From positions 14,332 to 78,331 of the forward strand of contig JANOQV010000230.1 of NCBI GenBank assembly GCA_031414955.1: a DNA stretch of 64,000 nt, in the 5' to 3' direction. Origin of the DNA: Pedosphaera sp. GTDB lineage: Bacteria; Verrucomicrobiota; Verrucomicrobiia; Limisphaerales; SIBH01. The notes below the pieces were generated by a model. The model worked only from the letters and a program-made list of their open reading frames with translations, was not told the DNA's origin and searched no databases. Both the position numbers and the translations under genes were made by a program. Of the stretch, positions 1-64,000 are shown one piece after another. Every line of letters starts with the position of its first letter. The stretch's first letter is position 1.

Positions 1-102
1 CTCAGCCGGACGTTCACTCCGTTTCCATCGAGTGCGGAATCAGCACGCGTTTAGTCGTACCCGGCAAACCCGGAGCTTGGCAATGGATTAAACAAATGCT
101 CG

Positions 103-301
103 GAGGGCAGACGCATCTAATTTCGCGGTGTCTCGCACGAAAACCCAAAACCCAAATCCCAAATAAATTCCAACGACTCAAATTCCAAAACCAGGCGTTC
201 GCACGCCCATGGGAGTTTGGAATTGAGAGCTTATTTGGGATTGGGGATTTGGATTTTGGGTTTTAGCCCGTGGAACCAAACATTTTGATGCGTCGGCCCT
301 G
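103..301. mobile_element. Putative non-autonomous MITE with ISAs1-like ends, 199 bp
   Basis: Terminal inverted repeats GAGGGCAGACGCATCTAATT (103-122) vs reverse complement of 282-301 CAGGGCCGACGCATCAAAAT; flanking direct repeat CAAATGCTCG at 93-102 and 302-311; internal low-complexity inverted repeat ~141-264; no transposase. Confidence 0.7.
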
Positions 302-702
302 CAAATGCTCGGAGGTTGACGCGTTGGCGTATCCACTCAGTGGTGCCAAATCTCCGCCGCTGACTCCCTGAGCGCGGAGACAATCAGTCCGCCCCCCTCA
401 CGGCTGGCCATGCATGGATCGAGGATCAAATAGGTTCGACCAACAGAGTGGCCGAACATCTGAATGGTCCCTGACAATTGAAACTACGGCGGACACCGAG
501 GATACGAAATATTAGTCGAGTGACGTTTTGCCCGACCCCAATCCGGTCCAATGCAAGCGCAGCCGAACTCCACTCCCTTCCGTGCGTTCAGCGTCTGCCG
601 TGATTCTCTCTTGCAGTGTTCGGGTTCAGGACGGGCCGCGTGGGAGTCCGGGCTTTGCGGTTTGGTGTTTGGTCTGGGGCGATTTTCCGGCACCCTTTCC
701 TC

Positions 703-2247
703 ATGTCCGAAAAGTTTGATGATTTCCTCATCCGCCTGCACCCCGAGGACGAGGTGGCGGTGGCCAAGCGCACGGTGAAGGCGGGCACGGAGTTGCTTGA
801 TGGCCTGAGGTGCCTCGTGGCGGGCAAGACCATTCCTGCCGGACACAAGATGGCCCTTGTGCCCATCACGAACGGCACGGTGGTACGGCGCTACGGACAA
901 ATCATCGGTTTCGCAAAGGGCGACATCGCGGCGGGCGAGCATGTCCATACGCATAACCTGGTTTGCCAGGCCTACACGCGCGATTACACGGCGGGGACGA
1001 ATGTGCGGCCTGTTGCTCCAGCCGTTGATTCGCGGACATTCCAAGGTTTCCTGCGCCCCGGGGGCAAGGTCGGCACGCGCAATTACCTCGCCATTATTTC
1101 CACGGTGAACTGCTCGGCCTCCGTGTCGCGTTACATCAAGGAACGCTTTCGCGAAGAAGGTTTGCGCCGCGATTTCCCGAACGTCGATGGCGTCATCGCG
1201 CTCACGCACAAGGTCGGCTGCGGCATCCCGGCGGCGGAGAGTTTGAAACTGCTGGAGCGCGTCACCGTCGGCATGGCGCGGCATCCGAACATTTCCGGCT
1301 ACGTCATGATTGGTCTCGGCTGCGAGATGAACCAGGTCGGCGGGCTGCGCGAGAATTACGATCTGGCGAAACTGAAACCCGGCGAAAACGCGCCGACCTT
1401 CATGACCATTCAAGGCACGGGCGGCGTGCGCAAATCCGTCGAGGCCGGCGTGGCCGCGATGGCGAAACTTCTCCCGATCGCGAACGCCGCGCGCCGCACT
1501 GCCCAGCCGATCAGCAAACTGATTCTCGCCGAAAACTGCGGCGGCTCCGACGGCAACAGCGGCATCACCGCCAATCCCGCGCTCGGCGTCGCCAGCGACA
1601 TGCTCGTAAGTCACGGCGGCATTTCCGTGCTCGCCGAAACGCCGGAGATTTACGGCGCGGAGCATCTGCTCATTCAGCGCGCAGTGAGTCAGGCCGTGGC
1701 CGACAAACTCATCCGGCAGATTCACTGGTGGGAAAATTACGCGAAGATGTTCAACGCCAGCATCGACAACAACCCGAGCTACGGAAACAAGGAGGGCGGG
1801 CTGACGACCATTTACGAGAAGAGTCTCGGCGCGATTGCCAAGGGCGGGCAGGCTCCGCTCGCCGCCGTTTATGATTACGCCGAGGACATCATCACGCCCG
1901 GCTTCGGCTTCATGGATACGCCCGGCTACGATCCCGTGAGCATGACCGGCCTCGTCGCGGGCGGCTGCAACATCGGCGTGTTCACCACGGGCCGCGGCAG
2001 TGTCTATGGCTGCAAGCCCGCGCCCTGCATCAAAGTGGCGACGAATACGACGCTCTACAATTGGATGCAGGAAGACATGGACCTGAACGCCGGCACCATT
2101 CTCGACGGCACGGAAACGGTGGAACAAGTCGGCCAGCGCATCTTCGAGAAAATCATTTCCGTGGCGAGCGGCGAGAAGACCAAAAGCGAACTCAGCGGCA
2201 TCGGCGACGAGGAATTTGCGCCGTGGTTTATTGGGCCGCAATTCTAG
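703..2247 (+). CDS. uxaA: UxaA/GarD family altronate/galactarate dehydratase with N-terminal SAF domain
   Basis: SAF motifs (IPAGHKMAL, GEHVHTHN), GTRNY, CGGSD, NPSYGNKEGGLTTIYEKSLGA, FTTGRGS. ATG 703 preferred over track start 616. Substrate not proven. Confidence 0.88.
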   Translation: MSEKFDDFLIRLHPEDEVAVAKRTVKAGTELLDGLRCLVAGKTIPAGHKMALVPITNGTVVRRYGQIIGFAKGDIAAGEHVHTHNLVCQAYTRDYTAGTNVRPVAPAVDSRTFQGFLRPGGKVGTRNYLAIISTVNCSASVSRYIKERFREEGLRRDFPNVDGVIALTHKVGCGIPAAESLKLLERVTVGMARHPNISGYVMIGLGCEMNQVGGLRENYDLAKLKPGENAPTFMTIQGTGGVRKSVEAGVAAMAKLLPIANAARRTAQPISKLILAENCGGSDGNSGITANPALGVASDMLVSHGGISVLAETPEIYGAEHLLIQRAVSQAVADKLIRQIHWWENYAKMFNASIDNNPSYGNKEGGLTTIYEKSLGAIAKGGQAPLAAVYDYAEDIITPGFGFMDTPGYDPVSMTGLVAGGCNIGVFTTGRGSVYGCKPAPCIKVATNTTLYNWMQEDMDLNAGTILDGTETVEQVGQRIFEKIISVASGEKTKSELSGIGDEEFAPWFIGPQF

Positions 2248-2484
2248 CGTCGCCTCCCGACGAACGAGCCAGGAAGAAGTGGGCGGATGGCTCTCGCAGG
2301 CCGCGAGACGGGCGGAGGCGTGGAGACTTCACCGGCCCCGTCACTCGAATGTCAGTTTTCCTGCCGCCCGCAGATCCTCTGCACTTCACTGAAGGAACAG
2401 GACTCTCCACACCACGGAAATAAACATTTTTCCGACGGCCTTGGCGCAAGCAAAGGCAACCATCTCACTCGGACCAGGTGCCAT

Positions 2485-3246
2485 TCACAAACCCGTCGGA
2501 TGATCGATGAAGGCCCAGGGGACGCGGAATTTCTTGGCCAGGTGTTCGGCCAGCGCCTTCACCCCAAAGGTCTCCGTGGCGTAGTGACCGCCGTAGAGGA
2601 CGTTGACGCCCAACTCCTCGGCCAACGCGTACGTCCAGTGCGGACCTTCGCCGGTGATGAATGTGTCCACACCTTCGCTCGCGGCCAGTTTCACTTCCGC
2701 ACCCGCGCCGCCTGTGACCACGCCGATGCGGCGGCAGACTTTCGGCCCGCCAGGAAGGAGCTTCGCTTCCGTTTTCGTGACATTGGCCAGACGACGGGCG
2801 AGTTCATCGCGGGGAATGGAGGTGACGCTTTGAAGGCCGAGGAATTGTTCCTTCATGCGGAAGAACGGTTTGAAGTTTCGCAGGCCCAGCGAGGCGCAGA
2901 GTTGCGCGTTGTTGCCGAAGCGCGGATGCATGTCGAGCGGCAGGTGCGAACTGTACACGGCGAGGTCGTGATCCAGCAGCAGGCGCATCAGCTCAAAGTT
3001 CTTCCCCGTCCACGGTTGACGCTTGCTCCAGAACAGTCCGTGGTGGACGAGGAGCAAGCTGGCTCCGTCGGCGATGGCCTTCTGCGCGGTGGCGAGGCTG
3101 GCGTCCACTGCGGCGGCGATGTGCGCAACGCCGCCACGATTCTCGACCTGCAATCCATTCATCGCGCCGTCGTAGTCATGGATGTCGCCCACGCGCAAAA
3201 GCGTGTCGCAATACGCGGCCAGTTGTCGGAGAGATGACTTCGCCAT
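2485..3246 (-). CDS. Nif3-like dinuclear metal-centre protein (YbgI / GTP cyclohydrolase 1 type 2 family)
   Basis: NGLQVE, LLVHHGLFW, YSSHLPLDMHP.GNN, FITGE, GGHYATETFGV motifs; start MAKSS at 3246. Confidence 0.93.
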   Translation of the reverse strand: MAKSSLRQLAAYCDTLLRVGDIHDYDGAMNGLQVENRGGVAHIAAAVDASLATAQKAIADGASLLLVHHGLFWSKRQPWTGKNFELMRLLLDHDLAVYSSHLPLDMHPRFGNNAQLCASLGLRNFKPFFRMKEQFLGLQSVTSIPRDELARRLANVTKTEAKLLPGGPKVCRRIGVVTGGAGAEVKLAASEGVDTFITGEGPHWTYALAEELGVNVLYGGHYATETFGVKALAEHLAKKFRVPWAFIDHPTGL

Positions 3247-3468
3247 GACCAAAGTTGTCGGCGGTTGTCGGCTCGTTGTCAGTTGAAAACATTGGTGACG
3301 GTACAGTTTACCCTCCGCTGGTACGGATGAAGCGCCGAGCATGGCTCGAATTGAGGGAAGTTACCCTGCCGCTCGAAGCCAAATGTACGGCGACATTGCG
3401 GTATTCGCTCCTCGACGTGAGGAGCGTTCGAGCGAACGGAGAGACTAAGGGACTTGCTGAGGGAAAAG

Positions 3469-3544
<76 letters not shown>

Positions 3545-3559
3545 GACCAAGAGCGGTCG

Positions 3560-3587
3560 AGATTACGGGCCGAAGACACTTTGTCAA
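3560..3587 (-). promoter_or_regulatory. Sigma70-type promoter of tRNA-Lys(CTT)
   Basis: TTGACA-N16-TAATCT on the minus strand, ending 15 nt upstream of the tRNA 5' end. Confidence 0.65.
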
Positions 3588-3814
3588 CGGGCGCTTCGAG
3601 CTTTTTGCCGGGCCTGCGGACTGGGTTCGCCGGAGTGGTTCTATGGGCCGCCCACGGCCGCTTTTCCGCCCAGGAAAGCCGGGCACGTCCACAGTCACCA
3701 CCGTCTGGCAGGAGAGGCCGATCGCGGCGCGGCGGCTGGGCGGCCATCCGTCCACGCCTGCGCCACGGTGGAATCCCCCAGGCGCAGTCGTGCTTGGAGT
3801 CCGGTGAATTTCCG

Positions 3815-6688
3815 ATGGCTTCAGCGCGCTCTCACTGTCAAAACTTCGCCGTGATATTTTCCCTGGGCCGGAGACTTTGCTGGGGCGGCGTTTTGGCCGC
3901 CGGCGCCTTGGCTGCGGAGGCGCGCGAGCCGTGGACTTCCAACCGGGTGATCGGATCACCGAATCCGCCCGCGCCTTTCACGGTCGAACGGGTGCATACA
4001 ACGCAGAATTTTCAGAACCCGGTAGACCTCACGTTTATGCCCGGCTCGACCCGGCTGTTCGTGGCGGAACAGGGTGGGATAATTTGGTCCTTCGACACGA
4101 GATCGAACAGCGCGGCGCGGGAACTGGCCATCGATCTGCGCAGACATCATCAGCCGTTCGACAACATTCTCGGGTTTACGTTTCACCCCGGCTTCGCGAC
4201 CAACCGCTTCATCTACATCAACTACAACGAGCCGGGCGGGCGCCCCAACGGCGCGCATGTTTCGCGCTTCACGTTGTCGTCGTTGAACCCGCCAATCATT
4301 GATCCGTCGAGCGAGCGGGTCATCATTCGTTGGGTCAGTGGCGGGCATAACGGTTGCACCCTGGCCTTCGGCAACGACGGGCTGCTCTATGTTTCCACCG
4401 GAGACAACGACGACCCTGATCCGCCGGACGGCAAGAGGAAGACAGGGCAGGACATCAGCGACTTGCTGGGGTGCATCTTCCGCATCAACGTAGATCAGGA
4501 CGACGGCACGAACAATTATTCCATCCCACGCGACAATCCTTTCGTGAGCACGCCGGGGGCCCGGCCCGAGGTGTATGCGTTCGGACTGCGCAATCCATTC
4601 CGTATGAGCTTCGACCGCGTGTCTGGCGACTTGCTGGTCGGGGACGTGGGCTTCGAGCAGTGGGAGATGATTTATCGGGTGAAGCCGGGCGGGAATTACG
4701 GCTGGAGCATTACGGAGGGGCCGAACACGCACGTCCGCACTGACGTGCAGCAAGGGCCGGGGCCAATCCTGCCTCCGCTGGTCGCGCTGCCCCACAGCGA
4801 CGCGGCGAGCATCACGGGCGGGCAGTTTTATCGCGGGCACAAGTTGCCCAAGCTGAAAGGCGCGTATCTCTACGGCGACTGGGAGACGGGCAAGTTCTGG
4901 GCGCTGCGTCATGACGGCGACAAGCTGATCGGCAACGAGGAACTGTGCGACACCACGCTGCAGCCCGTTTCGTTCACCAGCGCACCGGACGGCGAAGTGC
5001 TGGTTCTCGATTACCTCGGCGGATTGTATTCGTTTGTTCCCAACAACGCGCCGGCGGCCAATCTCGCCTTCCCGCACCGACTGAGTAAGACCGGTATCTT
5101 TGCCGACACACCGAAGCTCATGCCGGATCCAGGCGTCGTCACGTATCAACCCGCCGCAACCATGTGGAGCGACCAGGCGGGCGTCAGCCATCACTTGGGC
5201 GTGCCGGGCACCGCGCGCATTACAACTCTGCCGACGCGCCAGACCATCGCGGGCAAAATGTGGGACTATCCGGCAAACACGGTTTTGGCGCGGACCGCGA
5301 CGATGAACGACAGCGGCGCGGCGCGGCGCATCGAGACACAGTTGATGCACTTCGATGGTCAGGCGTGGAACGGCTACACGTACCGATGGAACGATGCGCA
5401 GACGGATGCGGACCTCGTTCCCGCCGGCGGCACAAACGTGATGTTCAACTTTCGCGATCCGAGCGCGCCCGGTGGCGTGCGGGCCACAGCGTGGCGTTTC
5501 CACGGCCGCGCCGAGTGCTTCCGCTGCCACAACAGTTGGGCGAGCGAGCTGTTGTCTTTCAACTGGCTGCAACTGCCGAACGAGGAACTGGAACGGCTGG
5601 CGAAACTGGATGTGTTGAGCGTGAAAAATCGCCCGCGTGACCTGCGCCTGTTGACCAATCCACACGACACCACCGCGCCCCTCGAAAGCCGCGCGCGTTC
5701 GTGGCTGCATGTGAATTGCGCGGGCTGCCATCGCAACGGCGCGGGCGGTGCGGTGGCGGTGCATCTGAACTACGACAAGCCGACGCGCGACTGGCGGGCG
5801 CTGGACGAGAAACCCACGCGCGGCGATTTCGGACTGACGGGCGCGCGTGTCATCGCGCCGGGCGATCCATTCCGCTCCGCCCTGCTCTACCGCATCAGCA
5901 CCGAAGGCTCCGGCCACATGCCGCACATCGGTTCGCGGCTGGCGGATGAACAAGGCCTGGGCCTGGTGCGCGACTGGATTCGCACTTTGCCGGCCAAGGC
6001 CACGGGCACCAGCAAACTGGCCAAGGACATAGACACCGCCCTCCAAACCAAGGACCACGCCATTCTCCTCTCCTCCATGAACGGTGCGCTGGCCCTGGCC
6101 AGTTCGATTTCGAGTCCCGGGTTTCGAGTTCCGCCCGCCGCGCTCGCCCACACCAATGCCCTGGTGCGCGATCTGTTCCAGCGTTTCCTTCCGCTCGAAC
6201 AACGGCGTCAGACCCTGGGCTACGAATTCGAGCCGGGCATCATTCTCGCGCTTCGCGGCGACCTGGCCCGCGGCCGGGAACTTTTCGGGGGCGCGGCCCA
6301 GTGCGCAAGCTGCCACGTCGCCGCCGGAGCGGGGCGCGACTTCGGGCCAGAGTTGAACGGGTTGCAGGCCAAGTATGACCGGGCGCAACTGCTTGATCAG
6401 ATTCTGAATCCATCCAAGTCGGTGGCCCCCGAATTCAAGCTGTTCTCGCTCACCCTGCGCGATGACGCGGAACTGAACGGCTTCGTCCGCCGCCGCACCG
6501 CCACGGAACTGGTGCTGCGCGACGCGTCGCTGACGGACCACGTTATTCCGCTCGCCAGCATCAAGGAGTCACGCGCGTCCGCGATTTCGCCCATGCCGGA
6601 GGGAATGCTCGCGCCCCTCACGGCCCAGGAGGCGGCGGACCTGTTGGAATTTCTTTTCACCACGACCAAACCCCTGGCCCAACCATGA
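3815..6688 (+). CDS. Secreted glucose/sorbosone dehydrogenase (GSDH) beta-propeller fused to c-type cytochrome domains (PVC-type heme-binding protein)
   Basis: [53 protein letters not shown]; three CxxCH (CFRCH, CAGCH, CASCH). Start ATG 3815 or GTG 3851; track start 3503 overlaps the tRNA. Confidence 0.85.
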
Positions 6689-7599
6689 AACTTGGATTCG
6701 TCACCGCCATCGTCCCGGAACTTTCGCTCCAGCAAGTGCTCACCCTCGCGCGTGACGAAGGCTTCGGTTGCGTCGAAGTGATGTGCTGGCCGGTGGGCAA
6801 GGCCGAGCGTAAATATGCAGGCATCACGCACATTGACGTGGCTCGTTTCTCGCGGACGCAGGCGGAGGAAGTGAACGGACTCTGCGCTCATTACGGCGTG
6901 AGCATCTCCGCGCTCGGCTATTATCCGAATGCGCTCGACCCGAATCCCGACGTGGCGCGAGCGGCGGTGAATCACATCAAGCGCGTCATCGTGGCGGCGG
7001 AAAAGCTCGGCCTGAAGAACGTGAACACCTTCGTCGGCCGCGACTGGACAAAGAGCGTGGACGACAACTGGCCACGCTTCCTCAAAACGTGGAAGCCGCT
7101 CATCGCCTTCGCCGAGGACCACGGCATCAAGGTGGGCATCGAGAACTGCCCGATGCTGTTCTCCAATGATGAGTGGCCGGGCGGAAAGAATCTCGCCATG
7201 TGCCCGGCCATCTGGCGGCGCATGTTTAATGACATTCCTTCGAAGAACTTTGGCTTGAACTACGATCCGTCGCATCCGGTGCTGCTGCGCTTCGACGCCT
7301 TCAAACCGCTCCGTGAGTTTCGCGACAAGCTCTTCCACCTCCACGCCAAGGACGTCCTCTTCGACCAAACCGCGTGCGATGACTGGGGCGTGCTCGGCCT
7401 GCCCAAACACTATCATCAACCGCGCATTCCCGGCTTCGGCGAACTGGATTGGGGCAAATTCATGGGCGCGCTCCGGGCCAGCGGCTATGACGGTCCCGTG
7501 TGCATCGAGGTGGAGGATGAGACGTTCGGCCAGAGCCTCACCGGCCGGAAACGCGCCATCCGGGTTGCGCGCCAGACGCTCGCCCCGTTTTTCGGCTAA
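6685..7599 (+). CDS. Sugar phosphate isomerase/epimerase (xylose isomerase-like TIM barrel)
   Basis: [45 protein letters not shown] overlap with upstream gene. Confidence 0.88.
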
Positions 7600-7602
7600 A
7601 GG

Positions 7603-10600
7603 TCAGGGCACTGCGGGGCCATTCGATCGACGATTCGCCACCATGAAATAGAGCACCGGCACGGCCATCCGGCTGATGAGCAGCGAGGCAATTTCTCCCG
7701 CCATGAGGGAGATGGCGAGCCCTTGGAAGATTGGATCGAACAGGATGACGCCCGCACCGGCGACAACGGCCAGCGCGGTCAACAGCATCGGGCGGAAACG
7801 AACCGCACCGGCATCAACCACGGCCTCGGCGAGCGGCATTCCCTCTGCCAGGCGTTGCTCAATAAAGTCGACCAGGATGATCGAGTTGCGCACCACGATG
7901 CCGGCTCCGGCCATGAAGCCGATCATCGAAGTGGCGGTGAAGAACGCGCCCAGCGCACCATGCGCGGGCAAAATGCCGACGAGCGAGAACGGGATGGCCA
8001 TCATCACCACCAGTGGAATGAGAAAAGAGCGGAACCAGCCGACCATCAGCACGTAGATCAGCACCAGCACCGCGGCGAAGGCGAGACCGAGGTCACGGAA
8101 CACCTCAATGGTAATGTGCCATTCGCCGTCCCACTTGATCGCCGGCTGGTCATCGGTGAAAGGCTGAGTGGCGTTGAAAATCTTCAGTTGCGTGCCGTCA
8201 CCGGCAAATTGCCGGGTATCGATCTGCTCCAGCGCCTTGTTCATCTTCTGAATCGCATAGACCGGGCTTTCAATCACACCGGCCACATCGCCAATCACGT
8301 ACGTCACCGGCATCAGGTTCTTGTGGTAGATGCTCTTGTCGGCAATCGTCGACTGAATGCTCACCAATTCGCGCAGCGGAACGAGCGGTGCGGAGCCACC
8401 CAGGCCAGGCTCGGGCCAGGCATTCGCGTCTCCGGAGCGCACGCGCAGGGCCAGCAAATCCCCGGGCGAAGAACGACTGGCCAGCGGCAGACGCAAGACA
8501 ATGTTCACGTCCTCCTTCTCGCGCTGATCGTGCAACAGGGCCACGTTCTCTCCGCCGACTGCGAGGCGCAGTGTCTGGGAAATGGTCTCGGCGCTGATGC
8601 CATGCAGCGCGGCTTTTTCTTTGTCGATGACGAACTTGGTCTTGGGCTGGTCAGCTTCAAGATACCAATCCACATCCACTACGCCGGGCGTCTGCTGAAA
8701 GATCTCGCGCACCTTCCCGGCCAGGGCGTGCCGTGCCTCCTCAGTCGGCCCGTAAATCTCCGCCACCAGCGTCTGCAACACGGGCGGGCCGGGCGGCACT
8801 TCGGCCACGGCCACACGGGCGTTGAACCTCGCGGCAATCGCTGCGACGCGCGGACGGATGCGCTTGGCGATGTCGTGGCTCTGGGCCTTGCGCTCGTGTT
8901 TCCCCACAAGGTTGATCTGCACGTCGGCCACGTTCGCACCACGCCGCATAAAGTAATGGCGGACGAGACCGTTGAAGTTGAACGGCGCCGCCGCACCGAC
9001 ATAAACCTGATAGTCCGTCACCTCTGGTTCGACCCGAACAGCCGCAGCCATTTCGCGCGCGGCCTGTGCGGTGCGCTCAAGCGAACTGCCCTCGGGCATG
9101 TTCAGGATGATCTGGAACTCCGACTTGTTGTCGAAGGGCAGCATCTTGACCTTCACCCATTTGATTCCGACCAAGGACATGGCCACTAGCAGCAGCGCCG
9201 TAATGCCGCCGAGGAACGCCCAGCGCCAGGGCGCGCGCGCGAGGAGCGGACTCATGATGCGGCGATACAAGCGAGTGAACGCGTCTTCGGCGTGCTCTGA
9301 ATGTGGACGGGGGTTGTTGTCTTCTCCTGCGGCACCCGGACCTGCCGTGAGCGAGGTGTATTTCTTGCCCAAGCGCAGAATCCGAATCGCCGCCCAGGGC
9401 GTGACGATGAAAGCGATGGCCAGCGAGAAGAACATGGCCGCGCTGGCGCCGAGGGGAATCGGCCGCATGTACGGGCCCATCAGCCCGCCGACAAACGCCA
9501 TCGGCAGCACGGCGGCGATGACCGCGAAGGTGGCGAGGATGGTGGGGTTGCCGACTTCACCAACCGCTTCCACGGCCATGCTCGACCAGTTCCGCCCCTT
9601 GTTTTGCGGCAGATGAAAATGGCGAACGATGTTCTCCACCACCACGATGGCGTCATCGACGAGGATGCCGATGCTGAAGATGAGCGCGAAGAGCGTGATG
9701 CGGTTGAGGGTGAAGCCGTAGAGGTAGAACACGACCAGGGTAAGGGCGAGCGTGGAAGGAATCGCGATGGCCACAATGCCCGATTCGCGCCAGCCGAGCG
9801 TGAGCAGGATGAGAATCGAGACGCTGACCACGGCGAGGCCCATGTGGAAGAGCAGCTCGTTGGATTTTTCGGCCGCAGTTTTGCCGTAATGGCGCGTGAC
9901 GGTCATCTGCACGGCGGCGGGAATGAGCGAACCGCGCAAGGTCTCGACTTTACGCAGCACTTCCCGGGCGATGGAGACCGCGTTGGCACCGGGACGCTTG
10001 GCGATGCTGAGGGTGGCGGCGGGTTGTTCATCTCCTGCCCCGGATCTGGCCGCCCCATTCCCAAAGAACACATACTGGCTCGGTTCCTCGGCCCCATCCA
10101 CGATGGCGGCGACATCGCGCAGATAAACTGGACGCCCGCCGAAGACGCCCACGACCACGTTGCCGACCTCGCCGGCGCGCTCCAGAAAGGCGCCGGTTTC
10201 CACGACAATTTCCTGGTTGTGGCTGGTCAACCCACCGGCGGCGAACTGCCGGTTGGCTTGTTGCAGCATCGGGACGAGGCCGGCCGCGCTGAGGTTGCGC
10301 GAGGCGAGTTTCACGGGATCGAGCAGCACGCGCACCTGCCGCCGCGCACCGCCGATGAGCGTGGTTTCCGCCACGAGCGGAACTTGCTTCACCGAGTCAT
10401 CTACCTGGGCCACGAGTCGGCGGAGCGTGAGATGGTCGTAGCGCGGGCTGTGAAATGTGAGCGCGAGAATCGGCACGTCATCGATGGACTTGGGCTTGAT
10501 CAGGGGGAAGGCAATACCGTGGGGGATGCGGTCAAAATTGGCGCGAAGCTTCTCCGTGAGTTTGACCAGGCTGCGCTCGACGTCCTCGCCGACCTTGAAG

Positions 10601-10917
10601 CGCACGATGACCAGGCTCTCGCCGGGGCGCGAGGTGGAGTAGATGTATTCCACGCCGGCAATTTCCCAGAGCAGCTTCTCCATGGGGCGCGTGGCTCGCT
10701 CTTCCACTTCGCGCGCGCTGAAGCCTGGCATCGAGACCATCACATCCACGATCGGCACCTTGATCTGCGGTTCCTCTTCGCGTGGGAGGAGAAAGATCGC
10801 CGCCACCCCAAGCAACACCGAGGTGATGATGACCAACGGTGTGAGCCTGGAATTGATGAAGGTGCGCGCGATGCGCCCGGCCAACCCGGGCGTGGAGTGC
10901 GATGAGGCAGGATTCAC
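7603..10917 (-). CDS. RND efflux permease (AcrB/CusA family)
   Basis: 1104 aa; [57 protein letters not shown]. Confidence 0.95.
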
Positions 10918-11942
10918 TTCACCTCCAGCGGTTGACCTTCGCGCAACTGGGCCGCGCCCTCGACCACGACCTGCTCGCCCGCACTGATCCCGGACACCAA
11001 TTCCACTTCCCCGCCGAGGCGCCGACCAGTTTTCACGAGCCGCAACTGTGCCTGCTGGTTCACGACCACGAAGATCAGTTCCATCTGGCCGCGCTGAATC
11101 ACGGCTTCGAATGGGACCAACAAGGCCTTGCTTTCACCAAGCGGGATGGCTACGCGCGCGAGCTGTCCGGCGCGCAAACCCGCGTTCGCCGGCAGGTCGA
11201 GTTTCACGCTGAAGGTGCGGCTACCCGCATCGGCACTGGGCGCGATCTCGCTCAGGACCGCAGTGACCGGGGCATCCTCGGCCGCAGCACGCACCTGGAA
11301 ACGCGCGCCGAGTTGGACGCGGTTAATGAGCGCTTCGGGAACGCCCGCTTCCAAGCGCAGCGTGTTCGGGTCATCCATCTCCAGCAGGGCGCGACCGGGG
11401 GAAGCCAGGTCGCCGACATCAACATGCTTGCGGGTGACGACACCGAGGAAGGGCGCAGTCAGCTTGGTATAGCCGAGCATCGTCTCGGCCTCCGCCACGG
11501 CGGCGACGGCGACGCGGTGGCGCGAGTCGGCGGTTTCAAATTCCTGAATGGAAATGGCCTTCTGCCCGAGCAAACTGCGCAGGCGTTCGGCATCACGGGC
11601 TGATTGTTCGCGCGTGGCCAGCGCCTGATCGAGGCGGGCTTGAATCTCCTTGGCCTCGATCTGCACGAGCAGTTCACCGGCTTTGACCGACTGGCCCGGC
11701 GTGACCAGCATCTGGTCGATGCGCCCGCTCACCTTTGATTCGATGGTGGCGCGCAGCTTGGGTTGGACGGTTCCGACCACATCTTCGGTGGCGAGGAGTG
11801 ATTTGGTTTCCAACCTCAGCACGCGCACGGAAGCGGCGGGAATTTTCTGCGCGGTTCCGGGGCCAGGCTGACTCTCGCGGCAGCCGGTTAGGGCCAGCAA
11901 CACCGGGACGGCCAGAGCGCCGAAAAATTTCAAACCTTGCAT
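10914..11942 (-). CDS. RND periplasmic adaptor (membrane fusion protein), probable lipoprotein
   Basis: Lipobox-like LALTGC; lipoyl-like [17 protein letters not shown]; helical hairpin; APFLGVV; GTGA overlap with permease. Confidence 0.9.
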
Positions 11943-11967
11943 ACGAGAAGAGACGGCCGTGAATGAC

Positions 11968-12177
11968 TCACGAGCAACAGCCGCCGTTTGCTTTTCCCAC
12001 ACCCAGCTTGCGGAGGAAAATCTCCATCGGACAGAACCGGGTTAAGGACGACTGAAGCAGGTTGAAGCCGACGAAGGCGGTAAACCAGAGCCAGTGCGGG
12101 CTGTGCAGACGAGCGAGCGCCAGGCTCAAGAGGATAAACAAGCCGGCGAACATTCGGATGTAGCGTTCCATAGTCAT
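11968..12177 (-). CDS. DUF2892 / YgaP-like small membrane protein
   Basis: 69 aa MTMERYIR..., two TM segments, WFTAFVGFNLLQS.LTRFCPM, C-terminal GGCCS. Confidence 0.88.
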   Translation of the reverse strand: MTMERYIRMFAGLFILLSLALARLHSPHWLWFTAFVGFNLLQSSLTRFCPMEIFLRKLGVGKANGGCCS

Positions 12178-12196
12178 ATCATTTCGTTCCTGCCCG

Positions 12197-12225
12197 GTTT
12201 GAGCCGCGAGCCGGGGAAAGGTTAC
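12197..12225 (-). promoter_or_regulatory. Putative ECF sigma promoter (GTAAC-N16-GCTCAA) for the DUF2892-MFP-RND operon
   Basis: GTAACCTTTCCCCGGCTCGCGGCTCAAAC; 23/29 identical, same spacing, to the motif at 12926-12954. Confidence 0.6.
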
Positions 12226-12275
12226 AAACGTGGTGGCTTGTCTGGAAATCGGGCCAACGGCATGTTGGGCGCGCA

Positions 12276-12914
12276 ATGCTGGAACAGTTGACGGACACCG
12301 AACTCGTTCGCCGGGCCAAGGCGGGCGAGTTGGAGGCGTTTGCAGCGATGGTCGCCCGGCATGAGCGCGTCGTCTATTCGCTGGCCCGACGCATCGTACA
12401 GCAGGATCAGGATGCCGAGGACGTGACCCAACAGGCGTTCCTTAGCGCGCTGGAAGGGTTGGGGAGCTTCCGCGAGGCGGCTAGTTTCGCAACCTGGCTG
12501 CAGCGCATCGCGACCTACGCCGCGCTCAAGGTGTTGCGCAAGCGCAAGGGGCTTCCCACCGTTTCCCTCGAGGCCGCCACGGAACCGCAGGAAGGTTACG
12601 ACACGGTGCCGCATCCGGAGTTCATCGCCGACTGGAAGCAATCGCCCTCGGAGTTGGTCGAGCGTGAAGAAACGCGCCGGCTGCTGGATGAAGCGCTGGC
12701 CAAACTCGACGAAAAGCATCGTGTTATCTTCCTGCTCCGCGACGTGGAAGGATTGTCGGTGAAGGAGACCGCCGAGGCGCTTGGCCTGAGCGAGGCGAAT
12801 GTGAAAGTGCGCCTGCTGCGGGCGCGGCTCCAGTTGCGCGAACTATTGACGCGCAAATTCGGCGACCCGGCCCGGCGCCAGGAACCGCACCGCCACGAGG
12901 AGGCGCAACCATGA
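12276..12914 (+). CDS. ECF sigma-70 family RNA polymerase sigma factor
   Basis: Region 2 DAEDVTQQAFL..FATWLQRIA; region 4 FLLRDVEGLSVKETAEALGLSEANVKVRLLRAR. Confidence 0.95.
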   Translation: MLEQLTDTELVRRAKAGELEAFAAMVARHERVVYSLARRIVQQDQDAEDVTQQAFLSALEGLGSFREAASFATWLQRIATYAALKVLRKRKGLPTVSLEAATEPQEGYDTVPHPEFIADWKQSPSELVEREETRRLLDEALAKLDEKHRVIFLLRDVEGLSVKETAEALGLSEANVKVRLLRARLQLRELLTRKFGDPARRQEPHRHEEAQP

Positions 12915-12925
12915 GCGCATCGGGC

Positions 12926-12954
12926 GTAACTTTTTCCGGCCCCGCGGCTCAATC
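12926..12954 (+). promoter_or_regulatory. Putative ECF sigma promoter upstream of the anti-sigma gene
   Basis: GTAACTTTTTCCGGCCCCGCGGCTCAATC; twin of 12197-12225. Confidence 0.6.
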
Positions 12955-12966
12955 GAGGAAGCAGCC

Positions 12967-13212
12967 ATGAAGTGCGAAGAATTACTGGCGATGTTGAATG
13001 ACTACGTGGACGGCGGGGTCGATCCCGGCGTGTGCGATCAATTCGCGCAACATCTTGCGGGCTGCAATCCCTGCCAGGTCGTCGTGGACAACATTCGGCA
13101 GACCATCACGCTCTACAAAGAGGGCCAGGCCTGCACCCTGCCCGTGGCCTTCCGCGCGAAGCTGCACTCCACCTTGCGCGCAAAGTGGCAGGAAAAACAC
13201 CGGCCAGCGTAA
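12967..13212 (+). CDS. Soluble zinc-finger (zf-HC2/ZAS) anti-sigma factor
   Basis: HxxxCxxC motif (HLAGCNPC); MKCEE..LNDYVDG start; 81 aa with no TM; directly after the ECF gene. Confidence 0.9.
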   Translation: MKCEELLAMLNDYVDGGVDPGVCDQFAQHLAGCNPCQVVVDNIRQTITLYKEGQACTLPVAFRAKLHSTLRAKWQEKHRPA

Positions 13213-13237
13213 ACGCTCCGCGCCGTGCTCGTGCTGT

Positions 13238-13699
13238 TCAGTAGATTCCTGGAATCAATCGCCGGACCCGGGCGGCGTAGCCCACGTACTCGGGATACCG
13301 GTCGCGCAGCCAGCGCTCTTCCAAGCGGGACTTCGCATCCAGAATGACCGCGAGGAGGAGGGAAATCCCGACCGCCGCCGCGCTTGACCACAGCATCGAC
13401 CAGCCGAGCGTTCCGAAAATCAGACAACTGTAAAGCGGGTGCCGCACGACCCGATAGGCGCCAGACTGAACCAGTTGTGAGTCCGCGCGCGGTTTCGGAA
13501 ACGGTGTCAGGTTGCGCCCCAAAGCGTGCGCGCCGCCGATCCCGAAGGCGGCCCCGATGGCCACGAACACCCCCGCGCCCAGCCGCCAACCCCAGGGCCA
13601 GGACACACCGTGGTGGAAAGGCGCGACCGCCAGGGCGCAAAACATCGCCAGATTCTGCGCCACCACCCACCGCCCGCCCTTGGCCATAAATTCGCTCAT
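13238..13699 (-). CDS. Isoprenylcysteine carboxylmethyltransferase / PEMT-like membrane protein
   Basis: LVQSGAYRVVRHPLYS, EERWL..YPEY..Y..RV.RLIP motifs; hydrophobic; start MSEF 13699. Confidence 0.88.
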   Translation of the reverse strand: MSEFMAKGGRWVVAQNLAMFCALAVAPFHHGVSWPWGWRLGAGVFVAIGAAFGIGGAHALGRNLTPFPKPRADSQLVQSGAYRVVRHPLYSCLIFGTLGWSMLWSSAAAVGISLLLAVILDAKSRLEERWLRDRYPEYVGYAARVRRLIPGIY

Positions 13700-13807
13700 C
13701 GCGTCCCCATCATGAACGTCGCCCAGGGCAACACCAGAGTTGCGTGAATCGCCCCCGGCCCTAGACTGCCGGCAATTCCAAGATGTGAACTCGTGCCCAG
13801 CAAATGT

Positions 13808-14908
13808 ATGAAGCATTTATCGAATGTCTCCCGCCGTCGTTTTATTGCCACCGCCGCCACCGCCACGGCCGCCTTGGCCATGCCGCGTATCATCACGGCG
13901 CAAAAGTCCGACCCGCAGCTCGTGATCGGCACCGGCGCGCATCGCTATGAGGTGCAGCACCACTGGCCCCAGTTGCCGGACAAATACTCGTGGCAGACAA
14001 CCCACAACGTCGCGGTGGATCGCGAAGGATTGCTCTACGTCATTCATGAGGGGCGCGAGAACTTGAAGGATCATCCGTCCATCTTCGTATTCGATGGCCA
14101 GGGCAAGTTCGTCCGCGCCTTCGGAAATCAGTTTCAAGGCGGCGGCCACGGGCTGGAAGTGCGCACTGAAGGCAAGGAGCAGTTCCTCTATGTGACCGCC
14201 TACCAGCAGGTGAAGAGTTTCGCCAAGCTCACCCTCAAGGGGGAACGCATTTGGGAAAAGCACGCGCCCATGGACTCGGGTATTTATCTGAAGGACGAAG
14301 ACACCGCGCCGAAGAAGCGCTGGGGCCGCGACGCCTTCATGCCCACCAACTATGCCTTCCTGCCCGACGGCGGGTTCTTCCTCGCCGATGGCTACGGCTC
14401 GTTTCGCATCCATCGCTACGACCAGAACGGCAAGTGGCTCTCCATGTTCGGCAAGCCGGGCAAGGGCGACGGCGAGTTCAACACGCCGCACGGCCTCTGG
14501 ATCGATAACCGACCGGGACGCAAAGCCTCAGTGGTCGTGGCGGATCGCGCGAACGCGCGGCTGCAATGGTTCACCTTCGAGGGCCAGCACCTCAAGACGC
14601 TGGGCGGCTTCATTCTGCCGGCCAACCTCGACACGCTCGGCGACGTGCTGCTCGTGCCCGACCTGAGCGCGCGCGTCACCCTGCTCGACAAGGATGACAA
14701 GGTCATCACCCACCTCGGCGAAGACCCGGAATGGCGTGCGGCGGTGACGAAGGACGGCAACAAACTTCGCCGCAACCCGAAAGGCGAAGGCTGGGTCTCG
14801 GGAAAATTTCTGCACCCGCACGACGCCTGCTTCGATGGGGCGGGGAACATCTTTGTCGCGGAGTGGGTGGACACAGGCCGCATCACCCGGCTGCGGAAGC
14901 TGAGTTGA
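13808..14908 (+). CDS. Tat-exported NHL-repeat beta-propeller protein (PAL-like)
   Basis: SRRRFI Tat signal; NHL repeats (ADGYG..RIH, GEFNTPHGL, VADRANARLQ, HPHDACFD..GNIFVAEW). Confidence 0.8.
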   Translation: MKHLSNVSRRRFIATAATATAALAMPRIITAQKSDPQLVIGTGAHRYEVQHHWPQLPDKYSWQTTHNVAVDREGLLYVIHEGRENLKDHPSIFVFDGQGKFVRAFGNQFQGGGHGLEVRTEGKEQFLYVTAYQQVKSFAKLTLKGERIWEKHAPMDSGIYLKDEDTAPKKRWGRDAFMPTNYAFLPDGGFFLADGYGSFRIHRYDQNGKWLSMFGKPGKGDGEFNTPHGLWIDNRPGRKASVVVADRANARLQWFTFEGQHLKTLGGFILPANLDTLGDVLLVPDLSARVTLLDKDDKVITHLGEDPEWRAAVTKDGNKLRRNPKGEGWVSGKFLHPHDACFDGAGNIFVAEWVDTGRITRLRKLS

Positions 14909-15066
14909 CGAAGCGCGAGCTTGCGGCCTGCCGCAACGTGCTACCGAAGGCCGGATCAATTCATGGCCGGAATCCGTGTTGGCGCATGTGTTTGCGAACT
15001 GCCAAGCCCGCGCACCGGCTGAAGAAATCTCGTGCATCGGCCCAGCGCGGGGAACATCCTCGCGCC

Positions 15067-15615
15067 ATGAACGCGCCGCGAAACATTCGGAACATCGCGC
15101 TGTGCGGGTTCATGGGTACCGGCAAATCCTCCGTGGGCCGGCTCGTGGCCGAACAGTTGCACTTCGCCTTCCTCGACACCGACACCGTCATCGAGGCCCG
15201 CGCGGGCCGGAGCATCGCCGAGATTTTTGCCGCAGAGGGTGAGGCGACCTTCCGCGAACTGGAGGCGAAGATCGTCCGGGAGTTGACCGAGCGCGCCCAT
15301 ACCGTCATCTCGACCGGCGGCGGGCTGGTGGTGAATCCCGCCAGCATGGCGAGCTTGAAGCAACATGCGCTGGTGATCTGCCTGTGGGCCTCGCCGGAAG
15401 GAATTTACGCGCGCGTGAAAAACCAGAATCAACGGCCCCTGCTCCAGGATGCGCAGCCGCTGGAAACAATCCGCCGACTGCTCGCCGAACGCACCCCGGC
15501 CTACAAGCAGGCGGACGTGTTGCTCAACACAGAAATCCGTTCGCCGCACGAAGTCGCGCACCAGGTAATCCACCAGTTCCGCATGGCGCGCACCGCGCCG
15601 CCTGTTCAGCCTTGA
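15067..15615 (+). CDS. aroK: Shikimate kinase
   Basis: NIALCGFMGTGKSSVG P-loop, DTD..IE, GEATFRELE, VISTGGG, RPLL. Confidence 0.95.
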   Translation: MNAPRNIRNIALCGFMGTGKSSVGRLVAEQLHFAFLDTDTVIEARAGRSIAEIFAAEGEATFRELEAKIVRELTERAHTVISTGGGLVVNPASMASLKQHALVICLWASPEGIYARVKNQNQRPLLQDAQPLETIRRLLAERTPAYKQADVLLNTEIRSPHEVAHQVIHQFRMARTAPPVQP

Positions 15616-16670
15616 AGGAACAAATCCGCCAACGCGCCCGCACACTCGGGTTCGACGATTGCCGCATCACCACGGCCAACCCTCCGGCGCACGCCGCAGG
15701 ATTTCAGCGGTGGCTTGCAGATCAGCATCACGGCGAGATGGCGTGGCTGGAACGCAACGCGGCCAAACGAGTGGACCCGGAGCGTGTCCTGGCCGGGGCC
15801 AGGTCGGTGGTCACGCTGGCGGTTTCTTATGTCCAAGGTCCAACTCCGATAAATCGCGAGCGGGTGTCCAAGGTCCAAGGCCACGAGGCAGCCGGCGTCA
15901 TCGCGCGCTACGCTCAGTTCTCTGATTATCACGACGTCCTCGATGAACGGCTCAAGGAACTCACCCAATTCATCAACACACTGGGCGGCGTGGACGTTCG
16001 TTCTCTTTGGTACGTGGACACGGGGCCATTGTTGGAGCGTGATCTCGCCCAACGGGCCGGTCTTGGCTTCGTGGGCAAGCACACCAACCTCATCAGCCGC
16101 ACGCTGGGCAACTGGATTTTCCTCGCCGAGATCATCACCACCCTGGAACTGGAGCCGGATGGGCCGGAGAAAAATCATTGCGGCAAGTGCGTGCGCTGTT
16201 TGGACGCCTGCCCCACGCAGGCCATCACCAGGCCGTTCCACCTCGATGCGCGGCGGTGCATCTCGTATCTCACGATCGAACTGAAGGGCGCGATCCCTGT
16301 CGAATTGCGTCCCCTCATCGGGGACCGGATTTACGGCTGCGATGACTGCCTGGCGGCGTGCCCCTGGAACAGATTCGCGCGCGCGGGGGCGATGATGAGG
16401 CCACACACACGTGAAGATTTTTCCAAGCCGGATTTGGTCGAGTTGCTCGCGCTCAATGCGGCCGGCTTCAAGGCGAAGTTTGCCGGCACTCCGATGTTGC
16501 GGACCAAACGGCGCGGTCTTCTACGCAACGTGTGCGTGGCGCTGGGCAACGTCGGCCAGGAAAGCGCCTTGCCGGCCCTGGCCAAAGCAGCGCAAGACAC
16601 GGAACCGTTGGTTCAGGAACACGCCACCTGGGCCATGGCACAGATCCGGGAACGCGCGCACCTCAAGTGA
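15612..16670 (+). CDS. queG: tRNA epoxyqueuosine(34) reductase
   Basis: ARYA...DYH, YVDTGPLLER..A.RAGLGFVGK, CGKCVRCLDACPT, LDARRCISYLTIE, GCDDCLAACPWN, C-terminal HEAT-like repeat; TTG start overlapping aroK stop. Confidence 0.95.
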   Translation: MKEQIRQRARTLGFDDCRITTANPPAHAAGFQRWLADQHHGEMAWLERNAAKRVDPERVLAGARSVVTLAVSYVQGPTPINRERVSKVQGHEAAGVIARYAQFSDYHDVLDERLKELTQFINTLGGVDVRSLWYVDTGPLLERDLAQRAGLGFVGKHTNLISRTLGNWIFLAEIITTLELEPDGPEKNHCGKCVRCLDACPTQAITRPFHLDARRCISYLTIELKGAIPVELRPLIGDRIYGCDDCLAACPWNRFARAGAMMRPHTREDFSKPDLVELLALNAAGFKAKFAGTPMLRTKRRGLLRNVCVALGNVGQESALPALAKAAQDTEPLVQEHATWAMAQIRERAHLK

Positions 16671-16688
16671 CGAAGCGGAACACGCCGT

Positions 16689-17036
<348 letters not shown>

Positions 17037-18443
17037 TTAGTCGTTATAGGCTTTCTCATCGTGCTCGGAAAGATCCAGGCCCAAGTCCTCCTGATCCGGA
17101 TCTACGCGCAAGCCTATGGTCGCCTGGATGAGCTTGAGGATGAGAAAGGTCGCGAGGCCCGAGAGCGCGGCGGTGAAGAGAATGGCCTTGAGCTGGTTGA
17201 GCAGTTGCGCGGTGCCGCCCGCGAGCGAGACGACCTGGCCGTTCAACTGGAAGGTGGTGGCGATGGCCGGATTCACCGCCGCCGTGGCCAGCAGGCCGCA
17301 CATCAGCATGCCCACCGTGCTGCCCACACCATGCACTCCGAAGACGTCGAGCGAATCGTCGTAACGGAGTTTGGATTTTAGTTTTGCCACCGCGAGATAG
17401 CACACGATGCCACCGAGAAGCCCAATGCACAGCGCGCCTGGAATGGAGACAAAACCCGAGGCGGGCGTAATAGTGGCCAACCCCGCGACCATGCCTGAGG
17501 CCACCCCGAGCACGCTCGGCTTGCCGCGCAGCATCCACTCCGTGACACCCCAGCTCAACGCGCCACCCACGGCGGAGAAGTGCGTGGCCGCAAACGCACT
17601 CGTGGCCAGCGTGCCCGCCGCCACCGCGCTCCCGGCATTAAAGCCAAACCAACCGACCCACAGGAGGCCCGTGCCAATGAGGGTGTAAACGACGTTGTGC
17701 GGGAAGACCGGCTCGCGCGGAAAGCCCATCCGCTTGCCCACCACCACGGCGCAGACCACGGCCGCCACGCCGGAGCTGATGTGTACGACCACGCCACCGG
17801 CAAAATCCAGCACGGGGATTTTGCCGCCGAGCGCCCAGTTGAAGTAGCCACCCTTGCCCCAAACCATGTGGGCGAGCGGGAAGTAAACGATCGTCACCCA
17901 TAGGAACGTGAAGAGCACGAAGGCGCTGAACTTCATGCGCTCAGCGAACGCGCCGGTGATCAGGGCGGGCGTGATGATGGCAAACATCATCTGGAAAAGC
18001 ATGAACGTCTGATGGGGAATGGTCGCAGCATAGTCGGGATTCGGAGCCAGCCCGACACCCTTGAGCAGGAAGTATTGCATCGGGTTGCCGAAGAAGGCGT
18101 TCCCCTCGCCGAAGGCCATGCTGTAGCCATAGACCATCCAGAGCAGGGAGATGAACGCCATGAGGAATAGGGTCTGCATCATCGTGGCCAGCACGTTCTT
18201 CTTCCGCACCAGGCCCCCGTAAAAGAGGATCAGACCCGGCGCGCTCATCATCAGCACCAGCGCGGCGCTGACCAGCATCCAGGCATTGTCGCCGGTATTC
18301 ACACCGCTGGCGGCGGATTCGAGACGGGCCACGCGCTCCTCGACCGAGACGGGTTTAATTTCCGCCGCGGAACCAGGGAATACGGACAGCAACGGGATGA
18401 GCCAAACTACGGCCAACAAAACCAAGCGATGAAAGGAAGTCAT
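17037..18443 (-). CDS. amtB: Ammonium transporter
   Basis: FYGGLVRKKN, FQMMFAIITPALI.GA.AER, DFAGG.VVH, LLWVGWFGFNAGS, DDSLDVFGVHG. Confidence 0.96.
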   Translation of the reverse strand: MTSFHRLVLLAVVWLIPLLSVFPGSAAEIKPVSVEERVARLESAASGVNTGDNAWMLVSAALVLMMSAPGLILFYGGLVRKKNVLATMMQTLFLMAFISLLWMVYGYSMAFGEGNAFFGNPMQYFLLKGVGLAPNPDYAATIPHQTFMLFQMMFAIITPALITGAFAERMKFSAFVLFTFLWVTIVYFPLAHMVWGKGGYFNWALGGKIPVLDFAGGVVVHISSGVAAVVCAVVVGKRMGFPREPVFPHNVVYTLIGTGLLWVGWFGFNAGSAVAAGTLATSAFAATHFSAVGGALSWGVTEWMLRGKPSVLGVASGMVAGLATITPASGFVSIPGALCIGLLGGIVCYLAVAKLKSKLRYDDSLDVFGVHGVGSTVGMLMCGLLATAAVNPAIATTFQLNGQVVSLAGGTAQLLNQLKAILFTAALSGLATFLILKLIQATIGLRVDPDQEDLGLDLSEHDEKAYND

Positions 18444-18524
18444 GCGTGCGGCTTTTAGACCAGAGGGCGGCCGCGGTGTCAATCGCGCGGCTGCCCCGGC
18501 CCGCGGGTCGAATGGGCGTCCTGG

Positions 18525-19550
18525 TCAGACCGAGACCACCGCTTTGATCACGCCTGTCTCGGGCCAGGTCCAGCTTGGGAAAACATCGATCATCTCGTCG
18601 AAGACTGCGTGATGCGTGATCCATGGTTTGGTGTCGATCTGCCCGTCCTCGATGAGCTTGATGATGCGGGTGAAGTCGGCGGGCAGCGCGTTACGACTGG
18701 CGCGGATGTCCAACTCGCGACGGTGCAACGCGGGCGCTTGCAGAAAACTGATCTCGCCCTGGGTGATTCCAACATAGACGAGCCGGCCTCGGAAGGCGCA
18801 ATAGTTCAGCGCTTGAGCCATCGACTTGTTGTGGCCTGTGGCGTCCACGACCACATCGACGAGCTGGCCGTTGGTCAGTTCCGCCAGCCTCTTCAGCTCC
18901 TCGCCGTCGCCCTTGGTGAGAATCGTGTCCGGCACACCCAGCTTCTCGCGCACGAAGGCGAGACGCTGTTCGTTCATGTCCATGACAATGGTCTTCGCGC
19001 CGGAGAGACGCGCGAACTCGATGACCGACAAACCAATCGGCCCGGCACCGATGACCAGCACATGCTCGCTGGCCTTGGGCTCGCCGCGATTCACCGCGTG
19101 GCAGCCAATGGCGAGAGTCTCCACCAGGGCCAACTGCTCATACGACAGTTTGCCGGACACATGGAGTTTGCGCGCCGGGAGCACGATGCGTTCACACATC
19201 CCGCCGTCGCACATCACCCCGAGTGTCTGGTTCGTCTCGCAGCAATTGGTGTGGCCACGCCGGCACGAATAGCAGTGGCCGCAGTTGAGGTACGGCTCGA
19301 CGGAGCAGCGATCACCCGGCTTCACATTCGTGACCCCCGCGCCGACGGCGATCACTTCCACGCCAAGTTCATGGCCGGGAATGCGCGGATAGCTGAAGAA
19401 CGGCATCTTGCCCAGGTAGCCGGAGATGTCCGTGCCGCAGATGCCGATGCGATGCACCCGCAACAGCGCTTCGCCCGCAGCGGGTGGCGCAGCCTCGGTG
19501 ATTTCAAGGCGACGGAACTGTTTGGGTTGCTCAAGTCGGATGGCTTTCAT
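18525..19550 (-). CDS. Zinc-dependent MDR dehydrogenase (L-galactonate 5-dehydrogenase/LgoD-like)
   Basis: GICGTD, YPRIPGHE, CGHCYSCRRGHTNCC zinc site, GAGPIG, SRNA motif. Confidence 0.85.
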   Translation of the reverse strand: MKAIRLEQPKQFRRLEITEAAPPAAGEALLRVHRIGICGTDISGYLGKMPFFSYPRIPGHELGVEVIAVGAGVTNVKPGDRCSVEPYLNCGHCYSCRRGHTNCCETNQTLGVMCDGGMCERIVLPARKLHVSGKLSYEQLALVETLAIGCHAVNRGEPKASEHVLVIGAGPIGLSVIEFARLSGAKTIVMDMNEQRLAFVREKLGVPDTILTKGDGEELKRLAELTNGQLVDVVVDATGHNKSMAQALNYCAFRGRLVYVGITQGEISFLQAPALHRRELDIRASRNALPADFTRIIKLIEDGQIDTKPWITHHAVFDEMIDVFPSWTWPETGVIKAVVSV

Positions 19551-19571
19551 GAATTAGACTCGTTTCACCGA

Positions 19572-21131
19572 TTACAGTTCAGGCTGGAGTTCCAGGCTCC
19601 ATAGTTTTTCGCCATCACGATTCAGGTGTGTAACGGTGGCCACCTTGCTCTTCCCATCGATGCGCACGGTACTGAAATATTGCTCTTTGGAGTAGGGACC
19701 ACTGGACCTGCTGCCTTTCGCGCGTGAAGCCCAACGAAGTTCCGGCCCGAAGGTGTTGTCCAGTCCGCCGGGCGCAAGGCTGATGGCGTGCAACGGGCCG
19801 CTGACAAACTCCCAGAAGCCGCGGAAGTCTTGGAACTGGGCCTGCGCCGGATCGTAGAAGAGCGACGCCGCGTAATGCACGTCTGCGGTCAGCCAAAATA
19901 TGTTGCGAATCCCCTGCTCCTTGACGAAGCGAAGCAGACTGGCGATTTCCAATTCGCGCCCGAGCGCCGGGCCATTGCCATTCGCGCAGTTCTCGTAGGT
20001 GCTGGCACCCTCGGCATCCTTCCCGTCACCGACGATGATGCCGATGGGCATGTCGCTGCAAATGACCTTCCACACGGCCTGGCTGCGCTTCAGCGCGCCC
20101 TGGAGCCAGTCCATCTGCGCGCGGCCCATGTAATCCGTGTCGCGGCCCGCCGTCGCCTGGCGGTTGGCCGTGTTCGGTCCGCGATAGGTGCGTTGGTCGA
20201 GAAAGAACAATTCGCAGAGCGGCCCACGCGGAATGTTCCGGAAAATCTTCGCCTCGGAACCACCCCGGACCGGCAAATAATCGAGGAACGCCTGCCGCGC
20301 CCGCGCCGCCAGCACGTTCACGTTTTTCTCCGTGTATCTCGAGTCGGCCAGAATCTTGCCGGGATACCAGTTGTTCAGCACTTCGTGATCGTCCCACTGC
20401 GAAAAGATGGGCACCTCGCCATTACAGCGACGGACATTGGCATCGAGCAGGTTGTAGCGGTAGTTGCCGCGGAATTCAGCGAGCGTCTCGGCGACTTTCG
20501 ATTTCTCGGGCGTGGTGAGGTTCCTCCAAATGTTCCCGTCCGGCAGCTTCATCTCCGGCTCGATGGGACCATCCGCGTAGATGTTGTCGCCGCTGTGGAT
20601 GAAAAAATCGGGCCGGGCCAGGCGCATCGACTCGTAGGTCTTCAGTCCGCCAAACTCCTCGTTGATGCCGTAGCCCTGCCCGCAGGTGTCGCCCGAGAAG
20701 GCAAAGAACACATCGCGCTCGTCTCGCGACGCCGTGAGAAACTGACCCGGCACCGGCTCGCTCGCGCCCTGCTCATCCTCGAACCGAACGCGATAAAAGA
20801 TTCTCTGCCCCGGCGGCAGTCCGGAGAGATCAAGCTTGGACGTGAAATCCCGCTCCGCTCCGGTCCAGGGAGCACGGACCAGCCGTGCGTTCCGCATCGA
20901 CTCGGTCGTGGCCCACTCGACCAGCATCCTCGAGCGGCGATTGGACCGGCTCCAGATGACGGCGGAATCAAAACTGACGTCGCCGCTCTGCACGCCGTGA
21001 GTAACGATGGGGCGGTTCTCGATGATGGCGGGCGCGGAGAACGCACTCTGAATCCAAGGCGCGGAACATGCGACCACAGCGCCCGTCTTGACGATTCCAG
21101 TGGTAAACTGGCGGCGATTGATCGGAGGCAT
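19572..21131 (-). CDS. phoD: Alkaline phosphatase D family protein (Tat-exported)
   Basis: NRRQF Tat signal; HGVQSGD, PDFFIHSGDNIYADGP, QWDDHEV.NNW, WLTADVHY. Confidence 0.92.
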   Translation of the reverse strand: MPPINRRQFTTGIVKTGAVVACSAPWIQSAFSAPAIIENRPIVTHGVQSGDVSFDSAVIWSRSNRRSRMLVEWATTESMRNARLVRAPWTGAERDFTSKLDLSGLPPGQRIFYRVRFEDEQGASEPVPGQFLTASRDERDVFFAFSGDTCGQGYGINEEFGGLKTYESMRLARPDFFIHSGDNIYADGPIEPEMKLPDGNIWRNLTTPEKSKVAETLAEFRGNYRYNLLDANVRRCNGEVPIFSQWDDHEVLNNWYPGKILADSRYTEKNVNVLAARARQAFLDYLPVRGGSEAKIFRNIPRGPLCELFFLDQRTYRGPNTANRQATAGRDTDYMGRAQMDWLQGALKRSQAVWKVICSDMPIGIIVGDGKDAEGASTYENCANGNGPALGRELEIASLLRFVKEQGIRNIFWLTADVHYAASLFYDPAQAQFQDFRGFWEFVSGPLHAISLAPGGLDNTFGPELRWASRAKGSRSSGPYSKEQYFSTVRIDGKSKVATVTHLNRDGEKLWSLELQPEL

Positions 21132-21132
21132 A

Positions 21133-22065
21133 TCAGTTGTTCTTCGCCAATCCCTCGGTGTGCCCGAGGTTCTTCACGGGACGAAAAATCTCCCGCACCT
21201 CGTCCAAGAGCTGCTCATCCATTGGCTCGGCCATCCACTTCGCCCACTTGCGGATGTTCTCGGGGTTGGCGCTGCCGGCGACGGTCGTGGCGATGTCCGG
21301 ATTCGCGCAGGAAAACTGGAGGGCCAGCTTGGCGATGTCGTTGCCACGCTGGGCGCACAACTCAGCGGCGCGGCGCGCGGCCGCTTTTACTTCCGCCGGT
21401 TCCTTGAGCCACGCGGGCAGCGGCGCATTGGTGAGCAGGCGCGCGCTGAAGGGACCGGCGTTCATCGCGCCCACCCCGCGTTCCTTGAGCAGCGGCACCA
21501 TCTCGTCGGCAAAGCGCGTGTTCTGGAGCGTGTTCTGATTGTAGCTCAAGGCCACGTCCACGTCGGTCTGGTCGAGAATGAACCGGAAAATTTTCATCGG
21601 ATAGCCGCTGACGCCGACGAAACGGACCTTGCCCTGTTGCTGAATCTTCCGCAGCGCGGGAATGGTTTCATCGACGATCTGCTGCATCTCCACGAACTCG
21701 ATGTCGTGGCAGAGCACGATGTCGAGATGGTCGGTGCCGAGGCGATGCAGGCTCACGTCCACGCTCTCGGCCACCCGCTTGGCGGAGAAGTCGAAGTGCT
21801 GCAAATCGTAGCGGCCCAGTTTGGTGCAGAGCGTGTAGCTCGCGCGCGGCACCCCCTTAAGCGCCACGCCGAGCAGCACCTCGCTCATGCCCCGACCATA
21901 GAACGGCGAGGTGTCGATGAAGTTCAAACCGCTGTCGAGCGCCACGCGCACGGACTTGAGCACCTCCTCGAGCGTCACCTGGCGGAACTCCGCGCCCAGC
22001 GAGGACGCGCCAAAGCTGAGAATGGGGACTTGGAGGCCAGTTTTACCAAGAGAGCGGGTTTGCAT
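21133..22065 (-). CDS. Aldo/keto reductase (L-galactose/L-fucose dehydrogenase-like)
   Basis: LGKTGLQV..LSFGASSLG, NFIDTSPFYGRG.SE, TKLGRY, CHDIEF, GKVRFVGVSGYP. Confidence 0.87.
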   Translation of the reverse strand: MQTRSLGKTGLQVPILSFGASSLGAEFRQVTLEEVLKSVRVALDSGLNFIDTSPFYGRGMSEVLLGVALKGVPRASYTLCTKLGRYDLQHFDFSAKRVAESVDVSLHRLGTDHLDIVLCHDIEFVEMQQIVDETIPALRKIQQQGKVRFVGVSGYPMKIFRFILDQTDVDVALSYNQNTLQNTRFADEMVPLLKERGVGAMNAGPFSARLLTNAPLPAWLKEPAEVKAAARRAAELCAQRGNDIAKLALQFSCANPDIATTVAGSANPENIRKWAKWMAEPMDEQLLDEVREIFRPVKNLGHTEGLAKNN

Positions 22066-22096
22066 TTCGAGTAATCAGTACGCAGTGGGTCAGTAA

Positions 22097-22495
22097 TCAA
22101 AGGGCCGATTTCTTGGCCACCCGCCGGGCGAAGTTTTCCACGCTGATGATGGCTCGCTTATGCAGGCCGCGGGCGATGACTTCGTGTTCATCACGCACTT
22201 CGAATTGAAAGTCCCACAGCTTTCCGTCGCCACCAATGACGCGGGTGATGATGATGACGTTCTTGCCCAACGGCGTCGGGGCCAGGTGTTTGATCTCGAT
22301 CTCGGCCCCGACCGTGCGCTCGTGGTCGTCGAGGAATGGGCCGAGGGATTCGCGTGCGGTTCGCTCGATGAGCGCGACGAGGCGCGGCGTGCTCAACACC
22401 GCCGGCATCCCGCCGGTGGCAAAGTCGATGACGTGTTCCTGGGCGACGGCAAACTTCAGTTCGCCGGTGGTGCCGATTTTAGGGCGCGATTTCAT
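22097..22495 (-). CDS. FlK-like hot-dog thioesterase
   Basis: VLSTPRLVALIE, TVGAEIEIKHLAPTPLG, GLHKRAII. Confidence 0.85.
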   Translation of the reverse strand: MKSRPKIGTTGELKFAVAQEHVIDFATGGMPAVLSTPRLVALIERTARESLGPFLDDHERTVGAEIEIKHLAPTPLGKNVIIITRVIGGDGKLWDFQFEVRDEHEVIARGLHKRAIISVENFARRVAKKSAL

Positions 22496-22501
22496 CAACG
22501 G

Positions 22502-22948
22502 CTAAGATGTTCTGCAACCGACCGAGAGCAGCACATTCGCCCACAACGCCTGATCCGCGGTCTGGATGGTCAGCACATGGTCAGAGGACTCGACGGCCTT
22601 GTAGAAGTCCCACTTCAGGATCGGTTCCAGCGCGACGCTCAGGCCACACTCCTGGAGGATTTGACGGTAATCATTCCAGACCGGCGGCTCACCCAGCTTG
22701 GCATACGGATCATCCGCGGGAATGCCCATCGTGGACACCAGGTCGATGGGGATGGCCGAGAGGACCGCGCGCAGCGCCTGGGCACAAGTGATGACCCCCG
22801 GCGTCAGGTTCATGCACACGACCTTGGCATGGGGACCTTTCTTGGTCGAAGCCGGGTAGTTGCCATCGGCGATGAGTATCTTCGCGTGATGACCGGCCCG
22901 GCCCAGCACTTCGTTGATGCCAGGATGAATGAGTTGGTGTTTGAGCAC
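22502..22948 (-). CDS. RbsD/FucU family sugar mutarotase/pyranase
   Basis: MLKHQLIHP..LGRAGHHAKILIADGNYP, FY..., IQTAD...WANVLL..G. Confidence 0.88.
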   Translation of the reverse strand: MLKHQLIHPGINEVLGRAGHHAKILIADGNYPASTKKGPHAKVVCMNLTPGVITCAQALRAVLSAIPIDLVSTMGIPADDPYAKLGEPPVWNDYRQILQECGLSVALEPILKWDFYKAVESSDHVLTIQTADQALWANVLLSVGCRTS

Positions 22949-22975
22949 AGGTGTCAGCAGTTCGAGGTCGGTGGT

Positions 22976-23794
22976 TCAACGTGGAAAAAATTTACGAAAG
23001 CTCTCGATGGTCTGGCGCGCCGCCGACTCCTCGTCGGGGAGCGGCAGGACCTCGGCGGAAATGTAGCCGTCGTAACCAATGTCGCGCAGCGCCTGCGCCA
23101 CGGGTTCCATGTCCAGATGCCCCCAGCCGATGGCCCGGCGGTTGGTGTCGGCGAAATGCACATGACCCACTTTGTCGCCAACGATGCGCAAGGCCGCCGC
23201 CACGTCGCGCTCCTCGATGTTCATGTGGAACAAGTCGCAGAGCAGCTTCACGTTCTGGGTGTGGAACATGCGGAGGAACGCCACCGAATCCTCGGCTGTG
23301 TTAAAGAGGTTCGTCTCGTAGCGGTTCAGAAATTCGTAGAGCAACGGCACCTTGTGCTTGGCCGCGCCATCGCCGAGTTCGTTGAGCGCATCCGCCAGCC
23401 AGGACAGCACCTGCTGCCGCGAAACACCGCCCTCCCAGCGTCCCTGCATGGAGCCGACGATGACCGGAGCCTGGAACTGAGCCGCGAGGTCGATGAACCT
23501 TGCGATGTATTCGATGGCGCGACGGCGCACGCGGGCATCCGGATCGGTCAGCCGTAACTTGTGTTTCACCCACCCGGCCCCGCTGCCCAAGGCGGACACG
23601 GAAAGCTTGTGCGCCGAGAGCACCGCCTGCACTTCCGCCACGTTCACCGTGCGCGCTTCCTGAAAAAACAGCTCCACCGCATCGAAGCCATGCGCCGCCG
23701 CCCGCGCGCAGCCCGCCCCAAGATCCTCCCAATACACGAACGGCCCCCCGCGCAACTCCGGCACGAGCGAAATGGTAATGGCGGAACGAATCAT
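22976..23794 (-). CDS. Sugar phosphate isomerase/epimerase (IolO / D-tagatose 3-epimerase-like TIM barrel)
   Basis: GFDAVEL, YEFLNRYETN, DLFHMNIEE, HVHFADTNR..G.GHLD, GYDGYISAEVLP. Confidence 0.88.
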   Translation of the reverse strand: MIRSAITISLVPELRGGPFVYWEDLGAGCARAAAHGFDAVELFFQEARTVNVAEVQAVLSAHKLSVSALGSGAGWVKHKLRLTDPDARVRRRAIEYIARFIDLAAQFQAPVIVGSMQGRWEGGVSRQQVLSWLADALNELGDGAAKHKVPLLYEFLNRYETNLFNTAEDSVAFLRMFHTQNVKLLCDLFHMNIEERDVAAALRIVGDKVGHVHFADTNRRAIGWGHLDMEPVAQALRDIGYDGYISAEVLPLPDEESAARQTIESFRKFFPR

Positions 23795-23896
23795 CAGTGG
23801 CGCGAGGCTAAGACGAAGGGCCGGACAGTTCAAGGAGCGAGGCGGGGCGGGGTTCAACCGGGGTGCATCATGAAGTTACCACCAAGATTGCGAGCA

Positions 23897-24003
23897 CGGG
23901 TAGGGCGTCGCTGTCCTCAGCGCGCCGTGAGGAGGCGGCCACAAAGTCCGGGCACTTTTTTAAGTCGCGGCCCGACGCGCTGGGGACAGCGCCGCCCTAC
24001 CCG
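23897..24003. repeat. GTAG-type REP doublet (REPIN-like inverted pair)
   Basis: CGGGTAGGGCGTCGCTGTCCTCAGCGCGCCG (23897-23927) vs reverse complement of 23973-24003 CGGGTAGGGCGGCGCTGTCCCCAGCGCGTCG, 28/31 identical; each arm starts with GTAG followed by an internal palindrome. Confidence 0.8.
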
Positions 24004-24075
24004 CGTCACCGCCCACGGCACGGTCAGGCCAGCTCGATGGCACTGGCCAGATGCGCCGGATGCCGCCGCACCTTG

Positions 24076-27000
24076 CTACGGCAATATCACGCGGTAGAAG
24101 CGCGTGTTCGCAACGGGCGCGTTTGTGACCACCACGGTGCGGTTGCTCGGCGCGGCGCTGATGCTTTGCAGGTTCGTCCAGGCGCCGGCATCGGGCGTAG
24201 GCTGGTGCTGGAGGGTGTAGCTCTTGTTCGACACGGCATCGAAACGCAGGCGCGCGGCGTTCGCGGGCGTGAGGGAGACATTTAACCGGAGCACGCTGCC
24301 CGCCACCAGTGGGTTGGTGCCGGCGAGGTACTCCTGCAAGTTCGTCATCCCGTCGCCGTCATTGTCCAGGCCGGCATCGGCAGGGCTGAACTTGTTCAGG
24401 CTGTACAAATCCTCCCAAACATCGGGCATCCCGTCGCTGTCGGTATCAACGCTCCCGGCGCTGCCGGGCTGCGGCGTGGGCGCGGCGGCAACCCAGTTCG
24501 TGGGGTCGTTGCCGTAGCCGGTCTGGCTCACGCGTTGGAGCGAGAAGCCGAAGCCATCGGCGTTCGTCGCCCACGGCGTGGTGTCCGCGTAAATAATCTT
24601 CTCCACCAGAATGAACGGCACGAAGCCGGCGTCGTTGGCGGGCGGCAGTTGAGGCGCGTCCGGTCGTTGCAACTCCACGCCCTCGCTGCTGTTGTCCAGT
24701 TTACCGCTCCACGGGCCAAGAATGGTCAGGCTGTTAGTGATGCCGTAAGCCGCCTTGAAGGCTGCCAGTGAATTCGTATCGGCCACCGGATCAAATCCCA
24801 CCACCAGCAGTGTCCCGGTGGCGCCGATGCTGGCACCCGCCGGGAAATCAAAATCCACGCCGCCGCGCAGCCGCCAGCGATTCGTCGGGTACGCCGGATC
24901 GAACAGGTTCACCGCGCTGGCCGTGGTGTTCTTCACTTCAACGAATTCATCCCGCGTGTTGTCATTCGTGCCGAGGTCCGGCGGGTGATACATGATCTCG
25001 TTCACCACGACCGGCCCCACTTTGGGATAGGCATTCGCCAGGCCGGTGCCGGTGCGGAACTGCGCCACGCTCACCGGATTATCCACCCCAAATGTCCGCG
25101 CGCTCATCGCCACGAAGTCGTGATCACCCACGCTGCGGCGGTAGCGCCCCATGGACACGCCGTTGGCCGCCGCGTCGAACTTCACCTGGGCGCGATAGCC
25201 AGTCAGCACACCGTTGGTCGCCTGGGACAGATAGACTTCATCGCCATGCGCCGAACTGAGGGAGAAGGCCGAGCCGGGCACCGAGATGTCGTTGAACTGG
25301 GTTTCATAGAACACGCGGAAGCCGCCGGACGGAATGGTGATGGCGTTGGTAATCTGGTAGCGGCGCAGGTTGTTTTTCGAGTCGCTCAAGAACCAGCCGG
25401 CGATGTTTACACTGGCGACATTCGTGTTCTGGATTTCAATCGCGTCCTCCAGCGGCGGGTCGGTATGCGCCAGCACTTCGCTGATGACGACGTTGTTCAG
25501 CGGCAGCCAGTTCAAGTCGCCCTGGCTCACGCTGATCGAAAAGCTAGCGATGTTCGCCGCGCCATCGGGCAGCCGGCCTTGCGACACACCCACGGTCTGC
25601 ACGCCGAAGCTCACGGCGTCGAGCAGTGTGCCGCCGGGCTGCGACAGGCCGATGGCTTCGCCGCCGTTTGAGAGCTTGAAGTTGACGTGGTTTGCGCCGT
25701 TCTGCGGCGCGTTGTCCGCGTCGAACGTGCGGTAGGCATACGCGCCGATGCCGATGAAGGAGAGCTTCGGAATCAGATACAACATGCGCGTGGCCGGCGT
25801 GCCGAGCGTGTCCGAGAGCCAGTGATCGGCGAGGGCCACGGGGACGGGATTCCCGTTGAACAGCTCGAACCAGTCCTCGCCCGAGGCGGGATTCGCCATC
25901 CACTCGTTGATCTTCACGAGCGAAACATCGCCGAGATTTTGCGAGAGATTGGTCGCGCCCGGCGTGGGCACGGTCAGCGTCCAGTTCGTGCCGCCGGGCG
26001 CGCGGCCGATGGAAAAATCCACGGCCTGCAAACCAAACGTCACCGTGTCAAGCAGTCCGCCGGCGGGAGCAAACAGGTAGAGCGCGTCGCCCGTGTCCTT
26101 GAGTCCGAAGCCGGTGTTAGTCGCGGAGACAGGCGCGCTGGAGGAAAAGAACACGCGATGATAACCGCCCGCCGGCACCACCGAGCCGGGCGGAAACACC
26201 CAGCGACGCGGCAGGGCCACGTCGTCCGAGAGGCTGGAGTCGCCGAGGTCCACCGCGCTCACCGACGGGTTAAAGAACTCTACCCAGTCCGGCGTGGAAC
26301 CGTCGGGTTCCTCGACGTTCGAGTTGTTGGCGAGGACTTCGTTGAGGCGGACGCCGGCAGAGGCAGCGCTGTTGGTCGTGACGTCGAGCCGGATGCCCAT
26401 GAAAACATCCGCGCTGGTGGACGTGCCCTGATGCACTTCCACGGCAATCCAGTTGGTGCCGGCAAAAACATTCGTGAGGGGCAGCGTGAACGGGCCAAGT
26501 TCCAAGGGCGCGCCGGAATAATTTTGCGTGGCCAGTTGAGCATAGGTCACGGCACCGGCGGGCATGAAGTAGCGATAGGCTTCCTGCCCGTTCACATAGA
26601 CGATCACTCCGTCGTCAATGTAGTGCGTGAGGAGCAGGCTCGAATAAGCGGACGGAGGCGTGAACCGGGTGCGAAAGTAAAACGTGTTGCGGTTGACGTT
26701 GGTGATGAGCGTCGTGCGAATCGGCTCGGCAATCGAACCGCTGTTCAGCCTGGCCAGCACGCCCTGCCCTGACTCCCAGGTCGAATCATCGTAGTTCGTC
26801 GTGTTCCAAACCACGCCATCCAGGTTGCTCGACTGGTTGAACTGCCAGACCGCGCTGTAAGGAAGCACGGCCACCGTGCCCGAGCCGCCGCCGCCCGCCG
26901 GGCAGAGATTGCCCGCACCCGGACTCGGCGCGGCGAGGAAGACAAAATTGTTCGCGCCATTCGGGCAGCGGCCCTGCGAGACGTTTGGCGTCTGCGGGCC

Positions 27001-28488
27001 GTAGCTTACCGAGTCAATGACCGCGAGCGACGGATCGAACAGCGCGATCTCGCCGAGGTCGCTCGACAGCGAGAAGTTCAAATGATCCGCGCCCGCGCCG
27101 GTGTTCTCATCTGCGATCATGGCCACGAATGAATTCGACTGGATGAAGGTGAGCGGCGGCACGGGATGGCGCGTGGGCCAGCCGATCAGTTCGTCAGTGA
27201 AAAAGCAGCCGCCGAAATCCACGGGCAGCGCGAGCGGGTTGTAGAGTTCCACGAAATCCTCGGCGAAGGGCGGCGTGCCGGCGGTGAGCCATTCGTTGAT
27301 GCGCAGCGCGCCGCGGCTGCCGGTGGCGGCGGCGCTGTTCGCGCCAGGGAACGTGGGCGTGCAAAGTTTCCATTCGCCCGAACTGCCGAAGCGGCCCACG
27401 GACAAATCCGCGAGTTGCAAACCAAACACCACTGAGTCGAGCAACGCGCCGTTCGTGGCAAAGAGATACACGCCCTCGCCGCTCGCGCTCAGGCTGAAGC
27501 CGGTATGCAGCCCGCCGCTGCCGTCCTCGTTGTTCGCAAAGACGTGCAGGTAGCCGCCCGCTGCGAGCGTGGTGTTCGTGGGGAACGTGAACTTGTTCGG
27601 GATCAACGGGTCGTCCGTGAGCCGCAGTCCGCCGATGTTCACCGGCGAGCCGCCTTCGTTGAACAGTTCAATCACGTCGGGAAAAGTTCCGGCGTGATTC
27701 AGCGCGCTAACGTTCTGCGCCAGGACTTCGTTCAGGCGCACGGCCGGCGTTGCCGTGCTCACGATCCACGCGGCGGTAACCGTCGGCGAGTTCGTGCTCT
27801 GCCATGCGCCCGCCGCGCTCTTGCCGATCACAGACACCGTGTTCGTACTGTTATTCGCCAGGCTCGCGAGGGAAATAGCCGTGGCCACGGCGGTCTCCGC
27901 GCCATACGCGCCGTTGTTCAGTTTGAAGCGGTAGCTCACCACGTTCGACCCGCCGACGGTGAGCGTCGCGGTCGTGAACGGCGTGGGCGAGCGCGGCGTG
28001 CCGGTGACCGTCGCGGTGGGCGGCGGCGGATTTCCGGCGAAGTAGGTGTTGAGCAGGCCCTGCACGGTGCTGCGCCGCGTGTCCATCCATGTCCTCATCG
28101 TGTTGATGGTGCCGACGGGCATGTAGAAGCCGAGCGTCTGGGTGATGAGCGCGTCGTAGTTTGTCTTGGCAAACGTGGTGTCCAGCAGGCGCTGCAAAGT
28201 TTGGTAATACAACGGCTCAAACTCCGGCCAGTGCATGAAGTTGTTCATGGCCGTGCCCGATCCGGCCCCCGGCACCAGCGTGGCCGTGAAAAGGTTCGCG
28301 GAATTGGCGGCCATCGATCCGCCCTGTGACATCACGGTGTCGAGATCGTGATACACCAGATTGAAGCGCGGATCGTTGACGCCGCGATACATGAAGTAAT
28401 CGTCGTTGTAGCCGGAGTTCAAACCCGTCTCGTTGTTGCCCATCAGGTTCATGACCGCGAGGTGCGTGAGCCACTGCTCGATGTTCAC
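24076..28488 (-). CDS. 3' part of a lamin-tail-domain/CotH secreted protein (end of CotH domain, several LTDs, DxDGDG repeat, C-terminal domain)
   Basis: Repeated (I/L)NE(V/W/I)(L/M)A..DWxELxN LTD motifs; NDDYFMY..YHDLD CotH-like segment; DTDSDGMPDVWE..DGDGMTNLQEYLAGTNP. In frame with 28531-30219 across one TAA. Confidence 0.8.
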   Translation of the reverse strand: MNIEQWLTHLAVMNLMGNNETGLNSGYNDDYFMYRGVNDPRFNLVYHDLDTVMSQGGSMAANSANLFTATLVPGAGSGTAMNNFMHWPEFEPLYYQTLQRLLDTTFAKTNYDALITQTLGFYMPVGTINTMRTWMDTRRSTVQGLLNTYFAGNPPPPTATVTGTPRSPTPFTTATLTVGGSNVVSYRFKLNNGAYGAETAVATAISLASLANNSTNTVSVIGKSAAGAWQSTNSPTVTAAWIVSTATPAVRLNEVLAQNVSALNHAGTFPDVIELFNEGGSPVNIGGLRLTDDPLIPNKFTFPTNTTLAAGGYLHVFANNEDGSGGLHTGFSLSASGEGVYLFATNGALLDSVVFGLQLADLSVGRFGSSGEWKLCTPTFPGANSAAATGSRGALRINEWLTAGTPPFAEDFVELYNPLALPVDFGGCFFTDELIGWPTRHPVPPLTFIQSNSFVAMIADENTGAGADHLNFSLSSDLGEIALFDPSLAVIDSVSYGPQTPNVSQGRCPNGANNFVFLAAPSPGAGNLCPAGGGGSGTVAVLPYSAVWQFNQSSNLDGVVWNTTNYDDSTWESGQGVLARLNSGSIAEPIRTTLITNVNRNTFYFRTRFTPPSAYSSLLLTHYIDDGVIVYVNGQEAYRYFMPAGAVTYAQLATQNYSGAPLELGPFTLPLTNVFAGTNWIAVEVHQGTSTSADVFMGIRLDVTTNSAASAGVRLNEVLANNSNVEEPDGSTPDWVEFFNPSVSAVDLGDSSLSDDVALPRRWVFPPGSVVPAGGYHRVFFSSSAPVSATNTGFGLKDTGDALYLFAPAGGLLDTVTFGLQAVDFSIGRAPGGTNWTLTVPTPGATNLSQNLGDVSLVKINEWMANPASGEDWFELFNGNPVPVALADHWLSDTLGTPATRMLYLIPKLSFIGIGAYAYRTFDADNAPQNGANHVNFKLSNGGEAIGLSQPGGTLLDAVSFGVQTVGVSQGRLPDGAANIASFSISVSQGDLNWLPLNNVVISEVLAHTDPPLEDAIEIQNTNVASVNIAGWFLSDSKNNLRRYQITNAITIPSGGFRVFYETQFNDISVPGSAFSLSSAHGDEVYLSQATNGVLTGYRAQVKFDAAANGVSMGRYRRSVGDHDFVAMSARTFGVDNPVSVAQFRTGTGLANAYPKVGPVVVNEIMYHPPDLGTNDNTRDEFVEVKNTTASAVNLFDPAYPTNRWRLRGGVDFDFPAGASIGATGTLLVVGFDPVADTNSLAAFKAAYGITNSLTILGPWSGKLDNSSEGVELQRPDAPQLPPANDAGFVPFILVEKIIYADTTPWATNADGFGFSLQRVSQTGYGNDPTNWVAAAPTPQPGSAGSVDTDSDGMPDVWEDLYSLNKFSPADAGLDNDGDGMTNLQEYLAGTNPLVAGSVLRLNVSLTPANAARLRFDAVSNKSYTLQHQPTPDAGAWTNLQSISAAPSNRTVVVTNAPVANTRFYRVILP

Positions 28489-28530
28489 AGCGGCGCGCGC
28501 GCGCGCGCTGGGGAACAGGCCGGGCTGGTT

Positions 28531-30219
28531 TTAGCCCATCACATCGAGCATCGCGATCATGTCAGCCCAGTCGTTCTCGCTCGCGTTCGATTCCTTGAAG
28601 TAGGTGTTCTGATACGAACTCGGCGTGGTGCCGCGATAATCAAAATTCGGAGGCGTGATGTTCCGCTGCACCTTGTAAGCGTTGCCGCCGCTGTCGTTCG
28701 GGAAATGGTTTTCCGCCCAGTCGCCGCCAATGTCCTCGTTGGCGGCGTAGTGGTTGTTCGCCGGCGTGCCGCCCGGCCCCGCGCCACCGTTCACACGCAA
28801 CTGCGCCGCGAACGAATCCGATCCGACCGCGCCGGATTTTAGCGCGAGAATCGAGCCAAAATGCTGCGCCCACGGGTTGATCGCGTTCATGTTGATGCTG
28901 GGCCGGCCCCGCCAGGGCTGGTCGGAAGTAAAACCGATCCGGTAGTTGTGCGTGGACGAACTGCGGCTGCCGTTGCCGCGGTTCCGCACGGTGCAGAGGT
29001 AGCGCACCTCGACGCCCTGCGCCGTCACCCCGATGAAGGTGAGGTTGAACGCCGCATCGCTCTGCGGCGAACTGCTGAACATGGTGGCGAGTTCTGTGTA
29101 CTCCGACGGGGTGAGAATAATTTTGTGGAGCGGCGCGACGCCGGTGTAAGCCGTGTTGTCCACCTGGTAGAGCGCGTTCACGCTGAAACTGTTCCGATCC
29201 ATCACGGTCACACCGTCGGTGTTCACGGCGGGGCGCGGCCAGGTGTTGGTCTGGTTCGAGTCGTCCACGGCTTCGACGTAAAATTCCACGATGGCCTGGT
29301 TCGCCTGCGGCGGAATGCTCGCGGCCCACAGGCCGTCGCCTGCCGCGCCGTCGCTGTGCCCGCCGTCGTCAAACATCGTCGCGCTGGTGAAGGCGGGCGG
29401 AGCGCCGTTGTTCACGCGCCAGAACAGCCGCACGGCATAGACGGGCGTCTCGTCAATGACGCGCGCGGAAATCACCACCGTGTTCGTGGACTGCGGAATA
29501 AGCGGCGCGTGCCCGACATCCACGACGAGCGCGGGAGCATCGCCCGAGGCCACGGAGTTGCCCACGCCGGGCGTGCCGTTGACCGTGGTGCTGGCGGCCC
29601 AGTTCTGGCCGCGATCATTCGGCAACGCCGCGTTGACCAGTTCGAGCGAGCGACCCAGACCGTCGGCGCGCGCGAGCCACGTCCAGCCCTGGCAGCAACC
29701 ATCGACTAAGCCGCGCTGGCGGATGGCCCAGTCGCCTTCGTCGGCGTAGGTGAGATCATCAATGGTGTTCCCCGCCGCGTCCTCAAGCGTGAGACGGTCA
29801 CGGCCGTTGCTCAGGGAGTTCTCAAAATTCGTGTAGGTGCCGGAGGCGACGTTGGTGGTGCGGACGGTGAGGAAGCCAGCGACGAAGTTTGTCACGCCCG
29901 GATACTTGGTGGTGAAGCTGTTCGAGTGGGCCGCCACCACAAGATAACCCGCGGTTTTGATGACGGCATTGCTCGGAAACGTGAAGGCGATGCCCTTCGT
30001 AAAGCGCCAGCCGCCGAGGTTCACGTTCGTCGGCCCGGCGTTGTACATCTCCAGATACTCCTCGCGCGAATTCTCGGACGAGGGGTGGAACATGATCTCG
30101 TTAATCAGGATGTTCTGAGCGCGCGCGGGCAGCAGCAGTGCCGCCAGCAGCGCGAGCAGCGCCAGGAGCCAATTCGCCGGCTTAAAGCTGAGATCAGTGC
30201 GGAAAGAGTCTGTTGCCAT
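28531..30219 (-). CDS. 5' part of the same LTD/CotH protein (signal peptide, LTD, Ig-like region, start of CotH kinase domain)
   Basis: Signal-like LLALLALLAALLLPARA-Q; ILINEIMFHP LTD; RNRGNGSR CotH motif; ends at TAA 28533-28531 mid-domain. Confidence 0.8.
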   Translation of the reverse strand: MATDSFRTDLSFKPANWLLALLALLAALLLPARAQNILINEIMFHPSSENSREEYLEMYNAGPTNVNLGGWRFTKGIAFTFPSNAVIKTAGYLVVAAHSNSFTTKYPGVTNFVAGFLTVRTTNVASGTYTNFENSLSNGRDRLTLEDAAGNTIDDLTYADEGDWAIRQRGLVDGCCQGWTWLARADGLGRSLELVNAALPNDRGQNWAASTTVNGTPGVGNSVASGDAPALVVDVGHAPLIPQSTNTVVISARVIDETPVYAVRLFWRVNNGAPPAFTSATMFDDGGHSDGAAGDGLWAASIPPQANQAIVEFYVEAVDDSNQTNTWPRPAVNTDGVTVMDRNSFSVNALYQVDNTAYTGVAPLHKIILTPSEYTELATMFSSSPQSDAAFNLTFIGVTAQGVEVRYLCTVRNRGNGSRSSSTHNYRIGFTSDQPWRGRPSINMNAINPWAQHFGSILALKSGAVGSDSFAAQLRVNGGAGPGGTPANNHYAANEDIGGDWAENHFPNDSGGNAYKVQRNITPPNFDYRGTTPSSYQNTYFKESNASENDWADMIAMLDVMG

Positions 30220-30270
30220 AGGCTGTCAGGGTTTTGTTTCTGGACTGTCGCTCAACTGTAACCATTTGTC

Positions 30271-30299
30271 GAAGCGGCTCCGGGAGCGGGAGCCGCCTC
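30271..30299 (-). terminator. GC-rich hairpin downstream of the beta-helix gene
   Basis: GAGGCGGCTCC...GGAGCCGCTTC 11-bp stem on the minus strand; no strong U-tract. Confidence 0.35.
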
Positions 30300-30315
30300 G
30301 ACGAGGAAACCAAGT

Positions 30316-33300
30316 TCAGGGCGCGATGGGCGTGACGACCTGATAGAACCGGAAGGGAAGTCCCGGGGTGTTGGTCACGTTGATCACCCGGTTGAAAACC
30401 GGTTCCAACGACACATCCTGCAACCGCAGCCACGATCCAGTGCTGAGAGAGTTGCGATACTGCACCGTGTAGCTCTTGTTCGAGATGGCCTGAAAGCTGA
30501 AGGTGTATTCACCGGCCGCCGATCCAAACGAGAAGAGCGCGAGCTTGCTGCCAAAGGATTGAGGGTCAGTCCCGGCGAGATACTCCTGGAGGTTGGTCAG
30601 ACCGTCGTTGTCATCATCGTCGCCCGCGTCGTTCACGAGCTTGTCCGTGCCATTCGCATCTTCCCAACTGTCCGGCATCCCGTCGCCGTCGGTGTCCGTG
30701 ACCACGGGACTCACCACGGTCCAGGCATCGGAAACGGTGGCGCTGTTGGTGCCCTGCCAGAAGCCGGCGGAATTCTTGCCGATGACCGACACGGTGTAGG
30801 TGCCGTTGGAAAGGCCGGACAGGGAGATGGGCACGGCGTTGGAGAACAAAGTGGCGGTAATGAGGAAGTCATTCGTCAGCGAAACTTCCCCGCTCCACGG
30901 GCCGTTGTTCAACTTCCACTTGTAGGCATACATGCCGGGACCGGCGACCTTGAGCATGGCCGAAGTGCTGGTCGTGATGGAGGGCGGCTCGCCCGAGATG
31001 GAAGCGCCACCGGGCACGAGCGCGCCACGATCCAGTCCGTTGGGGCCGGTGCCGATGGCGGGCGAACCCGGCAGCAAGGCGAGATTGCTCTTGATGTTCA
31101 AGTGCGTAATCCCGGTCTGCCAGTTGACGAACATCGGATTGTTGGTCGAGTTGCCGCCGAAGGTCATGTTCGTGCCCTGGATGATGTTGTCGTTCGCGGT
31201 CATGAACATGGTGCCGTTGGTGAAGACGATGAAGGGCGTGGTGCTGTGCAAGTCCCAGAGAATGTTGCCGTTCATGACGATGCCGCGCCCGCCGGGCACG
31301 CCGCGATGCGGCTCGCCGAACTGCACGTAAGCCGCGCGCGTGGCCGAGAACTGGTTGGTCTCGATGGTCACGACCGTGTTGTTCTCAAAGACCGCCGAAC
31401 CCATGTCCTTCAACAGCATGGCGTGATCGCAGTTGTAGAAAATGTTGCGCACCACCACGAGTTCCGATGTGCCGCTGCCCTCCCCGGTGGAGACGGCGTT
31501 GGCCGTGCTGGAGCGCACCGCGTCCTGATGCACGTTCAGGAAGATGTTGCCCTCGATGTGCGCGTCGGTGGAATCCAAATCCATGCAGTCGTCCACGGCG
31601 GCCAGAAACACATTGTCGATGAACTGCACGATGGCGCCGGGACGGTTGCCACCGGTGAAATCAACACTGTCGCTATAGCCGGTCGGTGCTCCGAAAATGT
31701 TGCCCTTGATCAGAGCGTAACCGTTCGCCGGCATGCTGCTGAAGTGGACCGGTTCGATGGTCTCCCCGCCAGGCACGTAGGAGTCGAGCAGCGTCAACGA
31801 ACTGCCCACGCAGTCAACCAACTGATCCACGGTGTTGGTCCACCAGAGGCTCCGCAGGTAAGCCGCCGTGTTATCGATGTCGATGTTCTTGCCCAAAATG
31901 CTGTCGAGGTCCGCGTAAGCAATGCGATGCGTGGAGCCGCCGCCCGTAAGGTTGATGCCGCCCCAACTCGTGGCACCGGTATTCAGACCGAAAAGCATGC
32001 GGCACTCCGGCGTGCCCTCGGCGAGGAGCAGACCATTGACCGTGAGGGAGAAGCCTTGGTTGAACAGCACCTGCGCGCACGGCTCGATGGTGAGAGTGGT
32101 TCCGACCGTCACGGTGACGGAACTGGTCACAATGATGGTGGTGCCCGCCGCCCAGATCGTGTTCACGGAAATCTGGCCGCCGACATAGATGACCGGAGCC
32201 TGACGCTGGCCGCTGGCCATGTTGGAGACGCGCGACAGCGCCACGTAGTTGGTGTGCTGCACGCGGTAATAATACTTCTGCCCAGGGATGGCCGACTCAT
32301 CGACGTGATTGGTCGCCTCGGCCGGAAGCTGGGCGATGACCGCCCAGTTCACCGCGTCGGTGGAGCGATGCACCAGCACACCCTCTTCGTTCTGCGAATC
32401 GTCCGTCCACTTCACGACCGGCGCGTTGGTGCCGGAGGAAATCACGGCCACGGCCAAGGGCGGCATCGGGATGCCGCCGAGCGGATAGGTGATGCCCATC
32501 TTCGCGCCGTCGCGTCCGCCGGTCAGCGCGGGCGAACCGGCTTGCAGGCGGTAATCACGCGCCGCCGGATTCACGAAGAGCGGATCAACATTGATGTTGC
32601 CGTCGCCCGGCCAGTTGGTGTTTCCGAAGATGTTGTAGTCGGCGAACAACTGGCTGCCGTTGGCCAGGCCGATGGCCGCGATATTGTTCCACACGATGTT
32701 GTTGTAGGAATTGGTGGTGATGCCGCCGCCGGTCGGCGAGGCCGGATTGACCTTGTTGTAGTTGGTCAAGCCGGAGTCGTTCCCGACAATGGTGCAGTTG
32801 CGCACGCTCACATCGCAGAGCGACTTGGACATCACTCCGGCGTTGCAGGCGTAGATCAAACAGTTGCTCACGATAATGCCGTGGGAAGAGCCGCCGTCGC
32901 CCACGGACACACCCTTGTCGAACGGAAAATCCCACATGATGCAGTTCTCGATGCGCGTGTCGGTGGAGCCGGGAAGGACGCCGGGGCCAATGTCCACGGC
33001 GTCAGCATTGCCGCGGTTGCCGTGGCGATAGGTGCAGTTGCGCGTGTATGATCCGGGCTGCGCGGCATCGAAATCCAGCGCGTCGCCTTCCAGCAGTTCG
33101 AACATGGATTGTTCGACCTGGATGACGCCGTCCCGCACCAGACATTCCCAATAGGAATAAATATGGGCGCGACGCACCTCGAAGAGGCTGGCGAAGCTGG
33201 ACATCATGATGGGCCGGCCGGTCGTACCCGCGCCCGCGCCGGGATCAAAGTCATGAATCGCGGTGTCCTCGATCAACCCATAAGCCCCGGTGGTGGCGTT

Positions 33301-34539
33301 CACCTGCGTGCGGGCGATGTCGGCGAAATGAAGTTCCAAGGTGGAGTTCGTGCCCGTGGCCGAGAGCGGCCCCCAGGTGCCGCTCGAAGTCACGTCGATG
33401 GTGAAAAAGACATTCTGCTCGAACGTCCCGTGGGCATAAATCCGCCCGCCGCTCTGCGTCACGATCGACGCACCCGGATTCACCAACACCACCGCCCCAT
33501 TGGCCACCTCCAGAGTCACGTTCGTGGGCACGATCACACTGCCGGTCACATGCAGGATGGTACCCGGATTCGAGGCCAGCACGCTGGCCCCCAACGTCCC
33601 GCTGATGGTGGTCCGTGAGGTCTCGCGAATGATGTTCTGAATACGGTTGGAAAGAAGGTTGCCTGCGGAATCCAGGGCCGCGATGAAAAAGCGGCTGTAG
33701 CCCGGAGCCAGCGCCACGGTGTTGGTCCAGGTTCCGGTGGCCGGATTGAAACTGGATTCATTCCCATTGATCGTCACCCGCGTCGCCCCGGCGATGGTGT
33801 TCGAGCCCGAGAGAGTGACCGAGCTGTCCGTGGTGAGCGCATAAATCCCGTTGTTGGGAATGGCCGCTCCATTCGTCGGCGCGCTCACGGAGAGATCCGG
33901 CACCAGGATTAAATCAGAACTATTCAACGTGCCGTTCAATCCCAGGATGGCCAGCGTATGGTCACCAAGATCCAGTCGTGAACCGATGGCGCCAAGATCC
34001 CACGTCACCGCCGGCAGGCCGCTGGAGCCGAGGGAGGATTCGTGATTGGCGGTCGCCAGCGCCGTGTTGGTCGGTTCATTGCCCGCCGCGCCGGGCGCAT
34101 TCGTGCGGCAAAGTTCCACGCCATCGAGATAAGCCACGAAACCGTCGTCCCAATCCATCCGCAGCAACAAGTGCAGATTCGTATCGAAGCTGCTGTCGAC
34201 CGTGAACACATGGCGCATATAGAGCGTGCGATACGAGTTCTGCATGTCATTCAGGATCGTCTTGCAGTTATTCGTCTCCGCCGCCGTGTCGGCGGAATAA
34301 CCAATGCCGCCCGGCCCGGTCAGCCATTGCCCGCCCAGCGACGCATCGGAGCTAGTTTGCCAGCCGAGGACCGGCGCATTAGTCCCCTTGTGATAACGCC
34401 ACACATCACCTCGGTTCACCACGGGAGTGGGCGCGGTCGGCGGTGTCCCCACCTGAACGGTGAGATGCTGGCCGTGGGCCGAGATCAATCCAAGAACGCC
34501 GGCCAAAGCCGGCAACGTCAGACGTGCGATTCGAAACAT
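30316..34539 (-). CDS. Large secreted protein with right-handed parallel beta-helix repeats, FN3-like domain and DxDGDG/C-terminal domain
   Basis: Signal peptide MFRIARL...AHG; beta-helix motifs (GDALDFD, DAVDIG, DKGVSVG, DDCMDLDSTD); DPLFVN...DYRLQAGSPA; FN3-like W.DDS.NE.G..YYYRV; DTDGDGMPDSWE. Confidence 0.8.
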   Translation of the reverse strand: MFRIARLTLPALAGVLGLISAHGQHLTVQVGTPPTAPTPVVNRGDVWRYHKGTNAPVLGWQTSSDASLGGQWLTGPGGIGYSADTAAETNNCKTILNDMQNSYRTLYMRHVFTVDSSFDTNLHLLLRMDWDDGFVAYLDGVELCRTNAPGAAGNEPTNTALATANHESSLGSSGLPAVTWDLGAIGSRLDLGDHTLAILGLNGTLNSSDLILVPDLSVSAPTNGAAIPNNGIYALTTDSSVTLSGSNTIAGATRVTINGNESSFNPATGTWTNTVALAPGYSRFFIAALDSAGNLLSNRIQNIIRETSRTTISGTLGASVLASNPGTILHVTGSVIVPTNVTLEVANGAVVLVNPGASIVTQSGGRIYAHGTFEQNVFFTIDVTSSGTWGPLSATGTNSTLELHFADIARTQVNATTGAYGLIEDTAIHDFDPGAGAGTTGRPIMMSSFASLFEVRRAHIYSYWECLVRDGVIQVEQSMFELLEGDALDFDAAQPGSYTRNCTYRHGNRGNADAVDIGPGVLPGSTDTRIENCIMWDFPFDKGVSVGDGGSSHGIIVSNCLIYACNAGVMSKSLCDVSVRNCTIVGNDSGLTNYNKVNPASPTGGGITTNSYNNIVWNNIAAIGLANGSQLFADYNIFGNTNWPGDGNINVDPLFVNPAARDYRLQAGSPALTGGRDGAKMGITYPLGGIPMPPLAVAVISSGTNAPVVKWTDDSQNEEGVLVHRSTDAVNWAVIAQLPAEATNHVDESAIPGQKYYYRVQHTNYVALSRVSNMASGQRQAPVIYVGGQISVNTIWAAGTTIIVTSSVTVTVGTTLTIEPCAQVLFNQGFSLTVNGLLLAEGTPECRMLFGLNTGATSWGGINLTGGGSTHRIAYADLDSILGKNIDIDNTAAYLRSLWWTNTVDQLVDCVGSSLTLLDSYVPGGETIEPVHFSSMPANGYALIKGNIFGAPTGYSDSVDFTGGNRPGAIVQFIDNVFLAAVDDCMDLDSTDAHIEGNIFLNVHQDAVRSSTANAVSTGEGSGTSELVVVRNIFYNCDHAMLLKDMGSAVFENNTVVTIETNQFSATRAAYVQFGEPHRGVPGGRGIVMNGNILWDLHSTTPFIVFTNGTMFMTANDNIIQGTNMTFGGNSTNNPMFVNWQTGITHLNIKSNLALLPGSPAIGTGPNGLDRGALVPGGASISGEPPSITTSTSAMLKVAGPGMYAYKWKLNNGPWSGEVSLTNDFLITATLFSNAVPISLSGLSNGTYTVSVIGKNSAGFWQGTNSATVSDAWTVVSPVVTDTDGDGMPDSWEDANGTDKLVNDAGDDDDNDGLTNLQEYLAGTDPQSFGSKLALFSFGSAAGEYTFSFQAISNKSYTVQYRNSLSTGSWLRLQDVSLEPVFNRVINVTNTPGLPFRFYQVVTPIAP

Positions 34540-34643
34540 AGAATGGCGGATTGTGGCACAACTCACGAGCACTGACAATCGCGCATCCACGAATGAATGA
34601 ACTGTCACACGGCGGAAGCTGGCGGAGGTCCGGCGCAAGAAAA

Positions 34644-34706
34644 TGGTGGGTTGGCAGGGACTCGAACCCTGGACCAACCCCGAAAAGGTTCGGGGCTGCT
34701 CTAACC
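34644..34706 (-). repeat. Partial tRNA-Lys copy (pseudo-tRNA) with replaced anticodon arm
   Basis: 34644-34677 identical to 34978-35011 (34 bp, variable loop to CCA); upstream GGTTAGAGCAG matches the tRNA D-arm; anticodon arm replaced by GCCCCGAA-CCTT-TTCGGGGT. Confidence 0.9.
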
Positions 34707-34964
34707 ATCCACCGCCTCAGCGCGCTGTTGAAGCAGGAAGATGGCGAGTTGTGGGTTTTTCTTGCGCTTGAGTTCACGCTCCACGGTACGGGCCTCTGAC
34801 AAACTCGCGGTCTCCCAGGAGACGACCAATTCAAGATTCTGACCCAACCGCGCCGTGGTGTGGGTTTGTCCGCGGCGATGTTCCTCCAACCGGCGCGCGA
34901 GGTCGCTCGTCGAGCCGATGTAGTGCCGGCCGGAATCGCCGCGCAAAATATAGACCCAGGCCAT
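34701..34964 (-). CDS. Small stand-alone GIY-YIG nuclease family protein
   Basis: 87 aa; WVYIL...HYIGST.DL.RRL.EH..G, EAR.VERELKRKK; putative catalytic Tyr/Arg/Glu present. Confidence 0.9.
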   Translation of the reverse strand: MAWVYILRGDSGRHYIGSTSDLARRLEEHRRGQTHTTARLGQNLELVVSWETASLSEARTVERELKRKKNPQLAIFLLQQRAEAVDG

Positions 34965-34977
34965 TTGCTGGAAAAAG

Positions 34978-35053
34978 TGGTGGGTTGGCAGGGACTCGAA
35001 CCCTGGACCAATGCCTTAAAAGGGCACTGCTCTACCAACTGAGCTACCAACCC
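34978..35053 (-). tRNA. tRNA-Lys(TTT)
   Basis: 76-nt GGGTTGGTAGCTCAGTTGGTAGAGCAGTGCCCTTTTAAGGCATTGGTCCAGGGTTCGAGTCCCTGCCAACCCACCA; loop CT-TTT-AA. Confidence 0.97.
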
Positions 35054-35068
35054 ATCCGAGGGCCGCGG

Positions 35069-35097
35069 AAGCTAATCGAGAGGTTTTGGGGTCGCAA
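35069..35097 (-). promoter_or_regulatory. Sigma70-type promoter of tRNA-Lys(TTT)
   Basis: TTGCGA-N17-TAGCTT, ending 15 nt upstream of the tRNA, the same distance as for the other tRNA. Confidence 0.55.
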
Positions 35098-35126
35098 GAG
35101 ATATTCCCGGCGCGAATCACGCGCCA

Positions 35127-38100
35127 TCAATCAGCCGCTGCGGTCTCGTCGCTGAAGAGGTAGCGCAGATCGTCCAAGGTCAGGCTCTGGGAGAACTTCT
35201 CCTCGCCCAACACGTCGTCGGCCAGCGCGGACTTGGTCTTCTGCAAGGCGCGGATTTTTTCCTCGATGCTGTCCTTAATCAGGAGCCGGTACGCCATCAC
35301 GTTGCGCGTCTGGCCGATGCGGTGGGTGCGGTCAATGGCCTGGTTCTCGACGGCGGGATTCCACCACGGATCAAAAAGCACGACGTAGCTGGCGGCGGTG
35401 AGGTTGAGACCGAAGCCGCCGGCCTTGAGGGAAATAAGAAACACCGCCGCACCTTCCGCCGCTTGAAACTTCTGCACCAGCTCGCCGCGATTCTCCGTGC
35501 CGCCGGCCAGATAAAACATTGGCCACTTCCGCTTCGTGACCTCGGCGCGCAGAATGTCGAGCATCTCCACGAACTGGGAGAAGACCAGCACCTTGTGGCC
35601 TTCCTCCATGAGCGGCTCGACCTGATCGACCAGCGCCTCCAGCTTGGCGCTGGCCGCCTTCGAGTCGGGCTTCACCAGCCGGGGATGGCAGCAAATCTGC
35701 CGCAGCCGCAGCAACGAAGTGAGGAAGTGGAAGCGTTGCTCGGCCAGTTGCTTCTGGGTCTGCACGCGCAGCAGCATCTGCTGGGCGCGTTTCAGTTCCG
35801 CGCGGTAGAGCGTCTTCTGTTCGCCTTCGATCTCGCAGAACAAATCCTCCTCCACGCGATCGGGCAAATCCTTGGCCACCTGCGACTTGGTGCGGCGCAA
35901 AAGAAACGGACGCACGCGCGCGGCCAGCCGGCGGCGGGCGAACGGATCATCCTTGGCCTCAAACATCTTGGAAAACTGCGCGCGACTGCCGACCGAGCCG
36001 GGCATGGCGAAGGTCATCAGGCTCCACAAATCGGTCAGCCGGTTTTCAATCGGCGTGCCTGAGAGCACGAGCCGGTGCGAGGCCCGCAGGCCGCGCGCGA
36101 TCTGCGCGGTGATGGAACTTGGGTTCTTGATGTACTGGCCCTCATCAAGAATCACCGCCAGCCAGCGTACTTGGATGAGGTTTTCCCCGAGCAGGCGGAG
36201 CTGGTTGTAGTTGATGACGTGCAGATCGGCGGTGGCGAGGTTCTGGGGAAGGTCTTTCGATTCGTTCGCACCCCAGATGCGCACGCGCAGCCCGGTGACG
36301 AATCGCTCCGCCTCCGCGCGCCAGTTATCCATCACGCTCTTGGGGCAGACGACGAGGGAAGTTTGGGGATGAGGTTTGGCGTCCGGGGTCTGGGCTGATT
36401 GCGCGCGCAGATGTTCAAGCCAGGCCAGGGTCTGCAAGGTTTTTCCCAGGCCCATGTCGTCGGCCAGGATGCCGCCGAAACTGTTCGCCGCGAGATAGGC
36501 GAGAAAGTGATAGCCGTCGCGCTGGTAAGGTCGCAACTCGGCGCTGATGGTGGCCGGCACCTCCGGCGTGACGCGCGCCTTGATCTCCCCGGCGCGGCGC
36601 TCGATCTGTTCATACTGCGGCTCGTCGAGAAACTTCTTCGCCGCCTTGTCCGCCAGTTGCAGCGCGTGCAGGCGCTGCGGCTCGGCGGTCAGTTCGCGCG
36701 GATTGAGGCCCAGTTTAGCCAGTTGCTCGTCGTCATCCTCGGTCAGGTTGAACTGCAAACGCTTCCAACCTTTGCCTTCGAGACGGACAAAGGCGCCCCG
36801 CGCGTTCAGCAGCAGCTTCAACTCGTCCTGCGTGAGCGTGGTGTCGTCCACGTCGAGGACCACGCGCAAATCGAACCAGTCGATCTCAGCCTCGGCCTGG
36901 GTCACGTCGAGCCGCACACTGCCGGCCACCGCCTCGGCGGCCAGCGAGGCCAGATCGCCCTTCAACTCCACCTTCACCTGGGGTGGCAAGGACTTGATCC
37001 AGGCCGCAAAGAGCGCGGGAAACTTTTTCGTGACCCGCAGGGTGAACCCGCCGCGATACTGCTCCCACTTCGCTTCCAGGCCCGCCAGCAGGTTGAACGG
37101 ATTGCCCAGCGCGCTGCGGTCGGGGATGACGATGGCCCCGCTCTTCTTTTCTTTCTCGGAAGTCGAGTGACCGCGTTCCCAGGAAAAGCCATTCCAGGTG
37201 TCCTGCACGCGGCCTTGCTCGTCGAGGGCGCGCGGGAGGATGGCGCAGTACTCCGTTTCGGAGCCGGGATAAGTGGGCTTCAAGGCACAAGAAAACTGCA
37301 AGACCATCGGCACAATGCGCACACGCGCGCGCAACCGGGTCGGCATCTCCACTCCGAGCGAATGCAGCAGAGCCACGCCGGCCCGACTTTCAAGCGCCAC
37401 GGCGGGAATCCTGTTCTCAGCCCGCGGATCAAGCACCCCGGCCTGCACCACCGGGCCGCGCAGCACTTCCGTCTCGGTCACGTAAATCGCCGGGCGTCCA
37501 CCCAAAACGCAGAGCATTGGCCCCGCCGGCGTGCCATCCGCCCGGGCCAGACGCATGATGTAATCGCCATTCGCATCCGTCGGCTCGGCCAGATGCCAGC
37601 GCAACGACTCGGCGGGGAACTGGAACGGTTCGCCGCGCGGGTTGACCAGTCGCGAATGCACCGTCGGCAGGCGCACGAGGCGCACCAGCGCGCGCTGGGT
37701 CGTCTCCTCGTAATACTCCAGCCCAAGTCGCGCCCCGTAGAGCAGGCGCTGTTCAAAAATCGGCCAGAGCCATTCCGCCTCGGAGACCAGTTCTGACTCG
37801 CCGGCCTGCAGGCGCCGTTGCAACTCGCGCATCTGGTTTTGTTTCATGGTGGAAAACTCCGCCTGCCCCGGCAGCTTCCACTCCAACTCCGCGCCCTTCT
37901 CGCGCAAGGCCAGCCGCAGATCAACCGACTCGGCCGCCGCGATCTCCGCCGTGAGCTCGGGCGTGTATTTCACCGCCTGGCCCAGCGCGGTCTTCCAACG
38001 GTTAATCTCCTGGGCGCGCTGCCACTGGCTCAACTCCGCTTCGATCTCCGAGAAGTCGGTGACGGGTTGGAGAAACTCGGGGAGGAGCTTGCCGCGACGC

Positions 38101-38720
38101 TGCAACTCGCGCGCGATGTAGAGCCAGAAGCGGCGTAGCGAGACGGGAAAGGCCGGCCAGATTTTCAGCGCATCCCAGCCGTAGCCCCCGATGGGCGTGC
38201 CCAGTTCCTGAAAATCCCACTGAGTGATCACTCCGCGTTGGCGGCACTGGGCGTGAAGTCGTTCCAGCCGCTGGAGAAAACTTTTCTCCCCCGCGACCAG
38301 CTTGCGCTCCAGCGCCGCCGCAACCTGATCGGGAAAAGGCGTTTGGTCATCGCGGACCGGCTTCAGCCGGGGCGGCTCGACCGGTCCCGAGGCCGCCCCC
38401 TCGGACAACGCGCGCACGCTGCCCTGGGTGTGCTCGACCAGCAGCGCCTTGAGCACGGCATAGACGTGTTTGCAGTCGCCCTCCATCGGGCACGAGCAGG
38501 CTTCGTCGAAGACGCCGTCGGCATCCAGGCCCACCGCGACCGTGTATAGTTCCGTGCCCTGCACCTCGGCGAGAAACTCTCCCTCCTCCTCACCGCACCG
38601 CAAATTCCGCACCCGGCCGCCGAGGAAATACTTTTCCCCGCGCGCCCGGGTCGCGGGCGACATTGCGGCCATCTCCTGGCGCACGACCTCGGGGTCGGCG
38701 AGCACAATCGGCAATTCCAT
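35127..38720 (-). CDS. SWIM zinc finger plus SNF2-family helicase/ATPase
   Basis: SWIM CSCP....CKHVYAVL; LRPYQRDG, GILADDMGLGKTLQ, LDEGQYIKN, LSGTPIEN, LVFSQF, SLKAGGFGLNLT, DPWWNPAVENQAIDRTHRIGQ. Confidence 0.95.
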   Translation of the reverse strand: MELPIVLADPEVVRQEMAAMSPATRARGEKYFLGGRVRNLRCGEEEGEFLAEVQGTELYTVAVGLDADGVFDEACSCPMEGDCKHVYAVLKALLVEHTQGSVRALSEGAASGPVEPPRLKPVRDDQTPFPDQVAAALERKLVAGEKSFLQRLERLHAQCRQRGVITQWDFQELGTPIGGYGWDALKIWPAFPVSLRRFWLYIARELQRRGKLLPEFLQPVTDFSEIEAELSQWQRAQEINRWKTALGQAVKYTPELTAEIAAAESVDLRLALREKGAELEWKLPGQAEFSTMKQNQMRELQRRLQAGESELVSEAEWLWPIFEQRLLYGARLGLEYYEETTQRALVRLVRLPTVHSRLVNPRGEPFQFPAESLRWHLAEPTDANGDYIMRLARADGTPAGPMLCVLGGRPAIYVTETEVLRGPVVQAGVLDPRAENRIPAVALESRAGVALLHSLGVEMPTRLRARVRIVPMVLQFSCALKPTYPGSETEYCAILPRALDEQGRVQDTWNGFSWERGHSTSEKEKKSGAIVIPDRSALGNPFNLLAGLEAKWEQYRGGFTLRVTKKFPALFAAWIKSLPPQVKVELKGDLASLAAEAVAGSVRLDVTQAEAEIDWFDLRVVLDVDDTTLTQDELKLLLNARGAFVRLEGKGWKRLQFNLTEDDDEQLAKLGLNPRELTAEPQRLHALQLADKAAKKFLDEPQYEQIERRAGEIKARVTPEVPATISAELRPYQRDGYHFLAYLAANSFGGILADDMGLGKTLQTLAWLEHLRAQSAQTPDAKPHPQTSLVVCPKSVMDNWRAEAERFVTGLRVRIWGANESKDLPQNLATADLHVINYNQLRLLGENLIQVRWLAVILDEGQYIKNPSSITAQIARGLRASHRLVLSGTPIENRLTDLWSLMTFAMPGSVGSRAQFSKMFEAKDDPFARRRLAARVRPFLLRRTKSQVAKDLPDRVEEDLFCEIEGEQKTLYRAELKRAQQMLLRVQTQKQLAEQRFHFLTSLLRLRQICCHPRLVKPDSKAASAKLEALVDQVEPLMEEGHKVLVFSQFVEMLDILRAEVTKRKWPMFYLAGGTENRGELVQKFQAAEGAAVFLISLKAGGFGLNLTAASYVVLFDPWWNPAVENQAIDRTHRIGQTRNVMAYRLLIKDSIEEKIRALQKTKSALADDVLGEEKFSQSLTLDDLRYLFSDETAAAD

Positions 38721-38928
38721 TGGCGCGAGACTCTAGCGGGCGATTGGCGCGCGGCAAGAGGGAGACAATTTTTCCGGACGAAAGCCGGGCACTGCTCGTG
38801 GATCATCCACCGCCGAGAACGACGAAGTCCCCACCACGGCGAGGCGAAATGGGATCGAACGGCAGCCCGGCCTGCCCTGAGGGCACGAAGGGCCGGTTCC
38901 TCCAGGACCGGCCGGGCGGAAGGCAGAG

Positions 38929-41505
38929 TTACTTCTTGGCCGGTTTCACCGGCTGACCCGCCGCCTCCACCTTCTTCCTCAAGCCATCAAGGTCCCGGCG
39001 CAGTTCGCGGTTTTGCTTTTGCAGATCAATCACCTCACGGCGCACGTCGCCGGCTTCGAGCGCGGTCTTGCGCTGGGCGCGGATGGCCTCGAGGGCGCGC
39101 TCGGCGGCGGCGCGTTCCGGTGTGCTCTTGGGCAGCGCGGCGAAGCGGTCGAGGATCGGCACGGCCCGTTCATCGCGCAGAGTGCCGAGCGCGTTGAGCG
39201 CGGCCAGCTTCACGTTCTTGCGCACGTCGTTCACGAATCCCGCCAGGAACTCCCGCACCACCGTCTTGTCCTCCAAGTCTCGTGCGAGGCTGGCCAGCAC
39301 CTCCAACCCCACGGCCAGCGTCCGGCCCGGCAGTTCGCCCTTGCGGCGCTGAAGCGACTCGCGCACCGGCTCCACGTAATAGGAATCATTCTGCGCCCGC
39401 ATGGTGGTCAGGGCCGTCTCGGCCAGGTGCTGCCGCCATGATTCGCCGTTGAGATACTTGAGCAACACGTTCCGGGCATTCGTGCCCGTCGGGGCCAGCG
39501 CGCCCAGCGCCACACCGACGATCTCGGGATTCTTCTCCGTGGCGAGAATGGCCTGCGCCTGGGCAAAGGCTTCCGGTCGATAAAACGCCGTGACGTCCGC
39601 GACCACTTGTTTGCGCACTCGCGCGTCCGGCTGTTTCAACGAAGCCGCCAGCGCCTCGTAGGTCTCGTCGGTGTACATGGCGCGCAAGGCCCTCGAAGCG
39701 GCGGCGCGCACCGCGTAATGCGCATCGCTGTTCAGCGCAGTCTTGAGTTTGGCGATGGCCTCGTGATCGCGGCGCTCGCCCAGTTGCGCGACGGCGAGCA
39801 ACCGCCCGGGCATATCTGACTTGTCCGTGAGTTGCGCCTGGAGCATTGAGCCAGGCGGGCGAAAGTTGATCACCCCGAGCACGCTGACGTTGGGATCGAT
39901 TCGCACCAGCTCCGGCTGCGCCTCCAGCGCGACGGTGAAATCCTCATCGCGCTGCTTCACCACCAGAACGTGATCGACCGCGCCCGATTTGAGTTTGAAA
40001 CGCACCGGCAGCGGGAAGTGGAACAGCGGCACCGACTCGGTTACGGCCTGGGACTGGCGCACGGAGATTTTCGCGGACTTCGTCCGCTCATCCCAACTGT
40101 AGCCCACCTCCACCCGCGGAAAGCCGGTGTGATAAACCCACTGGTCGAAGAACTGGTCGAACGACCGGCCGCTCAACTCCTCCACCACCGCGCGCAAATC
40201 ATCCGTGACCACGCTGCCGAACTTGTGCCGTTCGACATAGGTCTGCACACAACGTCGGAACATTTCCGGCCCGAGCTGGTTCCGCAACATGTTCAACACC
40301 CAGCTTCCCTTGCCATAGGCAAAGCCGTCGAACTGCTCGTTGGCGTCGCCATACTGGCGCCAGACGATTGACTTGTGAATGTTGGGCGAGGCCGTGAGCG
40401 TCTTGCGCCCCTCGATCATCTCGTAGAGAAACTGATCCCGCCCGTCCTTGTGCTCGGTGTAGAGCGAATCGTAGAAGGTCGCGAAGCCCTCGTTCAGCCA
40501 GAGGTGGCTCCAATCCTTGCAGGTGAGCAGATCCCCGAACCACTGATGCGCCAGTTCGTGCGCGATCAGTCCCTGACTGCTGCGCAAGGTCTCGTAGCCC
40601 GGCGGGAACATGGTGTTGATGTTCAAAGTGGTCAGCGAAATGTTCTCCATGCCGCCCCAGTGAAAATCCTGGATGCACACCTGGTCATACTTGTCCCACG
40701 GATAAGGCACGCCGATCTCCCGCTCGAGGAACTCCATGATCGGCAGCGTGTTGGTAAAGGAGTTCATGGCGTGCGTGATCTCCGAGGCTGGCGTCCACCA
40801 GCTCATGGGAATGTCGCGATGCTTCGCCTCGACCGACTTGAGCCGCCCCGCCACGAGCGCCACGAGATAGTTCGCCATCGGCTTGTCCTGGAGCCAGCGC
40901 ACCGCCATCAAGCCATCCGCGCCCTTGTCCTCCGATAGCTTGCGCCCGTTGGCCAGCGCCACGATGCCCTCCGCCACATGGCAGATCACTTCCACCGTGA
41001 ATTTTTCGTTCGGGTAATCATAGGAAGGATACCAGTAGCGCGCCTCGTGCGGCTCGCCCTGCGTCCAGAGGTGCATGTCCTCCTCCGCAAAGCCCAGCTC
41101 CGGCGTGCGGAAGTAAAGCCCCTTCTCCGGCTGCGCGCTGTAACGCACCGTCACGCTCGCCTCTTTGCCGACGGGAATGGGCTGCTCAAAGGTGATGACC
41201 ACTTTGTCGTCCGTGACCTGGTAGCCGAGGATTTTTTCCGTCGCCGTCACCGACGCCACCGTGAGCTCAATGGCGTCCAGCTTCAGCTCCGCAAAGGGCC
41301 GCGCGATGGGCTTGAACCGCCAGGTGGCGCTGCCGGACACGGTGCGCTGTTTGAAATCCGGCGTCACGTCCAAGATAAGATGCGCGATGTCAATCTCGCG
41401 GTCCGGCGCGTACTTGCGGTACCCCGGCGCATCCGGCGCGGCGGCGGGCAGGTCGAAACTCAGAGCGAGCAGCGCCAGCGATAAAACAATGGAAAACATT
41501 TTCAT
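38929..41505 (-). CDS. Secreted M1-family aminopeptidase with C-terminal HEAT repeats
   Basis: GGMEN exopeptidase motif; HELAHQWFG...WLNEGFA zinc motif; YGKG; HEAT-like tail; signal peptide at MKMFSIVL. Confidence 0.93.
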   Translation of the reverse strand: MKMFSIVLSLALLALSFDLPAAAPDAPGYRKYAPDREIDIAHLILDVTPDFKQRTVSGSATWRFKPIARPFAELKLDAIELTVASVTATEKILGYQVTDDKVVITFEQPIPVGKEASVTVRYSAQPEKGLYFRTPELGFAEEDMHLWTQGEPHEARYWYPSYDYPNEKFTVEVICHVAEGIVALANGRKLSEDKGADGLMAVRWLQDKPMANYLVALVAGRLKSVEAKHRDIPMSWWTPASEITHAMNSFTNTLPIMEFLEREIGVPYPWDKYDQVCIQDFHWGGMENISLTTLNINTMFPPGYETLRSSQGLIAHELAHQWFGDLLTCKDWSHLWLNEGFATFYDSLYTEHKDGRDQFLYEMIEGRKTLTASPNIHKSIVWRQYGDANEQFDGFAYGKGSWVLNMLRNQLGPEMFRRCVQTYVERHKFGSVVTDDLRAVVEELSGRSFDQFFDQWVYHTGFPRVEVGYSWDERTKSAKISVRQSQAVTESVPLFHFPLPVRFKLKSGAVDHVLVVKQRDEDFTVALEAQPELVRIDPNVSVLGVINFRPPGSMLQAQLTDKSDMPGRLLAVAQLGERRDHEAIAKLKTALNSDAHYAVRAAASRALRAMYTDETYEALAASLKQPDARVRKQVVADVTAFYRPEAFAQAQAILATEKNPEIVGVALGALAPTGTNARNVLLKYLNGESWRQHLAETALTTMRAQNDSYYVEPVRESLQRRKGELPGRTLAVGLEVLASLARDLEDKTVVREFLAGFVNDVRKNVKLAALNALGTLRDERAVPILDRFAALPKSTPERAAAERALEAIRAQRKTALEAGDVRREVIDLQKQNRELRRDLDGLRKKVEAAGQPVKPAKK

Positions 41506-41658
41506 GGTTCGCGACTGAACCACACCGCCCACGCGGGCGGAAGCGCGGACTTTGCTGATCAGGCCATGAGGTGGAAACAGACGATGCCCCTGCCCTCTGG
41601 GCCATGAAGGCTCACGACCGTGACCCGCGCAAGCTGCCGCCACGGCGCAGGCGAACCT

Positions 41659-42966
41659 TCACACCTCTTCCAACGCCTTGCTCGCATCGCCGAACTTCGG
41701 CAGGCGCACGTTCATCTTGTCCATCATCGAGAGATAGAGCCGGCACATCTGGCGCTCGGACTTGCCCTTGTAATCGATGATGCGCCCGCCTTTGATGCGC
41801 CCCCCTGCCCCGCCGAGCAACACGACCGGGAGCTGATCATTGTTGTGATTGCCGGTCATCATGCTGGAGCAATACATCAGCATCGTATTGTCGAGCAGCG
41901 TGCGCGGGCCTTCTTGGATGCCATCAAGCTTGCGCGCGATGTAGGCGACCTGTTCGAGGAAGAACTGGTTCACCTTCAGCCAGTCGGCCGTGTCGCTGTG
42001 CGAGAGCAGATGGTGAATCATGTAGTCCACGCCGAGGTTCGGGAACCGCAGCGAGCTGTGATCGTTGTTCAGCTTGAGCGTGGTGATGCGCGTCGTATCG
42101 GTCTGGAAGCCGAGCACCAGGATGTCGCACATCAACCGCATGTGTTCGGCGATGTCCTGCGGGATGCCGTCGGCGGGACGCGGGATGTTCGGCGCGCTCA
42201 GGGTCGGACGCCAGCCTTGGAGCTCACCCTTCTTGCCGGCGTTCTCGATGCGCTGCTCCACGTCGCGCACGGAGTCGAGATATTCGTCGAGCTTGCGCTG
42301 ATCATTTGCGCTGATGTGCCGGCGCAGATCTTTCGCGTCCGTCATCACCGCGTCCAGCACGCTTTTGTCGCCCTGGCTCACCTCGTCCTTGAACAGCCGG
42401 TCGAACGCCAGCGCGGGATAAACCTCCAGCGGCGTCGGCGTGGTCGGGGAACTCCACGAGATATGCGAGCTGTAGAGCATCGAGTAGTTCTTGTGGACGG
42501 ACGGATTCGACTTCTCACAACCCAGCACGAGACTCGGCACCTTGGTCGAGCGTCCGTAAGTTTGCGCCATCAACTGGTCGATGCTCGTGCCGGAACGAAT
42601 CTCGCCACCGGACGCCAGCGGCGCGCCGGAGAGCAGGTTGCCGGTCTGCGAGCTGTGGATGTTCCCCTTCGTTGACTCATCGTTGTAGAGGCCGCGCACG
42701 AAGAGCATCTTCTCGCGGAAATCGTTCAGCGGCGCGAGCACCTTGCCGAGCTCCATCTGCTTGCCTTCGCCCTTGGCCCACCATTCCTTCGAGTGAAAGC
42801 CGTTGCCCGAAAACAGCACGGCCAGCCGCACCGGCGCTTCACTGGCCGGCTTGACCCCGGCGGGCGGCGTGTCGCCCCAGACGGTGACCGATTCCATCCA
42901 CGGCAGCGCCATCGTGACGCCGACCCCGCGAAGAAACGTGCGACGAGAGAATTGGTGTGTGGTCAT
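41659..42966 (-). CDS. DUF1552 domain protein (Tat-like signal)
   Basis: SRRTFLRGVGVTMALPWMES, SIDQLMA, ISW....P.P.E..P..AFDRLF, D..KLDEYL.SVRDVE.RI, HHLLSH, TLLDNT. Confidence 0.9.
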   Translation of the reverse strand: MTTHQFSRRTFLRGVGVTMALPWMESVTVWGDTPPAGVKPASEAPVRLAVLFSGNGFHSKEWWAKGEGKQMELGKVLAPLNDFREKMLFVRGLYNDESTKGNIHSSQTGNLLSGAPLASGGEIRSGTSIDQLMAQTYGRSTKVPSLVLGCEKSNPSVHKNYSMLYSSHISWSSPTTPTPLEVYPALAFDRLFKDEVSQGDKSVLDAVMTDAKDLRRHISANDQRKLDEYLDSVRDVEQRIENAGKKGELQGWRPTLSAPNIPRPADGIPQDIAEHMRLMCDILVLGFQTDTTRITTLKLNNDHSSLRFPNLGVDYMIHHLLSHSDTADWLKVNQFFLEQVAYIARKLDGIQEGPRTLLDNTMLMYCSSMMTGNHNNDQLPVVLLGGAGGRIKGGRIIDYKGKSERQMCRLYLSMMDKMNVRLPKFGDASKALEEV

Positions 42967-43006
42967 AATCAGTTGGGGTTTGACGACTGGTCGCTCGAAT
43001 ACTTCA

Positions 43007-43894
43007 TCACACAAATCCTCTGAGAAAAGCGATGGCTTCGGCGCGCTTGGGGAAAGTCGCTTCAATCTTGGCACCAGTGTTGAACCGAATCTGAACTTCA
43101 AACGCTTCCCGCTGCTCGCCGTCTTCGCGCAACCGATACGACTTCTCTTCCTCAATCAAATAGGCAATCGCGCTCTCAACGTCCGAACACTCGACAGAAT
43201 GCCCGCGCAACACCGTCAGTCGAATCAAGGACACCTGACGGTTGAGGGCGGCCTCCAGACGCAGCTTGAAATCTGCAATCTCACGTCCGTGCAGTGCGTG
43301 AAGTTTCGCCAGCAGGCGGTCGGACGCTTGCGGTTGCGGCAGAGATTCCCATTTCGCAATCTTCTCGCGGAACTGCTTCTCGGTGGTGCCGCCCGTGCCG
43401 TCTTCTGAAGAGGCGTCGATGCCGAGTTCTTTGAACGCAGTCAAAATTGAGTTGTAAGGAATGTGCAGGACACCGAAGCCTTTCGATTCCAACTGCTGCA
43501 AGGCGCTCCGCGTGAACTCGCCCGCGAGCACCGCGCCACAGAACGGCTGATGACGCGAGAAGGTCAGGGCAATCGGCATCACCGCCGCTTCGATTTCTTG
43601 CACCTTGTTCTTCGAGTGCTTGGTGTAGCGTCGCCACGCTGACTCAATGAAAGCGATGGGAACACCGAGCGTGTCCTCTGTTCCACCGCGCTCCAGAACA
43701 TAGTCAAGGTCATGCTTATTACCGTAGCCATCCTGCCACGTCACTTTGCCCTGGCCGCCTCGCGTGGCGCGCGGTCGCTTGAAATCAAGGTGGAGTCCAT
43801 GCCGTTGCGCGACCTCGCCGAGAATGTTGCGAACGAACATCTCGAAACCGTCCCCGATGATCTGTCCCCAACGATGGGCGAGTGATTGGGCCAT
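43007..43894 (-). CDS. Putative type II restriction endonuclease (PD-(D/E)xK-like), partner of the adjacent MTase
   Basis: 295 aa, 12 nt downstream of the MTase; HDLDYVLE...FIESAWRRYTKHSKNK resembles a variant D...ExxK-type site; codon usage differs from neighbours. Family not securely recognised. Confidence 0.55.
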   Translation of the reverse strand: MAQSLAHRWGQIIGDGFEMFVRNILGEVAQRHGLHLDFKRPRATRGGQGKVTWQDGYGNKHDLDYVLERGGTEDTLGVPIAFIESAWRRYTKHSKNKVQEIEAAVMPIALTFSRHQPFCGAVLAGEFTRSALQQLESKGFGVLHIPYNSILTAFKELGIDASSEDGTGGTTEKQFREKIAKWESLPQPQASDRLLAKLHALHGREIADFKLRLEAALNRQVSLIRLTVLRGHSVECSDVESAIAYLIEEEKSYRLREDGEQREAFEVQIRFNTGAKIEATFPKRAEAIAFLRGFV

Positions 43895-43906
43895 AAGATT
43901 TCCCTG

Positions 43907-45280
43907 CTACCCGCGAACCCACAGATGCCCCTCGCACAACGGCACGCGATGCTTACGATTCTTCCACTTGATGTTTCGGTCGCGAAGTTTCTCGAAGGTC
44001 CAAGATTCAAACCCGGCCGCCAGCGCCAGCTTGCCGAACCACTCGATGACCGGCACATAAACGCCGTAGGGCGCGGAATCGCCGATGACGAAGCACACCT
44101 CCGATGGCGAGGCACATACACGCCGAAGCGACTTCCACGTCTGCGCCATGTCGAGAAAGTAGCAGGCGATCATGTTGTTGTAGGTCTTCTTGCCGCCGCG
44201 CCCCAACCGCACTTCCGAAAGTTCGCGGCAGACCGGCACAATCTCATCGCGGATCGGAGCGAGTTCTAGTGATTCCAGAATCTCATCAAGATTCACCGAC
44301 TTGGGCGGGACATGCTGGGAGCAGGCGCGCACGAGATGTTTGCGGACCGCTTCCTGGAGGTCGCCCCAACCGCGAATTTCGCCCATGAACGCCATCTCCA
44401 ATCGCGTGGCATCGGCATAGTCGTAATTGTTTGCGTAGGGCGGCGACGTAATGACGAGCGTGGCCCATCCGTCCGGCACAGTTGCGCACTTGCGCGCATC
44501 ATCCACCCGCAGCTTCGCCAGTGGTTTGGCCCGCCGCGCCATGAAACGTATGTCGGCGGCGAGCATCTGCACCGCCTTGTGCAACGTGACTTCGGGCGAC
44601 GGTGGCACGGACTTGCGCCGACCCGGCAACACATATTGCCACGGTGCCGTGCCCGCTTCGGAAACCACTCTCAGCGACGACACGAGCGCCATCCAGAGCA
44701 GACCAGCTTCAGGCGATCCGTCCTGCTCCGACTCGACGGCCTGACGGAAACGGTCCAGATAATCCAACGTCTCCAAGCCGTAACACTTCGCGATGATTTC
44801 CGGGTAGTGCTTCGTTTCCGCCTTTGCCTTCCGCGCAAACGCGAAGGCGCTTTCTGCTTTGGAAATGAGCCGTTCCGGGTCGGTGGCGTAACTCAACTTG
44901 GCTTGCGCCACCCGATACACAAACGGATGCGCTTCGATGCCGTAGGACGGAACGCTCATCTCATCGCACGCCAGGCAGGTCGTTCCCGAGCCAACAAACG
45001 GGTCGACCACCCGGAGTTCATGGCCATCGCGTTCGGCCAGCAGCCACTTCACCCACTCTGCCGAAAAGCCCGCGCTGTAACGAAACCACCGGTGAATCGG
45101 CAGCCGCATGTTGTTGAGAAAATTGGACGTGTGGCCGACGGCCTCCAGTGCCGGTCGAACTTCTTTGGCTTCCTTGTCGGATTCAAACATGTCGAGCACG
45201 GCTTGCTCGTAGTCCTCACGCAATCGCAGGAGGACGCCACTGTCCTCCTTTGGTAAGGGGTATTTTGTTGACGAGGACAT
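43907..45280 (-). CDS. DNA methyltransferase, probably N4-cytosine, alpha-type motif order
   Basis: HRWFRYSAGFS; motif I VVDPFVGSGTT before motif IV ITSPPYANNYDY; FVIGDS. Confidence 0.88.
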   Translation of the reverse strand: MSSSTKYPLPKEDSGVLLRLREDYEQAVLDMFESDKEAKEVRPALEAVGHTSNFLNNMRLPIHRWFRYSAGFSAEWVKWLLAERDGHELRVVDPFVGSGTTCLACDEMSVPSYGIEAHPFVYRVAQAKLSYATDPERLISKAESAFAFARKAKAETKHYPEIIAKCYGLETLDYLDRFRQAVESEQDGSPEAGLLWMALVSSLRVVSEAGTAPWQYVLPGRRKSVPPSPEVTLHKAVQMLAADIRFMARRAKPLAKLRVDDARKCATVPDGWATLVITSPPYANNYDYADATRLEMAFMGEIRGWGDLQEAVRKHLVRACSQHVPPKSVNLDEILESLELAPIRDEIVPVCRELSEVRLGRGGKKTYNNMIACYFLDMAQTWKSLRRVCASPSEVCFVIGDSAPYGVYVPVIEWFGKLALAAGFESWTFEKLRDRNIKWKNRKHRVPLCEGHLWVRG

Positions 45281-45591
45281 CAATGTGAACCTTGTGAGAA
45301 TTGGCGCTCGCCAGCAAAGACCTTGCTGCGGCAATTGGGACAACCGAATTCTGAATCCACGCCTTCCTTGAAACGCAGGCCGGTATCCTTACCCAGCGAA
45401 TCCTCGTAACAAGTGAGCAGGAAACCGTGAACATCAACATCTTCTTTCAGCCCGCACTTGGAACACTCAAGAAGTTCGCGATTGTCTGTGAAAACGCCGA
45501 GCCGCTCTGCTTCGGCTTTTATCCGCTGCAAATGACTGGCAAGCTCTGACAAACCCGCTGGAAGTCGGTTCTGAGTGCGATGCTTTTTCAT
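45280..45591 (-). CDS. Small hypothetical protein with two CxxC pairs (zinc ribbon-like)
   Basis: CSKC...CPNC; TGATG stop/start overlap with the MTase. Confidence 0.65.
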   Translation of the reverse strand: MKKHRTQNRLPAGLSELASHLQRIKAEAERLGVFTDNRELLECSKCGLKEDVDVHGFLLTCYEDSLGKDTGLRFKEGVDSEFGCPNCRSKVFAGERQFSQGSH

Positions 45592-45612
45592 TATTCTTTA
45601 GCAGCCCAGTAT

Positions 45613-48600
45613 TTACTCGTCTGTGGCGGCTTCGCGACCTCTAATTTCGCGCAATTGTTGACTGCGGACAATCGTCTCCATCGCGGCGCTGATGTGGAAG
45701 TCGTGCTTCTTGAGTTGCTCGCGCATCTCGGTGATCAACGGAGCGTCAGAGAGCAGCACACCGCGGCCGAGGGAGTAGCCGAGCAGCTTGCGGCAGAATT
45801 GTTTCAGGAACGCATCGCGGCGCGTCGTGAGCAGGTAGCGGCGCAAGCCTTCGAGGCCGTCGATCTCCGAGCCGTCCATCACCTTCGCCTTTACGTCGAT
45901 GTTGCGCCCGCCGAGGTCGTGTTCGCGGAAGCGGCCGATGGCGTCGTAGGCTTCGAGCGAGTAGCCATAGGCGTCGATGCGGCGATGGCAGCCGTAGCAC
46001 TTCGGGTCGCTGCTGTGCTTCTCCGTGAGCTGCCGCATCGTGAGTGTCTCAGTCGCCTCGTCCTCGGGGAGTTGCGGCACACCTTTCGGCGGACGCGGCA
46101 GTTTCTCGCCGAGCAGGACTTCGCAGAGCCAGTTGCCGCGCAGGATGGGGCTGGTGCGCGACGCGCCGGATTGCTTCGCCAGCGTCGTGGCCTGGGCGAG
46201 AATTCCGCCGCGCGAGAACTTCTTCACGCCTTCCACGCGTTGCCAGTCGTTGGTGCCGCTGAACTTTACGTTCGTGATGCCGTAGTGCCTTGCGAGGTCG
46301 GCGTTCAGGAACGTGTAGTCGGCATCGAGGATGTTCAGCACCGAGCCGTCGTTCTGAAAGAGGTCGGTGGAGAAACGAATCGTCTCCTCATACATCGCGC
46401 CCCGCAGGCCGGTGAAGGTCGGGAAATGGCGGTCGCTCTTTTCGCCCAGTTCGTCGAAGTCGTAAATGTGCAGCCAGGCGCAGGCGAACTCGGTGGCGAG
46501 ACGACGTGTGCGTTCGTCCTTGAGCATCCGGCGCGTCTGCGCGACGAGAACGTCCGGCTTGCGTAGCTTGCCGCTCGCGGCAACGGCGCGCAGTTCGGCA
46601 TCGGGCGCGGAGGACCAAAGGAAGTAACTCAAGCGCGTGGCCAGCTCCCAATCGCTCACCGGCCCGGACTTGTCGCCCGGCCCCGGCTTCTCTGCGCGAT
46701 AAAGAAACGCAGGTGCCACAAGTGTGCGCGCGAGCGTGAGGCGGATGGCCTGATCGTGTGGAATCTCCTCCGCACGCAGCTTGCGATACAAGCCGCGCAG
46801 CTCCTCCTTTTCCGCGTCCGTCAGCGGACGGCGATACGCGCCATCGGCGAACTTCAGCATGGCGTCGAGATGCTTCGGCTGCGTGTCCACGAGCAGCTTC
46901 TTGAATTCCTCCGCGCGCTGCTTGATGGGTTCACGCATCGGCGTGAAGGCGCTCGGGTCGGCGTCCTGCGTGGCGTATTGCCAGAGCTGCTCGAAGGCAT
47001 CGACGAGCTTGAGCGCATCGTGACTGGTGTAGTGAAGTTCTGCCCAGAGTCGCTCCAACTGCGCCGTCTCCTTTTCGTCGAGCAGCAGGCGGCGCAGCGC
47101 GTCGTCCTCGCGATAGTAGAGCGTGAGCGTCACGACCTCATCGACCGGCACGATCTTCGTGTAGCAGAGCGCGGCGGGGAACAACTGGCGAAACGCGTCG
47201 AGCGCGCCCTCGATGCGTTTCCGTGTGGCGCTGCCGTCCATCACGATGATGGGTGAGTCGGAAACCACCGGACGCTCACCGTCAGACCAAGTGCTCTTGC
47301 CGCCTTGTTCCGACACCACACCTGCGGCGAGACCGGGACTGCTGGCCGGCTTTGTGGTGAGCACCTGCATCTGCACGCTGCCCTCGGCGCCGGTCTCCTT
47401 GTGCAACATGCCCGTCGCCACAAACTCGCATCCTTCAACTAAGTCAGCGGGCAACCGCACCTCGATGACCGACGGCGCGCGGACGCACAGACTCGAAGCG
47501 TTCACCTTCGCGCCATTCGGATGTTTGCCGAAGATCGCGGGGTCGAGGCCGTAGCTCGTGGCGGACGAGGTCACGAGGCTCTGATCTTTTCGCGTTTCAG
47601 TTAGAGCCTCCTCACGTCGGCTGCTACGAAGGATGGAGGACAACAACGGTCCGTTCAGTGACGTGAGCTGGCGGTAAAGCACGGCATCCGGCACGTCTTT
47701 CGCCAGGCCCGCCGCGCCACCAGCCAGCAACTTCTGGAGCTCACCCGCCAGCTTCTGCTTCTCCTCTGCGCTCGCGCTCGATTGCCATTTCGCCAGCAAC
47801 GATCCCGCCGGCAACACCGACTCCGCGCCACCGCCCTTGTCTGGTTCGCTGTAAAAGTGCCACACGCCCGCGTTGCCAAGACTGTCCGCGTGCGGGTTCC
47901 CGGCGAGAATGCTCGGCGAAACATCCTTCGCCAGGTTCCATGTTCGCGTGCCGTCGCTGAGGTTGAAATCCACCGCCGTCAGATCGCAGGAGTGATTGCC
48001 GTCGCGCGGACCGATGACCACGGACATCACGTCGCCGGACTGCACCGCGAGATTCTCGAACGGACCGAACTTCACTTCCTTCGAGCCTTGCGACGTGCCG
48101 GTGGCGAGCCGCTGGCGCGAGCTGCCGCGCCGCAGTTCGAGCGTCCAGGTCACGCCATTACCACACTCGGGATGCGCGTGTTGCACCACACCCTCGACGC
48201 GTACAGCCGTCGCGACCGGACTGCGCCAGCCGATGATGACGCGCCGCTTTGGCGAGGGATGTACGACGACGCTGTGCGGCTTCACGTTACCCGGCACCCG
48301 CACATGTTGGTCGGAGGAGTTGGCGGAGACGCTCAACGCATCGGCGCCGGTCCAGCCTTTGACGAAGTCGAAACTCTCCGCCTTCTCCGACTTCCCCGTC
48401 ATGTGCGAATCGATGCGCACCTCGCCCGTGCCGATGCCGAGACAATCCAGCCACGCCGTGAGTATCGCCGGTTCGACGCCGTGCTTTTGCGCCAGTTGCG
48501 CCACCGCGTTCTTGTCCGGCGAACCAGTGACCTCCGCTGCCGCTGCGAGACACTTGGCCGCGCTGGAGAAAACTTTCTCGCGATGCGTCGTTAGCGACTC

Positions 48601-49875
48601 AAACGCCGCCCGCACATCGCGCAACGACAGGTCCGGCCGGCCCGGAGCCACGAGCCGGGGATTCTCCCACACCGCGAAATCATTCGCATTCCCGTCGCCC
48701 GCATCAGACGCAGCCAGATACAAGGTGACTTCGTTCTTACCGGCGGCCGGGGCGGGAATTTTCATCCGCACTTCTCGTGCGCTGGCGAGCGGGGTGACCG
48801 GCATCTGCCATGCCTTCGGACCATCGCGCTTGCCGATATGCCCGACCTGCGTGAAGCGCCACAAGGTCTGCTGCCATTGCGCGATGCTGAGCTTGAGCGC
48901 GTCAGCATCTCCGGGCTTGGCCAAGCGCCATTGGGCGCGGATTGGGTCGAGAACCAGAGAAGCATTCGTAGCGCTCAGTGCATTTATGAGTGTCAGGAGA
49001 TACTTGCCAGAAATGCCATGAGTGGCGGCGTGGTTCGTCACCAAAGACGGATTTGCCCAGCCCCATGAATACTTGGCACGCAACTCCAGCGTTGCCTCCA
49101 GATACGTCTTGAGCGGCAACACTCCGCCGTCCTTGGTGTCGAACTTGATGCCTTGCAGGTTCACGGCCGAGCCGCCGCCCGGCACGGAGTAACGCCCGTA
49201 GAACTCGCGGATGGCGGCGAGCTTCTCCTCCGCCCAATCCCGCTGCGATGTGCTGGGAGAGAACGCGATTCCATCCGGCAGCAACACCGCGTGATCGGCG
49301 ATGTCCTTCGCCGCATCGAGATACTTCGTCACGAGCGACGGCGACATCACGAGCGAGTTGCCCACATTCATGAAGCCTTCGCCGGAAGCGGAATCGACCG
49401 GAAACTCCTTCGCTGGATCGAGCGACGGCACGCCCGTGAGGTCGCGAATCGTGTATTTGTATTCCGCGTTGTTCAGCCGCCGCAGCACGACCGGGCCGGG
49501 ATCTCCAGCGCGAGCCTGGGCTGCCGCGTCGAGAGCGGCGTTCACCCACTGTTGGAGTCGCTCCTTTTCGGCGGCACTAGGCTGAGGTTTCTCCTTGGGC
49601 GGCATCTCATCGAGCGAGATTTGATCGAGCACGCCCGGCCAGACCTTCGGATGCTTCATCACCTCGTTCAGTGAAGTGAAACGCTCCAAGTCCAGTTCGC
49701 CCTTCTGCTTCTCGGTCGAATGGCAGCCGAGACAATACTGCTTGAGCAGTGGCTGAATCTGCCGGCCAAAGTCGCGCTCCAGCGAAGCAAGCGCCGCGGC
49801 TTCTGCCGTCCGTGACGACAGACCAAGCACCACCATCGAGATCAACACCACTCCGTATTTTCGTATGCTTCTCAT
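45613..49875 (-). CDS. PVC cytochrome c / DUF1587-1595-1592-1588-1585 protein
   Basis: Signal peptide; CLGCH; LRRLNNAEY..TIRDLTG; AYRRPLT; ELATRLSYFLWSS.PD; RTSPILRG; CYGCH; KLLGYSLGR. Confidence 0.92.
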   Translation of the reverse strand: MRSIRKYGVVLISMVVLGLSSRTAEAAALASLERDFGRQIQPLLKQYCLGCHSTEKQKGELDLERFTSLNEVMKHPKVWPGVLDQISLDEMPPKEKPQPSAAEKERLQQWVNAALDAAAQARAGDPGPVVLRRLNNAEYKYTIRDLTGVPSLDPAKEFPVDSASGEGFMNVGNSLVMSPSLVTKYLDAAKDIADHAVLLPDGIAFSPSTSQRDWAEEKLAAIREFYGRYSVPGGGSAVNLQGIKFDTKDGGVLPLKTYLEATLELRAKYSWGWANPSLVTNHAATHGISGKYLLTLINALSATNASLVLDPIRAQWRLAKPGDADALKLSIAQWQQTLWRFTQVGHIGKRDGPKAWQMPVTPLASAREVRMKIPAPAAGKNEVTLYLAASDAGDGNANDFAVWENPRLVAPGRPDLSLRDVRAAFESLTTHREKVFSSAAKCLAAAAEVTGSPDKNAVAQLAQKHGVEPAILTAWLDCLGIGTGEVRIDSHMTGKSEKAESFDFVKGWTGADALSVSANSSDQHVRVPGNVKPHSVVVHPSPKRRVIIGWRSPVATAVRVEGVVQHAHPECGNGVTWTLELRRGSSRQRLATGTSQGSKEVKFGPFENLAVQSGDVMSVVIGPRDGNHSCDLTAVDFNLSDGTRTWNLAKDVSPSILAGNPHADSLGNAGVWHFYSEPDKGGGAESVLPAGSLLAKWQSSASAEEKQKLAGELQKLLAGGAAGLAKDVPDAVLYRQLTSLNGPLLSSILRSSRREEALTETRKDQSLVTSSATSYGLDPAIFGKHPNGAKVNASSLCVRAPSVIEVRLPADLVEGCEFVATGMLHKETGAEGSVQMQVLTTKPASSPGLAAGVVSEQGGKSTWSDGERPVVSDSPIIVMDGSATRKRIEGALDAFRQLFPAALCYTKIVPVDEVVTLTLYYREDDALRRLLLDEKETAQLERLWAELHYTSHDALKLVDAFEQLWQYATQDADPSAFTPMREPIKQRAEEFKKLLVDTQPKHLDAMLKFADGAYRRPLTDAEKEELRGLYRKLRAEEIPHDQAIRLTLARTLVAPAFLYRAEKPGPGDKSGPVSDWELATRLSYFLWSSAPDAELRAVAASGKLRKPDVLVAQTRRMLKDERTRRLATEFACAWLHIYDFDELGEKSDRHFPTFTGLRGAMYEETIRFSTDLFQNDGSVLNILDADYTFLNADLARHYGITNVKFSGTNDWQRVEGVKKFSRGGILAQATTLAKQSGASRTSPILRGNWLCEVLLGEKLPRPPKGVPQLPEDEATETLTMRQLTEKHSSDPKCYGCHRRIDAYGYSLEAYDAIGRFREHDLGGRNIDVKAKVMDGSEIDGLEGLRRYLLTTRRDAFLKQFCRKLLGYSLGRGVLLSDAPLITEMREQLKKHDFHISAAMETIVRSQQLREIRGREAATDE
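47556..47629. repeat. REP doublet lying in-frame within the DUF1592 CDS
   Basis: TCGTGGCGGACGAGGTCACGAGGCTCT vs reverse complement of 47603-47629 TCGTAGCAGCCGACGTGAGGAGGCTCT, 21/27; encodes RSSRREEALTETRKDQSLVTSSAT. Confidence 0.75.
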
Positions 49876-51287
49876 GTGAGTATTCCGTGGACGACGTTGC
49901 CCGCTACATCAGTCAATCGGTAATCGCGCCCCGTGTGGCGGTAGGTCAACCGCTCATGATCGAGGCCCATCAGGTGCAGGATCGTGGCATGGAAATCGTG
50001 AACGTGGACGGGATCCTTCGCGACGTTGATGCCGTAGTCGTCGGACTCGCCATACACCGTTCCCGGCTTCACTCCGGCGCCGGCCAGCCACGAGGAGAAC
50101 ACCCAATGATGATGCTCGCGGCCCTTCGCATCGGGGGCTTCGTTGAAGGGCGTGCGGCCGAACTCGGTGGTCCACACGACCAGCGTGTCGTCAAGCATCC
50201 CGCGCGACTTCAAATCGCGCAGCAGGCCGGCAATCGCTTGATCGACGTTCTTCGCCAGGGGCGTGTGAGTGAGCATGTCGCCGTGCGCGTCCCAATTGTC
50301 GGACGAGCCGACATCGATCAACTCGACGAAGCGCACGCCGCGCTCCGCGAGCCGGCGCGCCACGAGGCATTGCCAGGCGAAGCCCTTCGTGCTGCCGCGT
50401 TCCAGTCCGTAGAGCTTGAGGGTCGCGTCGCTTTCCTTCGAGAGGTCGAAGACCTCGGGCATCTCGGCCTGCATCCCGAAGGCGGTCTCGAAGGATTTGA
50501 TGCGCGCGTTGAGCAGCGGGTCATCCGCGCGCGTGGCGAGATGCCGCTGATTCAGCTTCGCCATCGCCCGGAGCTCCAGTTCCTGCAGGCGACTGGTGGC
50601 GACGCGACGCTTGATGTTCGCGACCGGCTCCGTTCCTGGAAGCACGAGCGTGCCTTGATGCGCGCCGGGGAGGAAGTCGCTCGCCCACACCTGGCCGCCG
50701 GCGTACGGCGTCTTCGGCGCGATGACGACGAACGACGGCAGGTTGCGGTTCTCGCTGCCCAAGCCATAGCTGACCCACGAACCGATGCTCGGTCGCGCGA
50801 AGGTGAACGAGCCGGTGTGGAGGCCGAGCGTCGCCTCGTAATGATTGGTGTGATCGGACTTCATCGAGCGGATGACGCAAAGGTCATCCACGCAGTCAGC
50901 CATGTACGGGAACAGTGAGCTGACTTCCGTGCCGCATTTTCCGTGCTTCGCGAATTCCCACTGCGGCCGCTTGGCGAACATCTTGAAGTCGCCCTTGCGT
51001 CCCTGGAATTCGTTCACCTCGACCGTCTTGCCGGCGTCCGCGAAAAGCTTTGGCTTGTGGTCCCACGAATCGACGTGCGACACGCCGCCGCTCATGTAGA
51101 GAAAGATAACGCGCTTCGCCTTGGGCGGGAAATGCGGCGCGCGCGGCAGCAGCGGGTCCGCCGGACCGGAACGCGCGGCATCCTCGGCCAGCAACTGCGA
51201 GAGGAGGCCGGGGAATAGCACCGAGCCTCCCACCATCGAGCGGAGGAAGCCGCGCCGGGAAAACGGGGAGGCAAAGTGGGTCTTCAT
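49872..51287 (-). CDS. DUF1501 domain protein (Tat-exported)
   Basis: SRRGFL; PHFPPKAKRVIFLYMSGGVSHVDSWDHKP; RPSIGSWVSYGLGSEN; CLVARRLAERGVRFV; WDAH; EFGRTP; GREH; HVHDFHATILHLMG. Confidence 0.93.
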   Translation of the reverse strand: MKTHFASPFSRRGFLRSMVGGSVLFPGLLSQLLAEDAARSGPADPLLPRAPHFPPKAKRVIFLYMSGGVSHVDSWDHKPKLFADAGKTVEVNEFQGRKGDFKMFAKRPQWEFAKHGKCGTEVSSLFPYMADCVDDLCVIRSMKSDHTNHYEATLGLHTGSFTFARPSIGSWVSYGLGSENRNLPSFVVIAPKTPYAGGQVWASDFLPGAHQGTLVLPGTEPVANIKRRVATSRLQELELRAMAKLNQRHLATRADDPLLNARIKSFETAFGMQAEMPEVFDLSKESDATLKLYGLERGSTKGFAWQCLVARRLAERGVRFVELIDVGSSDNWDAHGDMLTHTPLAKNVDQAIAGLLRDLKSRGMLDDTLVVWTTEFGRTPFNEAPDAKGREHHHWVFSSWLAGAGVKPGTVYGESDDYGINVAKDPVHVHDFHATILHLMGLDHERLTYRHTGRDYRLTDVAGNVVHGILT

Positions 51288-51294
51288 CTCGTCA

Positions 51295-54200
51295 TCAATC
51301 GACACTGAGAAACTCGTTACTCCCAAACAACACGCGTCCCAGGGCCGCCAGCGCAGCGGTCTCGACATTCTCCTTCTTCGCCGCCAGGAGTTCAGCCCGA
51401 TAGGCGGCGAGGAATTCCACCGCCTCGGCGCGTTCGGCCTCCGTGGGAGAGCGTCCCAGCGCGAGACGATAGGCGGCTTCGATGCGTTGCGCCTCGCCGG
51501 TGCCGGTTCGTTCCACGCGTGCGGCGAACTGCTGCGACTTGGTGTGGACGAACGGATCGTTGAGGAAGAAGAGCGCCTGGGTGGGAACGGTGGTGGTGCG
51601 GCGTTCAGCGGTGCTGGCGTTGGGATCGGCGCCGTCGAAGAGTGTGAGGAACGGGTGGCGTTTGATGCGCTGGGCCATCAGATAGACGCTACGCTGGTTG
51701 TGGTCGTACACCGCGCTGAACGGCGCGTGCTGCGTGTAGCCCCAGCCAGTCGGTGCCGGGAATGGGTGGCCGCGGCCGGGCGTTGGGTCGAGTTCGCCGC
51801 TGACCAGCAGGATGGAATCGCGGGTCTCCTCGGCGCTGAGGCGACGGCGGGGGAAGGCGGGGAAATCCGAATGACCAATGTCCAATGACGAAAGAATAGC
51901 TGAACCCGAACCTCGACTTGTCTTACTCCCAACCGTTTGGAGTTTCGAGTTGCGGTCGTCCTTCGTCATTCGCAATTCGTCATTCGCCATTACCGCCCCC
52001 TGCTGATACGTCGCGCTCAACATGATCAACCGGTGCATCGCCTTCACCGACCAGCCGCTGCGGATGAACTGCGTCGCCAAATGATCGAGCAGCTCGGGAT
52101 GCGTGGGCGGCTGGCCGCGCGCGCCGAAGTCGTTGGGCGTTTTCACCAGGCCCTGGCCGAAGTGATATTGCCAGAGACGATTCGCCATCACGCGCGCGGT
52201 GAGCGGATTGTCCGGGCGCGTGAGCCACTCGGCCAGTTCGAGACGACCGCTGCCGGAAGTTTCATTCGGAAGCTTGCCGCCGCCGAGAATGTCGAGAAAG
52301 CCGCGCGGCACTTCCACGCCGGGTTTGTCCGGTTCGCCCCGCAATTGGATCCGGGCGTCGCGCGGCGTGCCTTCGCTGACCGCATAGGCGAGTTCAACCG
52401 GCCCGTCGGCGAGCAGCGCAGCCAGTTCCTGCTTCGACTTCTCGGCGAGTTCGGCGAGTTCGACGAGTTGGCGGCGCAGTTCATCGATCTTCGCCCGGCG
52501 CGATTCGCCTTCGCCTGCCGCGACCGTCATTGGCGGCGCGTCCAGTGGGACGAGCGCGGTTTCGCGAATGACGAAGTTGTCCGCGTCCAGCGCCGGCTTC
52601 ACACCGCCCAGGTGGCCGTAGCTGTCGATGAATGTGTAATCGATGCTGCCGTCCCAACCGTTCGCGAACTGGCCCGCGAACTCCATGCGCTCGGAAGTCG
52701 TCGCGATGGAGCCGGTGTAGCTCTTCTCCTTTAGATTCAACGCAAGCTGAACCTGATACCACTCGCCCACGCGGAGCGGCTGGACGACATCGCGCTGGTC
52801 GCCGCTGCGGCGGAAGAACTGAGCGCGGTTGAAGAACAGTTCAATCGCGGCCGAACTGCCCGGCCCGTGCCCGAGATAAAACCGCCACGAACCATCGCCG
52901 CCCGCGTCGGCGCTGGTGCAGCGGAAGTCGAAACCCACGAAGAGGCGCGCGGTCTGGCCGGACTTCCACCGGTTCGTGAGCGTCTGACCAAATCCGTTGT
53001 AGGCCCCGCTGTTCGGCAGATGCACGCCGAGTTGGCCGGGGCCGTAAAGATTGCGGAAGGGACTTTGCGATGTAGCGCGAATCTTCACGACACTGTTCGG
53101 CCCAGGACCCCACGGCGTCGCGGGCGGCGCGGCCTCGGTCTGCAACTCGAAGTCGCCGTCGATGCCGGCGAGGCTCTGCATCTGCGCGGTGAGCGCGGCT
53201 GAATCAAGTTCGTTCGCCGAGGCAAGGGCGGGCAGCGTGGTCGAGACGGGGGGAATCGGCGCGTCCTGCACGGCGAGGTTGTCGATGGCGAGGGCGGGAA
53301 CGGGCTCGCCAGCGGGCGAATCCAGCAGCACGAAATCCATCGTGCCGCTCCACGTCGGCGCGAGCGGGAGATCGCGGAAGGTCTTCACGTCGCCGGGCCG
53401 GCCGACGCTGCCGGATACGGTGCGAGCACCGAGGTCGAGCGCAAGTTGCAGGTTATGCCATTGATTTGGTTTGAGCGCGCGGAGGGTCTCCGTGCGTTCA
53501 CCAGCACGGAATACAATTGAATCTGATGTGAGCAGAATTTCCACGGCGGGCGACGATCGCGTGCCAATGGAGAACCGATGCTGGCCGCGCGCGGATTCAG
53601 GTTTCGTCCCCACTCGAAAGTCCAGATTCACATGCGCCACACCGCCGTGGGCGTGCGTGCGCGCCGGATAAAGCGTCTGCGCGATGCGGCCGGCGTTCGT
53701 CCCGGCCGGAAGGCTCGCGCCGACCTTGCCGAGCGGATGACAGTTCTTGAACGGACTTTGCGCGTCGGTCGTCACGGCGATGGGGCCTCCGTAAACCCAG
53801 GGCGGCACGAGCACGCCCTTGCTGCCGCCGGCGGCCGGCGCCTGCATTTCGAAATCGCCGTCGAGGTCATCAAGCGAACGCAACGTGGCGGCGGGCACCG
53901 ATTGCTTCTGCCGTTCCAGGTTTCGCGCCAGCACAGCAACGCGTGTGTCGAACTCACGCCACTTCGCTTGCGATTCCTCCGGCGGCAACAGCGGAACCAG
54001 CGCGCGGGATTTTTGCTTTTGTTCCGAACCGGGAAACGCATAGCGCGTGCTCTCAAAAATGCCATAGAGCGCGTAGTAGTCGTTCATGGACACCGGGTCG
54101 AACTTGTGGGCGTGGCAGCGCGCGCAGCCGAGCGTCAGGCCGAGCACGGTCTGGCCGAGCGTGTCGATCGTGTCCTGGATGGTGAGATGATGATAGTTCT

Positions 54201-55164
54201 CCGAGTCGAAGCCGAAGCGTCGCGAGATGGCGAGATAGCCGGTCGCCGTCACGCGCCCGGCGTAACGCTCGCGCGGTCCGCGTCGCGCGAGAATGTCACC
54301 AGCGATCTGCTCGCGAAGAAACTCGTCGTAGGGCTGGTCGGCGTTGAAGGCGTCGATGACCCAGTTTCGATAGCGCCACGCCACCGGCACGGGATAGTCG
54401 GCGGTCTCGCCCGCCGTGTCCGCATAGCGCACCAAGTCCAGCCAGTGCCGACCCCAGCGCTCGCCGTAATGACGCGATGCGAGCAGGCGCTCGACAACTT
54501 TCGCGAAAGCGTTTGTGGAGGGATCGCGCTCGAAGGCGTCGGCTTCGTCAGCGGTGGGAGGAAGCCCAGTGAGGTCGAAGGTCGCGCGCCGCAACAGCGT
54601 GCGTTTGTCGGCGGCAAGGGCTGGCTGCACGCCGTGCTCCCGCAGCTTCGTGAGAATGAAATCGTCCACGGAAGTGCGCGGCCACGACGAGTTCACGGCG
54701 GGGCGGGCTGGATTCCGCACCGGCTCGAAGGCCCAGTGGGGTTTCTGCGAAGGCACCGCGCCGTCGGATGGAAACGGTGCGCCCTGCTTCACCCACGTCA
54801 TCAGATCGGCGATGACCGCGTCGGTCAGCTTCGGTTTCTTGGGCGGCATCGCGAGGTCTGGCTCTTCATGGCGCACCGCGCGGAGCAGCAGGCTTTTCGC
54901 CGGATCGCCAGGCACGAGGGCGGGACCAGAATCCCCACCCTTGAGCAGCGCCGCGCGTGAATCGACGAGGAGGCCGCCCTTCAACTTCTTGGCCGTCGCG
55001 CTGTGACATTCGTAGCAATGCTCAATGAGCGCCGGGCGAATGCGGTTCTCGAAGAAGGCGTAACTCGCGGAATTCGTCGGCGGGATTGCTCCCGAAACAC
55101 CCCAAACCGCCGCTGTGAGCAGGAATCCCAAAGTCAAAGCCGTTCCTGAAACTGGCTCGTTCAT
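51295..55164 (-). CDS. Planctomycete cytochrome c plus DUF1549/DUF1553 protein with a duplicated internal domain
   Basis: FFENRIRP...CYECH; HWAF.P; LRRATFDLTGLPPT; YGERWGRHWLD; CARCHAHKFDP; GRLELAEW; NPLTARVMANRLWQ; PTHPELLD.LA; PTQALF. Start uncertain (55164, 55188 or 55233). Confidence 0.92.
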   Translation of the reverse strand: MNEPVSGTALTLGFLLTAAVWGVSGAIPPTNSASYAFFENRIRPALIEHCYECHSATAKKLKGGLLVDSRAALLKGGDSGPALVPGDPAKSLLLRAVRHEEPDLAMPPKKPKLTDAVIADLMTWVKQGAPFPSDGAVPSQKPHWAFEPVRNPARPAVNSSWPRTSVDDFILTKLREHGVQPALAADKRTLLRRATFDLTGLPPTADEADAFERDPSTNAFAKVVERLLASRHYGERWGRHWLDLVRYADTAGETADYPVPVAWRYRNWVIDAFNADQPYDEFLREQIAGDILARRGPRERYAGRVTATGYLAISRRFGFDSENYHHLTIQDTIDTLGQTVLGLTLGCARCHAHKFDPVSMNDYYALYGIFESTRYAFPGSEQKQKSRALVPLLPPEESQAKWREFDTRVAVLARNLERQKQSVPAATLRSLDDLDGDFEMQAPAAGGSKGVLVPPWVYGGPIAVTTDAQSPFKNCHPLGKVGASLPAGTNAGRIAQTLYPARTHAHGGVAHVNLDFRVGTKPESARGQHRFSIGTRSSPAVEILLTSDSIVFRAGERTETLRALKPNQWHNLQLALDLGARTVSGSVGRPGDVKTFRDLPLAPTWSGTMDFVLLDSPAGEPVPALAIDNLAVQDAPIPPVSTTLPALASANELDSAALTAQMQSLAGIDGDFELQTEAAPPATPWGPGPNSVVKIRATSQSPFRNLYGPGQLGVHLPNSGAYNGFGQTLTNRWKSGQTARLFVGFDFRCTSADAGGDGSWRFYLGHGPGSSAAIELFFNRAQFFRRSGDQRDVVQPLRVGEWYQVQLALNLKEKSYTGSIATTSERMEFAGQFANGWDGSIDYTFIDSYGHLGGVKPALDADNFVIRETALVPLDAPPMTVAAGEGESRRAKIDELRRQLVELAELAEKSKQELAALLADGPVELAYAVSEGTPRDARIQLRGEPDKPGVEVPRGFLDILGGGKLPNETSGSGRLELAEWLTRPDNPLTARVMANRLWQYHFGQGLVKTPNDFGARGQPPTHPELLDHLATQFIRSGWSVKAMHRLIMLSATYQQGAVMANDELRMTKDDRNSKLQTVGSKTSRGSGSAILSSLDIGHSDFPAFPRRRLSAEETRDSILLVSGELDPTPGRGHPFPAPTGWGYTQHAPFSAVYDHNQRSVYLMAQRIKRHPFLTLFDGADPNASTAERRTTTVPTQALFFLNDPFVHTKSQQFAARVERTGTGEAQRIEAAYRLALGRSPTEAERAEAVEFLAAYRAELLAAKKENVETAALAALGRVLFGSNEFLSVD
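51868..51986. repeat. Heptamer-periodic inverted repeat lying in-frame in the DUF1553 region
   Basis: CGAATGA-CCAATGT-CCAATGA-CGAAAGA (51868-51895) vs reverse complement of 51959-51986 CGAATGA-CGAATTG-CGAATGA-CGAAGGA, 23/28. Confidence 0.75.
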
Positions 55165-55240
55165 TCGGTTTCGCGGGTCGGTTTTCACTCGCGTTGGTCG
55201 CGGTCGCGCCTTCCGCCGTTTCTGCGGCAGCACGACTGAG

Positions 55241-55459
55241 TCAGACGCGGAGCAGACGCAGCCGGCACCAATCTTGAACTGGCAATGGGCATGGCCGGAG
55301 TCTTGAAGGTCGGCGGTTCACGGTCAACCGAGAATGCCTGGAACTACCCAGGCCGTACGAAATTTCTTCGATCCGAGTCAGGCCAGCCTTCAACTTGAAG
55401 CCAAAAGTTTCACCATCAGTTTTCCGCCGGTGTTTCATTTGAGGCTCCCCAAAACTCAC
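55241..55459 (-). CDS. Possible small basic hypothetical protein
   Basis: GTGA overlap with the upstream gene's stop (alternative ATG 55438); no recognisable motif. Confidence 0.3.
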   Translation of the reverse strand: MSFGEPQMKHRRKTDGETFGFKLKAGLTRIEEISYGLGSSRHSRLTVNRRPSRLRPCPLPVQDWCRLRLLRV

Positions 55460-55800
55460 AGCACTTGGGCCAGAATCCGCCGGCTGCGCGAACGAACGCT
55501 GGCCGCGCGCGCGAACTGCCGCCGCACTGCCACCACTTTCTCCTCAAAGAGTCCGGGCAAAAAGAGCAACGGGAAGGGCGTCAGCCACGCCATCCCGGCC
55601 GCCTCGGTCGCGGCGCGGCGCACGGGCGCGTAAAGTTCCGTGTCTTCCAATTCATGTAGCGCCAGGCGGAGCAGCCGGTCTTTGAATTGCTCCAACTCCG
55701 TTTCGCGCGCGCCGCGGAAGGGCGCAGCCGGCTCAGGAGCCACGTCGAAACGTGCCTCCAGATCGAACCGGGTCAGTAGTTTGATTCTCTTGGTCTTCAT
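55456..55800 (-). CDS. Hypothetical helical protein (114 aa)
   Basis: Clean ORF with protein-like composition (VRRAATEAAGMAWLTPFPLLFLPGLFEEK), preceded by a structured leader; no family assigned. Confidence 0.75.
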   Translation of the reverse strand: MKTKRIKLLTRFDLEARFDVAPEPAAPFRGARETELEQFKDRLLRLALHELEDTELYAPVRRAATEAAGMAWLTPFPLLFLPGLFEEKVVAVRRQFARAASVRSRSRRILAQVL

Positions 55801-55822
55801 AAAATCGGGATGAGTTGGCCCT

Positions 55823-55866
55823 CAAAAGCACAAAACCCACGATTGCCTGGGCAATCGTGGGTTTTG
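55823..55866 (-). terminator. Intrinsic terminator inside a 5' leader (attenuator hairpin)
   Basis: Perfect 17-bp inverted repeat CAAAACCCACGATTGCC (55831-55847 / 55850-55866), ending in TTTTGTGCTTTT on the minus strand, 30 nt before ATG 55800. Confidence 0.8.
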
Positions 55867-55883
55867 GAAAATCTTCGGGTGGT

Positions 55884-55991
55884 TTAGAAATCTTTCCTCA
55901 CGATGCCAACGGCACGCCCCACGACCCAACGGGACGAATGTCCCTGGCCGCGCTGGGCGCACATCATTTTAATTGCTGGCATCAACTGCAC
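55884..55991 (-). CDS. Putative 35-aa leader peptide (M)QLMPAIKMMCAQRGQGHSSRWVVGRAVGIVRKDF
   Basis: GTG 55991 (or ATG 55982) to TAA 55884; ends 17 nt before the terminator; its 3' end is complementary to the terminator 5' arm. Confidence 0.55.
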   Translation of the reverse strand: MQLMPAIKMMCAQRGQGHSSRWVVGRAVGIVRKDF

Positions 55992-55997
55992 GGGTGA

Positions 55998-56026
55998 AGG
56001 AAACAGGAAGGCGACCGGTTTGTCAA
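55998..56026 (-). promoter_or_regulatory. Sigma70-type promoter of the leader
   Basis: TTGACA-N17-TTTCCT, 6 nt before GTG 55991 (leaderless geometry); the -10 is imperfect. Confidence 0.5.
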
Positions 56027-56054
56027 ATTCTGCTGACCAGACAGGGTGCGGCGG

Positions 56055-57050
56055 TCATCTGGACGAGGCCCGAACGTCCGCTCCATGTGGGCAATTCACC
56101 AGAGGCGAAACGGTTTGCCGGAGATTGATGGCGCGCAAACGCGCCACGCGGTCGGCAAGGCACGGCTGACAACCGCCGAGTTTCTCCACGTCCCACAGGT
56201 CGGCGAACACCCGGCCTCGGTCCAAGCGGACGCCGTAGTCGAGCGCGGCCTCCAGAGTAGCGAGCCTGGGTGGTGCGAACTCACCCCGCCGAGCCAGGGT
56301 GTCCAATGCTTCCGGGCCGAAGCGTGCCGGGACGAGCGACACCACCTTGGCTCCGCAATCGAAGGCGAAGTCGATGGAGCGCCGGGCCAAGTCCAGAGCC
56401 TCCTCGTCCGTGCGGACGAAGGGCGGTTTGACGATGACAAAGGCGCGGACAGCCAGGCCGTGGTTCACGAGGAACTCCGTCGCGCGCCGGAAGAGGGCCA
56501 GCGTCATGCGCTTGTTCAGTTTCTTGAGCAGGGCGTCATCGGCAATTTCCAAACCCATCGCGACCTCCAGTTTGGATTCCGCTTCGCTACCGGCCAATGG
56601 CCTGGGCCGATCCCCGATCCCTGACAGCCGATCACGGAACTCCACGGACGAAGCACCCACCAGCGCGGGGTGACACTCCACAATCAGCCGGTCGAATGGC
56701 CCGACGCGCGCGGCGATGGCGGGGAAATCACCGGGCGGAATCGCCTTGGGATCGAAAAAGCTGCCGGCGTTGTAGAGCTTGAGTTGGCGGGCCTCGCGGA
56801 GTTCCGGTTGCGCGAGCGCGAAATCAAGCTGCGCCGGAATTGCACCCAGCGGCACTGTCTCCGTCGTCGTGTTCTTCCACAGGTCGCAATAGATGCACCG
56901 CCACGGGCACTCGCGGTTGGTGAGAAACACGGTGGCGACGGAGACCGCCACGCCCATTTCAGATCGCTCCTCCTCGAGGAACCAGCCGTGCGGTCGCCAA
57001 GGGGAGACGGCATTGCGGCTGGTGCGCGAAATCCGAGTGAATGAAGTCAC
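56055..57050 (-). CDS. Radical SAM protein, TIGR01210 / RaSEA (archaeosine synthase beta subunit)-like
   Basis: TVFLTNRECPWRCIYCDL (CxxxCxxC), KLYNAGSFFD, VECHP, LEVAMGLE, VKPPF; GTG start overlapping the upstream TGA. Subfamily recalled from motifs, not searched. Confidence 0.8.
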   Translation of the reverse strand: MTSFTRISRTSRNAVSPWRPHGWFLEEERSEMGVAVSVATVFLTNRECPWRCIYCDLWKNTTTETVPLGAIPAQLDFALAQPELREARQLKLYNAGSFFDPKAIPPGDFPAIAARVGPFDRLIVECHPALVGASSVEFRDRLSGIGDRPRPLAGSEAESKLEVAMGLEIADDALLKKLNKRMTLALFRRATEFLVNHGLAVRAFVIVKPPFVRTDEEALDLARRSIDFAFDCGAKVVSLVPARFGPEALDTLARRGEFAPPRLATLEAALDYGVRLDRGRVFADLWDVEKLGGCQPCLADRVARLRAINLRQTVSPLVNCPHGADVRASSR

Positions 57051-58369
57051 TGATACATGGCGAGGAACTGCGTCCGGAACTCCGCCTCGCGCTGGGGCAC
57101 GCACTGGCGCAGTTGCTCAATGCGGAGCGCGCCGTGCTGGAAGCGGCGCTTCTCAAACACTGGCATGTCGATCCCTGTGATGGCCTTCACGCCGCACGAG
57201 ACGAGTTCACCTTTGAGCGCGTAAAGCTTGTCCAGGCTGTAGTCGGTGAGCGCGATGAACGGAATTCCTTCCGCGACTTCGATGACGTTCGGTTGCGCGA
57301 AGGGGCTGAAGCCCTCGAAGCCGTAGTGCCGGCCCGGCGCGTAGGTGCGCACGTAGCTGCGGCTCAAACCGCCGCTGTAGGTGAGCGAATGCTTGATGCG
57401 GCCCACGCCCCAGCCCTCCTGATAGAGCATGGTGTTGTGGACCACGCTGCGAATGGTCAGTTCTTTGTTCTCCTCAATGGGATAGTCCTTGAGGTTTTCG
57501 TCGCCGCCGTCGCCATCAAGCAGCAGCTTCCAATCAGGATAACGCTCACGGATGCCGCGGCACAGCGTGAGCCCCATCGAGGCGCACTCCACGTCGAGCG
57601 GCTTGTAATCCTCCAGCACGCGAATCGTCTCGCCCACGTCGATGCGGGCGAGGTCGGCTTCGATGGGTTCGAGAAGCATTTCGAGTCCAACACGTTTCAG
57701 AAACTCGCGCGCCTGGGGCAAATCAGGTCCGTCGCCGAAACTCAGCGTGAACGCCTTGAGGCGCGATGGACTCAAGCCCAGCTTGCGCAGGACGTGATAC
57801 GTGGTGAGCAACACCGCACCGCTGTCGATGCCGCCAGAGAAGCAGACGCCGATGGGTTCGCTGGCCGGAATGCGCTGGAGGCATTTCTCGATTTCATCCG
57901 CCAACGCACCGATGTAGCTGCGGCCAATTTCGTCGAGGTCGGTGGAAAGCTTGTTCCGCTGCGGATTGAAGAACCTCGTGTAAGTCGGATCGGGATCAGG
58001 GCAGCCGATCAGTTGCAGTTCGATGATGTAGTGCGCCGGCACCATGCGGGTGTAGCTGGGATGAAACTGCTCCGCCAATCCCTCGCGCTTGAGTTGCTCA
58101 TGAATGGCATCAATGCGGTCGGCGACGATGAGGGCGGGACCGGCGGCACGCTTGGCCAGGAAGTAGCGCATCGGGCGATCCAGGGAACGGGCCATGCGCA
58201 CGGTCTTGCCATCGCGCGCCAGCAGGGCAAAGGAGCCTTCGATCTCGCGCACCGCGTCGGCGTCATTGCGCAGCACCCGGGCGCGGGCTTCCTCCACGCC
58301 CATGTTATGGAGGCGATTCAGCGCCGGGTCAGTCAGGTCCACAACGCGTTCAATGTATTCGGAGTGCAT
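57047..58369 (-). CDS. Asparagine synthetase-like ATP-dependent amide ligase lacking the N-terminal catalytic Cys
   Basis: PP-loop IGVCFSGGIDSG, LDGDGGDE; Ntn-like remnant IEGSFAL...MARSLDRPMRY; N-terminus MHSEY has no Cys. Confidence 0.82.
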   Translation of the reverse strand: MHSEYIERVVDLTDPALNRLHNMGVEEARARVLRNDADAVREIEGSFALLARDGKTVRMARSLDRPMRYFLAKRAAGPALIVADRIDAIHEQLKREGLAEQFHPSYTRMVPAHYIIELQLIGCPDPDPTYTRFFNPQRNKLSTDLDEIGRSYIGALADEIEKCLQRIPASEPIGVCFSGGIDSGAVLLTTYHVLRKLGLSPSRLKAFTLSFGDGPDLPQAREFLKRVGLEMLLEPIEADLARIDVGETIRVLEDYKPLDVECASMGLTLCRGIRERYPDWKLLLDGDGGDENLKDYPIEENKELTIRSVVHNTMLYQEGWGVGRIKHSLTYSGGLSRSYVRTYAPGRHYGFEGFSPFAQPNVIEVAEGIPFIALTDYSLDKLYALKGELVSCGVKAITGIDMPVFEKRRFQHGALRIEQLRQCVPQREAEFRTQFLAMYQ

Positions 58370-58533
58370 GGCGCGAGTGTAGCGGCGTCCAGAGGGAACG
58401 CCGCAAAAAAATCCGATGGCGGCACCCGGCGGGCGCATCTGGCAGGTACCACCGTGTTTCTTCGACCGCCAGACCGGCGGGTGCAAAAGCGGCGCTGATG
58501 CGACCGCACTCGGCCAGGAGGCCGCTGCAGGCG

Positions 58534-60375
58534 CTACGGAGCTTCCCGCACCACGAACAACGCATCCACCTTCGGGGGAGAAATTTTTTGCATCACACCG
58601 CCCGGCCAGGTGATTTCAACCGCGTCCACGCGTGGGGCTGCGCCGAGGCCGAAGGTCAGGACCGATTCCGACTGCGAGAGGTAGCCTTTGGCGGGCATCA
58701 CCTGCTGGGCGAGAGTCCGCCCAGCGACCCGGACTCTGACCCAGGCGCCGATGGCGTCGCGGTTTGATTTTGCACCCACCAGTTTCAAGCGCAGCCAATG
58801 ATGGCCGAGCTGCTGCTCGTTGCGCAGCAGCAGCGGCGGTCCGGCCACCTGCGTGAGCACCACGTCCAGATCTCCATCACCATCTATGTCCGCGTAAGCA
58901 GAGCCGCGCCCGATGATGGGCTTGAACAGGTCCTCGCCTGCTTGCGCGGGCGGCACGGGCACGAAGCTTGGCCCCTTCACGGAACTGCGGTTCCAAAATA
59001 ACTGCGCGGGCTGGCGATAAGTCTGGCTCTTTTGCAGTTTGGAAATTTCTTCCTCGAGGTGGCCATTGGCCGTCAGCACATCAAGCCGCCCGTCCAGATC
59101 GTAATCGAAGAAGAACAAGCCGAACTTCAAGAGCTGGCGGCTGGCGGGGCCGATGCCCTCGGTGATGGCTTCATCGGCGAAGAGGAGCGAATCATTCTGC
59201 GCCACGTAGAGCGCGTTCGGTTCGTTGGCAAAGTTGCCGATGGCGATGCCGAGCGCGTTGTCGTTCCGGAAGCGCGCCGAGTCGATGCCCATCGCGCCGC
59301 GCGCCAGCCCGTAGGGATCGAAGGCCACGCCGGACTGCGCGCCGACCTCCGCGAAGGTGCCGTTGTGCCGGTTGCTCAGGACGAAGTTCTGCACCTGATC
59401 GTTCGCGACCACGAAATCAATCCAGCCATCGTTGTTCAAATCCACCGGGGCCACGCCAAGGGATTTTGCCATCGGCACGCCGGTGACTGGGTTCGTGATT
59501 TGAATTCCCGCCGCGCGCGAGACATCGCGAAAGAGGCCATTGCCTTCGTTGTGATACAGCAACGGGAAGGAACCCTCGAAATTCAGCGGCGGTCCGTAGG
59601 CACGGCCAATGCCGGCCAGCGTGTAGTTCACGCCCTGATCGATCTCGCGGGACCACTTCACGTAGTTGCAGACGAACAAATCGAGCCGCCCATCGTTGTC
59701 GTAATCCACGAAGGCCGTGCTCGTGCTCCAGCGCGTTGGCTCGTTGATCAATCCGCCCGGCAACGTGACGTCCTCAAATTTTCCACGGCCAAGATTGCGG
59801 TAGAGGTGATTCTCGCCGACGCCCGTGATGAACACGTCGGCCATTCCGTCGTTGTCGAAGTCGCCGATGGCAACACCGGTTCCGTAGAAATTAGCTTCCA
59901 AGCCGGAGCCGGAGGTTACATCGGTGAACCGACCGCGACCGTCGTTGCGATAAAGCGCCCGCGCAGGCTTTGGGTCATGCCCCGCGAGCCACGGCCAATC
60001 GTGGCCGCTGACGAACAGCAAGTCGGGTGCGCCGTCGTTGTCGAAGTCCAGAAACGCCACCCCGCCGCCCATGGTCTCCGGCAGCAACTTCTCCCCGTGC
60101 GCCCCGTTAAGGTGGATGAACTTGATCCCGGCTTCGGTAGTGATGTCTTTGAATCGCGCCACCGGCACATCAACAGGAACTGGAGGCATCTCCGGGGTGC
60201 CAAGCTCGGTCTTCTGTTCACCAGGCTTCTCGTGGCGGCCGGACCACCAGACGAGGGCCACGGCCGCGACCACGACCACGGCCGCGATCACAATCAGCGA
60301 GCGTTGGAAGGCCCGCCCAATCACTGCGTCGTCCGAAGGCGGCGTGTCACTCGGGTCAGGGGGCAACTGCGGCAT
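58534..60375 (-). CDS. Membrane-anchored FG-GAP repeat / ASPIC-UnbV (CRTAC1-like) protein
   Basis: N-terminal TM; LPETMGGGVAFLDFDNDG; several D(F/Y)D.DG..D repeats; C-terminal SNRDAIGA.V...GYLSQSE..LTFGLG. Confidence 0.93.
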   Translation of the reverse strand: MPQLPPDPSDTPPSDDAVIGRAFQRSLIVIAAVVVVAAVALVWWSGRHEKPGEQKTELGTPEMPPVPVDVPVARFKDITTEAGIKFIHLNGAHGEKLLPETMGGGVAFLDFDNDGAPDLLFVSGHDWPWLAGHDPKPARALYRNDGRGRFTDVTSGSGLEANFYGTGVAIGDFDNDGMADVFITGVGENHLYRNLGRGKFEDVTLPGGLINEPTRWSTSTAFVDYDNDGRLDLFVCNYVKWSREIDQGVNYTLAGIGRAYGPPLNFEGSFPLLYHNEGNGLFRDVSRAAGIQITNPVTGVPMAKSLGVAPVDLNNDGWIDFVVANDQVQNFVLSNRHNGTFAEVGAQSGVAFDPYGLARGAMGIDSARFRNDNALGIAIGNFANEPNALYVAQNDSLLFADEAITEGIGPASRQLLKFGLFFFDYDLDGRLDVLTANGHLEEEISKLQKSQTYRQPAQLFWNRSSVKGPSFVPVPPAQAGEDLFKPIIGRGSAYADIDGDGDLDVVLTQVAGPPLLLRNEQQLGHHWLRLKLVGAKSNRDAIGAWVRVRVAGRTLAQQVMPAKGYLSQSESVLTFGLGAAPRVDAVEITWPGGVMQKISPPKVDALFVVREAP

Positions 60376-60500
60376 GTCGGAAGTATCCAGCGAGCCTCGG
60401 TAGAGGGGAAACAGAATTTCTTGGACCGGGCGGGAGCGAGCCTTTCAGCCCGACTGTTTTAATTCTGTGCATCCGGGGAATTCTGCCTGAAAAATCCGCC

Positions 60501-61582
<1,082 letters not shown>

Positions 61583-61586
<4 letters not shown>

Positions 61587-62341
61587 TCATTCCCAAGCAT
61601 CCCTTCATCCGGTCGGTGAATTTGAAGCGCGACAAGGTGCCAAGTTTCAAGCGTTACCCTTTCAACCTGCCCTGCGTGACCGGGCTGACGCAGTTGGAGT
61701 TGCATCCGGCGGTGACGTTCTTCGTGGGGGAGAACGGCTCGGGCAAATCGACTTTGCTCGAAGCCATTGCGGTAAAGTTCGGTTTCAATGCCGAGGGTGG
61801 GAGCAAGAACTTCAACTTCAGCACCCGGGAGACGCATTCCGAGCTGCACGAGCATCTCTTCCTCGATCGAGGCACGGCGCGCGCAACCGACGGCTACTTC
61901 CTGCGCGCGGAGAGCTTCTACAACGTGGCCAGCCAAGTGGATGATCTCGGAGCGGGCGGCTACGGGAACAAATCCCTGCACGAGCAGTCGCACGGCGAAG
62001 CCTTCCTCGCGCTCATGACCAACCGTTTCCAGGGCGAGGGCTTCTATCTGCTCGACGAGCCGGAGGCCGCGCTCTCGCCGCTACGGCAGATGAGCGTGCT
62101 CAGTTACCTGCACCGACTGGTCTATCACCACTCGCAACTCATCATCGCCACCCACTCGCCCATCTTGCTCGCTTATCCGCAGGCGTGGATTTATCAATTT
62201 ACCGAGGCCGGCATCGCGCGGGTGAACTACACCGACACCGAGCACTACCAGGTGACGAAGAGTTTTCTGGACCGGCACGAGCGCATGACGGGAATTTTGC
62301 TAGCCGACGAGGAACGTGATTTGAAAAAAACCGAACGATGA
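61583..62341 (+). CDS. Predicted ABC/AAA_21-type ATPase (COG3910-like)
   Basis: VTFFVGENGSGKSTLLEAIA, FLRAESF, QSHGE, LLDEPEAALSP.RQ, IIATHSPIL; ATGA overlaps at both ends. Confidence 0.88.
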
Positions 62342-63102
62342 AAGTGCGAACCATAGTCGTGGATGACGAGCCGCTGGCGCGAGAACGGCTCTTGAAGCTG
62401 CTCCGGGCCGAGCCGCAAATCGAAATCGTAGGCGAGGCGAAGAACGGGCGCGAAGCCGTGGCGCTGATCCGCGAGACCAAGCCCGCGCTGGCCTTTCTCG
62501 ACGTGCAGATGCCGGAGTTGGACGGCTTCGGCGTGCTGGCGGAACTGGCCAAGGGCGAGCGCCCGGCCGTCGTGTTCGTCACGGCCTTCGACAAGTTCGC
62601 GCTCAAGGCTTTCGAGGTTCATGCCATTGATTACCTGCTCAAGCCCTTCGACAAGGAACGCTTCCAGACCGCGCTGCGCCGGGCGCTGGAGCAGCTCGCG
62701 CCCCAGCAGCCCGCGCGGATTCAGGAGCAGCTCGCGGCGCTGCTCCAGGAGTTGCGTCCACCGGCACCAGCCCAGAGCGATCGCCTCGCGGTCAAAGGCG
62801 ACGGCCGGGTGGTGTTCGTGAAGATCAATGACATCGACTGGGTCGAGGCGGCGGACAACTACGTCAGCCTGCATGTCGGCAAAGAGACCCACATGCTGCG
62901 CGAGACGATGACGCACCTCGAACAACGGCTGCCGGCGGAGAAATTCATCCGCATCAGCCGCTCCACCCTCGTGAACATGGAGCGGATCAAGGAATTGCAG
63001 CCGCTGTTTCACGGCGAGTACGCGGTCATGCTGCGCGATGGCACGAAGCTCACCTTGAGCCGTGGTCACCGGGACAAGCTGCCCCAACTCGGCCTGGCGT
63101 GA
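62338..63102 (+). CDS. LytTR-family response regulator
   Basis: VDDEPLAR, FLDVQMP, FVTAFD..AL.AFEVHAIDYLLKPFD; LytTR IDWVEAADNYV..FIRISRS. Confidence 0.96.
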   Translation: MKVRTIVVDDEPLARERLLKLLRAEPQIEIVGEAKNGREAVALIRETKPALAFLDVQMPELDGFGVLAELAKGERPAVVFVTAFDKFALKAFEVHAIDYLLKPFDKERFQTALRRALEQLAPQQPARIQEQLAALLQELRPPAPAQSDRLAVKGDGRVVFVKINDIDWVEAADNYVSLHVGKETHMLRETMTHLEQRLPAEKFIRISRSTLVNMERIKELQPLFHGEYAVMLRDGTKLTLSRGHRDKLPQLGLA

Positions 63103-63156
63103 GCACTTCGCCCCGCCCCGCCAGCACTTCACCCCAGATGGTTTCCGCTTCGCGCC
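63102..63156 (+). promoter_or_regulatory. Putative LytTR operator: three direct repeats with 21-bp period
   Basis: AGCACTTCGCCCC (63102), AGCACTTCACCCC (63123), TCCGCTTCGCGCC (63144). Confidence 0.7.
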
Positions 63157-63191
63157 CGGGGAGAAAACCTTTACTCCTAACCACAACCTGA

Positions 63192-64000
63192 ATGGCCGAG
63201 ACTGACGACAGGATGAAACCGCCCGGGGACTCTGATCCCGCGCGCAAGAAATATGTCCGCGCCGTGGGGCCGCGGCTGCGCCTGTTGCTGGGCGTGGTGT
63301 TCGCCTTGTTCGCGCTGCTCGGAGCGAACTCGGTTTATCTGTCGGCCATCACCTTTCTCGAATGGTCTCGTGGGCTGACCTACCAGAATTACTTCTACAT
63401 GGTCATGTTTGGCGCGCATCTCGTGCTCGGGCTGATCATTGTGCTGCCGGTCATCATCTTCGGCTGCATCCACATCAAGAATTCGCACGACCGGCCCAAC
63501 CGCCGCGCCGTGCGCGTGGGTTACGCGCTCTTTGCCATCGCGATTGTGCTGCTGGTCTACGGCGTGGCCCTGATGCGCTTCGACGCGTTCTCCATCAAAG
63601 ACCCGCGCCTGCGCTCGCCGATTTACTGGGCGCACGTCATCACGCCGCTGCTCGCCATCTGGCTTTATGTGCTGCACCGCCTGGCTGGGCCGCGCATCCA
63701 ATGGCGCGTGGGCGCGAAGTGGTCGGTGGCCGTTGGCGTCCTCGTGCTCGGTGGCGTGGCCATGCACTCGATGCACCCGAAGAAGAACGAGACGGGCTCG
63801 GTCGAGGGCACAAATTACTTCATGCCCTCCTTCGCCCGCACCGCCACGGGCAAGTTCATCCCCGCGCGCACGCTGATGATGGACGACTACTGCCTCAAGT
63901 GCCACGAGGACGCCTACAAGGGCTGGTTCCATAGCTCGCATCATTTCAGCTCGTTCAACAACGAGGCGTATCTCTTCAGCGTGAACGAGACGCGGCAGGT
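63192..64000 (+). CDS. Membrane protein with His-bearing TM helices followed by a c-type cytochrome domain (partial, runs off the window)
   Basis: Not in the ORF track. MAETDDRMKPP...YVRAVGPRLR; ~5 TM segments with His (AHLVLG, IHIK, WAHV, VLHR); CLKCH at 63891-63905, then W.HSSHHFSSFNN. Confidence 0.85.
   Translation, partial: MAETDDRMKPPGDSDPARKKYVRAVGPRLRLLLGVVFALFALLGANSVYLSAITFLEWSRGLTYQNYFYMVMFGAHLVLGLIIVLPVIIFGCIHIKNSHDRPNRRAVRVGYALFAIAIVLLVYGVALMRFDAFSIKDPRLRSPIYWAHVITPLLAIWLYVLHRLAGPRIQWRVGAKWSVAVGVLVLGGVAMHSMHPKKNETGSVEGTNYFMPSFARTATGKFIPARTLMMDDYCLKCHEDAYKGWFHSSHHFSSFNNEAYLFSVNETRQ

Follow-up and report, generated by a model that had tools for sequence, protein, structure and literature searches.

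GIY-YIG enzymes act by hydrolysis and form no covalent intermediate, whereas the RAYT/REP and IS200/IS605 systems use HUH tyrosine transposases with covalent intermediates. SsnA, a GIY-YIG protein of 94 aa, binds a hairpin in single-stranded DNA whose sequence is required, and cuts a few bases 5' of it; as described, it is inactive on double-stranded DNA and on RNA, and does not bind RNA (PMC11893778). The double-stranded site of 27 bp at which SegB cuts contains a T-loop motif, and the enzyme homes between phages (PMC2330249). Stand-alone prokaryotic Slx1-like/UPF0213 proteins are regarded as minimal ancestral nucleases whose role is unknown (PMC1564403).

Here we describe a locus in the window (the whole stretch of 64,000 nucleotides that was analysed), where a small GIY-YIG gene follows a tRNA gene and precedes a second tRNA piece that carries a hairpin in place of its anticodon arm. 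Comparison with relatives indicates that the element is real and widespread in Verrucomicrobia. It belongs among the pairs of a hairpin and a small nuclease, and a contrast of empty and filled loci documents replacement with unusual clarity.

The locus in the window

The earlier note had read the minus strand as an intact tRNA-Lys(TTT), 13 nt, an 87-aa GIY-YIG open reading frame and a second tRNA piece, and coordinates, ARAGORN, Rfam and Pfam agree with this layout (Table 1). It was equally right about the 34-bp perfect 3' end through CCA, about the 334 bp that separate the repeats, and about the TAG stop of the open reading frame, which is the TAG within TAGAGCAG. Two other statements hold in part. 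The anticodon arm is indeed swapped for a hairpin, but the swap is confined to tRNA positions 28-42 (15 nt out, 18 nt in), G27 and T43 being retained and closing the new stem as a G.T pair. Likewise, a remnant of the 3' side of the D-arm is present, but the contiguous 5' match amounts to 8 nt since GGTAG of the tRNA corresponds to GGTTAG in the copy.

Table 1. The element, its target and the adjoining host DNA in the window.
Feature	Position	Strand	Tool or match
Host 5' flank of tRNA, outside the element	35054..35111	-	85-90% identical to empty sites, five same-genus genomes
Target: intact host tRNA-Lys(TTT) gene, CCA encoded	35053-34978	-	ARAGORN; Rfam tRNA, 75.2 bits
Anticodon arm, tRNA positions 28-42, 15 nt swapped for the hairpin in the copy	35012..35026	-	
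334-bp unit: tRNA 3' end, spacer, nuclease gene, AGAGCAG and hairpin	34678..35011	-	
13-nt T-rich spacer between CCA and ATG	34965..34977	-	
87-aa single-domain GIY-YIG nuclease gene	34964-34701	-	
D-arm remnant TAGAGCAG, overlapping the nuclease stop codon	34696..34703	-	
18-nt element hairpin CCCCGAACCTTTTCGGGG	34678..34695	-	
34-nt copy of tRNA 3' end, positions 43-76 through CCA, identical	34677-34644	-	

In the intact tRNA, CAG and TTG close the anticodon arm and extend its stem in single-stranded DNA. The window hairpin CCCCGAACCTTTTCGGGG, to be compared with CCCCGAAAGCTTTCGGGG as the commonest form in the family, is beyond chance (z -5.5; 0 of 200 shuffles). The spacer shows no Shine-Dalgarno-like run and is unlike the flank typical of the genus, the host 5' flank is without an upstream hairpin scar, and a promoter and terminator scan at the element gave nothing convincing, the single terminator-like site lying at chance level. 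No integrase or other mobility gene was found between the repeats or among the adjoining genes scanned, which is consistent with what had been noted for integrases; the Pfam scan for a HUH (Y1) transposase returned GIY-YIG and T5orf172 matches only. The neighbours are a SNF2 helicase gene upstream and a gene for a large TSP3-repeat protein downstream. The intact copy is the single tRNA-Lys(TTT) gene in the ARAGORN list for the assembly (6.5 Mb, 5.8% contamination), in which the nuclease gene has no close paralogue. The hairpin-swapped copy is mis-called as 'tRNA-Glu' by ARAGORN and gives no match to the Rfam tRNA model.

A 360-nt contig spanning 34648-35007 with 0 differences was recovered from two samples of one study, at depths close to those of the flank (12.4 against 15.4, and 7.3 against 7.2); one of these samples may be the source of the window DNA. 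These data consist of contigs, none of those listed covering the full stretch, and they give no reliable excision or circle joint for the element; RNA runs contained a mere 0.04 of the sequence words; a 342-nt 'skip' joint from runs X3 and X4 was set aside as the tRNA of another organism (8 foreign letters, a 30-nt side). Misassembly of the locus is very unlikely given the matching layout in dozens of independent assemblies.

Elsewhere in the window, a tRNA-Lys(CTT) gene (3469-3544, minus strand) has AGAGCAG..TTGGT flanks as in the targets, yet no element or scar lies nearby. Adjacent open reading frames of 562 and 1470 aa (24076-30219, minus strand) look like one large secreted gene with a stop near 28531, and resemble in make-up the gene at 30316-34503. 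On another contig of the same assembly (G000 C221:370-2479), seven tRNA genes are clustered on a short stretch away from the main tRNA set; this cluster may be a mobile tRNA array.

A family of elements at tRNA genes

Eighty loci from 202 confirmed relatives were scored by script together with the window locus, and the complete layout was found in 54 of these 81: an intact tRNA, an 80-90-aa GIY-YIG gene, AGAGCAG, an 18-nt CCCCG..CGGGG hairpin and a copy of the local tRNA's 3' end. The complete loci comprise 31 at tRNA-Lys(TTT), 21 at CAT-anticodon tRNAs (Met or Ile2, pooled) and two at tRNA-Lys(CTT). Among the remaining 27, eight have an upstream tRNA without a scored copy, eight a downstream tRNA and 11 no called tRNA; inspection by eye identified several of these as degenerate or truncated members. 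Homologues behind tRNAs with a hairpin-swapped copy had been predicted, and they exist, but the targets of the close clade are restricted to AGAGCAG..TTGGT tRNAs instead of being diverse. The target consensus is AGAGCAG-N4-CTYWTAA-N4-TTGGT with a G27.T43 pair, and in all targets CAG and TTG lengthen the anticodon stem in single-stranded DNA. One of the two readings offered in the earlier note linked the nuclease to the DNA of anticodon arms and took the hairpin for its end signal; that reading fits these comparative data.

The hairpin is almost constant across loci while anticodon stems vary, and the 3' copy tracks the local tRNA variant, differing from it at 39 of 1980 nt over 66 pairs, which come from 65 of 93 loci; the match between tRNA and copy extends beyond the CCA position into the flank in 20 of the 66. 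Units of about 305-335 bp recur at three tRNA types without an integrase inside, and the tandem arrays that had been suggested as a check were found, their units (305-333 bp) being 88-99% identical. An intact anticodon arm is retained beside the element in 54/54 scripted loci, and every tRNA-site product examined that has enough flanking DNA and a called tRNA adjoins an intact copy. The intact target next to an element seems to get attacked again. In 7 of 11 loci examined, mostly of Patescibacteria type, the layout is mirrored: a tRNA 5' piece comes first, followed by a CCCCG hairpin, the nuclease and the intact tRNA.

Other arrangements were encountered among more distant genes. Distant GIY-YIG subfamilies lie behind a second, initiator-like CAT tRNA (L152-L154, L156, L158), where a hairpin ATCCCG..CGGGAT replaces the 3' side of the anticodon stem and the variable loop, and where the duplication can take in the terminator. 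Another subfamily lies behind tRNA-Gly(GCC), where part of the arm is likewise replaced by a hairpin unlike that of the element (L155), and a distant GIY-YIG gene occurs in five tandem copies with a spacing of ~320 bp (G690:C1:377594-379069). Small actinobacterial GIY-YIG genes (L073, L078, L080) sit between arrays of other palindromic repeats and not at tRNAs, and form another nuclease/repeat pair. At L312, L326 and L351 the hairpin stands directly at the tRNA 3' end (tRNA-Ala, CAT tRNAs) and the anticodon arm is not replaced.

Upstream scars and an empty/filled pair

Scars 5' of the intact tRNA were found in 35 of 71 element loci with enough flank, as compared to 1 of 20 empty loci. Such a scar begins with 20-27 of the 27 nt of the tRNA 5' half; the hairpin comes next, then 3-19 nt from the 3' side, and finally a spacer with a median length of 38 nt. 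Scars sometimes occur in tandem, and some stand without any nuclease gene. Constant local copies of the host promoter were considered for the spacers and rejected, as the spacers match their own 5' flank (z >3) in only 8 of 36 cases. They often resemble spacers of other genomes, and these two observations suggest that the spacers are either foreign or old. Together with the homology on both sides of the swapped arm, the upstream scars support the contention that the duplication is not a plain att scar.

Empty sites, which had likewise been proposed as a check, occur in relatives, and one empty locus (L328) can be set against a filled one (L019), the flanks of the two being 87% identical over 1.4-1.5 kb on each side. 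Their alignment breaks after AGAGCAG and restarts at TTGGT, so that exactly 15 nt correspond to 411 nt. The 411-nt insert reads hairpin-spacer-tRNA-nuclease-hairpin and carries an intact tRNA. One insertion or two precise deletions separate the two loci; either would yield the pair.

Solo hairpins

The earlier note tied the hairpin swap to the element, whereas comparison of sites suggests that the hairpin also moves alone. The genome of the window holds five solo hairpins, two of them on contig C11 and one apiece on C3, C53 and C119. Every one stands where a paralogous sequence in the same assembly has ~6-14 nt, the flanking AR and CT/TT being mostly already present in that sequence. Close paralogues exist for three distinct contexts, and in two of these, which we take from their translations to be protease-like and repeat-like, the swapped piece is a stem-loop. 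Replaced segments are closed by AR..YT and are often stem-loops, at tRNA anticodon arms and solo sites alike. These solo hairpins (G000 C11:1-12000, C53:4100-6400, C3:16600, C119:19300) lie amid degenerate gene fragments and other repeats, mosaic regions that may be repair or template-switch hotspots.

A hairpin-first sample of metagenomes gave 85 hairpins in 80 loci, scored by script as 59 solo, 10 complete elements, 10 upstream scars and six other tRNA-like; at least four of those scored as solo are tRNA-linked by eye, two of them at tRNA-Gln(TTG). The unconstrained base at -3 is C in 44 of 58. Solo hairpins at L353, L354, L365, L405 and L422 lie within another palindromic repeat (TGTAGGGCG..CGCCCTACA type), as if loop-swapped. 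Hairpins apart from the nuclease gene were found in 7 of 10 carriers and in 31 of 241 other genomes (Fisher p 9e-5, kin not being independent), the reversed control pattern in 9 of 251 genomes. The 31 genomes have hairpins and no nuclease by this query, one of them (G445) having seven, and the solo hairpin loops in the window's genome differ from the loop of the resident element; parentage from the resident element is thus not direct. The 5.8% contamination of the assembly also speaks against direct parentage.

The nuclease

The 87-aa protein matches Pfam GIY-YIG (PF01541; E 3.4e-12, 46.9 bits against a cut-off of 22.6) with Y5, Y15, G17, R25, H29 and E62 intact, and catalytic residues are retained in 49-50 of 50 sequences. 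The best PDB match both by sequence (E 2.4e-19) and by fold is 1zg2, which together with 1ywl is closest to the protein; it belongs to the stand-alone UPF0213/Slx1-like GIY-YIG branch. No DNA-binding domain was found in it, and the NCBIfam scan gave only a sub-threshold match, to a group I intron endonuclease. Across 50 coding sequences, the median dN/dS is 0.19 over 33 unsaturated pairs, none above 1, which suggests that the gene is under purifying selection. The close clade forms one branch (SH-aLRT 99; 92/93 in a second tree), and the tree clusters by target tRNA, with four changes among the Lys/Met rows. The nearest homologues are records titled Verrucomicrobia, and a search of viral contigs with a single protein returned no relative.

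Distribution

Nuclease and hairpin are absent from 13 of 13 same-family genomes (57-96% complete), and of 20 fetched relatives none carries a nuclease gene behind its tRNA-Lys(TTT). The 5' flank of tRNA-Lys(TTT) in genus relatives is like that of the window, and their CCA is mostly followed by ttt. The copy at 34644..34677 is probably the host's original tRNA 3' end, as the ttt flank after it resembles the empty sites of the genus; with family and relatives empty and genus flanks matching on both sides of the unit, the element was probably gained in the lineage of the window, leaving that original end downstream. As a separate matter, the DNA 3' of tRNA-Lys(TTT) differs in every relative (L111-L130) and none matches the downstream gene of the window; the region looks like an integration hotspot independent of the element.

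Of 251 genomes in the order, 15 have a match, 10 being of the window's type by eye, and the end motif is present in 9 of 401 genomes of the phylum, in three cases not at a tRNA. In one family (f37), 62 of 121 genomes match, patchily within genera and often as fragments; the tally includes two unpublished genomes, G662 and G769, neither of which matches. A tRNA-first sample of 29 loci from this family yielded four complete elements, one fragment and three loci with upstream scars, the upstream region of one locus (L350) being uninformative. Within-genus presence is patchy (for instance 2/12, 7/12 and 8/12), and hairpin-bearing genomes amount to about 1 in 6, with few copies each. Patchy, amplified and decaying but selected: such a pattern would be the signature of a selfish element.

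How the element may spread

The reading that we favour, and consider probable, is that of a minimal selfish element whose GIY-YIG nuclease is a hairpin-specific, Ssn/NTS-like nickase of single-stranded DNA, its cuts giving the host's repair machinery the opportunity to put the hairpin in place of stem-loops. On the model of SsnA, the protein would bind the hairpin in single-stranded DNA, at a replication fork or in incoming DNA, and nick beside it. Host repair would then pair the hairpin-bearing DNA with a target through short shared flanks, and template switching would copy the hairpin in; as GIY-YIG enzymes form no covalent intermediate, every joining step must be the host's. The nuclease gene accompanies the hairpin on the 3' side. 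A switch on the 3' side would copy hairpin and nuclease gene and duplicate the tRNA 3' end, as in the window, a switch on the 5' side would leave an upstream scar without the gene, and both switches would produce a hairpin-to-hairpin insert with its own tRNA. Since plain replacement would kill an essential tRNA, only outcomes with a spare intact copy would survive. Transcription that starts at the tRNA promoter and reads through may serve to express the nuclease gene. Set against this reading is the tRNA-Lys(CTT) of the window, which has equal flanks and remains empty. Moreover, much of the pattern may be inherited and not reflect recent movement, considering that the tree clusters by target tRNA and that scar spacers are shared between genomes. 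More tentatively, and with doubts that outweigh our confidence, the unit could be an autonomous element of ~330 bp with no recombinase, transposase or reverse transcriptase, in which an 87-aa nuclease causes its hairpin to overwrite resident single-stranded stem-loops, the host supplying the template switching. Such an element would dock at the anticodon arms of tRNA genes and could move from hairpin to hairpin as a cassette, perhaps via a circle, with its own replacement tRNA and promoter; in Verrucomicrobia and Patescibacteria, it would also give rise to REP-like palindromes and to tRNA pseudogenes.

A homing-type nuclease (SegB/mORF-like) would instead make its cut in the double-stranded DNA of an empty tRNA gene, close to the anticodon arm; the filled allele would then repair the break with the duplicated tRNA end as homology arm, the hairpin merely marking or protecting the cut site. 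The layout is like that reported for mitochondrial mobile endonuclease ORFs (mORFs) with a duplicated gene end (PMC3630166), SegB is reported to recognise tRNA sequence (PMC2330249), the targets share one sequence, and the recurrence of scars and arrays suggests that the intact tRNA has been attacked more than once. Nevertheless, homing destroys its target, which here stays intact beside the element; the 87-aa protein has no DNA-binding domain, the hairpin is conserved while anticodon stems vary, solo copies make up most of the hairpin-first sample (59/85 by script), and no relative was found in viral contigs, all of which make homing unlikely. Less likely again is a host-useful and mostly inherited hairpin-specific nuclease, limiting for example the uptake of foreign DNA like SsnA, parked behind a tRNA promoter, with swaps and duplications as by-products or the work of another agent. 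Purifying selection, the matches in 62 of 121 genomes of f37, clades that follow the target tRNA and shared scar spacers are in keeping with such a role; the patchiness within genera, the many fragments and the absence from all 13 family relatives are not, and few hairpin copies in about one genome in six are too few for a filter.

An RNA-level role, in which a tRNA-like RNA ending in CCA either guides how the nuclease mRNA is processed or counteracts an anticodon nuclease as a decoy antitoxin, is very improbable. The gene does lie on the strand of the tRNA after a 13-nt gap, and in the window the hairpin and variable loop read GGGTTGG, which can pair with the acceptor 3' strand, as 7/7 pairs in 30 of 34 Lys(TTT) loci; there is also a weak mascRNA-menRNA match (E 0.0044, below gathering), and the T-arm side is better preserved than the acceptor strand. 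This mini-helix nonetheless drops to 3/7 pairs in 21 of 30 CAT loci and was rejected as a general mimic. The true acceptor 5' strand is gone, leaving at most 5/7 cognate pairs in all 66 copies, 29 of the 39 mismatches fall within the acceptor strand (an ungapped count, inflated by slips in C runs), and the shared CCA is missing in 36 of 66. Upstream scars, solo hairpins and the mirror layout yield no such RNA, and SsnA is reported to bind none (PMC11893778). A tRNA or tRNA mimic, for which an acceptor stem and a CCA end were sought, was discarded, the Rfam tRNA model also missing the copy, as was a functional overlap of stop codon and D-arm, seen in 25 of 66 (11 starts not found). The tRNA-like RNA that the earlier note had offered as its alternative fails on these grounds. 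Finally, a remnant of a larger integrase island, or a misassembly, is scarcely credible. Each relative examined does have different DNA behind tRNA-Lys(TTT), as would be expected of an integration hotspot, and the whole stretch is spanned by no listed contig; on the other hand, the ~305-335-bp unit recurs at three tRNA types without an integrase, and an att scar accounts for neither the hairpin swap nor the upstream scars. The findings that the earlier note had named as telling against its reading came out the other way: homologues do adjoin a tRNA or pseudo-tRNA, no integrase island was found, and the junction contig is present in two samples.

Significance

A hairpin-specific nickase that exploits host repair, as favoured above, would provide a concrete candidate activity and substrate for the many genes that are annotated as 'GIY-YIG family protein' and whose role is unknown, and each subfamily may supply a new sequence-specific nuclease for single-stranded DNA. 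The element bears on the open question of whether Ssn-like nuclease/hairpin pairs are mobile elements, and would rank among the smallest autonomous elements described. Its empty and filled sites also provide evidence on the origin of short bacterial palindromes, pointing to replacement of resident stem-loops and not to simple insertion. In annotation, hairpin-swapped copies get mis-called as tRNAs, 'tRNA-Glu' in the present case.

Comparison with known systems

The hairpin/GIY-YIG tRNA element is apparently undescribed so far, as the earlier note had surmised: no description was found in the open literature. Integrase islands (attL/attR) differ in having an integrase and a plain contiguous 3' duplication, both of which the element lacks. 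Like RAYT/REP and IS200/IS605 (see PMC11893778), it combines a small enzyme with a hairpin and has solo hairpin copies across the genome; its enzyme, however, is a GIY-YIG hydrolase, and no HUH (Y1) transposase was found. UPF0213/Slx1-like proteins (PDB 1zg2, 1ywl) are the closest matches to the nuclease in sequence and fold, although the account consulted gives them no link to tRNA genes or hairpins (PMC1564403).

Phage T4 SegB is likewise encoded by a free-standing GIY-YIG gene among tRNA genes and spreads selfishly, but no tRNA duplication or hairpin is mentioned for it in the text consulted (PMC2330249). The mORFs, for instance that of Allomyces atp6, offer a closer layout, with an endonuclease ORF near a gene end, the intact gene before it and the native end displaced behind (PMC3630166). 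An inserted ORF, a duplicated gene end and empty alleles are all found here too; unlike in mORFs, the target is a bacterial tRNA gene, a conserved hairpin marks the junction, the original target survives and scars occur on both sides. Destruction of the target and failure to recognise the own element, as expected of homing, are not what is seen, the arm being intact in 54/54 loci and the element hairpin conserved.

The likeness to Ssn/NTS (cd10448; Chenal et al., 2025, PMC11893778) lies in a single-domain GIY-YIG protein of <100 aa whose gene adjoins a conserved DNA hairpin, solo copies of which occur as well; here, too, a small gene for a lone GIY-YIG domain has a conserved hairpin repeat as its neighbour. 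The word 'tRNA' is absent from the main text of that report, and a term search of 12 of its 14 supplements gave no link to tRNA genes (PMC11893778). The present element, in contrast, is tied to tRNA genes, replaces resident sequence, duplicates its target and has few copies per genome. Two GIY-YIG proteins near NTS motifs, taken as proxies and not SsnA itself, align with the nuclease over 30-39 aa (E 1e-7 and 2e-5) and fall on a separate branch (99/97, with a long-branch warning). As the SRM pattern fits 0 of 132 element hairpin contexts (73 of 80 NTS control loci) and the proxies sit on another branch, we do not class the nuclease as Ssn. By analogy, it plausibly works like Ssn/NTS, and the hairpin-to-hairpin composite of the element resembles NTS-ssnA-NTS, which its authors liken to an insertion sequence (PMC11893778).
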